From IMG/VR virus record IMGVR_UViG_3300025429_000005, positions 1 through 36,342 of that record: a stretch of DNA of 36,342 nucleotides; one strand, given 5' to 3'. Shown here one piece after another: positions 1 through 36,342 of this stretch (its first letter is position 1; each line of letters begins with the position of its first letter). This stretch comes from a virus (taxonomy: Duplodnaviria; Caudoviricetes). Made by a program: the position numbers and the translations under genes. Below the pieces are notes generated by a model. The model was not told the DNA's origin and made no database searches. It saw nothing but the letters and a program-made list of their open reading frames with translations.

Positions 1-84
1 ATTTTTGGAATATCTGCATTAAACACAACAGTAACTTTAACAACAGAACAATGTTATTGGATTGTTGATGCAATACTAAAGAAA
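1..84. repeat. Left copy of an 84-bp exact terminal direct repeat (circular-assembly overlap or true terminal redundancy)
   Basis: 1-84 (atttttggaa...ctaaagaaa) is identical to 36259-36342. Confidence 0.95.
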
Positions 85-99
85 GCGAGTGAGAAATGA
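1..99 (+). CDS. C-terminal part of the 144-aa modular protein that starts at 35923 and spans the genome join
   Basis: Frame 1 reads IFGISALNTTVTLTTEQCYWIVDAILKKASEK then TGA at 97-99, in frame with the ORF from 35923. Not in the supplied ORF track. Confidence 0.85.
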   Translation: MFGISALNTTVTLTTEQCYWIVDAILKKASEK

Positions 100-356
100 C
101 AGCAAATGAACTAGCAGATATAAATGAGTGGTCTTGTTGTGCTCATAGTAAACAAGTTTCTGCCATGCTACGTCAACAAGCACAAGAAATAGAAGCGTTA
201 AATAATGCAGTAGATTCTTTAGTATTAAATAATGTTTTGTGGGAGTTAACAGATGAGGAAATACTAGCCCTATGGGTAAAGAAAAACAATCTAAATGGTG
301 CTAAAGATATTTTAGATTTTGCTAGAGATTTATTAAAGAAAGCGAGTGAGAAATGA
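77..356 (+). repeat. 23-bp perfect direct repeat TAAAGAAAGCGAGTGAGAAATGA at 77-99 and 334-356
   Basis: Both copies are visible. Each encodes KKASEK-stop and contains the ATGA stop/start overlap for the next gene. Confidence 0.9.
96..356 (+). CDS. Hypothetical phage protein (86 aa) with ELTDEEI...LKKASEK module
   Basis: ATGA coupling at both ends. Shares ELTxEEI and LKKASEK with the upstream gene. Confidence 0.8.
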   Translation: MTANELADINEWSCCAHSKQVSAMLRQQAQEIEALNNAVDSLVLNNVLWELTDEEILALWVKKNNLNGAKDILDFARDLLKKASEK

Positions 357-1735
357 AAATTGTTGTCATTACGCCCACAACAGGAAAAGAAACATTGCAA
401 AGAGCTATTGATTCTGTCAAAGCACAGACTATGAAATGTGAACATTGGGTGATTGTTGATGGAAAATTCGATTTTTCTTGTGACGCAGACGTTGTTATTC
501 ATTTACCAGAAAATACGGGAAGGGCAGGCGGTATTTTATGGAATGGTCAACGCATCTACGCAGGTATGCCGTTTATGATCAATGCAGATTATATGCTGTT
601 CTTAGATGAAGATAATTGGTTTGAACCAACACATGTCAATGATATGGTGTTTAAATGTGAATCGGAAAACCTAGCATGGTGCTATTCACTGCGCAGAATC
701 TTTAATACAGAAGGCGAATACGTCTGTAATGATGACGTTGAATCACTTGGCAAACTCTCTAGCAATCCAGATACATTTGTGGATATGAACTGCTATTGTG
801 TTAGAGGGGATGTCTTACCTACTTTATCTCCAGCTCTCTATCATGGTGGCTGGGGTGAAGATCGTGCATTTTATCAAGCGCTTGTAGATAATGCACCACA
901 ATTTGAGTGTACGAATGGCTATACCGTGAACTACACTGCACCCGATCGTTTATTACCCATGTTTTTAAATAACCAAAAAAAGGAAACTCAAATGGCATCT
1001 ATTTTTATTGCAACACCTATGTATGGCGGTATGTGTGCAGGATATTACACACAATCTATTCTCCAACTTTCCGATTTACTCAAACAACACGGTATTGAGA
1101 ATACTTTTAGCTTTATGTTTAATGAATCTCTCATCACCAGAGCAAGAAATGCACTTACAAACGCATTTTTAAAGAAAGAGGGCTGCACACATCTCATGTT
1201 TATTGATGCAGATATTCACTTTAAACCGCATGATGTATTAAGTCTTTTACAAGCTGATAAAGACATTATTTGTGGCATCTATCCTAAAAAAGAAATCAAT
1301 TGGCATGGTGTAGAGAAGGCAGTTAAAAATAACGTGCCACAGGATCAATTAAAACGTCATACAGGCAGCTTTGTAGTGAACTTAGTAGGTTATGCAGGAG
1401 AAGTAACTGTACCGATTAATGAACCCGTAGAAATCTTTAATGGTGGCACTGGATTTATGCTTATCAAACGTGAAGTATTTGAAAAAATGAAAGATTCTAT
1501 GCCGTTCTACTTAAATGATGTGACTGATTTAGGCGGAAACATGGAACAGCAAGACAAGATTACAGAATATTTTGCAACCAGCATAGAACCAGAAACAGGC
1601 AGATTGTTGTCTGAAGATTATCACTTCTGTTACAACTGGCGCAAAATGGGTGGTAAAGTGTATGCTGCCCCGTGGGCTGAGTTATCCCACATTGGAACAT
1701 ACGCTTTTGATGGCAGACTTACTCCTGCCGCATAA
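353..1735 (+). CDS. Two-domain glycosyltransferase: N-terminal GT2-like domain plus a second GT-A-fold domain
   Basis: N-domain: VVITPT start, WVIVDG, LFLDEDNW (DxD), WGED. C-domain from M214: IFIATPMYGG, MFIDADI (DxD), GTGFMLIKREVF, LSEDYHFC, LSHIG. Confidence 0.8.
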   Translation: MKIVVITPTTGKETLQRAIDSVKAQTMKCEHWVIVDGKFDFSCDADVVIHLPENTGRAGGILWNGQRIYAGMPFMINADYMLFLDEDNWFEPTHVNDMVFKCESENLAWCYSLRRIFNTEGEYVCNDDVESLGKLSSNPDTFVDMNCYCVRGDVLPTLSPALYHGGWGEDRAFYQALVDNAPQFECTNGYTVNYTAPDRLLPMFLNNQKKETQMASIFIATPMYGGMCAGYYTQSILQLSDLLKQHGIENTFSFMFNESLITRARNALTNAFLKKEGCTHLMFIDADIHFKPHDVLSLLQADKDIICGIYPKKEINWHGVEKAVKNNVPQDQLKRHTGSFVVNLVGYAGEVTVPINEPVEIFNGGTGFMLIKREVFEKMKDSMPFYLNDVTDLGGNMEQQDKITEYFATSIEPETGRLLSEDYHFCYNWRKMGGKVYAAPWAELSHIGTYAFDGRLTPAA

Positions 1736-2432
1736 AGATTAAATTAACAAATGTTTGAGAGCAGAGAATATAACCTTTGCTCTCTAACAATTCCATCATC
1801 TTATTGATTGTGCCAGGCGCAAATTCCTCACTCGGCTCAACCATAATAATAAGCGGTTTGTATTTGTCAAAATCAATGTCTGCAAGGATGTTGTAATCAT
1901 AACCCTCAATATCAATGCTTAAAATAATGTCTACATGTCTTGGTAAGTGCATCTGATCAAATAAACTGTTGATGCGTATTGCAGGAACATGTATCACACC
2001 ACTGACTTCACCTTCTTTCCATGCTTTGACAAAATCCTTGTTTAAAGAAGATATTTCATTGTCTGGAGATAAGTAAAACTCTACTTCTGCAACATCTTGA
2101 TCCGTCACAGCTGCATTGATAATGGTGTCATTGTGTCTATGTTGCTGTAATTGCGGTATAAGGTCAGGATTAGCTTCTACTAGCACAGTATGAATACCCA
2201 TTTTTTGTTTAAGTAAGAAACTTGCACTGGTAGCTACTGGATGGTTTGCGCCAATTTCAAAAAAGATTAAATACATCATTTTCTTTGTGCGCAGCATATA
2301 CGCCCGTAATAAAGACTCTAAAATGACATCTTCATAGGCTTGTGAATAACTTGGTTGCAATTGCACAGGAATCGTGGGATGTTCCATGTGATTATCAGTA
2401 ATGTGTTGATATATGTATGGATTAAGGTGCAT
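1719..2432 (-). CDS. FkbM-family SAM-dependent methyltransferase
   Basis: SYSQxxED, EIGANHP, VLVEANP, SIDIEGYD and KPLIIMVE motifs typical of FkbM/Methyltransf_21. Confidence 0.8.
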   Translation of the reverse strand: MHLNPYIYQHITDNHMEHPTIPVQLQPSYSQAYEDVILESLLRAYMLRTKKMMYLIFFEIGANHPVATSASFLLKQKMGIHTVLVEANPDLIPQLQQHRHNDTIINAAVTDQDVAEVEFYLSPDNEISSLNKDFVKAWKEGEVSGVIHVPAIRINSLFDQMHLPRHVDIILSIDIEGYDYNILADIDFDKYKPLIIMVEPSEEFAPGTINKMMELLESKGYILCSQTFVNLIFMRQE

Positions 2433-3730
2433 TACAATTCTCCTAAATATTGATTTTCTTTTTCTAAAAATAACTGCAAACGTAAACGTAATTGTTCTTG
2501 ATTACTGATTGTCAATGCCATATCACCAAATACACGCAATAAGTCTTTTTCTGACTTACTGGCTAATTCTTGTCTTAATATATCTTTGTAATGTTTCGAT
2601 AGTGTGATTGCTTGATTGACAGGCTCATGTATTTGAGCCACTAACCAATCTGGTAACTCTGGTTCTGCAAAAGTAGCTTGCCAATTTTTAAACTCTTTAA
2701 TGTGTCCATGATTCGCACAATTAAATGCTTCTAAAATTAAATTGGTATCACCGAACTGTGAATTAGCTAATAAATAATTAAAGTGTTTAGGTAATACTGG
2801 TTTTTCTTTAGTGTAAAAGAATTTATCAGAATAAATGCCAACTAAGACGTTTAAATCAACGTAGGATGAAAGAAAACTCCATGTTGCACCCGTACTGCTT
2901 AAATCTACATATAATGCGTCTGGTGGGCTTTGTGTGCGCAAATACTCAATTGCGTTTTGTGGATCTTTATATGCTAAAGTGCGGCTGAAAGGTAAATAAG
3001 TGCTAGTGTCATAGTAATGACTGTAAAGTCTGCCCAAAAGATAACAGTCCCTACCCAAGAATACGACTGGATGCTCATTCTTTCTTCTATGTACCAATTC
3101 CGCAAAGCAGAACAGAAGCGGAATATTGTATTGATGAGCAACTTGTGTAAATTCATGATCTTGACACCGTAATCGCAACTCACGCATGAGTAATGCTAAT
3201 ACTTGAAATCCTTGATGATATAAATGCTGTTCATGGTTGGTAAAATGTGTACCTTCATAGTGTATAGCAGAAATACCAGCTTGTGTAGGCATATTCACAT
3301 CACTATGGATATTGTCACCTAAATGTTGATCTGGTTTAATTCTTTCCCATGCACGACCACTTGCTTTATCGCCATTACTTTGATAAATAGTGACTTGCTT
3401 ATCAAAGCCAGCATTGCGCAACATTTGCATGATCACCCAACCAGGCAAATACATATCAGAGATTAAAACATCTCCATTTTTCACTTTTTCGAAATTTTTT
3501 GTTACGGGGAAAGCCGAATTAATTTCTAATTCAATCTCCCGTGCCATTTGGGAATTTAATCCTCCAAATGCGTCATAGATTTCCTCAAGGCTACGTTGAC
3601 CGTTATCCGCAGATACTCTACGAGCAACAAAATCCCTATCATCAAACTCACTTGCTATGGTTTCCCAAATGATATGACTGGTTATAAAACGCCTAGCAAT
3701 CAGCGTATCAAATACATCAAAACTGTTCAT
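2432..3730 (-). CDS. HAD-superfamily phosphatase fused to a PRTase-like domain; probable glycan ribofuranosyltransferase
   Basis: HAD motifs SFDVFDTL, LISDMYL, K, HLGDNIHSD. C-terminal FLGRDC, PFSR and YVDLSSTGAT (resembling a PRPP-binding loop). RBS AGGGGA at 3735-3740. Confidence 0.7.
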   Translation of the reverse strand: MNSFDVFDTLIARRFITSHIIWETIASEFDDRDFVARRVSADNGQRSLEEIYDAFGGLNSQMAREIELEINSAFPVTKNFEKVKNGDVLISDMYLPGWVIMQMLRNAGFDKQVTIYQSNGDKASGRAWERIKPDQHLGDNIHSDVNMPTQAGISAIHYEGTHFTNHEQHLYHQGFQVLALLMRELRLRCQDHEFTQVAHQYNIPLLFCFAELVHRRKNEHPVVFLGRDCYLLGRLYSHYYDTSTYLPFSRTLAYKDPQNAIEYLRTQSPPDALYVDLSSTGATWSFLSSYVDLNVLVGIYSDKFFYTKEKPVLPKHFNYLLANSQFGDTNLILEAFNCANHGHIKEFKNWQATFAEPELPDWLVAQIHEPVNQAITLSKHYKDILRQELASKSEKDLLRVFGDMALTISNQEQLRLRLQLFLEKENQYLGEL

Positions 3731-3748
3731 CTTATCCCCTAATAAATA

Positions 3749-3973
3749 CTACCTACAACCCCATCTTTGCCTTGCAGCTTTACCACGTTCACCTTTCCAG
3801 CTTTTTGATCTAGCGCAAAAAGACTTGTGACGTGGTCCTGATTTCTGTGGTGCTTTCAAATTACTACCAGTTGCACGGTTATACTTTCTGCGCCCTTTAG
3901 CAGTCAAACCACCGCCACGAGCAACAGATTGTTTCTCACCTCTACCAACAGAAAGGTTAGGTTTAGAATTCAT
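3749..3973 (-). CDS. Small, very basic phage protein (DUF6321-like)
   Basis: GGLTAKGRRKYN...LKAP...KSFCAR...RWGC pattern. Family label is from recall only. Confidence 0.65.
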   Translation of the reverse strand: MNSKPNLSVGRGEKQSVARGGGLTAKGRRKYNRATGSNLKAPQKSGPRHKSFCARSKSWKGERGKAARQRWGCR

Positions 3974-4485
3974 GCAATCATGTTCTCCGCTTCACTTTGT
4001 ACACTAGCAACACGGTTTAACCAACCTTTACCGAATGTAGCAAAAGTATTTAATGATTTATAAAAAGCAGTTTTTTCAGCAGAAAAGTTTTCTAAAAGAG
4101 AACGTGTATTCGCCTTACTAATCGCTTGTATCGTTCCTTGCCCAATAATACCGTCAGCATCAACTCCAACGGCTTCTTGCAAAAGTTTAGCAGCTCTACC
4201 CACACCCATATTAACAGCAGCATCAAAAGTGGCATAATCGACACCAGCAGGAAGATCGTCACCATGTACTTTATCCCAATATAATTGCTTGTAAAGGTCG
4301 TGAACATCTTGGTCGCTTATATTTTTTAAATCATCTTTAGTTAAATGAGGATTACGTTTCCAGTCTTTAAAAACCGCAAAAGTAATTCCCTTCATTGTAG
4401 CTCCACCTGGATCTTGAGGGTTATCACTCCAAAGCCCTTCTGACTTTAAAACGTGCGCTAACGCTGTATCAAAATTATCCTTCAT
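3970..4485 (-). CDS. Endolysin, glycoside hydrolase family 108 with C-terminal peptidoglycan-binding domain
   Basis: SEG...DPGGATMKGIT, YWD, FDAAVNMG, DGIIGxxT, FGKGWLNR. Start moved to 4485 (MKDNF) because GGAG precedes it. Confidence 0.9.
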   Translation of the reverse strand: MKDNFDTALAHVLKSEGLWSDNPQDPGGATMKGITFAVFKDWKRNPHLTKDDLKNISDQDVHDLYKQLYWDKVHGDDLPAGVDYATFDAAVNMGVGRAAKLLQEAVGVDADGIIGQGTIQAISKANTRSLLENFSAEKTAFYKSLNTFATFGKGWLNRVASVQSEAENMIA

Positions 4486-4696
4486 CGGTTTCTCCAATTT
4501 TGATTCCAGTAATCAATCCAATGAATCCACCAACAATTGTCTGAAATGCTGGTGTAATCGCTTCAAATATTTTAGTGTTATCTACTTTTTCAAAAAAAAG
4601 TCCAGTTAACAAAACAAATACCATACTTAATAATATAATAGACAATGTGACAGTTGCAATTAATGTTACCCAATACCCTAATTTTTGTTCATTCAT
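4475..4696 (-). CDS. Small two-TM membrane protein in the lysis cassette
   Basis: Two hydrophobic stretches (VTLIATVTLSIILLSMVFVLLTGLFF; AFQTIVGGFIGLITGI) between holin and endolysin. Confidence 0.7.
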   Translation of the reverse strand: MNEQKLGYWVTLIATVTLSIILLSMVFVLLTGLFFEKVDNTKIFEAITPAFQTIVGGFIGLITGIKIGETDEG

Positions 4697-5100
4697 TTAG
4701 CAGCTACTCCCTGTACCTTTTCAAATGTTCTGAGTCCACCCATACCTAACATACCCATCATGAGTTGCCATAAATTGTCATCAAGTCCTGGCATTAGTGG
4801 CACGTTATATCCAGCAACACCTGCTAACCATGTAATGATTGGTTTTAGTAAATATTGGTAGAACAATGCCAACGCACAAACCCATCCGATTGCTGGTCGC
4901 CAGCCCGATACAAATAATGACGCATTACTAGCCTCTACTTTATTAATATCTGTTTGTGCAGTCATTGACGCTAATTCGCCTGACTGTTGCAATTTTAATA
5001 ATTCTAACTTTGCTTGATCAGCTTGTGCAGGATCAGGAAATATCCTCGTAATAAGGGTATTCCCTAAATCTAATGCAGCAGAGATAGGATCTAAAGACAT
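4693..5100 (-). CDS. Holin (3TM / GTA-holin-like)
   Basis: EASNASLFVSGWRPAIGWVC and LMMGMLGMGGLRTFEK motifs; next to endolysin. Confidence 0.8.
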   Translation of the reverse strand: MSLDPISAALDLGNTLITRIFPDPAQADQAKLELLKLQQSGELASMTAQTDINKVEASNASLFVSGWRPAIGWVCALALFYQYLLKPIITWLAGVAGYNVPLMPGLDDNLWQLMMGMLGMGGLRTFEKVQGVAAK

Positions 5101-5252
5101 TACAGTGCTTTAAAAAAGTCTTTAACCTTATCCCATGCTTCTTCAGCAATATTTTCTACTTCTGCAGGAATGTTAGCAATTTGTTGTTCGAGTTGCGCAA
5201 CTTCTTGTCTTTTAGCGTCTAAGTCCGCTTGTAACTTTTCTTTAATGTTCAT
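5100..5252 (-). CDS. Unannotated 50-aa coiled-coil protein
   Basis: MNIKEKLQADLDAKRQEVAQLEQQIANIPAEVENIAEEAWDKVKDFFKAL. AAGGA RBS, ATGA overlap upstream, TAATG overlap with holin. Confidence 0.7.
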   Translation of the reverse strand: MNIKEKLQADLDAKRQEVAQLEQQIANIPAEVENIAEEAWDKVKDFFKAL

Positions 5253-5407
5253 TTTGATCCTTTTTTGGTTTCGGTTTTATGTGATTGACGTGCAGATTTC
5301 ACTCCAGCAGCAACAGCTAATGTTTCTGGTGCGCCTTGTTTTAACTTAGGATTCATGGTCTGACCAATTGCTTTTAATCCTAATGTACTTTTTTGTTTAG
5401 TAGCCAT
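5249..5407 (-). CDS. Unannotated 52-aa Lys-rich protein
   Basis: MATKQKSTLGLKAIGQTMNPKLKQGAPETLAVAAGVKSARQSHKTETKKGSK. Coupled to both neighbours by stop/start overlaps. Confidence 0.7.
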   Translation of the reverse strand: MATKQKSTLGLKAIGQTMNPKLKQGAPETLAVAAGVKSARQSHKTETKKGSK

Positions 5408-5616
5408 TAGTACACCTTCTTTCCACCAGATTTAGATGTGTAAGAGTTTTTAGAATCTCCACCATCTTCAAATCTCCAAATAGATTGAAAACCACCAATC
5501 GGCATCTTTCCTAAACGATAATGCTCATGATGACCATAAGTATCACTAATTGTTTCTGGTCTTGTTGCAACCTTTAATGGGTGCATTTTGACATTCTTTC
5601 CACTTTCATCTTTCAT
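5407..5616 (-). CDS. Hypothetical protein (69 aa)
   Basis: AGGAG RBS upstream; in operon order. Confidence 0.7.
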   Translation of the reverse strand: MKDESGKNVKMHPLKVATRPETISDTYGHHEHYRLGKMPIGGFQSIWRFEDGGDSKNSYTSKSGGKKVY

Positions 5617-5625
5617 TTTCAGCTC

Positions 5626-8223
5626 CTATGCTTGAGTTTCTAACCACGATAAACGGCACACAATATTGGCACTTGCACCTGACGTATTGGTTGCCACAAC
5701 ATACAAAATATCTGGACCATCTGGAAATTGACCATTGACCGATGATGGTACGTTATTATTTAAACCACCACCTAATATAGAATTACCAATACCAGAAATT
5801 TGAGATAAATCTAATGTAGACTGATTACCTGATATACCACCAGAGTTGGTATACGCAGCACCAATTGACTCACCACCTGTAATTGTTGCAGTTGCATTAG
5901 AATTAGCAGCCACCTGACAAATAGAAGATGAATAAGTATTGTTTTGTGTTGGTGATGCAAAAGTTCCTGTAAATCCAGTTGTTACACCATTTAAAACTAA
6001 TTGAATTAAGAAGAATCCACTAGACAACACACCCAATTCTTTTAACTGCAATGTCATACGATTGATAATTTCTTTATTACCTAAAGTACCAACAGTACCG
6101 TTATCCACAGACGGTGCTAAACGAATAGCAAGAATAGGTACAGTTGCAGCATTGGCTACCGTGACGTTGGATGTTGTTCCGTAGTTAAAGATAAGTGAAA
6201 AGTCATTATTAAATCCACCATCCATGACCACAGCAGAACCCCAGTGTGATAACACAGCCACAGAATCAGGAGGAGAATATTCTACTAATACGGGAGGAGT
6301 AGAGTTACTTGCTGGATATGCAGCAGTAAATCCAGTAGCAGCTGCACCACCTGTTGCACCCCTAGTCACACCTGTTAACTGATCATATCCTAAACCAGTT
6401 GTTGCATTAGATGTAATGCCTGTATAGGTTGCATACTCAATAGCACCATTGGTTGCAGCAGCTGTAATCTTGACTGTACCACCATTAGGGTTAAATCCAG
6501 AAGCACTTAAAATAGGAATGACGTTTGCACCACTGGTGATGGATGAATATAAAACAGTTGATGGACCTTGACCATTTGATTCATAATGCGATGGTAAGTT
6601 ACCAGAACGTAAGTAAGCATTGGTCTGAATGTTATTGCTCTGTAAAGAATGACAATATGTCACTGCACCATTGGTTGTACGCATACCCCAACGAATAGTA
6701 CCAGCACCATACCAAGAATAATCAATGTATAACATTTGCATCTTTGTAAGGTCTACTTTATATCCACTTGGACCAGTACCATCACAAGGATCTAAATTCC
6801 ATTGAGATTGTGGAATCTTCTGATCAATGGTTTTTGATACTAATGCGTTAGTAATGGTTGCACCACGATATTCTGGAGCAATAAACATTTGCGTATCACT
6901 CGTAATATTCACAACTCTATAAGACTGTCCACGAATGACAATAAAATCATTTGGAAATAATTGTGTTGTAAATGCAGTAGATGTACCTGTTACAGTAGCA
7001 TTACCTTGCGTCACAGCAACAGAACCACTTAATTGATTGATAGAGTTTCTGTAAACGGCATACAATGTTTGACCATCGTATTGGAAGAACATACCGTTTT
7101 GTGAATCAAAATAACCGACTTTGTTAGATGATCCATACCATGAATAAGGACTCACAATTGGCACAGTACCGTTAGACTGTATCGCTGGTGAAGAAGTAAT
7201 TGGTGTACCTACGTTATAAGTAAATGTATTTGCATTGACAACAGATGCAATTTTATAAATACCGTTATAAGCAGCAACAGTTGCGCCAGAAGTTTGAATG
7301 TAAGCATTTGTTGTTAAATTGTGTGGGGTGAAAGTTGTTACGGTTACTGTTGAACCTGTTGCAGTAATAGAACTAACCAACAATTTTGGCTTCATAGATG
7401 TACCAGTAGAAAACTGAATTGCTTTACCAGACTGATAACGGAAATAACGCCTTGTTTGACGTATCATTTGTTGATTCGGTACTGCGCTACCAGCAGTAAA
7501 GTTAACAGATCCGTTGTATGCTCTGGTTTCTACATAACCAGATGGTCTTGAATACACAGTACCTTGTGATGTACCTGAAGTGACTGTACCTGTTAAAGCA
7601 GTTGCAAAAGTAAACTGATTGGCAGAAGGCACACCATTGACAATGTATGCACCATTCAAACCAGCAACACCCGTAGTATTAACAATATACACTAATGAAC
7701 CATAAGACAATCCATGTGCGTAGAGTGTATTGACATACGCAGTACCAGCATTAAGAATAATTGCAGCAGAACTTGAACCTGCTACGGCAATACCAGCATT
7801 GGTATAAAAATATCCTTGATAACCATAGGTAGCAGTTGGATTGTATAAAGTACCAGATATAGTAGCATTGGTAGTCGTTGCAACAATCGCAGTTGCATTT
7901 GAAGAAGTGGTATACCACCATCCGTTTGCGTTAGGATCTAATGTTTCTTCTAAAAATATCGGTTGATTAGCACCAATGTTAGAAGTAGAACTAATAACAA
8001 TAGTAGTTGTTCCATTACCAGCAATGTTTGAAATGTTAATTGGATTGTTTGTAAAATAGAAACAAGATTGACGATTATTTTCTAATGCTAATTGTTCCCA
8101 TTTAACAGATTGTTGACCATACTCAAAGTCTGTGTCAATCAATGACTGTGGTGTTGAAACACGATATTTCGCTACGGGATCTGTCTGCGCTGCTTGTGGC
8201 ACTACAATCATTGAATCTGGCAT
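5626..8223 (-). CDS. Large virion structural / fibre-like protein (865 aa)
   Basis: T/S/G/N-rich beta-strand composition; two HxL...NGxYxV/I...NxFTF/Y repeats; AGGAG RBS. Confidence 0.7.
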   Translation of the reverse strand: MPDSMIVVPQAAQTDPVAKYRVSTPQSLIDTDFEYGQQSVKWEQLALENNRQSCFYFTNNPINISNIAGNGTTTIVISSTSNIGANQPIFLEETLDPNANGWWYTTSSNATAIVATTTNATISGTLYNPTATYGYQGYFYTNAGIAVAGSSSAAIILNAGTAYVNTLYAHGLSYGSLVYIVNTTGVAGLNGAYIVNGVPSANQFTFATALTGTVTSGTSQGTVYSRPSGYVETRAYNGSVNFTAGSAVPNQQMIRQTRRYFRYQSGKAIQFSTGTSMKPKLLVSSITATGSTVTVTTFTPHNLTTNAYIQTSGATVAAYNGIYKIASVVNANTFTYNVGTPITSSPAIQSNGTVPIVSPYSWYGSSNKVGYFDSQNGMFFQYDGQTLYAVYRNSINQLSGSVAVTQGNATVTGTSTAFTTQLFPNDFIVIRGQSYRVVNITSDTQMFIAPEYRGATITNALVSKTIDQKIPQSQWNLDPCDGTGPSGYKVDLTKMQMLYIDYSWYGAGTIRWGMRTTNGAVTYCHSLQSNNIQTNAYLRSGNLPSHYESNGQGPSTVLYSSITSGANVIPILSASGFNPNGGTVKITAAATNGAIEYATYTGITSNATTGLGYDQLTGVTRGATGGAAATGFTAAYPASNSTPPVLVEYSPPDSVAVLSHWGSAVVMDGGFNNDFSLIFNYGTTSNVTVANAATVPILAIRLAPSVDNGTVGTLGNKEIINRMTLQLKELGVLSSGFFLIQLVLNGVTTGFTGTFASPTQNNTYSSSICQVAANSNATATITGGESIGAAYTNSGGISGNQSTLDLSQISGIGNSILGGGLNNNVPSSVNGQFPDGPDILYVVATNTSGASANIVCRLSWLETQA

Positions 8224-8232
8224 GTGTTACTC

Positions 8233-8448
8233 CTAATCAGTTCGGTTTATATCAATATTATTTCTCACCTTTGAATTTATGGCAAGATAACTAAACATAC
8301 AAAAAAATGCCATTACAGATAATGTTTCCCATCTTGGATTCCACATCGCCCAACACGCTAAAGCAAACGATAAGGCAAGTGCCAAAATAATTAACAAACG
8401 ATCCGTAATAACATTTAATGCTAATCTTACTAATGCAATTCCATCCAT
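8233..8448 (-). CDS. Small two-TM membrane protein
   Basis: Two hydrophobic helices; AAGGGGATAA upstream. Confidence 0.65.
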   Translation of the reverse strand: MDGIALVRLALNVITDRLLIILALALSFALACWAMWNPRWETLSVMAFFCMFSYLAINSKVRNNIDINRTD

Positions 8449-8478
8449 ATTTATCCCCTTAAAAACTACATTCTACAT

Positions 8479-8679
8479 CTATTCATCATCACCTGTTATA
8501 AACCCACTCCCCCATTCATCGTCAGAAATTTTCTGTTTTAATTTCTCAATGTTGATAGAACGGTCTATCACTTTACATTTGTCTGTTAAAGAAGCATTAG
8601 AATCAGCCATGACTTCTCTTAACAATTGACTTACTGCATCCTCTAAATCAGGGTTTACCCCTTTACTTTTCTTACTCAT
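8479..8679 (-). CDS. Hypothetical protein (66 aa)
   Basis: ATGA overlap with the upstream gene; operon order. Confidence 0.65.
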   Translation of the reverse strand: MSKKSKGVNPDLEDAVSQLLREVMADSNASLTDKCKVIDRSINIEKLKQKISDDEWGSGFITGDDE

Positions 8680-10730
8680 CTTTCACCTAACGCTTTAGCA
8701 CCAAAATATGTTGCAGTTCCTAAACCACCTAAACCACTGTATACAAGAGTTTTTCTTAATAATCCATCAATCAATTGTTTTGCTTTTGTTGCATCTTGTG
8801 TTGATAATTCTATTTGTTTTATCTGTTTTAACAAATCAGCATGAGTTTGTGCATCAATAATACGATCGTTTTTAAACATATTATTTACTACGGCTTTTGC
8901 ATCTTCAGTGCCAGTATTGACTTGATTTAAATATGTTTCGTATTTGCGTGTCAAATCCGACAATTCTTTTTCGGTTCTTTGTGCTTTTCCAGCTTCTCCA
9001 GCTAACCTGGTTTGTGCAGATGTTGCACGTTGCGATGCTTGTACACCAAGAGTTTCTGCTTCTTTTTTTGCTTGTGCAATATAGTTTAATGGTTTTTTAA
9101 ACTCAGGGAAAACCCTTAATAATCCTTCGTTTTTTGCAATAAAATTAGCTGCTTGTTGACTATTCATTGATTCTAATTGATTCCTTAGATAACCCTTGAC
9201 TGTATTAACAATTTCTGCATTTTTACCGCCAACCAAATCAAGTAATCGTTCGGCACGTTCTTGTGTGCCGTTTAAATAATAATTAGCTGCTGCTGTTTTG
9301 TCAGAAGAAAACAATATATTTTCAGCTTCTTGCAATTCCACATCCGTTAAAGTTTTTCCACGCCCAGCTATGGCTTTTTCAATAGGAACAGACTTGTTTT
9401 TATAGGCTTGTAAATATTGACCAAAACGACTGTCATAAGCGTTCATTGCATTACTCAATTTTTGAGCCAATACATTTTGACGAGTAACATCCAATGCTTG
9501 AAATCCTTCAACTTCAAATGCTTTTTTATTATTTAACATTCTCCTTAAAAATTCAGCCTGATCCATTGTCATCGCTTGAATTTCTGCTGTAGGTTTATTA
9601 AATAATCTTTCTTTAATGCTCATACCTTCAGACGATGGTTTTGCCATTCTAACTTGACCAACAATAGAATCAAAACGTCTTTTTAATTCAGATTTATAAG
9701 GTTCAGGAGTTCTTTCAATTTGAGTTTTAATTTCATTAACAACTTCTGCAAATTGCTGACTACTTTGAGGGCTATTAGAAATAAATTCACCTTTTTTTTC
9801 TCTTGCCCTTGCGTCTTTAAATACAGGATCTTTTAATTCTTCTATTGCAGCTTTTTCACGTTCACCACGCAATTTGTCTATGTTTTTTCTACCTGTTTTT
9901 TGTATCACATCACCAGCATTTTCAGGCAAAACATTAGAATCTTTACTCAAATCATTTAAACTTTGTGTTACACGTTGTTCTCTAGCTTTTTGACGTTGTG
10001 AGGCAATTTTTTCACGACCTCCTAACTGTTCTTGTGCTTTACCAATACGTTCAGATTCTTTTTTTGCAACTTGCGCTTCTTTTGATGTAGAACTTAATAA
10101 ATTTTCTATTTGATCATTAAGTTGTGTTTTTAAAGATTTATAAAGAGAGTCCGCTATTTTTCCTTTAGATGATTCTAAAGCACCTAACAATTCTTTTACT
10201 TTGTTTATTGCCGCAGGTATACCAACTTCAGCAACTGGACCTAATGCAGCACCCATGACGGCAGAAGTTCCACGACCTTCTTCTGTAGGTGTGGTTACAC
10301 CAGAAATTGTTCCGCCTTTTACTGCAGATTCACCAATTTTGCCTAATGTGCTAGCTTCACCTAATCCTAATGCAGTTCTACCAGCTTGAAATCCTTTAGT
10401 CAAACCAGAAAACGGTAAAACATATGAACCGTATTTACCAGCAGTTGTTGCTACGGGATTCGCTTCTTGTACACGTTGTTGTAATTTATTGATAGGATCA
10501 TACATTGCCTTACCTGTTTCTGGTGCAACCAATTCAACACCAGAAGCAATACCTTTTCCTAATTCTGTTAAACCACCAGCAACAAATGGAACAAGCGCAC
10601 TTTTTCCTAGTGCCATATTAATAGGATCTTTTTTTGTATCCGTTGGTATAGAATCAGCAACAGCAGTACCTCCAAATTTTGAAGTGGATGGTTGCGAATC
10701 GTCAACAGATACACCGCCAAATTTAGACAT
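8676..10730 (-). CDS. Probable internal virion / DNA-ejection protein (684 aa)
   Basis: Duplicated SKFGG N-terminus, Gly/Ala-rich N-third, long helical charged region, hydrophobic C-terminal GLGGLG. Lies downstream of tail genes as in podoviruses. Confidence 0.55.
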   Translation of the reverse strand: MSKFGGVSVDDSQPSTSKFGGTAVADSIPTDTKKDPINMALGKSALVPFVAGGLTELGKGIASGVELVAPETGKAMYDPINKLQQRVQEANPVATTAGKYGSYVLPFSGLTKGFQAGRTALGLGEASTLGKIGESAVKGGTISGVTTPTEEGRGTSAVMGAALGPVAEVGIPAAINKVKELLGALESSKGKIADSLYKSLKTQLNDQIENLLSSTSKEAQVAKKESERIGKAQEQLGGREKIASQRQKAREQRVTQSLNDLSKDSNVLPENAGDVIQKTGRKNIDKLRGEREKAAIEELKDPVFKDARAREKKGEFISNSPQSSQQFAEVVNEIKTQIERTPEPYKSELKRRFDSIVGQVRMAKPSSEGMSIKERLFNKPTAEIQAMTMDQAEFLRRMLNNKKAFEVEGFQALDVTRQNVLAQKLSNAMNAYDSRFGQYLQAYKNKSVPIEKAIAGRGKTLTDVELQEAENILFSSDKTAAANYYLNGTQERAERLLDLVGGKNAEIVNTVKGYLRNQLESMNSQQAANFIAKNEGLLRVFPEFKKPLNYIAQAKKEAETLGVQASQRATSAQTRLAGEAGKAQRTEKELSDLTRKYETYLNQVNTGTEDAKAVVNNMFKNDRIIDAQTHADLLKQIKQIELSTQDATKAKQLIDGLLRKTLVYSGLGGLGTATYFGAKALGER

Positions 10731-12103
10731 TATGGTTTCCTATATTTCTTTCCATCATCTTCATAATATTCTGTACCACTTGGTAAAGCATCATATTCTG
10801 CTTTTGTTTTTACTGTTGGTATTTGTTGTCCACCACCTACATCATTTGGCACAACAGGCACTTTTCCTGATTGTTCATAATATTTATCAAATTGAGGTTT
10901 TAATTGTGTAAAACCAGGATACATAATTTCTTGCATACCTTGATTGTTTTCTAAATTCTTTTTAATACCATCTAATCTTTGTTTTAATGCGTCAGCAGTA
11001 ATTCCTCTCCAACCATAAATAGGCTCAAGAATTTTACTTTCATTTGCAGTTAATGATTTACCACCAGTTTCAAATTCAATCGCTTGAATACGTGCTAATT
11101 TGCTTTGTAGCTCTGGAAAATTTTTCTGTAAATTAAGCAAAACGTCTGGAGTAAATTTAGTAGTTGGATTTATAAACTTGGCATATTTAGGATCTTGTAA
11201 AAGACTTTGAATATCTTCAATATTTTTAATTGTTTGATAACGACTAGAATATTGCTCTCTTATTTTAGATTCTTTTGGTAACGCACCAGTAACACCACCT
11301 TGTGTTAATTTTTGTTTTTCCAACTGTAAACGATCTTGTTGTAATTTCATGCTTTCTGCATGTTGCTTGGCTTGTTGTTGCATTTTTTCATATTGCAAAT
11401 TAATATTCATGCCAGATTGCAAAGTTTGCAAAGCTGCTTGATCTTGCATGTTTTGCATTTGATAACCAAGTATTGAACTTTGTCCTGCTAAACTAACTGC
11501 GTATTGTCTTTCTTTTAATGACGCATCTTTATCAACCGCAGCTAATTGCATTGCTTTTTGTAAATGATTTTGTATGTCTGTACGAATATCATTAATGCGT
11601 TTGTACTCTTTATCAAACTCTTTTAACTCACGTTCGTATAAATCTTTACGACCTTCTTGCCAACCTTTTAACATTCCAGTCATAGCACCCAAAGCATTTT
11701 GAGAGGCAAGTTTTCCACTGTTTCCTAAAATTATTCCAAAAGTAGCAACCATGCTAAATAAACCACCTAAAGTTTCTGCGTTTTCTCTAGTTGGGTGAAA
11801 CTCTGGTCTTGGATATTCTAATTCTTTGTTTTCCGCTTCTTGTTGCAAGCCACGAACATCTTGCGCATATTGTTTTGAAGATTCAGCTTCAGCACCCATT
11901 AAATTAGTTTGCAATTCTGTTTTTGCTTTTTCTAATTCACCTCTGGATGTTGCTTCTTTTTGACTTAATGCAGATTGTTGTTTAACATAATCTTGACCAC
12001 CTTTAGTAGACATTTTTATCGGAAAAGGTTTCATTTCAGTGTTTAAAGAACTACTCAAAGTAGAGGGTTCTTTTTTTTCAACAATATTAGATTCTTCAGC
12101 CAT
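10730..12103 (-). CDS. Probable internal virion / DNA-ejection protein (457 aa)
   Basis: Q/K/E-rich helical protein with one hydrophobic segment; C-terminal EYDALPSGT...DGKKYRKP motif. Confidence 0.55.
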   Translation of the reverse strand: MAEESNIVEKKEPSTLSSSLNTEMKPFPIKMSTKGGQDYVKQQSALSQKEATSRGELEKAKTELQTNLMGAEAESSKQYAQDVRGLQQEAENKELEYPRPEFHPTRENAETLGGLFSMVATFGIILGNSGKLASQNALGAMTGMLKGWQEGRKDLYERELKEFDKEYKRINDIRTDIQNHLQKAMQLAAVDKDASLKERQYAVSLAGQSSILGYQMQNMQDQAALQTLQSGMNINLQYEKMQQQAKQHAESMKLQQDRLQLEKQKLTQGGVTGALPKESKIREQYSSRYQTIKNIEDIQSLLQDPKYAKFINPTTKFTPDVLLNLQKNFPELQSKLARIQAIEFETGGKSLTANESKILEPIYGWRGITADALKQRLDGIKKNLENNQGMQEIMYPGFTQLKPQFDKYYEQSGKVPVVPNDVGGGQQIPTVKTKAEYDALPSGTEYYEDDGKKYRKP

Positions 12104-13206
12104 TACGCAACTCCTGGTTTCGTACCACCAATTACATTACCACTAGCAATAGCAGCTAACTGTGTATAGAAATTTTGTGTGGTTTGTTGCAAAGATTGAT
12201 CCAACTGTAAGCCAGAACGTATTGCACCCAATGCAATATTGTCACCAATTTGAGCAACTTGCAAGCCGTAAGTATATTGATTTTGCAATAATTGATTATA
12301 TAAATTAGCCATTTGCTGTTGCATTTGTGCTTGTCCAACACCACCACGATTAGCCATCGCTTGATTTGCTTGTGCCATTGCTGCTTGATAGGCTTGCTGA
12401 CTTTGTGGGGTTAATTCGCCACGTTGTGCTGCACCAATCATTTCCTGACCTTGTGCTTGGTAAGGTTGTGCTATTGCTTGTTGTTGTGCAGTTGCAGCTT
12501 GATTCTGCGCACCAGCCACATTCGCATTTCTAGCACCTAATAATCCTAAACCACCTAAACCTAATGCTTTTAATAAGGTTGTTGAAGAAACATTACCTAA
12601 TGCACCACCAATATTACCCAAAGTTGATGGAGTAGGACCTTGTGTGGTTGCTTGCGTTAAAGCTGCTTGTGATGTTGGTCCTAAAGCAGAACTATACGGT
12701 AAATTTGCTAATTCTTGACCTGTTTGTATAGCACCTGTATATAAAGGTGAAACACCAGTATCCGCTAATCCTTGACCAGTACCTCCAGCAACTCCTGTTT
12801 GACCTAATCCTACAGTTGGCACACCACTGGCTAAAGAGTAATCTCCTAAACCCGATGGTTTACCACCAGTATCAACTAATCCTTGTGCTTGATTTGATTG
12901 CGCAGTTGTTGAAGGGGTTGAATCAAAATATTGTTGTGCTTGATTAAGAGCAGTTTGATCTGATGGCAAAGGCGCATTTTGTTGTTCTGGACTCACTCCA
13001 ATTTCTGTAAGAGTAGCATCTCCATCATCAAATTGGGGTAAACCCGTATCAGGGTTAATATCTCCACTACCACCATGACGTTTGAGTAAGGCGGCTTCTC
13101 TGGGATTAATGTGTGCAAGAATACTATCATTATTCTTACCTTTAGAACGCAACAATTCAGCTAATGCAGGTAAATCAGCTTTTAATGATTTTGTCAGTTT
13201 TGTCAT
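12103..13206 (-). CDS. Probable ejection / pilot protein (367 aa)
   Basis: LAHINPREAALLKxxGGSGxINPxTGLPQF motif; Q/A/G-rich. Confidence 0.55.
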   Translation of the reverse strand: MTKLTKSLKADLPALAELLRSKGKNNDSILAHINPREAALLKRHGGSGDINPDTGLPQFDDGDATLTEIGVSPEQQNAPLPSDQTALNQAQQYFDSTPSTTAQSNQAQGLVDTGGKPSGLGDYSLASGVPTVGLGQTGVAGGTGQGLADTGVSPLYTGAIQTGQELANLPYSSALGPTSQAALTQATTQGPTPSTLGNIGGALGNVSSTTLLKALGLGGLGLLGARNANVAGAQNQAATAQQQAIAQPYQAQGQEMIGAAQRGELTPQSQQAYQAAMAQANQAMANRGGVGQAQMQQQMANLYNQLLQNQYTYGLQVAQIGDNIALGAIRSGLQLDQSLQQTTQNFYTQLAAIASGNVIGGTKPGVA

Positions 13207-14510
13207 GATAGTCCTAATGCAGTTCGTAAAGATTCAGTATTCCACACATTACGTTGATTCTTGTCATCCCCTTGAAAAATAGGATTTCCTGTGGTTGCAG
13301 GATCTGGATTACTTGATTGTAATGCTTGTCCAAGAATAGAGGAAGATGGTGCGCCTAAAACACTAGATAAAACTTGTGGAGATGTTCCACCAGAAGAAAC
13401 AATGGTTGGACTGATTAACTGTAATTTATCACTCGGTGTCGCTTGACCTTTTTGTGTAGTTCCACCCTCATCAATTGTAGAAGTTTGTTTTCCAGTTACA
13501 TCTAATGCTCCAGCCGATAAAGGTTGAGTTGTTTGTGTTCCTAATGCTCCAGCCGATAAAGGTTGAGTTGTTTGTGTTCCTAATGCTCCAGCCGATAAAG
13601 GTTGAGTTGTTTGTGTTCCTAATGCACCACTCAATGTAGATGATGTTGAACCACCACCTGAATAATCAGCCGTAGAACTTGGATAAGTTCCTGCATTACT
13701 AAGATATAAACTATCTTCTGATGGTTCATTCAATGTAGGTTGATAAATACTACCATCTGCGTAAGTATATTGGTTAACATCAGGATTCCACATAACACCT
13801 GCTGGCAATGGAGTTGCTTGAAAAGTACCTGATTGTGCATCTGTAGTTTGTTGTGGATTACTAAGCGAATCAATAGTTACAGTAGGTTGATTTTCTGCTA
13901 ATTGTGTTGGTTGAGGATTGTATGCAACTTGTTGTCCTGTTTGTGGATTAAATACGGATTTTGCTAAACCACCAACAGCACCTTGAACACCACCATATAA
14001 AGCAGATTGTCCAACATTTTGTCCAGCAAGTTGTGCAGCCGTTGCACTTCCTGTAGCACCACCTAAAATGTTTCCTGTTGTTCCACCAATCTCTGTACCC
14101 AATGCAGAACCTAAAGCACCACCTGCTGCGCCTGCACCAACATCACCACCTTTTAATCCTGCCGATAATGCACCTTTAGCTGCTCCACCTACGGCAGCAG
14201 CGCCTTCTGTACCTAAATCACCTATTGCACCACCCGCAGCAGAACTAATTTCAGAACCTGCTCCACCAGATACAGCACCTACACCTGCTGCGTTTAAAAC
14301 TTGTTGAGCATCACCACCTGCGACAGCAGTTCCAATCGCATTACTTGCACCACCGATGGCGGCAGCACCTATTGCGTCTGCTGTTGTTAAAGAAACTGTT
14401 GCACCAACACTATCAGCAATTGCAGCACCTATATATGGTGCTAATTCTGGCATCGCAGCAACAACAGCTACGGCAACAATATCAACAACGACAGGAGCAG
14501 CAGCACCCAT
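13203..14510 (-). CDS. Probable ejection / pilot protein with Gly/Ala-rich membrane-active N-half (435 aa)
   Basis: GxxxG-rich hydrophobic N-half, S/T/Q/P-rich linker with a tandem repeat, C-terminal NVWNxxSLR. Confidence 0.55.
   Translation of the reverse strand: MGAAAPVVVDIVAVAVVAAMPELAPYIGAAIADSVGATVSLTTADAIGAAAIGGASNAIGTAVAGGDAQQVLNAAGVGAVSGGAGSEISSAAGGAIGDLGTEGAAAVGGAAKGALSAGLKGGDVGAGAAGGALGSALGTEIGGTTGNILGGATGSATAAQLAGQNVGQSALYGGVQGAVGGLAKSVFNPQTGQQVAYNPQPTQLAENQPTVTIDSLSNPQQTTDAQSGTFQATPLPAGVMWNPDVNQYTYADGSIYQPTLNEPSEDSLYLSNAGTYPSSTADYSGGGSTSSTLSGALGTQTTQPLSAGALGTQTTQPLSAGALGTQTTQPLSAGALDVTGKQTSTIDEGGTTQKGQATPSDKLQLISPTIVSSGGTSPQVLSSVLGAPSSSILGQALQSSNPDPATTGNPIFQGDDKNQRNVWNTESLRTALGLS
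13502..13625. repeat. In-frame tandem repeat: 3 perfect 39-bp units plus 7 bp
   Basis: ctaatgctccagccgataaaggttgagttgtttgtgttc at 13502, 13541 and 13580; encodes GALGTQTTQPLSA x3. Confidence 0.95.
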
Positions 14511-14836
14511 TATATTTTCCCTTCTTGCATTAATTCTTTTGTCAATTTGCCAGCTAAAATAGCCATAGAAATGATTTTGTAATCAATAATGTTAGAAATT
14601 GGTGTATTAGGTGGTAACAAACCTTCTCTAATTGCAGCCTGTAATGCAACGGGATACATTTTGGGATTTTTTAAGGCTTGTTTTGCATACGTTTCTCCTC
14701 TTAAAATATCTTGAGGATTTACTCCAACTTGTTGAATAATTCTTCTCAATCTTTCTTTAGACTGTTCTCTTTCCTTACCCGTCATTTGCGGATTTTCCAT
14801 TTTTTTTTGGGGTGGGGAAGTTGGATTAGTTGCCAT
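14510..14836 (-). CDS. Hypothetical protein
   Basis: Start MATNP at 14836 chosen because it forms a TAATG overlap with the upstream stop. Confidence 0.65.
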   Translation of the reverse strand: MATNPTSPPQKKMENPQMTGKEREQSKERLRRIIQQVGVNPQDILRGETYAKQALKNPKMYPVALQAAIREGLLPPNTPISNIIDYKIISMAILAGKLTKELMQEGKI

Positions 14837-15177
14837 TATGTTAACCCTAAAACCGAAGCAATTTGTGTATGAATGTTGTAATGCGTACTTAACCAATCAT
14901 AAAAATCATTCTCTGATTTAAAGTCTACATCCAACATATTGAACGGATTATCTAAATTGAGATAAGTTGAAAGTGCTTGATGCTCAGTTTGGTGAGCTAA
15001 TAACCAGTCATCTAGGTTATCAATATTAGCGTCTGTAATAGGAAATTTAGCGTATGTTTGACCTTTATCCGTCAAAGTTTCCCAAAATAATTGATGTTGT
15101 ACTCCATTTTCAAACAAAAACTCTCCTAATGACTCTTTGTCACCAAATTTAACGATGGAGAGCGTGTCCATATTCAC
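14836..15177 (-). CDS. Hypothetical acidic protein with spaced His residues
   Basis: WLxxHxxxH occurs twice; operon order. Confidence 0.65.
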   Translation of the reverse strand: MNMDTLSIVKFGDKESLGEFLFENGVQHQLFWETLTDKGQTYAKFPITDANIDNLDDWLLAHQTEHQALSTYLNLDNPFNMLDVDFKSENDFYDWLSTHYNIHTQIASVLGLT

Positions 15178-15395
15178 TTGTCGACCTTATGATCTAATTT
15201 ATCAAAGATTTTATTCAACATTTGTTTAATATCATTGATGTCATTACGATAATCTTCTTTAGTAACGTAATAATGTGGGAAATCCTTAATATCATCTTCT
15301 AATACCTTAATTGCTTTGTAAATATTATTTAATATCCAGCCTGCAAGAAAACCGCAAGTTGTTACTAAAATATTAAAAATCTCTTGCTCTGACAT
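15174..15395 (-). CDS. Small membrane-anchored coiled-coil protein
   Basis: N-terminal TM, then YVTKEDYR...IFDKLDxKVDK. Confidence 0.7.
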   Translation of the reverse strand: MSEQEIFNILVTTCGFLAGWILNNIYKAIKVLEDDIKDFPHYYVTKEDYRNDINDIKQMLNKIFDKLDHKVDK

Positions 15396-15396
15396 G

Positions 15397-15702
15397 TTAA
15401 TCTTTCTTATAAATTAAATAATTTTCGTATACAACAAAAAAATAAAGTGTATTAATAGTTATCATTAAAACAGTTACTAAATCAACACCATCATAATAAA
15501 AATGTGTAAGTTGAACGTAATATATTCCTATAATTGCTGCAATTTTAATGAACAAAAATGCTTTGATAATTCCTAATTTATCAATTAAATATTGCACAAT
15601 CATATTTCCTTCGTGTCCTTTACCTGATTTAATGACGTTATACGTTGTCCAAAAGTCTAGGAATTGAAGAATTACAAAAAGTAAAAATAAAATATAATTC
15701 AT
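15397..15702 (-). CDS. Three-TM membrane protein (DUF5658-like)
   Basis: LDFWTTY...GHEGN motif and hydrophobic helices; very AT-rich. Family label is from recall. Confidence 0.6.
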   Translation of the reverse strand: MNYILFLLFVILQFLDFWTTYNVIKSGKGHEGNMIVQYLIDKLGIIKAFLFIKIAAIIGIYYVQLTHFYYDGVDLVTVLMITINTLYFFVVYENYLIYKKD

Positions 15703-15708
15703 AAGTAA

Positions 15709-15942
15709 TTAAACAATACCATCAGCTACAAATTTAATTAAACTCCAATCAACACCAAGATCCCCACCTACTGTATTAGTTAACTGAACATTCTGTCCTG
15801 ACATAGACAATGCAAGTCCACCAGTAGCATGAATGGTATAAATAGTAGAAGATGAACTTCCTCTCCTAATTTGAGCTAATGCGTTTATACCACCATTAGA
15901 AGCACCTTCGGCAAGAAATGATAGGTTACGAGGTATAGTCAT
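15709..15942 (-). CDS. Short fibre-like protein, possibly a vestigial tail-fibre gene
   Basis: TAATG-coupled to the tailspike; 77 aa with beta-strand character. Confidence 0.5.
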   Translation of the reverse strand: MTIPRNLSFLAEGASNGGINALAQIRRGSSSSTIYTIHATGGLALSMSGQNVQLTNTVGGDLGVDWSLIKFVADGIV

Positions 15943-17819
15943 TATGAAAGAGTTAGAGTATTAGAACGAACAACACCATCAGAACCTTTTACTTTTACAA
16001 CAAGTGATGTATTGCTTGTTAATTGAAAAGTCATTTCACCATTATTTGTCGGAGTTGCAGAAGCTGGTGGAGTTAAAATAGGTGTTCCTAATAATTTTGC
16101 TCTACCTGTTCCATTGCCACATAATATTGCATCAGCATTAGAATATCCTGTTGTAAATACACCACCACCTGTTGTACCATCTCGTTGTAATAATGCACCT
16201 TGTCCATCTACTGTACCACCAGCATATAAATCACCTAAATGATGTAATGAAGCATCACCTTTTAAATATTGAAGTGTTGTGCTTCCATTTAAAACAGTTT
16301 GACTAATAGTTTGCGAACCACTTAACGATTGTACTAATAAGTTTTGTGTAGCACTATTGGTTAATTGACGAACAATATTTGTATTTCCTACAGCTTGTAA
16401 GTTAATTGTTCCAGCAGCGATTGTGTAGGAATAAGTGCCACTTGTATAAGTTACCTTTAACGCAACAGCACCATTACTTGTACCTTGATAAGAATTTAAA
16501 CAATTAAAATAAGTACAATTTAAACCAACCATAACACAAGTTGCAGATGCTCCTGAATTTACAATTGCAGAATCATACAAAGAAACTGATCCAGAATTTC
16601 CAGCATAAATTGAACTAATATTTGAGCCACTATATGATGAAACACCTGTCCAAATAGAATTAACAAATGTATTTGTTATTGTATGAACTGAACCACTATT
16701 TGTTGTATCAGAAATATAAATATCATAAACAGCACCTGATATATTTCCATCTCTAGAACCTATATTGTTTAATTCTATGTAACAGTTATCAATTGTTGCC
16801 ATTTTAACATCAACAATTTTTATACCTGATAATCCAGCATATTCTGAATCACAATTTTTTAAAATAACATTCCAATTATTAGGTTGACTTGTATTTGTAA
16901 TATTGAAACCATTACCGCCGCATCCATACGCTTGGCAAGTATGTATTTCTAATACATTTGATGCGTACTCAACAAAAAATCCATCTCCTGAACACCATTG
17001 AGCAATACAGTTATTAATTTGACCAAATAAATGGTATTTACTATGAAATCCTATTCCACAATAATAAGCATCCACACCTTCAATAACAACATTGCCAAAT
17101 GCTTGATTAACATATACACCAAATGTAGTTAAACTTGCTTGCGTTTGCCCTGTGTAATTTGTTTGATTCCAACTAGCATTAGCAACACCTTGAATTGTTA
17201 AATTTCTTACACCTTCACGATGCGAATAATTTTGCCCACCTGAATATGAATTAACAATTTGAATACATCCAACATTACCACCTGTATGATATAAAATTGT
17301 TGATGGACCATCACCTTGTAATACAACACCAACAGGTATTGAAATTAATCCAACTTTATAACTTCCTGATGGTACTAAAACTAAAGAACATAATGGGTTA
17401 TATAGTTGATATGCAACACTAGATAAATGTCGATATATAGATGAAGCATAATTTAATGCAGCAGTAAAAGCTGCTGTGGAATCTACTGTACCTGTAGAAT
17501 CAGCACCAAAATCTAAAACAGATACTGTCTGTTGTAGTTTTGCTGTTACAGTTGTTGTTACCGCATTTGCATTTCCTTGATTGTAAGAAATGGAAGTACT
17601 TGTAATTGTTGAATTTGCTATGTTATAAGAAACATTGGCTGAAATAACTCCACTAGTAATATTGACGTTTCCAAGCGATAAATTATTAATAATTGTAACA
17701 ACTTGTCCAAGATTAGCAGTCGTACTACCAATCGTAATTGGTGTTTGAAAATTAGTATCTAATTGCGATAAAGGAATCGCAGTTGTTGCAGTTTGAAATG
17801 TATAGGGAACGCCAGCCAT
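15942..17819 (-). CDS. Tailspike / receptor-binding protein with pectate-lyase-like right-handed beta-helix
   Basis: TVTAKLQQTVSVLDFGADSTGTVDSTAAFTAA, LVPSGSY, LQGDG, then repeated parallel beta-helix rungs (NNCI, GNGFNI, IDNCYIELN). Confidence 0.85.
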   Translation of the reverse strand: MAGVPYTFQTATTAIPLSQLDTNFQTPITIGSTTANLGQVVTIINNLSLGNVNITSGVISANVSYNIANSTITSTSISYNQGNANAVTTTVTAKLQQTVSVLDFGADSTGTVDSTAAFTAALNYASSIYRHLSSVAYQLYNPLCSLVLVPSGSYKVGLISIPVGVVLQGDGPSTILYHTGGNVGCIQIVNSYSGGQNYSHREGVRNLTIQGVANASWNQTNYTGQTQASLTTFGVYVNQAFGNVVIEGVDAYYCGIGFHSKYHLFGQINNCIAQWCSGDGFFVEYASNVLEIHTCQAYGCGGNGFNITNTSQPNNWNVILKNCDSEYAGLSGIKIVDVKMATIDNCYIELNNIGSRDGNISGAVYDIYISDTTNSGSVHTITNTFVNSIWTGVSSYSGSNISSIYAGNSGSVSLYDSAIVNSGASATCVMVGLNCTYFNCLNSYQGTSNGAVALKVTYTSGTYSYTIAAGTINLQAVGNTNIVRQLTNSATQNLLVQSLSGSQTISQTVLNGSTTLQYLKGDASLHHLGDLYAGGTVDGQGALLQRDGTTGGGVFTTGYSNADAILCGNGTGRAKLLGTPILTPPASATPTNNGEMTFQLTSNTSLVVKVKGSDGVVRSNTLTLS

Positions 17820-19825
17820 TAGAACCTCACTCTTAATTCATGTTCAAATTCAAATCCGTTATAAACGAATCCAGGTGTGCAGTTTGATTGTATCGTCATT
17901 CCCAAGTATTTTCCATATTGTTTAGCATCTGATTTAAATAAAGAATATCCAACTGTTGTCCATCCAACTGTTGCACCAGAGGCATTTGTCCATGACACAA
18001 CTTGACTTGCATTGTTTTGCCAAGAAACAAAACTTGTTAAACTTATTGCTGGACTTGAACTAATTTCACTATCTACAGTTGTACTTAAAGTAACACCATT
18101 ATTACCATTAGTACCTTCAATACCTATTTTTAATGCTTGTTTAGTGCGAATATTATCATCCATCGGCAACAAAGCAGTTTGCACAATAGTTGCAATAGAA
18201 TTACTGCTATCGTTATATAAACGATATAAAGTAGTGCCGTCTGTACCATATAGCCCTATTTTACCAAGAACAGGCACTGAAGTGATATAAGCTAAACTGT
18301 TATTTTGTGAAGTAATAAACCATTTTTTCTCAAAAAATACAGCTTGAATATAACGATAACTCTGACTAAACACCGCATCATAATATCGAAAATTAAAGGC
18401 TGCACATAAAATGTTATTTAATAAGACTTGTCCCGCATAAATTGGACTATTAAAGTCAATATTCGGTATCATACCGTCTAAACTGTCCGACAATTTAGAG
18501 GTTGTTGATCCAACGAGTGCATAAATACCGTAATCATTCATAAATAATACAGAACGGAAGTACGGAAATATGGCATACGGGCGCTTTGTTCCCACCGATG
18601 CAGATACGTTTGTATTTGTAAAAATAGTCACACCAGTTGATGTAACCCTAACATCAGAAAACACATTAATCGAATCATCACCAAAAATATACAAAAAGTT
18701 ATTGGCAGCTAATAATTGAATGATGTTTCCATGCAAAGTAGAGTCTGTTAAAGTCAAATAGCCCGCAGAAACACTTGTAAAATCGCTATAATAGCCCGCT
18801 GCTGAATAATAAACCGTTCTGCCTTGCGCAACCCATACCCTACCACTAAATGTTGCTACACCCACGTTTTGATTGTTATTCACAATAGGTTGTAATACAG
18901 CCGTATTGCCACCTGAACCACCAGGATTTGTGATAGTCACAGAAATATTCGCTGCATTGGTATAACCTGTACCATTATTGGTCATAATGACTTGAGTAAT
19001 GGCATTTCCTTGAATAATCGCTTTAGCTACTGCGCCCGTACCCCCACCACCAGAAATAGCAATAGTTGTATTGGCGGTATTGGTGTAGCCTGACCCTCCA
19101 GACACTACGGCAAAAGCTAATGTTCCTGTAGCAAAAGTAGTAATACCAGCAATTGCATTAGCTCCTGATCCTCCGCCTCCAGAAAAAGTAACGGTAACAT
19201 TAGAACCATTGGTATAACCAGAACCACCTGTTAATAAGGTGATGGTGCTAACATTACCGTTTAAAATGGTACATACTGCATTGGCTTGCGTTCCACCTAT
19301 CTGGTCGGGAGCAGAGATAGTGACGGTGGGCGCAGAAGTGTAGGCATTTCCTGCCGATGTCAATGCAATTGTACCAATCGAGCCTATTGAAACTGTGTTG
19401 TTGCCATCCCAAGAATACAAACCATTGTTTGGATCAAGAATTAACATCCGATCATTGTTGTATTGAGAATAAGTAATTCCCGCATTAGAAAATGTGCCTG
19501 CAACAGCCACGTTTCCTGTTGTTTGTTTTTGTACGTTGTAATATTCTGATGCACCATTCGCTTCAAAACCTACAACAAAATCATTTAATCCTAAATTAAC
19601 AGAAGCAAACGTAGTAACCGTATTACTAAAAGTCACAATTGTGCCAGTAGCATTAGTCACATTGGATACGGTTGGAATAATTTTTAAGTTAGCATAACCG
19701 ACTGGTTGAGCATTTTCTAACCAACTAAACTCATCATCTTCAATTGAGGTGCGGTTAGCTTTGGTGTTAAGACTTTTAAATTGCTTAACAACCTTGTACG
19801 ATTTTTTCTGTTCTGCGCTTGCCAT
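17819..19825 (-). CDS. Tail nozzle / DNA-stabilisation protein (P22 gp10 / T7 gp12 position)
   Basis: 668 aa immediately after the adaptor; beta-propeller-like segments (GRVWVA, VYYS, LYIFG); inserted GGSGYT repeats. Confidence 0.6.
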   Translation of the reverse strand: MASAEQKKSYKVVKQFKSLNTKANRTSIEDDEFSWLENAQPVGYANLKIIPTVSNVTNATGTIVTFSNTVTTFASVNLGLNDFVVGFEANGASEYYNVQKQTTGNVAVAGTFSNAGITYSQYNNDRMLILDPNNGLYSWDGNNTVSIGSIGTIALTSAGNAYTSAPTVTISAPDQIGGTQANAVCTILNGNVSTITLLTGGSGYTNGSNVTVTFSGGGGSGANAIAGITTFATGTLAFAVVSGGSGYTNTANTTIAISGGGGTGAVAKAIIQGNAITQVIMTNNGTGYTNAANISVTITNPGGSGGNTAVLQPIVNNNQNVGVATFSGRVWVAQGRTVYYSAAGYYSDFTSVSAGYLTLTDSTLHGNIIQLLAANNFLYIFGDDSINVFSDVRVTSTGVTIFTNTNVSASVGTKRPYAIFPYFRSVLFMNDYGIYALVGSTTSKLSDSLDGMIPNIDFNSPIYAGQVLLNNILCAAFNFRYYDAVFSQSYRYIQAVFFEKKWFITSQNNSLAYITSVPVLGKIGLYGTDGTTLYRLYNDSSNSIATIVQTALLPMDDNIRTKQALKIGIEGTNGNNGVTLSTTVDSEISSSPAISLTSFVSWQNNASQVVSWTNASGATVGWTTVGYSLFKSDAKQYGKYLGMTIQSNCTPGFVYNGFEFEHELRVRF

Positions 19826-20713
19826 TTACATAGGACTACTATAAATGGTTGGAATACGCCTCGTATAGATAGTGTTGACAATAGAGGCAATCTGACGTTG
19901 ATACTCTTGTTTGTATATTTCTGCTTCACCAAAACTTTGTTCATAATATTTAGCAAGATAAGCAGCATAAAATTTAACAGCCGTAGTGTACGGATCATTA
20001 ATCACGTCTGCTACAGTAGAAGTAGATAAATTAAGTGCATTAGGTAACAATACACAATCAATCTCTACTTGATAGGCTTGATCAGGTACTGGTCCTATAT
20101 AAATTCTGTCTTGGCTATACACACTAAATGCAAGCGGTCTACCAATGTAATTTTGCCAAAACCTAAGACGTGCATTAAAATCCGACCATGCCAAGTAATC
20201 TAAAGGTACTCTTGTATTACCCCAATACAGATTAATGTTCACAATGTCTAACACCGTATTACCAGATGTATTCGATAAAGGCATACTTGACAGTATGGAG
20301 GTTAGGTTTTCAAAAGTAATAATTTCACAATTACCGACATAAAGTAGTGTTGCAGTACCGTCTGCAAATGCTGTACTTGGTGGGTAATTCGTATAGTTGT
20401 TTGTGCCGTTAGCAGGATAGGCAGGTGCAGTAGATCCACTCACACCATTAGTTTGATATTGATAAATAAAAATATTACTAAAGACGTATGATCCTGCTGT
20501 AACTGCTGTGTTTGCTACCCATGCAGTAGGAGTACCACCTTGCACTATGGGAGTCTGGGTTACTACAATTTGTCTTAAACACCCAGTATCACGAACTACA
20601 CGTTCCCTTGCTGAATTTATATAATCAGTTAATTGTTGTTGAGTATAGAAATTAAGGTTAGCATCGTGCAACAATCGTTGAACATCGGTGAGATAGCTCT
20701 GTAAGGTTGCCAT
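19826..20713 (-). CDS. Head-tail adaptor (gatekeeper)-like protein
   Basis: MATLxxYLTDVQRLLHD, LTDYINSA, IYIGPVPDQAY and YAAYLA pattern; WxANTAVT insertion. Confidence 0.65.
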   Translation of the reverse strand: MATLQSYLTDVQRLLHDANLNFYTQQQLTDYINSARERVVRDTGCLRQIVVTQTPIVQGGTPTAWVANTAVTAGSYVFSNIFIYQYQTNGVSGSTAPAYPANGTNNYTNYPPSTAFADGTATLLYVGNCEIITFENLTSILSSMPLSNTSGNTVLDIVNINLYWGNTRVPLDYLAWSDFNARLRFWQNYIGRPLAFSVYSQDRIYIGPVPDQAYQVEIDCVLLPNALNLSTSTVADVINDPYTTAVKFYAAYLAKYYEQSFGEAEIYKQEYQRQIASIVNTIYTRRIPTIYSSPM

Positions 20714-20727
20714 GTTCTATTCATAGT

Positions 20728-21063
20728 TTAAACTGCTTTAAGGATTTTTCCCCTTGTCTGCGCTGAATCAGGCAAGGGTACTCTTTCCACCAACGGGGAT
20801 AACGATTGGTTCTTTTTTGGTCGTTCAATTTGAATGTCTACTTGTGCAAGTAGCTCTAAACCCTTCTTTACTTCCAAATTGTTTTTAATCCAACCTAAAC
20901 GAGCCAAATAAGGAAACTTGTCCTCTTTATCGTAACCAAATACATGTTCAGCAACAAACACAGGCACTTCAACAGTAACTCCTTTTTTAAATTCATAGAA
21001 TTTACCATCGTAGCCATCTACGACTTCAAGGTCTGTGTTATTGGTTACAAATACAGTAGACAT
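20728..21063 (-). CDS. Hypothetical protein in the head module
   Basis: Start MSTVF at 21063 forms a TAATG overlap with the upstream gene. Confidence 0.65.
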   Translation of the reverse strand: MSTVFVTNNTDLEVVDGYDGKFYEFKKGVTVEVPVFVAEHVFGYDKEDKFPYLARLGWIKNNLEVKKGLELLAQVDIQIERPKKNQSLSPLVERVPLPDSAQTRGKILKAV

Positions 21064-21515
21064 TAGAAACTCACTACATCGCCATACACACAAATGTCAA
21101 CGGTATTGCCGTTTCCAGAAGGTGTATTAATATTAACGTACAAGGCTTGTGTTACCGATCCTGACACTACGTTTGCAGTATAAGGGGATGACGGTGTTAT
21201 ATCCTGCCATGTGCCAACACCAGTTATTGTTGTTAACACGGTGTTTGCAAAAACAATATTTGCGTTATTGTTGGTTGCAGAAATTGACACATTAGCAGAA
21301 GAAACAGATCCTGTAGGATTTTGTATAGTTACTCTACGAATAATAACACCACCAGAATTGGCAACAGCACCGCCATTCGTTAAACCACCACTTAATAAAG
21401 GAATAGTAATAACTGCATTACCACCTGTATTCAATGAGGTTGCACGAATAACGCCAAGTCTACCATTACTAAAACTGTCAAGGTAAAACTGACCGACTGA
21501 ATCTGGATTAGCCAT
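21063..21515 (-). CDS. Probable capsid decoration / minor structural protein (Asn/Thr/Val-rich)
   Basis: AAGGAG RBS; second gene after the MCP; beta-rich. Confidence 0.6.
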   Translation of the reverse strand: MANPDSVGQFYLDSFSNGRLGVIRATSLNTGGNAVITIPLLSGGLTNGGAVANSGGVIIRRVTIQNPTGSVSSANVSISATNNNANIVFANTVLTTITGVGTWQDITPSSPYTANVVSGSVTQALYVNINTPSGNGNTVDICVYGDVVSF

Positions 21516-21525
21516 TGTTTACTCC

Positions 21526-21897
21526 TTAACTTGTAAAGGTAGCAGATACGTTTTGTCCACCATTGACTGTATACAAAGTTAATGTCTGATTCGATACAGT
21601 TGCGTTTGCTCGCACGTTATATCCGTCAGAAATTAATGTACCGCCAGAGTTAGAAGCAATGTAAGTTGTCCAGTTGTTATTGTTTGTACCACTGTTGACT
21701 TCAATTGCTACGTTTGCAGCAGCAACTAAAGGCATAATGTACATACCTGCTGGAACATACTGTGCTGTCAAAGTACCTGCGTTCATTGCAGTTAAATTAC
21801 CAATACCAATACTAGAAATAGTGACCGTCTGTGGATAACCACCAGGTGTATTTGTGTTGGTGTTTGCTAATAAGATTTTATTTAAACCGAGTGCCAT
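21526..21897 (-). CDS. Probable capsid decoration protein (Asn/Thr-rich)
   Basis: AAGGAG RBS; directly after the MCP. Confidence 0.6.
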   Translation of the reverse strand: MALGLNKILLANTNTNTPGGYPQTVTISSIGIGNLTAMNAGTLTAQYVPAGMYIMPLVAAANVAIEVNSGTNNNNWTTYIASNSGGTLISDGYNVRANATVSNQTLTLYTVNGGQNVSATFTS

Positions 21898-21909
21898 GTT
21901 ATAAGCTCC

Positions 21910-22920
21910 TTATAGTGAAATTGAGTTATAACCAGTCACACGAGTCATGGACTTAGGTTTAGTAGAAACTAATTCTGCAATCATAAGTACTGCACCGACA
22001 TAACCAATCTGCCAGTTCGGTAAAGTTGATTCAAAACCAGTAAATACAAACGAACCTTGATCGTGGATGTATAAACTCAAGTAGTTGGAGTTAATAAAAT
22101 ACAATGTGCCTTCAGGACAGTATGGATCTGGATAAATAGGAACACCAGCAACCATCAATGCTCTAAACGCAGCTTGTGGACCATTTGCATCACCATCAAA
22201 CGCATGACCTGGAGTAATCACATATTGCTCTTGACCTACAAAGTCTTGTGCTAACAATGTCCATGTACCAAAACCACATACACCAAATGTAGGCACTTCC
22301 GCTCCGTACTTGACAGTACCAGAGATGTATTGCAATACGTTTTGACGTGTTGGATTGACGTTACCAGCATTGTAAACTTTAGATTTCCACCAACCGTATG
22401 TAGAACGGTTAATGTTTCCGTAAGTTGCTAAGTTTGTACCGTCATCAATTGCACCAGGTAATCCAATAAATTGTTGGGTATTAGTGTAATTGTTGTAAAG
22501 AGCAGTAGCCATCGCATCCATCATGACGTTTGTAGCGTCATTCATACGGGCTTCAATTAATGGGATGATTGCGTAGTCTTGTTGCACTGCGCCTTCCATA
22601 CCGAGAAACGGTACAGGAGAAATCATCAGTTTAAGGTTAAATTCAGCAAGGAAAGCACCTTGTTGGACTGAAGGTTGCGTAAAGCTACCTGAATAGTCCG
22701 ACCACTGTGCGTTCACAAACTGTGCGCCTTGCACAGGTACTGAAACTTGGGATACACCACCAGAGGCTTGTTGACTGTTACCAATCAAAGCAGCCATTAA
22801 CGGTGTGCTGTTATAAATTTGTACAACCAACTTAGGGATAAATGCACGGCGTGTAACGTAGGTTAACTCGTTATACTGTGAACTACCCGAAGCTGGTACT
22901 ATTCCGCCTCCAATTGGCAT
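21910..22920 (-). CDS. Major capsid protein
   Basis: About 336 aa after scaffold-like genes; QIYNSTPL, GLPGAIDDG, YGNINRSTYGWW, GVPIYPDPYCPEGTLYFINSNY. Start 22920 follows AGGAG. Confidence 0.85.
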   Translation of the reverse strand: MPIGGGIVPASGSSQYNELTYVTRRAFIPKLVVQIYNSTPLMAALIGNSQQASGGVSQVSVPVQGAQFVNAQWSDYSGSFTQPSVQQGAFLAEFNLKLMISPVPFLGMEGAVQQDYAIIPLIEARMNDATNVMMDAMATALYNNYTNTQQFIGLPGAIDDGTNLATYGNINRSTYGWWKSKVYNAGNVNPTRQNVLQYISGTVKYGAEVPTFGVCGFGTWTLLAQDFVGQEQYVITPGHAFDGDANGPQAAFRALMVAGVPIYPDPYCPEGTLYFINSNYLSLYIHDQGSFVFTGFESTLPNWQIGYVGAVLMIAELVSTKPKSMTRVTGYNSISL

Positions 22921-22955
22921 AATCAACTCCTATAGTAAATATCCCCTATTTACAA

Positions 22956-23492
22956 TCATAAACCAATGGGCTTAGTGCTTTTACGCAAGTCCATTAGCGC
23001 CTGTGCTGCTTCGTTTCTTGCACCTTGAATCGGATTTTTCATAAACGACTCAAGATTAAATTTCTTCATCACGTTTGGATTGTAACCCATACTTGAGTCA
23101 GAAGTAGGTACTGCTGCTTGTTTCATCCACTCGAAATATTCAGCTGCTGTTTCGTGATCGTGAATTTGTTTTTCCAGCATAATTTTTTCAATTTCTGGAA
23201 TGTCGTTTTCAGATGCTTTACCTTTTTTGATTAAAGAATTTCTACGACTTTGTAAATCTTCCATTGCTTCTTTTTCTTTCATTTTTGATGCCAATTTCTG
23301 ATACTCGTCTTGCGTTTGCTTGAGTTGTTTAGAAATGTGATCTTTGAGAGAAAGTTCTGGAATCGTTAAATCAGGTTTCACTTGTTGCGTTAAACGCAAA
23401 AAAGATTCCCGTGTATTTGGATTATCAGCGAGCTGTTTTGCAAGCATCGCTAATTCATCTCGTTGTTCTAGTGAAAGATCTTCTAAAGACAT
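22956..23492 (-). CDS. Probable scaffolding protein
   Basis: Charged helical 178-aa protein directly upstream of the MCP. Confidence 0.55.
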   Translation of the reverse strand: MSLEDLSLEQRDELAMLAKQLADNPNTRESFLRLTQQVKPDLTIPELSLKDHISKQLKQTQDEYQKLASKMKEKEAMEDLQSRRNSLIKKGKASENDIPEIEKIMLEKQIHDHETAAEYFEWMKQAAVPTSDSSMGYNPNVMKKFNLESFMKNPIQGARNEAAQALMDLRKSTKPIGL

Positions 23493-23509
23493 TTTTATCC
23501 CCTTTTAAA

Positions 23510-23695
23510 TTAAATGACTTTTTTAGTATCACCAGGATTACTTGTGGTCATCATATTTTTAAATCCAGCTTTAGGTGCTGAAGTTAAACCACCAAATTGT
23601 GAATATCTTGGTGTATTAATGATTTGACCATTTTTCTGGTTGTTGTCGGTAGGTCTACGAGGAGATGCTGCACCTCTTGGTTTAAACAGTTCCAT
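23510..23695 (-). CDS. Small basic protein (61 aa)
   Basis: Start MELFKPRG at 23695 after AAGGA; the longer track ORF overlaps the upstream gene. Confidence 0.6.
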   Translation of the reverse strand: MELFKPRGAASPRRPTDNNQKNGQIINTPRYSQFGGLTSAPKAGFKNMMTTSNPGDTKKVI

Positions 23696-23705
23696 ACTAT
23701 TTCCT

Positions 23706-24227
23706 TTACATAGGTTGTGGTGGAGGCATACCACCAGGAGGAGGACCACCAGCACCAGCGCCCATTGGAGGCATTGGAGGAGAAGGTGCGCCACCAGGTG
23801 ACATACCAGGAATCAACGGTGCTTGTTGCATTGCTTTACCTTCAGGCGTTGCACCACCAGCTTGAGGTAATTGTTGTAACATTTGCATGATTTCAGTTGG
23901 TTGCAAAGAATTCGTTTTTGCTCTCTTTGCACCGAGAATTGTTGTCAAGGTACGAATACCATTTAATACTTTTTGACCTTCTTCTGATTCACTGCCAAGT
24001 GCAGGCAATGCTTGCTCTAATAAATCCATTGCCATTGCAATGTTCACTAATGATGCCTCACGATTTCCCATCTTGGGTTCTGGTGTTGACATGGGAGAAG
24101 CCATAGGCGCACTACTGGGATCAGAGATACCTGTTGGTGTTTCAGGAACGGGTGGCTTTCCACCAGGAGTTGCTCCATCCTTTTGGCTTTTCAACAAGTT
24201 CATCAACTGATCTGGCGGCATGCTCAT
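23706..24227 (-). CDS. Pro/Met/Gly-rich head-module protein
   Basis: Low-complexity termini around a helical core; AGGA RBS. Confidence 0.7.
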   Translation of the reverse strand: MSMPPDQLMNLLKSQKDGATPGGKPPVPETPTGISDPSSAPMASPMSTPEPKMGNREASLVNIAMAMDLLEQALPALGSESEEGQKVLNGIRTLTTILGAKRAKTNSLQPTEIMQMLQQLPQAGGATPEGKAMQQAPLIPGMSPGGAPSPPMPPMGAGAGGPPPGGMPPPQPM

Positions 24228-24253
24228 AGTTATTTCCTATTCAATTACAAGAA

Positions 24254-24281
24254 AGATTAAACCTTTCTATCAAAATGTCAA
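24254..24281 (-). promoter_or_regulatory. Possible sigma70-type promoter for head genes
   Basis: Perfect TTGACA at 24281-24276, 16-nt spacer, TAATCT. Confidence 0.4.
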
Positions 24282-24351
24282 GTAGGGGGTAATATTTCTA
24301 TTCCCACCCCCAAAGGGAGGTTAAACGGTCAAACCGTAGAATCCTTGCGGA

Positions 24352-24390
24352 TTACTTACGACCTTTACGACCTTTTCTTCCTTTACGCAT
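24352..24390 (-). CDS. 12-aa micropeptide MRKGRKGRKGRK
   Basis: ATG CGT AAA GGA AGA AAA GGT CGT AAA GGT CGT AAG TAA; AGGAG 7 nt upstream; synonymous codons vary between repeats. Confidence 0.7.
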   Translation of the reverse strand: MRKGRKGRKGRK

Positions 24391-24468
24391 GGAAAATCTC
24401 CTAATCCAAGCGGTCCACCGATTTGGGTTGGCAGCCAACACCCTTTCCTTCTCACAGGAAACCCGTGT

Positions 24469-24627
24469 TTATCCCCTCGTAGGTCTACCGCCATAATCTT
24501 TGCGAGTCCCACGACTAAAACTTTTAATACCAGTATTTTTGTACTGCATAGATGGCGTAGCACTTCTCTTTAAAGTTTCCGTAGATACTTTAGGTTGATC
24601 AGCTCTGGGCGCTACATTAATTGCCAT
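24469..24627 (-). CDS. Unannotated 52-aa basic protein
   Basis: MAINVAPRADQPKVSTETLKRSATPSMQYKNTGIKSFSRGTRKDYGGRPTRG; GGAGG RBS; TGATG overlap with the portal stop. Confidence 0.7.
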   Translation of the reverse strand: MAINVAPRADQPKVSTETLKRSATPSMQYKNTGIKSFSRGTRKDYGGRPTRG

Positions 24628-26255
24628 CATTCCTCCATCTTCATTTTATGCTGTTCTTTACCTTTTTGACCTTGAGGTTGCGGTTGTGTTGCTTTTTTCG
24701 CTTCCTCTTGCTTTAAACGGTCTTTCAGTAATTGTTTCATTGGTGGCTCTAATAAGTCAAGTAAAGATTCTTTACTAATTGCTTGCGCCTTAAATAAATT
24801 AAATGCTAACTGTTTTAAATCCTCTGTAAAGATAGGACTATTGGAGTGAGCATCCACTTTTACTACAAAATCGTCTGTAAATTGTTCTGCAATAAACAGT
24901 TTACCGTCTACATCTTTAAAATGCGTATCATCATAATTTTTCATGAGTTTTAAATACAAAGTAGCCACTTTTTCAAGGCTATCTTCTACAATCAAAGCTC
25001 TTTTCTTAGCTCTAGAGCTACCAAGACGTGCTAATTGGCTTGCATGACCTTGAGAACGGACTCCAGACTCACCTTTACCTGATAATACGTTAGAAATACC
25101 AGAAACTTCACTAAACATAGCGTCAATTTCATGGATGACTTCAAATAAATCAGGTGGCATCTCAGGAGCAAGGTTTTCAACCCTCGCACCAGGCATATCA
25201 CTAGCAATATGGCTTCCAGCACGGTTTAAAGCCAAGAATTTCTCATCCATGATGCCACTAATACCTGAAAACACTCTTGGAGGAGCTACTTGTTTACTTA
25301 ACAAGTCTAAAATCTCTGTCATACGGGTATTTCTAAGTTGTTGAAGGTTTACTAGCTTAGAAACTTCCGACACACCCCAAAAATAATCGTATTGAGGGAC
25401 TGGGCATATCTGTACAAAAGGACATTCACCTTTTAAAAACATACTTTCACCAGGTCTGTCATAAATAACCACATTAGGATTAGCAATGGTTACTACTTGA
25501 TAATCTTGCGTATCATCGTTCCATAACCAACACTCACGCATTTCCACCATATCTTCAGCAACTCTAGCTTTGTAACGGTTTGTGCCGTACAACTCCATAT
25601 TGACATTACCGTAGATAGTAGGGTTAGTTTGGGACATAACAATACGGTTTACTGCGTCTGGAATCTCAGATTCTTGTACTCGAACACCACCAACCACCCT
25701 TTTAATGATGGCATCACGTTGCGGATGGGAATAAAGACGAGCATATAACTCAGATTTAGTAATGAAATACGTTTGCACCATTGCTTCTTGACGGTCTGCA
25801 TAGGGACTATCCTCACGCAATACGCCCATAGAGGATGGTTCAATTAAGTATGGATGAATACCTTTGTTATAAACTAACTTGATAAAGGTGGTGTTGTATA
25901 CCAAAGCCCATGTCAAAGCTGTAGAAAACACTTGGTCTGCATTGGAATTAAGCCACTCATCGTTAAGCGCTTGCGTCAGAACAGGTGTCTTATGATGTTC
26001 ATTACCAGGTACAGAAGCACCTAATTGAATAGAGAATCTTGTTGTTTCTGAAGAATACAAGAATGAAGTTAACTGATCAATGTGTGGATTGATTTTGTTA
26101 AAGTATGCTGGTGGTTCTTCAGGGTTAGCACCAAAAAGGTAATATGCTCTTAAATTGGTGTAATCCCCTCTACGTTCTTCACGGGACACCATGCACTTTT
26201 CCATAATGTCAATATAGAAGTTTTCACGGTCAAGAGGATTATTTGGGATTCTCAT
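24627..26255 (-). CDS. Portal protein
   Basis: 542 aa between terminase and head genes; FNKINPHIDQL, CPFVQ...YFWGVS, EVSGISNVLSG patterns typical of podovirus-type portals. Confidence 0.8.
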   Translation of the reverse strand: MRIPNNPLDRENFYIDIMEKCMVSREERRGDYTNLRAYYLFGANPEEPPAYFNKINPHIDQLTSFLYSSETTRFSIQLGASVPGNEHHKTPVLTQALNDEWLNSNADQVFSTALTWALVYNTTFIKLVYNKGIHPYLIEPSSMGVLREDSPYADRQEAMVQTYFITKSELYARLYSHPQRDAIIKRVVGGVRVQESEIPDAVNRIVMSQTNPTIYGNVNMELYGTNRYKARVAEDMVEMRECWLWNDDTQDYQVVTIANPNVVIYDRPGESMFLKGECPFVQICPVPQYDYFWGVSEVSKLVNLQQLRNTRMTEILDLLSKQVAPPRVFSGISGIMDEKFLALNRAGSHIASDMPGARVENLAPEMPPDLFEVIHEIDAMFSEVSGISNVLSGKGESGVRSQGHASQLARLGSSRAKKRALIVEDSLEKVATLYLKLMKNYDDTHFKDVDGKLFIAEQFTDDFVVKVDAHSNSPIFTEDLKQLAFNLFKAQAISKESLLDLLEPPMKQLLKDRLKQEEAKKATQPQPQGQKGKEQHKMKMEE

Positions 26256-26815
26256 TTTTTCAATTGTAAATTATCTGGGTCTTTAAAGTAACTTGCAATA
26301 CGAGGTCCACTAGAAATTCCTGCTTGGTTTGGCAAAATGGAAGTCATTTCTGCTTCTTTGCCTAGTAAAGGACCTACAGGTTTAGAAAACTGTCCTGCAA
26401 GAATGTTTTGCATGTTCATGCCTGTTTTCCCACCACCCCAGACTGCTGCGTCACCTGGTCGTGGTTCTTGCGGTTGTTCTTGGACTTGGGTTTTGATTTT
26501 GTCTTTGTTGACACCCCTTTTACGGGTTGCGTACTTTTCGGCTTCTGCGTATTCTTTTTCCGTGAACTTGTTGTTACGGGTGAGGTAACCTGCTTGGTTT
26601 TCACCTTCTTTGGTGGATTTGATGTTGGACATTCCAAAGTCGGTGGCAAGCTGTTTGACGTTTTTGTCGGTTGCTTTGGTTTTGTCACTAACCAGTCCTG
26701 GAGCTTGGAGATGTACTTGATAAACTTCTGCATCGCACCCTTTCATTGGACAAGCAGGCTTTCTGCTTTCAAAGTAGCCGTGTTTGTCGCATTTAAAATC
26801 CTTTAATACTGCCAT
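26252..26815 (-). CDS. Protein with N-terminal Zn-ribbon (FmdB-like)
   Basis: DFKCDKHGYFE...CPMKGC (CxxH...CxxxC). Confidence 0.55.
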   Translation of the reverse strand: MAVLKDFKCDKHGYFESRKPACPMKGCDAEVYQVHLQAPGLVSDKTKATDKNVKQLATDFGMSNIKSTKEGENQAGYLTRNNKFTEKEYAEAEKYATRKRGVNKDKIKTQVQEQPQEPRPGDAAVWGGGKTGMNMQNILAGQFSKPVGPLLGKEAEMTSILPNQAGISSGPRIASYFKDPDNLQLKK

Positions 26816-26817
26816 TT

Positions 26818-27219
26818 TTAACTCCTTTCCAATTGTTCGTCAAGTGTTTGTTGTGAATAATCGTATTTATTTACTAATCCAATTTTTAATTTAATCTGAC
26901 CATTAACCACTTCTAATTGGTTTTTTCTCTCAACCACTGGTCTAGCATCCTTGCGATATTGCACAAATTTAGTGTTATCTCTGTTTTTCATAATGGCTAC
27001 TTCACCATTTTTCCATTCTTGATATGCTTTACTGACTCGTTTTTGTACAGCAATCGTCATAGGATGGGTTTCATTCTCAAATACTTCTCGCAGATGCCAC
27101 TCGTCATAACCCGTTAGTTCAGCAAAGAGTTTTTTACTGATACCACGTTGCGGATCCTTATAAAATCGTTTCATGATGCGCATGAGTTCCCGTTGGGGGA
27201 TAGTCCTATACTTTTCCAT
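26818..27219 (-). CDS. Hypothetical protein, possible HTH
   Basis: GISKKLFAELTGY...LREVF resembles an XRE-type HTH. Confidence 0.5.
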   Translation of the reverse strand: MEKYRTIPQRELMRIMKRFYKDPQRGISKKLFAELTGYDEWHLREVFENETHPMTIAVQKRVSKAYQEWKNGEVAIMKNRDNTKFVQYRKDARPVVERKNQLEVVNGQIKLKIGLVNKYDYSQQTLDEQLERS

Positions 27220-27233
27220 AATTTGATTGCTTT

Positions 27234-29003
27234 CTAAACTTTAGAACCATAGACACCTATCTTTTTTAAATAATCACTCACATTTCTACCGACTGTGAGT
27301 TGTTCAGGAGTAAAATCATCTTGAATACGGCTGATATTACGGGTAATCTTTTGCGCAATTAAACGAGGTTGCACTTGTTCGGCAAAGGCAGCACATGCTA
27401 AAGCAGCTGCAATTACACGGTCATCTTTATTCCGACCAGCTGCGTAAATACCGCCATCCTCACGCACCATTGTTTTCATTTCCTCAATGGTATCCATATC
27501 CACAATTTCTAACATCTGACGTTCAAAATAATCTTTCATGTAGGTGAGCATCCTCTCTTTGGTTGCACTTGTCGTTAACCAACCAATGCTATTGGATACA
27601 CCACCGAGTGTGTCATTCCTACGCCAGATATAGTTTTGCATGTTGCCGTAGACATCAAGCAAGTCTTTACCGAGTGCAGTCCCCATACTGGCTGCTTGAC
27701 GCTTGAGATTACGCAATTCGTTAATCACGGCTTGACCAGGACCATTTACTTCTAAGTTTAAAGTAGAGTTTTTGTATGCACCTGCTAGGTGAGCAATAAT
27801 CCATGCAAATTGGTAGGTATTGAGCTCACTGGTGGCAAAGCATGCGACTTGTTCTAAACCGTCTGCATAGCACCTAAAGACTTGAATACAGAATCTATCC
27901 GCCCAGTCTGAGCTACCGTAAGCAGGATCAGCACCAATAACGTAATACGCAGTATCTACGGGTTCTTCCCACACCTTTAAAGAGGCAAGCCTCTCCGTAG
28001 ATTTAATAACATTAGTGTCTTGAAAGTTAGCACCAAAAGAATAACGGTAATAATCGCAACTGCGCTTCTTAAGGGCTTTTACCGCATCGGTACACCGTGC
28101 ATTACTAAAGAATGACGTACCCGTCATGATAAAGGCATAATCTTCAGTAGGAGGAAACTCTTGATACATGAGTGCATCATCTTTAATGCCTTCGGTCATC
28201 TTCCATCGCCACCACGCTAACTGTCTTGAATTAATTTCAAAGTTATACAGTTTTTTAATATCCCGTACCCATTCTTTTTCCTCACCCGTCATCTTGCCAT
28301 CCCAATAGACTTTATAGACTTGTGAGTTAGGATCAGCCATGTAGAGTTCATTGCGCCACCAGCCGCAAAAAATGGCTCTCTGAGTCCTCGCACGTTTGGC
28401 AGTGACGTACATATCATGAAACATATTAAAACCTCTGGCGGTACTCTCAAACGTGTATAAACGATTAGGATTGGTTTCAGCAAGGGAGGCTAATAAAGAT
28501 GCCAAGCCTTCTTCGTCACCCCAAGAACTCGTTTCTGTTCCGTGTAGAAAGGTAATCGCCTTGCCACGACCAAGACTTCCTTTTGCTCTAAGCCCAGCAA
28601 CTTGATAAAACAAACGAGATCGGTTTTTGAGAGAAAGCTGATTCCTGTTATGGGCAAGGAGTGGGATTTTGTATTCTTTGGGTAAGCCATCCATGTACAT
28701 ACTAAGGGTGGTTCTAAACATGTCCCTATTTTCTTCTGTATCTGTCGTGAGTGTTCCTTGCAATCCTGGATGAATGAAGTGCCAGTACAAGTCAAGGGCA
28801 AGTGATATGGTTGTGATTCCAAGTTGTCTACCTTTTAAAATAACAAAGAAATGTACATCATCTTGCAAACCTTTTGCAATTTCATTCATCACATAGGTTT
28901 GCGTACCCAAGAGATTGTCCATCTTGCGCAAGCCCTGCTCTTTGGTTTCTATCTTGAGCTGTTTACAAAAGTGATAGAAATTCGGTAAATTAAAACTACT
29001 CAT
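27234..29003 (-). CDS. terL: Terminase large subunit
   Basis: Walker A VILKGRQLGITT, Walker B-like FLHGTE, motif III ESTARG, nuclease IGADPAYG and KDDRVIA. Confidence 0.9.
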   Translation of the reverse strand: MSSFNLPNFYHFCKQLKIETKEQGLRKMDNLLGTQTYVMNEIAKGLQDDVHFFVILKGRQLGITTISLALDLYWHFIHPGLQGTLTTDTEENRDMFRTTLSMYMDGLPKEYKIPLLAHNRNQLSLKNRSRLFYQVAGLRAKGSLGRGKAITFLHGTETSSWGDEEGLASLLASLAETNPNRLYTFESTARGFNMFHDMYVTAKRARTQRAIFCGWWRNELYMADPNSQVYKVYWDGKMTGEEKEWVRDIKKLYNFEINSRQLAWWRWKMTEGIKDDALMYQEFPPTEDYAFIMTGTSFFSNARCTDAVKALKKRSCDYYRYSFGANFQDTNVIKSTERLASLKVWEEPVDTAYYVIGADPAYGSSDWADRFCIQVFRCYADGLEQVACFATSELNTYQFAWIIAHLAGAYKNSTLNLEVNGPGQAVINELRNLKRQAASMGTALGKDLLDVYGNMQNYIWRRNDTLGGVSNSIGWLTTSATKERMLTYMKDYFERQMLEIVDMDTIEEMKTMVREDGGIYAAGRNKDDRVIAAALACAAFAEQVQPRLIAQKITRNISRIQDDFTPEQLTVGRNVSDYLKKIGVYGSKV

Positions 29004-29257
29004 TTTCTTCTCGATTCCGTTCCATTCGCAACCTTAGCCCTCATGACTTTATCCTGCGCACATTTGACTAAATCTTTCACCATACCCTCAGTGTAAGCAA
29101 GCTTCCACTTGTCGTATAGCTTTTGTCTATCTTTTTTTGTTTGGCAGGAAATGACATTCCTCATCTCTTGTTGAAATATCCGTCTACTGTTCTCCAACTC
29201 ATTCTTCCAGACCTCCTCAATCCCCTCTGGCTTAATGTATGGCATCCCCGTCATCAA
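29000..29257 (-). CDS. Hypothetical protein (85 aa)
   Basis: ATGA overlap with terL; operon order. Confidence 0.6.
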   Translation of the reverse strand: MMTGMPYIKPEGIEEVWKNELENSRRIFQQEMRNVISCQTKKDRQKLYDKWKLAYTEGMVKDLVKCAQDKVMRAKVANGTESRRK

Positions 29258-29453
29258 ACTCCAACAATTCTCTTAAACGATTAATCTCATTCTGCGCAAT
29301 CGTCAATAATCTCGAACTCTCACCATGCACACGCATCAACTCATGAAAAATCTGATCCTTATTCATCGCCCAGACACGTTGCATATACGCCTTCTTCGCA
29401 TCATCCGCAGCTACCTCAATTAACTTCTCAACCCCATTTATACCGTTCTCCAT
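29232..29453 (-). CDS. Hypothetical coiled-coil protein (73 aa)
   Basis: Operon order; heptad pattern. Confidence 0.55.
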   Translation of the reverse strand: MENGINGVEKLIEVAADDAKKAYMQRVWAMNKDQIFHELMRVHGESSRLLTIAQNEINRLRELLEFDDGDAIH

Positions 29454-29656
29454 ACCCGTACCCCTTTCCCCTCAACCCGAGCAATAAATTTCTTCTTTAA
29501 TAACTTACTCATCCTGTAATTGTTATTACACATGACAGTAATCTTCCCACCATCTACAAAAAAACTATCCCCTATATCCATCTCTCTATATGGATAACTA
29601 TGTCTTGTCCTCTCTGCTGGTAAATCAATATCTTTCTCTATCACAATATTTGTCAT
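29438..29656 (-). CDS. Small putative nucleic-acid-binding phage protein
   Basis: YPYxxMxxGDSFFV...GVRVWR motif; AGGAG RBS; first gene of the minus-strand unit. Confidence 0.65.
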   Translation of the reverse strand: MTNIVIEKDIDLPAERTRHSYPYREMDIGDSFFVDGGKITVMCNNNYRMSKLLKKKFIARVEGKGVRVWRTV

Positions 29657-30146
29657 CTATTTCTCTCCTATTCCTTAATTAACTAAATCATACACGAATT
29701 TAGAAACAGAAAAACACGATTTTTTTTTGGGGGGAACTTGGTATGGGGCACTCACCTCACCGACTCCTGCCCATTTTGAAAATCCAAACTTGAATTATAG
29801 AATTTATATCTTTCTATCTACCCTAGAATCCCTATTGAAATCAATAGGATACGTTGTATTAGTCTAGATCATAGGTAAGTAGATTGTCCATTGTCCCTTT
29901 TATGGATTCTATGAGGGGGGAAGTGTGACTATCTCACTAAACTTATGTCAGTCTAAGTTTGATCCTAATAGACTAAATAGATAATTACTATCAAACTAAT
30001 TAGTCTATAGATATATATTATAGACTATAGACTAAAAAAATAAAAAATAATTTAAAAAACTATTTACATAAAGCAATTAATCATATATATTTATAGACAT
30101 ATAGTTAAACTATATATTTAATCCTAACCTAGAAAGTGAGTATTTT
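29657..30146. promoter_or_regulatory. Divergent control region between the late (minus) and early (plus) units
   Basis: 490-bp non-coding AT-rich gap where strand polarity switches; palindromes at 29831-29848 and 30001-30027. Confidence 0.75.
30063..30091 (+). promoter_or_regulatory. Sigma70-type early promoter
   Basis: TTTACA-17 nt-TATATT with upstream A-tracts (about 30034-30059, UP-element-like). Confidence 0.55.
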
Positions 30147-30401
30147 ATGATTGCAATACAAACAAAATTTATAGCGCCTACAAACCATAGAGGTGCGCGA
30201 ATCAAAGCGTTTACATCGTCTGGCTTCAGTGCAACGATTGCTTATCCATATTCAAGCGGTGATGAATCAAGCCATTTTGAAGCTGTTAAAGAGCTGGTTA
30301 AGAAAAATAACCTCAATTGGAATTTAGAGGGTATGACATATGGCGGAATTGAGAACGGCTACGTCTTTTGTTTTCCTCATTCAATTGTGAAAGGTGCGTA
30401 A
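30147..30401 (+). CDS. Early hypothetical protein
   Basis: AIQTKFIAPTNxRGARIKA N-terminal motif; first gene after the promoter. Confidence 0.75.
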   Translation: MIAIQTKFIAPTNHRGARIKAFTSSGFSATIAYPYSSGDESSHFEAVKELVKKNNLNWNLEGMTYGGIENGYVFCFPHSIVKGA

Positions 30402-30571
30402 TGTTTATGACATCACTAAAAACAACCGCTTCATGGGTAATCGTTGATATTGAAACTAAGAAACCCATATTTGAAACATTTAGCAAAAAGATAGCCAGTA
30501 GCGTTAACACAAAAAAATATAAGGCTGTTCCTATTCTTAAATATCTTCAATCATTAAACAACAAGGGCTAA
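30401..30571 (+). CDS. Early hypothetical protein (56 aa)
   Basis: TAATG overlap at 30399-30403; AAGGT RBS. Confidence 0.65.
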   Translation: MFMTSLKTTASWVIVDIETKKPIFETFSKKIASSVNTKKYKAVPILKYLQSLNNKG

Positions 30572-30574
30572 ATC

Positions 30575-30715
30575 ATGTGGAATACAAAAATATTTAAAAC
30601 AAAAGCTGCAATGAATCAATGGATTGAGAAAAACAATCATAAGCATCAATGTTATGAAATATTTGTAAACAATGCTTACGGCGTTGAATACAAACCATTA
30701 ATAAAATTTTATTAA
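30575..30715 (+). CDS. Unannotated early protein (46 aa)
   Basis: MWNTKIFKTKAAMNQWIEKNNHKHQCYEIFVNNAYGVEYKPLIKFY; AAGGG upstream. Confidence 0.65.
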   Translation: MWNTKIFKTKAAMNQWIEKNNHKHQCYEIFVNNAYGVEYKPLIKFY

Positions 30716-30800
30716 ATACTGTAAGCATTTAGAGGGTTTTAATAGCCCTCTAAGTGATTACTATTTGAGTAATCATAACCTAACTTATGGAGCTTTAAAC

Positions 30801-31019
30801 ATGTCATTACTTCAAGAAATGCAAAAATTCGGGCTTGCAAAATGTAAGCAAAATGAAAAATACTTTCCTAAAGAAATCTCTCAATTTACAGCGGATCTCT
30901 GGTTATCTCAAAACACGATCAAAATTACGGAATACGGTAATGAAAATACATATTATGTTGATCAATTCGATCAAGAATATTTTTGTAAGAATTATCCAGA
31001 TCAATACGGAAAGGTTTAA
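30801..31019 (+). CDS. Early hypothetical protein (72 aa)
   Basis: ATG 30801 preceded by GGAG and AACCTAACTT. Confidence 0.7.
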   Translation: MSLLQEMQKFGLAKCKQNEKYFPKEISQFTADLWLSQNTIKITEYGNENTYYVDQFDQEYFCKNYPDQYGKV

Positions 31020-31021
31020 AA

Positions 31022-31237
31022 ATGTATATACCTAATCACATCATAGAAAATGCAATAGATCTCATTATCAATACAAGGGATTTTTGCGGTAATGAAAAGC
31101 AGGCAATTAAAGATTTTTGTCATGATGAAAAAATTGAGGATTGGAAAAAAGTTTACTCAATTGCTAATTTTCGGGCTAATGCTAAGTGGAATCAATTTAA
31201 AAAAGACGCTGGCGTTAATCCAAAATATACGTTTTAA
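31022..31237 (+). CDS. Early hypothetical protein (71 aa)
   Basis: AAGGT RBS; starts 2 nt after the previous stop. Confidence 0.7.
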   Translation: MYIPNHIIENAIDLIINTRDFCGNEKQAIKDFCHDEKIEDWKKVYSIANFRANAKWNQFKKDAGVNPKYTF

Positions 31238-31251
31238 GGCGTTTTCTTAAT

Positions 31252-31282
31252 AGATTAGGGGTTAGTATTCCCCTAGTCTTTT
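31252..31282 (+). terminator. Possible intrinsic terminator or processing hairpin
   Basis: AGATTAGGGG / CCCCTAGTCT 10-bp stem (one G-U pair) followed by a short T run. Confidence 0.5.
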
Positions 31283-31347
31283 AAATTGATTCTAGCTACC
31301 TTAAAACACGTTTAAACATCATTTTAACTTTAATCAGGAGTATTACT

Positions 31348-31524
31348 ATGAAGAATTATGCTAAACAAGAATTTCTCAAGAAACCTATGAGGTCAAAATT
31401 TCCCGCGCGCGTGGGCATGAAGGTAAATATTCAAAATCCTAAGTTATCCAGAGAAGAAATATTAGAAATGATTATCTCGATTCTTAGCCTGGTGATCATT
31501 TTTGGATTCTTGGCTATGGCTTAA
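31348..31524 (+). CDS. Unannotated 58-aa protein: basic N-terminus, C-terminal TM helix
   Basis: AGGAG RBS; MKNYAKQEFLKKPMRSKF...MIISILSLVIIFGFLAMA. Confidence 0.65.
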   Translation: MKNYAKQEFLKKPMRSKFPARVGMKVNIQNPKLSREEILEMIISILSLVIIFGFLAMA

Positions 31525-31844
31525 AACCCCTATGAAAAACCCCATCTATATATTATATATATCTATAGACTATTTTTCGTATTCTAGAATACGTATACTA
31601 TACGTTTAGAATATATCATACGAAGTATGATATAACTATAAACTATTTCTAGTAGACGTAGATTTCTAATATACGATAGTCTAATTTAATAGAAATAGGT
31701 TTTATATAGATTACGTATACTAGATTACGTATTCTAGTAATAGACTAAATCTAGTAATAGACTTGTAATATATTTAGATGTATAGTAGTCTAGTCGTATA
31801 GTTGTAGAAGTAGAAAATTAACCTAACTTAAAGAGGAGTATCAA
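31525..31844. other. AT-rich, palindrome- and direct-repeat-dense non-coding region; candidate replication origin and promoter
   Basis: 16-bp palindrome at 31578-31593; 10-bp hairpin at 31612-31634; direct repeats at 31707/31721 and 31733/31750; TAGACT-17-TATAGT at 31758-31786. Confidence 0.55.
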
Positions 31845-32072
31845 ATGAAATTTTGCAAAGATTGTAAGCATTTCAATAAGTCGGATAAGACGTGTAATAA
31901 CCCTAATGTTCCCCGTGATATGGTGTCTGGAGAACGTGAAACATGGACAGCCATTCATTCTCGTTTAAGACCGCTTACAGGTTGTGGAGAGGAAGCCAAA
32001 TGGTTCGAGGAACTCGTAGATCTTGATGACTACACCAGCTCATTATTCAATCGTGTAGGAGTTTCATCATGA
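31845..32072 (+). CDS. Small Cys-containing (probably Zn-binding) protein
   Basis: FCKDCKHF...C...CGEEAKWF; GAGGAG RBS. Confidence 0.75.
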   Translation: MKFCKDCKHFNKSDKTCNNPNVPRDMVSGERETWTAIHSRLRPLTGCGEEAKWFEELVDLDDYTSSLFNRVGVSS

Positions 32073-32236
32073 CTGATTTAAATTTAGAACTCGACAATAT
32101 GAAAGTATCCATTTTAGAAATGGAGAACGATCGTCTTAAACTTGAGAAGGAAGAATTAGAGTCCGAGATCGGTAAATTAGAAGATGAGAACGAACATTTA
32201 AAAGAAATCATTAAATCTTTAGCGGAGGTCCTATGA
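32069..32236 (+). CDS. Unannotated 55-aa acidic coiled-coil protein
   Basis: MTDLNLELDNMKVSILEMENDRLKLEKEELESEIGKLEDENEHLKEIIKSLAEVL; AGGAG RBS; ATGA overlaps at both ends. Confidence 0.75.
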   Translation: MTDLNLELDNMKVSILEMENDRLKLEKEELESEIGKLEDENEHLKEIIKSLAEVL

Positions 32237-33135
32237 GTAACGATAGAAACGATTTTGAGCCAGCAATACGCAATGCTGCTTGGTGGGCTAGTGATACACG
32301 TCAAGCCATCAAAGGAAACGCCCTACAGACTGTTTTAATCAAACAAGGTAAACTTTCGCCTCCTGATCTCTCGGAGATTGAAGCAGTTCAAATGGGACAT
32401 GTGATGCAACCCGTTATTGGTAGACTAACACAAGACAGATTAAAGATGGAGTTAAAAGATGCCGACTACATGCTCACGCATTCTAAAGAGAACTGGTTTA
32501 GGTCTCATTTTGATTTTATTACTGCTGATGGTAGCGCACTTGTTGAAGCCAAAAACTATAATGCTGCTGTTCGTTCTCAGTTTGATCCTGATACCAATAG
32601 GATTCCATCTGTAGACTATGCACAATTAGTCCATGAGGCAGCTGTTCACAATGTATCTAAAGTTTACCTTGCTGTTCTCTTTGGTGGGCAAGAGTTTCAT
32701 ACCTTTGAGTTTGATATATCGGAAGCAGAAAAATCCGAGTTAATCAAAAATATGGCGGTATTCTGGGCGCATGTGCAAACAGGAACAGCTCCAGAGCCGA
32801 GAAACATTGAAGATACGAAATTACTCTATCCTCAATCGACAGATGGTGTCACCTTTGCAACCCAAGACATTGAAAACATGGTCCATGATCTTAAAGCACT
32901 TAAACAAAAGATTAAGGAATATGAATCTATTGGGGAACAATGGGAATTAGCTATTAGGAACGCAATAGGAGAGAATCAGGAGCTGCGCACCTTTGATGGT
33001 AATACCTTAGTGACATGGAGATCCTCGAAAGCCTCTATGCGCTTTTCTAGCGATTTATTCAAGCAAGCTATGCCAGACATCTATGACAAGTTTGTCATCG
33101 AACAACCAGGTTCTAGGAGGTTCTTAATCAAATGA
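32233..33135 (+). CDS. YqaJ-like / lambda-exonuclease-family recombination nuclease
   Basis: ASD, MGHVMQP, HFDF...LVEAK (PD-D/ExK), AQLVH, YLAVLFGG; C-terminal VTWR...PGSRRFLIK. Confidence 0.85.
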   Translation: MSNDRNDFEPAIRNAAWWASDTRQAIKGNALQTVLIKQGKLSPPDLSEIEAVQMGHVMQPVIGRLTQDRLKMELKDADYMLTHSKENWFRSHFDFITADGSALVEAKNYNAAVRSQFDPDTNRIPSVDYAQLVHEAAVHNVSKVYLAVLFGGQEFHTFEFDISEAEKSELIKNMAVFWAHVQTGTAPEPRNIEDTKLLYPQSTDGVTFATQDIENMVHDLKALKQKIKEYESIGEQWELAIRNAIGENQELRTFDGNTLVTWRSSKASMRFSSDLFKQAMPDIYDKFVIEQPGSRRFLIK

Positions 33136-33449
33136 AACACAAACACGCAGAATTAATACACGCTTGGGCAGATGGTGCAAAGATTCAATATAGAAATATT
33201 TATGCCAAGTCAGGTGAATGGAGTGATTGGATGGAGTTTTTCAATGTTTGGCAAGAAAGCGAAAGTGTTGAATATCGCATTAAACCTGAGCCAAAGCCTG
33301 ATGTTGTAGCTTATTTATCAAAAGAATTTCACTCGACGTTAAATGGTTTTGCATGGCACGAATCTACTTATCAATTCCATACTTCACTTTTAAAAATTAC
33401 ATTTGATGGCGAAACAAGCAAACTTAAAAGTGCAGAGGTATTGAAATGA
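33132..33449 (+). CDS. Hypothetical phage protein
   Basis: HKHAELIHAWADGAKIQ...EYRIKPEPKPD pattern; ATGA coupling. Confidence 0.75.
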   Translation: MKHKHAELIHAWADGAKIQYRNIYAKSGEWSDWMEFFNVWQESESVEYRIKPEPKPDVVAYLSKEFHSTLNGFAWHESTYQFHTSLLKITFDGETSKLKSAEVLK

Positions 33450-33532
33450 ATAATATTGATATAGCAATATGGGTGATGACTGCCAGCTCAGTCATAGACA
33501 CTATCCTAACTTTAATTGAGAGGTTCTTATGA
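33446..33532 (+). CDS. Unannotated 28-aa hydrophobic peptide
   Basis: MNNIDIAIWVMTASSVIDTILTLIERFL; GAGGT RBS; ATGA overlaps at both ends. Confidence 0.55.
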   Translation: MNNIDIAIWVMTASSVIDTILTLIERFL

Positions 33533-34362
33533 GTAATATTGTCAGTTTTAATGATATGCAGAGTATGGCGGAAGCCATAGCCAAGTCTGGTTTGTTTGGT
33601 ATGAAAGACACTAACTCTGTTCTTGCTTTAATGGCGGTTGCACAGGCAGAAGGATTGCACCCCGCAACAGCTGCTAGAGATTTCCACATCATTCAAGGTA
33701 GACCAGCATTGAAAGCAGATGCTATGCTTGCAAGGTTTCAAAATGCTGGAGGAAAAGTAGACTGGACTATCTACACAGATGAGGTTGTGACAGGACTCTT
33801 TACGCACCCTAACGGTGGTTCTTTGTCTGTGACTTGGACGATTGAACAAGCCAATAAAATTGGTTTAGTCAAGCCTGGCAGTGGTTGGCAAAAGTTTCCA
33901 AGAGCTATGCTCAGAAGTCGTTGCATTAGTGAGGGAATACGATCTGTTTTTCCTGGCAGTGTGACAGGATTCTATTCACCAGAGGAAGTGCAAGACTTTG
34001 ATGATAAACCGATTGAAAGAGATATAACACCGAAGAAAGCGCCTACTGTTGTCTTGCAAGGAAATGAACCCGTAGTCTTGGAAGAAACACCATTACTCAA
34101 GACAATACCTTTGTATATTCCGAATCAGTCAGAACCTTATGCTAAGTATTTAAGTAAAGAAGATTGGGTTGCAGGATTTCTCGACATGTTTAGGAAAATC
34201 AAGGTAAACGAGAAATTGACAGAAGATGAGAAATACCAAAAGTATGAATCATTTAGAGAAGTCAATACAGAGTTTTTAGGCAGCTTAGATTCTCTTTCAA
34301 CAGCAAATATTCTCGCAGGTATGAACAAAATCAATAAGGAAATTCAACATGAACAGTCATAA
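33529..34362 (+). CDS. RecT/Red-beta-like single-strand annealing protein
   Basis: AEGLHP...HIIQGRPAL, WQKFPRAML.SRCIS..IRSVFP, GFYSPEE; close to the YqaJ nuclease. Confidence 0.75.
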   Translation: MSNIVSFNDMQSMAEAIAKSGLFGMKDTNSVLALMAVAQAEGLHPATAARDFHIIQGRPALKADAMLARFQNAGGKVDWTIYTDEVVTGLFTHPNGGSLSVTWTIEQANKIGLVKPGSGWQKFPRAMLRSRCISEGIRSVFPGSVTGFYSPEEVQDFDDKPIERDITPKKAPTVVLQGNEPVVLEETPLLKTIPLYIPNQSEPYAKYLSKEDWVAGFLDMFRKIKVNEKLTEDEKYQKYESFREVNTEFLGSLDSLSTANILAGMNKINKEIQHEQS

Positions 34363-34606
34363 ACCTATGCTCGGTAAAGGCGTATTATTCCAAAACAAAA
34401 AGACACAAGAAAAGTCACCAGACTATAAAGGCATGATTACCCTTGCTAAAGACTATAAGGCAGGATCAGAACTTAAAATAGCAGGTTGGCTTAAGATTAC
34501 ACAAGGTGGTAACTTGATCAGCTTGAGTGAGGACTCTTATGTGGCTAAGAATAATGAGCCATATCCAAGAGAGTTAAATAAAATGGATGATGACGTGCCA
34601 TTCTAA
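34349..34606 (+). CDS. Small SSB-like protein with acidic DDDVPF tail
   Basis: GVLFxNK...PDYKG...IAGW...SLS; C-terminus resembles the bacterial SSB tail. Confidence 0.65.
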   Translation: MNSHKPMLGKGVLFQNKKTQEKSPDYKGMITLAKDYKAGSELKIAGWLKITQGGNLISLSEDSYVAKNNEPYPRELNKMDDDVPF

Positions 34607-34983
34607 TGATTGTATTAAAACTACCTTATCCGCCTAGTATCAATGTTTATTGGTTAGCGTCAGGACACAGACGTTATATCAGTAAACGAGGTATGCTGTT
34701 TAAGCAAGCAGTTGCAGACTATGTGCAAGAATACAATACGCCTAAATTGGGAGATGCTAAAGTAGAAGTATTTATTTACATTTATCCAAGATCAAAGAAG
34801 TTAATGGATATTGATAATTGTGCGAAGCCCGTTTTGGATGCTTGTCAGGATGCTGGAATCTTTGATGATGATGTGCAAGTGGAAGCACTACACGTTTATC
34901 GTGGTAGACCAAGAAAAGGCGGAGGAGTAACAGTTTTAATTGATGAACTCACCAGAGTAGCTACTGAAACCCAGTTGGGTTGA
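34606..34983 (+). CDS. rusA: RusA-family Holliday junction resolvase
   Basis: LPYPPSxNxYW, DIDNxxKxxxDA...AG..DDD..V catalytic motif. Confidence 0.9.
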   Translation: MIVLKLPYPPSINVYWLASGHRRYISKRGMLFKQAVADYVQEYNTPKLGDAKVEVFIYIYPRSKKLMDIDNCAKPVLDACQDAGIFDDDVQVEALHVYRGRPRKGGGVTVLIDELTRVATETQLG

Positions 34984-34989
34984 GTTAGG

Positions 34990-35022
34990 AAGGTGCGCTG
35001 CACACCTTTAGCTACATGCAGC
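34990..35022 (+). promoter_or_regulatory. Predicted H-type RNA pseudoknot in the rusA-wHTH intergenic leader
   Basis: Stem 1 AAGGUG/CACCUU, stem 2 GCUGCA/UGCAGC, all Watson-Crick. Confidence 0.6.
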
Positions 35023-35045
35023 AATAACCTAACTTTGGAGGATAT

Positions 35046-35315
35046 ATGCCCGTAACAGATACATCTATACAAGCCTATCATGAACACCGTTCTGAAGGTA
35101 AAGTCAATACACAAGCCAACAGTATTTATCGTTCTATGCAAGTCGGTAAAGACTATTCCAGACGTGAATTAGTAGCCATCACACTCATTGAGTTATCAAG
35201 TGTTTGTGGTCGAGTCAATGAACTCTTACAGCTCGGATTACTCAAAGAAGGAAAAAAAAGAAAATGCAGAGTCACAGGAAAAACCATCATTCCAGTCTAT
35301 AAGGATATTTTATGA
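35046..35315 (+). CDS. Winged helix-turn-helix DNA-binding protein
   Basis: TSIQAY...YSRRELV....ELSSVCGRVNELLQLG; GGAGG RBS. Confidence 0.7.
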   Translation: MPVTDTSIQAYHEHRSEGKVNTQANSIYRSMQVGKDYSRRELVAITLIELSSVCGRVNELLQLGLLKEGKKRKCRVTGKTIIPVYKDIL

Positions 35316-35926
35316 ACATTCAAGTATTTAGTCTATATTGGGACAACATTGACGATCGTATTGTGTGGTATCAAAACGAAGTAATGAATAAAATGGGGAT
35401 TAGCGTTCAACAACACCGTATCAATGGTATAGGACATGCAGAATGGATGTCTTGGATTGAAAATAGGACAGATTCTGATGCGATTCTTTACATGGATATT
35501 GATTGCATTATTACGCATCCACAAGTCATGAAAAATTGGGTGATTAAAGCCACGAACGGTGAATTAGTAGGCAACATTCAATCTACAAATCATTTAGGCG
35601 TAGAGGTGGCTAAAAAGACGTTTGCAGCACCCTCATTCTTGGTTCTGAATAAGAAGATGTATCACCGTCTTGGAAAACCATCATTTCAAGCCACACCGTA
35701 TGGAGATGTAGCGCAGACATTAACGGATACTTGGAGGATGTATGGTGTACCCGTGCATTTGATACCGATTACACACTTTGAGAAGCCTAAATGGGCTTTA
35801 GCGGGTGTACCAAATCAATACGGTATCGGTACGACTTTTGGTGGTTTTAACTACCATTTATTTGAATCCAGACAACAAGAAAATATTGAATTATTTGTTC
35901 AAAAATGTATGGAGGTGTTGAAATGA
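35312..35926 (+). CDS. Putative GT-A-fold glycosyltransferase
   Basis: Hydrophobic N-terminal strand, ILYMDIDCI (DxD), FAAPSFLVL, GDVAQ, YHLF. Confidence 0.55.
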   Translation: MNIQVFSLYWDNIDDRIVWYQNEVMNKMGISVQQHRINGIGHAEWMSWIENRTDSDAILYMDIDCIITHPQVMKNWVIKATNGELVGNIQSTNHLGVEVAKKTFAAPSFLVLNKKMYHRLGKPSFQATPYGDVAQTLTDTWRMYGVPVHLIPITHFEKPKWALAGVPNQYGIGTTFGGFNYHLFESRQQENIELFVQKCMEVLK

Positions 35927-36342
35927 ATGAACCAGTTGCAATGCGTTACGATTTTGATGGATATGGATATAGATACATCGATTCAGGCTCAGGGAGTGAT
36001 TGGCAAACGAGAGAGAAAGGAGAGTTTCTTTATACCAAACCTTTTTTTGATGAAAAACCTGTTGCTATGATGGTAAAAATTGATGGGTTTGATAAACCTG
36101 AGTTTACTACAACGTGTAGTTCTGTTGCGTTAAAACACCCTAACTATACTGCATTGTATGACCATCCACCAATAGCTTGGGCTGAATTAGAAGAAGGGCA
36201 GAGTATCCCACTCTATGAACACCCAATGCGTGAACTAACAAAAGAGGAAATAGATAATATTTTTGGAATATCTGCATTAAACACAACAGTAACTTTAACA
36301 ACAGAACAATGTTATTGGATTGTTGATGCAATACTAAAGAAA
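35923..36342 (+). CDS. Modular 144-aa protein (continues through the join to the stop at 97-99)
   Basis: Open from ATG 35923 (GGAGGT RBS, ATGA overlap) to the window end; three PVA/PIA...LYxxP modules, then ELTKEEI. Confidence 0.85.
   Translation, partial: MNEPVAMRYDFDGYGYRYIDSGSGSDWQTREKGEFLYTKPFFDEKPVAMMVKIDGFDKPEFTTTCSSVALKHPNYTALYDHPPIAWAELEEGQSIPLYEHPMRELTKEEIDNIFGISALNTTVTLTTEQCYWIVDAILKK
36259..36342. repeat. Right copy of the 84-bp terminal direct repeat
   Basis: Identical to 1-84. Confidence 0.95.

Follow-up and report, generated by a model that had tools for sequence, protein, structure and literature searches.

The window analysed here, that is, the whole stretch of 36,342 bases, is a complete virus record bounded by direct terminal repeats. 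Genes for terminase, portal, capsid and an SU10-type adaptor lie on its minus strand (PHROG, Pfam), a combination that points to a podovirus-like tailed phage, and a GH108 endolysin and a GTA-type holin suggest that the host is Gram-negative. As the bins with close capsid matches, five of which were found by a genome scan on contigs of 18-43 kb, belong to unrelated taxa, no reliable host can be named. Elsewhere in the genome, a glycosyltransferase family 2 gene (353-1735, plus strand) and an FkbM-type methyltransferase gene (1719-2432, minus strand) are convergent and overlap at their ends. The present analysis concerns the region from the portal to the capsid gene, in which the following features were found or predicted, given in the order of the head-gene strand:

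24627..26255, minus strand: portal gene, 542 aa, with PHROG portal matches and a Pfam SU10_portal match (E 1.7e-10)
24469..24627, minus strand: 52-aa ORF, coupled to the portal stop, with a basic C-terminal tail (+11/-3)
24444..24461, minus strand: short hairpin directly 5' of PK1, -6.0 kcal/mol, z -0.9 when taken alone
24413..24443, minus strand: predicted H-type pseudoknot PK1, ending 22 nt 5' of the AUG of the micro-ORF
24398..24402, minus strand: Shine-Dalgarno (SD) sequence AGGAG, read from the sequence, 7 nt ahead of the ATG
24352..24390, minus strand: micro-ORF for MRKGRKGRKGRK, 12 aa, net charge +8, with the ATG at 24390 and the TAA at 24354-24352
24327..24372, minus strand: hairpin between the 3' half of the micro-ORF and downstream sequence, -14 kcal/mol, z -2.1
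24285..24318, minus strand: predicted H-type pseudoknot PK2 with an A-rich loop 3 and no following U-tract in the window
24254..24281, minus strand: promoter-like site TTGACA-16 nt-TAATCT, ahead of the downstream head genes
23706..24227, minus strand: 173-aa proline-rich ORF, the first gene past the promoter-like site
21910..22926, minus strand: major capsid protein gene (phrog_9953, E 4.6e-37)

The order on this strand is portal, 52-aa ORF, micro-ORF, three ORFs and major capsid gene, and the capsid protein matches the annotated capsids of MW202753 and MW202825 at 87%. The 52-aa ORF has no match in PHROG, Pfam or Atlas and has homologs in most close relatives. A second small basic ORF of 62 aa (23698-23510, minus strand, +10/-3) belongs to no PHROG or Pfam family, and an ORF similar to it occurs in distant relatives; both may code for further internal head proteins.

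The first-pass annotation had drawn attention to the micro-ORF, and its description agrees with the sequence in the SD-7 nt-ATG arrangement, the TAA stop, the K/R content of MRKGRKGRKGRK (8 of 12 residues), the location on the head-operon strand between portal and capsid, and the differing codons of the repeats; it omitted the RNA structures around the ORF, namely two pseudoknots and a hairpin. Comparable ORFs with at least 40% K/R arose on average 0.06 times in 200 shuffles of the genome strand, and ORFs with at least 60% K/R never arose, so that a chance origin can be discarded. Nor is the micro-ORF an assembly artefact, since contigs from runs that are not flagged as possible sources extend across it, one being identical over 23838-24392 (X12 record 3) and another showing 3 differences in 405 nt (X20 record 16). 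Two other origins were considered and rejected. Readthrough or fusion from the upstream ORF would be allowed by the 78-nt gap in the window, which is open in frame, but the frame is random in relatives (16/16/17), and for a tmRNA-like element ARAGORN reported 0 genes and Rfam none, while the ORF has its own SD and AUG. Another SD-led basic 12-mer, MRRRRICNVSGR, starts at position 29401 of the window (minus strand) in another frame of a 73-aa ORF (29453-29232); it was seen in the closest relatives only and is likely due to chance.

Relatives were collected with the portal, with capsid proteins of growing distance, from two GenBank records and with a peptide pattern. The 192 loci that contained the portal end and 600 nt of further sequence reduced to 95 non-redundant loci; all counts exclude 75 gut loci that are very distant (L196-L270, partial matches of 22-30%). 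If an ORF was SD-led, coded for 8-35 aa and reached 40% K/R and a net charge of +5, it was scored as a micro-ORF. A syntenic basic micro-ORF, the search for which had been proposed beforehand, follows the portal stop within 600 nt in 88 of the 95 loci, which are related and hence not independent trials, so that counts and p-values overstate independence. The linkage holds down to 27-30% portal identity. The antisense strand gave 0/95 and background windows gave 6/1176, one of which is a displaced true copy. When the loci found by the peptide pattern are excluded, the micro-ORF is present in 57/64 loci within 600 nt and in 61/64 within 1300 nt, and in 17/18 such loci at 25-45% portal identity (1300 nt). 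It is absent from L274 within the interval scanned and from L050, a locus too short for the 1300-nt count, and L045 and L191 have only a weakly basic 20-mer; the peptide thus seems dispensable in some lineages. Fifty loci carry two copies and two loci carry three (52/88), each with its own SD, which points to dosage. The copy behind PK1 in L328 and L344 begins with GTG instead of ATG, so that ATG-only copy counts are slightly too low.

Scans with the peptide pattern recovered the same gene context, as 117 of 120 viral loci and 112 of 114 unsorted metagenome contigs (80/80 for loci of at least 1 kb) match the head-module proteins of the window, and codon 13, which the pattern leaves free, is the stop in each of the 118 complete ORFs. 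The two GenBank relatives each possess two micro-ORF copies, neither of them annotated, and spurious-looking antisense ORFs have been called across the interval. The phage collection contains no cultured member with the micro-ORF. Mx8, Mx9 and BUCT555, with capsid identities of 25-27%, lack an SD-led micro-ORF of this type in the portal-to-capsid interval. Directly after its presumed portal gene, Stenotrophomonas phage BUCT555 codes for a 52-aa lysine-rich protein annotated as hypothetical (QQM14872.1; L572, 3942-4100), which is unlike the micro-peptide but occupies the same position. Among the 24 metagenomes listed for the sequence, all are from freshwater and from 2017; since 7 of the 24 are possible sources and the remainder may stem from one campaign, we draw no habitat argument from this. 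No RNA dataset is among those listed, which counts neither for nor against expression.

What is conserved in the peptide is its charge and size. Across 142 peptides, 36.7% of the residues are R and 29.5% are K (66% R+K), D and E together account for 0.2%, and the remainder is mostly G, A, S, H, T, Y and M, with F and L at 0.1% each. The net charge is +7 or +8 in 109 of the 142 peptides, a narrow range that the filter does not impose, as it only sets a floor for the charge; 114 peptides have 11-14 residues, and nearly all members fall between 9 and 19. Examples are MRKARKGRKSRK, MARRHRRSRRK and MYRKHKRGRKTRR, and members of 12-13 aa end with K, R or M. The RKG repeat, which had been emphasised initially, is present in the window peptide but is not the feature conserved among relatives: length and charge are kept and the repeat is not. 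On a minimum spanning tree of 41 distinct ORF sequences, none of which was found through the peptide pattern, synonymous codon changes number 73 and non-synonymous ones 43, compared with an expected synonymous share of 25%, and the most frequent replacement is a K/R swap. The suggestion that selection acts on the peptide is strongly supported by this synonymous excess. CGU and CGC account for 510 of 614 Arg codons in the micro-ORFs, compared with 1007 of 1685 in the portals. From these sequence comparisons we conclude that the micro-ORF is a genuine gene, that selection acts on its coding sequence and that it is linked to the head module.

The peptide lacks both a hydrophobic capsid anchor like that of J/VP8 and any targeting signal that could be recognised. 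One could imagine that it binds a specific protein, such as the portal, the terminase or the capsid interior, or a membrane, and serves as an assembly cofactor or as a lysis or exclusion helper. The portal linkage and the net acidic character of portal (+61/-73) and capsid (+14/-20) would fit such a role, but residue order is lost among distant members and hydrophobic residues are almost absent, and we regard this as a remote prospect. Longer forms of 23-24 aa, for instance MMYGKAKMAPKMARMGRKARKGRK, are found behind PK1 in L359, L361, L362, L387 and similar loci and look like fusions of the first-copy (MY...) and second-copy types. In the most distant members (L271, L272, L273, L277), the Arg run is preceded by an N-terminal extension (MFTERVMY..., MDKELV..., MFTKELV...), which could be a targeting tag, and L271 and L272 also carry a 33-aa Arg-rich ORF.

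Upstream of the micro-ORF, the PK1 copy of the window is somewhat degenerate, with a stem 1 of 3 bp and two non-standard pairs in stem 2; the hairpin directly 5' of it is also visible by eye in relatives. In an alignment of 42 sequences, 97.9% of the cells are paired and 6 of 10 pairs show two-sided changes, a level reached by 0 of 500 shuffles and compared with 46-69% in slid controls, although the structure was derived from the same 42 sequences, which favours the pairing score. Changes of G-C to G-U and a coupled swap of UU/UC to UG/UG in the internal loop indicate that PK1 acts as RNA and not as DNA. Of 92 peptide-bearing loci, 52 contain PK1 by a strict pattern; an AUG follows it at 18-25 nt in every case, and where two copies are closely spaced it precedes the second (28 loci). 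The strict pattern detected no PK1 in the other 40, although L173, L328 and L344 are misses of the pattern, and the RNA frame is therefore not obligatory. PK1 persists, with further compensations, to 37% portal identity, and a covariance model retrieves distant copies as well as one missed by the strict pattern. On a portal tree, a quick version with 76 of 95 rows and long branches, PK1 is spread over several deep lineages, and its distribution requires at least five changes, which is consistent with an old element that was repeatedly lost while the peptide stayed. A search for PK1 alone gave 99 matches, and behind 85 of them an SD-led basic ORF begins within 17-25 nt; the remaining 14 have no head-gene match and look like chance. 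No Rfam 15 family reaches its gathering score in the window, the best weak match having an E value of 0.32 and 14 bits where 45 are needed, and going by its covariation PK1 is a pseudoknot family absent from Rfam. In the PK1-less loci L292, L300, L308, L335, L280, L294, L286 and L293, a G-run is conserved upstream of the SD, about 25-35 nt before the peptide AUG, and the group L178/L179/L180/L186/L188 has a C-rich tract before the SD and a G-run after the terminator; these tracts may be alternative leader structures.

The near-invariant bases of PK1, its fixed distance of 18-25 nt to the AUG and its specificity for this gene raise the question of whether the peptide itself is the ligand. According to this idea, an arginine-rich-motif RNA binder would act on PK1, the 3' hairpin or PK2 and regulate late genes, for example by autorepression or terminator control, and it could coexist as feedback with the packaging role proposed below. 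The start region behind PK1 is also more folded than that of a PK1-less copy in the same genome (-5.1 versus -2.3 kcal/mol, 31 related pairs), but composition accounts for a difference of this size (mean z -0.27). Occlusion of the SD as a switch, a candidate only weakly supported by this comparison, was rejected. In addition, the PK1 core is constant whereas the peptide is variable (MRKARKGRKSRK versus MARRHRRHKR), many peptides occur without PK1, and 12 residues leave no effector domain. We therefore consider a regulatory RNA binder quite unlikely.

Downstream of the AUG, the predicted 3' hairpin has a GCAA loop just past the stop codon and uses the next 25 nt as pairing partner. At least 4 ORF bases are paired with downstream sequence in 41 of 50 close loci (at least 60% portal identity; mean z -2.8). 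In 36 of 40 close TTGAC-bearing loci, the end of PK2 lies 0-8 nt ahead of TTGAC, compared with 30 of 800 shuffles; 17 and 26 sequence variants were seen for its stems 1 and 2, respectively, and PK2 shows covariation as PK1 does. Of 50 close loci, 42 have TTGAC within 170 nt, and in 31 of 37 loci a TA comes after it at a spacer of 16-18 (30% when shuffled); the full TAnnnT -10 box is a weak feature (8/37 versus 11% shuffled), and the site was not listed by a consensus scan of the window. We consider it the probable promoter of the scaffold-capsid genes, to judge from these sequence features. The -10 region is overlapped by an inverted repeat (24268-24250, minus strand, z -2.6), and at this position other inverted repeats are found in relatives, so that a possible operator for a late-gene regulator might be located here.

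This arrangement bears on the earlier alternative of a ribosome-pausing leader, in which ribosome transit or stalling at Arg/Lys codons would remodel the hairpin and PK2 or a terminator and thereby set head-gene expression in cis. The overlap of the hairpin with the ORF end in the 41 close loci agrees with such a leader, as does the downstream G/C stem, which by a crude pattern is accompanied by a U-tract in 21 of 38 distant loci. With the same pattern, no more than 10 of 50 close loci show the U-tract, which is absent from the window, and the ORF hairpin (24372-24327) and PK2 (24318-24285) do not overlap, so that no exclusive switch is visible. Arg codons are common ones and not rare, the ORF is followed by a promoter-like site, and 2-3 independent copies are present in 52 of 88 loci. 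The tandem independent copies, the lack of a hairpin-terminator overlap and the downstream promoter-like site disfavour the leader, and we judge it very unlikely.

Charge-only conservation, duplication, common Arg codons and a structured cassette point instead to a bulk product that acts electrostatically. Because charge and not sequence is conserved, tandem copies are common and the gene was found in head modules only, a polyamine or protamine substitute, as first suggested from the window alone, is the best-fitting function for the peptide on present sequence evidence, and we infer that it could be co-packaged with the DNA. We propose that the locus is a well-translated polycation gene framed by pseudoknots, the product of which would screen DNA charge during head filling and probably stay in the virion, and we give this proposal an even chance of being correct. 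In this model, the mRNA segment between the two predicted pseudoknots would be translated at a high level into the 12-residue polycation. PK1, at the edge of the 30S footprint, would act on initiation, either as an S1/standby-type enhancer or as an operator; the enhancer role is plausible because S1 is known to bind H-type pseudoknots (PMC7708055). The 3' hairpin and PK2, or the U-tract hairpin in distant relatives, might end and protect the message, with the capsid genes using their own promoter. The peptide would bind phage DNA non-specifically, screen its charge as the head fills and probably be retained in the virion in place of polyamines. Thousands of copies would be needed: full neutralisation of 72,684 phosphates corresponds by calculation to about 9,100 peptides, and partial screening to far fewer. 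Condensing polyamines are reported to stall packaging. In phi29, stronger ionic screening slowed DNA exit by about one half and lengthened pauses (PMC10450192). A peptide with a charge of +8 could accordingly be costly. A further point against the proposal is that the gene closes the terminase-portal unit, upstream of the capsid promoter-like site, and this unit is not obviously the most expressed one.

The latter observation, together with the lack of a capsid anchor, would also suit a bulk polycation that remains unpackaged inside the infected cell, where it might compact replicating phage DNA, bind the host nucleoid or ribosomes, or replace scarce host polyamines. Charge-only conservation and duplication apply equally to this possibility, but even at 27-30% portal identity the gene keeps its place directly behind the portal, and no other context for it turned up in the scans. 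Moreover, host-takeover genes are usually early. We consider a purely intracellular polycation rather unlikely. A wider version of the packaging proposal is also conceivable, in which tailed dsDNA phages of a broad clade would make a polyamine of their own, a ribosomally synthesised peptide of 9-19 aa that is expressed in thousands of copies from a pseudoknot-armoured mini-mRNA and enters the head along with the genome. PK1 would then be a new riboregulator, a sensor of free polycation, responding to the peptide itself or to host polyamines, and match supply to the amount of packaged DNA. This extension, sensor included, seems unlikely.

Tailed phages are generally assumed to take Mg2+ and polyamines from the host against the charge of their DNA. 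A genome-encoded counter-ion would, if true, change the view of the packaging force, of virion stability in dilute water and of ejection. Full-text literature searches with the peptide strings returned one irrelevant match, and the listings and abstract openings retrieved for the topic contain no description of such a peptide. Fremin et al. 2022 reportedly compiled a catalogue of phage small genes, and the micro-peptide family may be listed in it. The PK1 motif strings have no match in the searched files of PMC10690425, and PK1 may be among the 10,000 candidates of that work; the main text of bioRxiv 10.64898/2026.09.22.753630 makes no mention of portal, capsid or peptide. By our analysis, the locus would thus add a virus-encoded basic genome-binding peptide in a virus group for which we found no description of one, along with an RNA motif absent from Rfam. 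The micro-ORF gene is missed by annotation, and trypsin-based virion proteomics would destroy its product. The peptide and both RNAs are short enough for synthesis, and the locus yields a covarying pseudoknot family that Rfam does not contain.

Among known systems, the J/VP8 proteins of phiX174, alpha3, G4 and SpV4 are short, Arg/Lys-rich polypeptides linked to packaging; the SpV4 protein has about 38 aa, and structures show its hydrophobic C-terminus buried in a T=1 ssDNA capsid (PMC11281519). The micro-peptide resembles these Microviridae proteins in being very short, Arg/Lys-rich and phage-encoded and in its probable link to genome packaging. In contrast to them, it has 9-19 aa in nearly all members and no hydrophobic or aromatic C-terminal anchor, and it is encoded by a tailed dsDNA phage of 36.3 kb with terminase and portal. 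Adenovirus mu (core protein X) is a basic virion peptide of 19 aa that is associated with genome condensation in a dsDNA virus; the viral protease releases it from a precursor of 79 aa, and each virion contains 100-300 copies (PMC7998265). The micro-peptide differs from mu in that it is the primary product of its own SD-led ORF, which is often duplicated, and has no precursor; it is homologous to neither J/VP8 nor mu. In the type I toxin-antitoxin systems tisB and timP, a 5' pseudoknot upstream of a small-peptide ORF governs initiation (PMC7708055; PMC11228461). The pseudoknot before a small ORF is the only trait shared with them, as the composition of the micro-peptide is not that of a hydrophobic membrane-acting peptide. 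Compared with attenuator leaders, the locus has no mutually exclusive ORF hairpin and terminator, often has more than a single ORF and contains an intervening candidate promoter. T4 gene 32, which codes for a nucleic-acid-binding protein, has an autoregulatory translational pseudoknot upstream, and the T4 internal proteins are small proteins packed into the head by means of a capsid-targeting sequence; both are far larger than the micro-peptide. Protamines are small polycations without acidic residues and with long Arg runs. They offer an analogy only, as they are several times longer than the micro-peptides, in which RK pairs are spaced by G, A or S.
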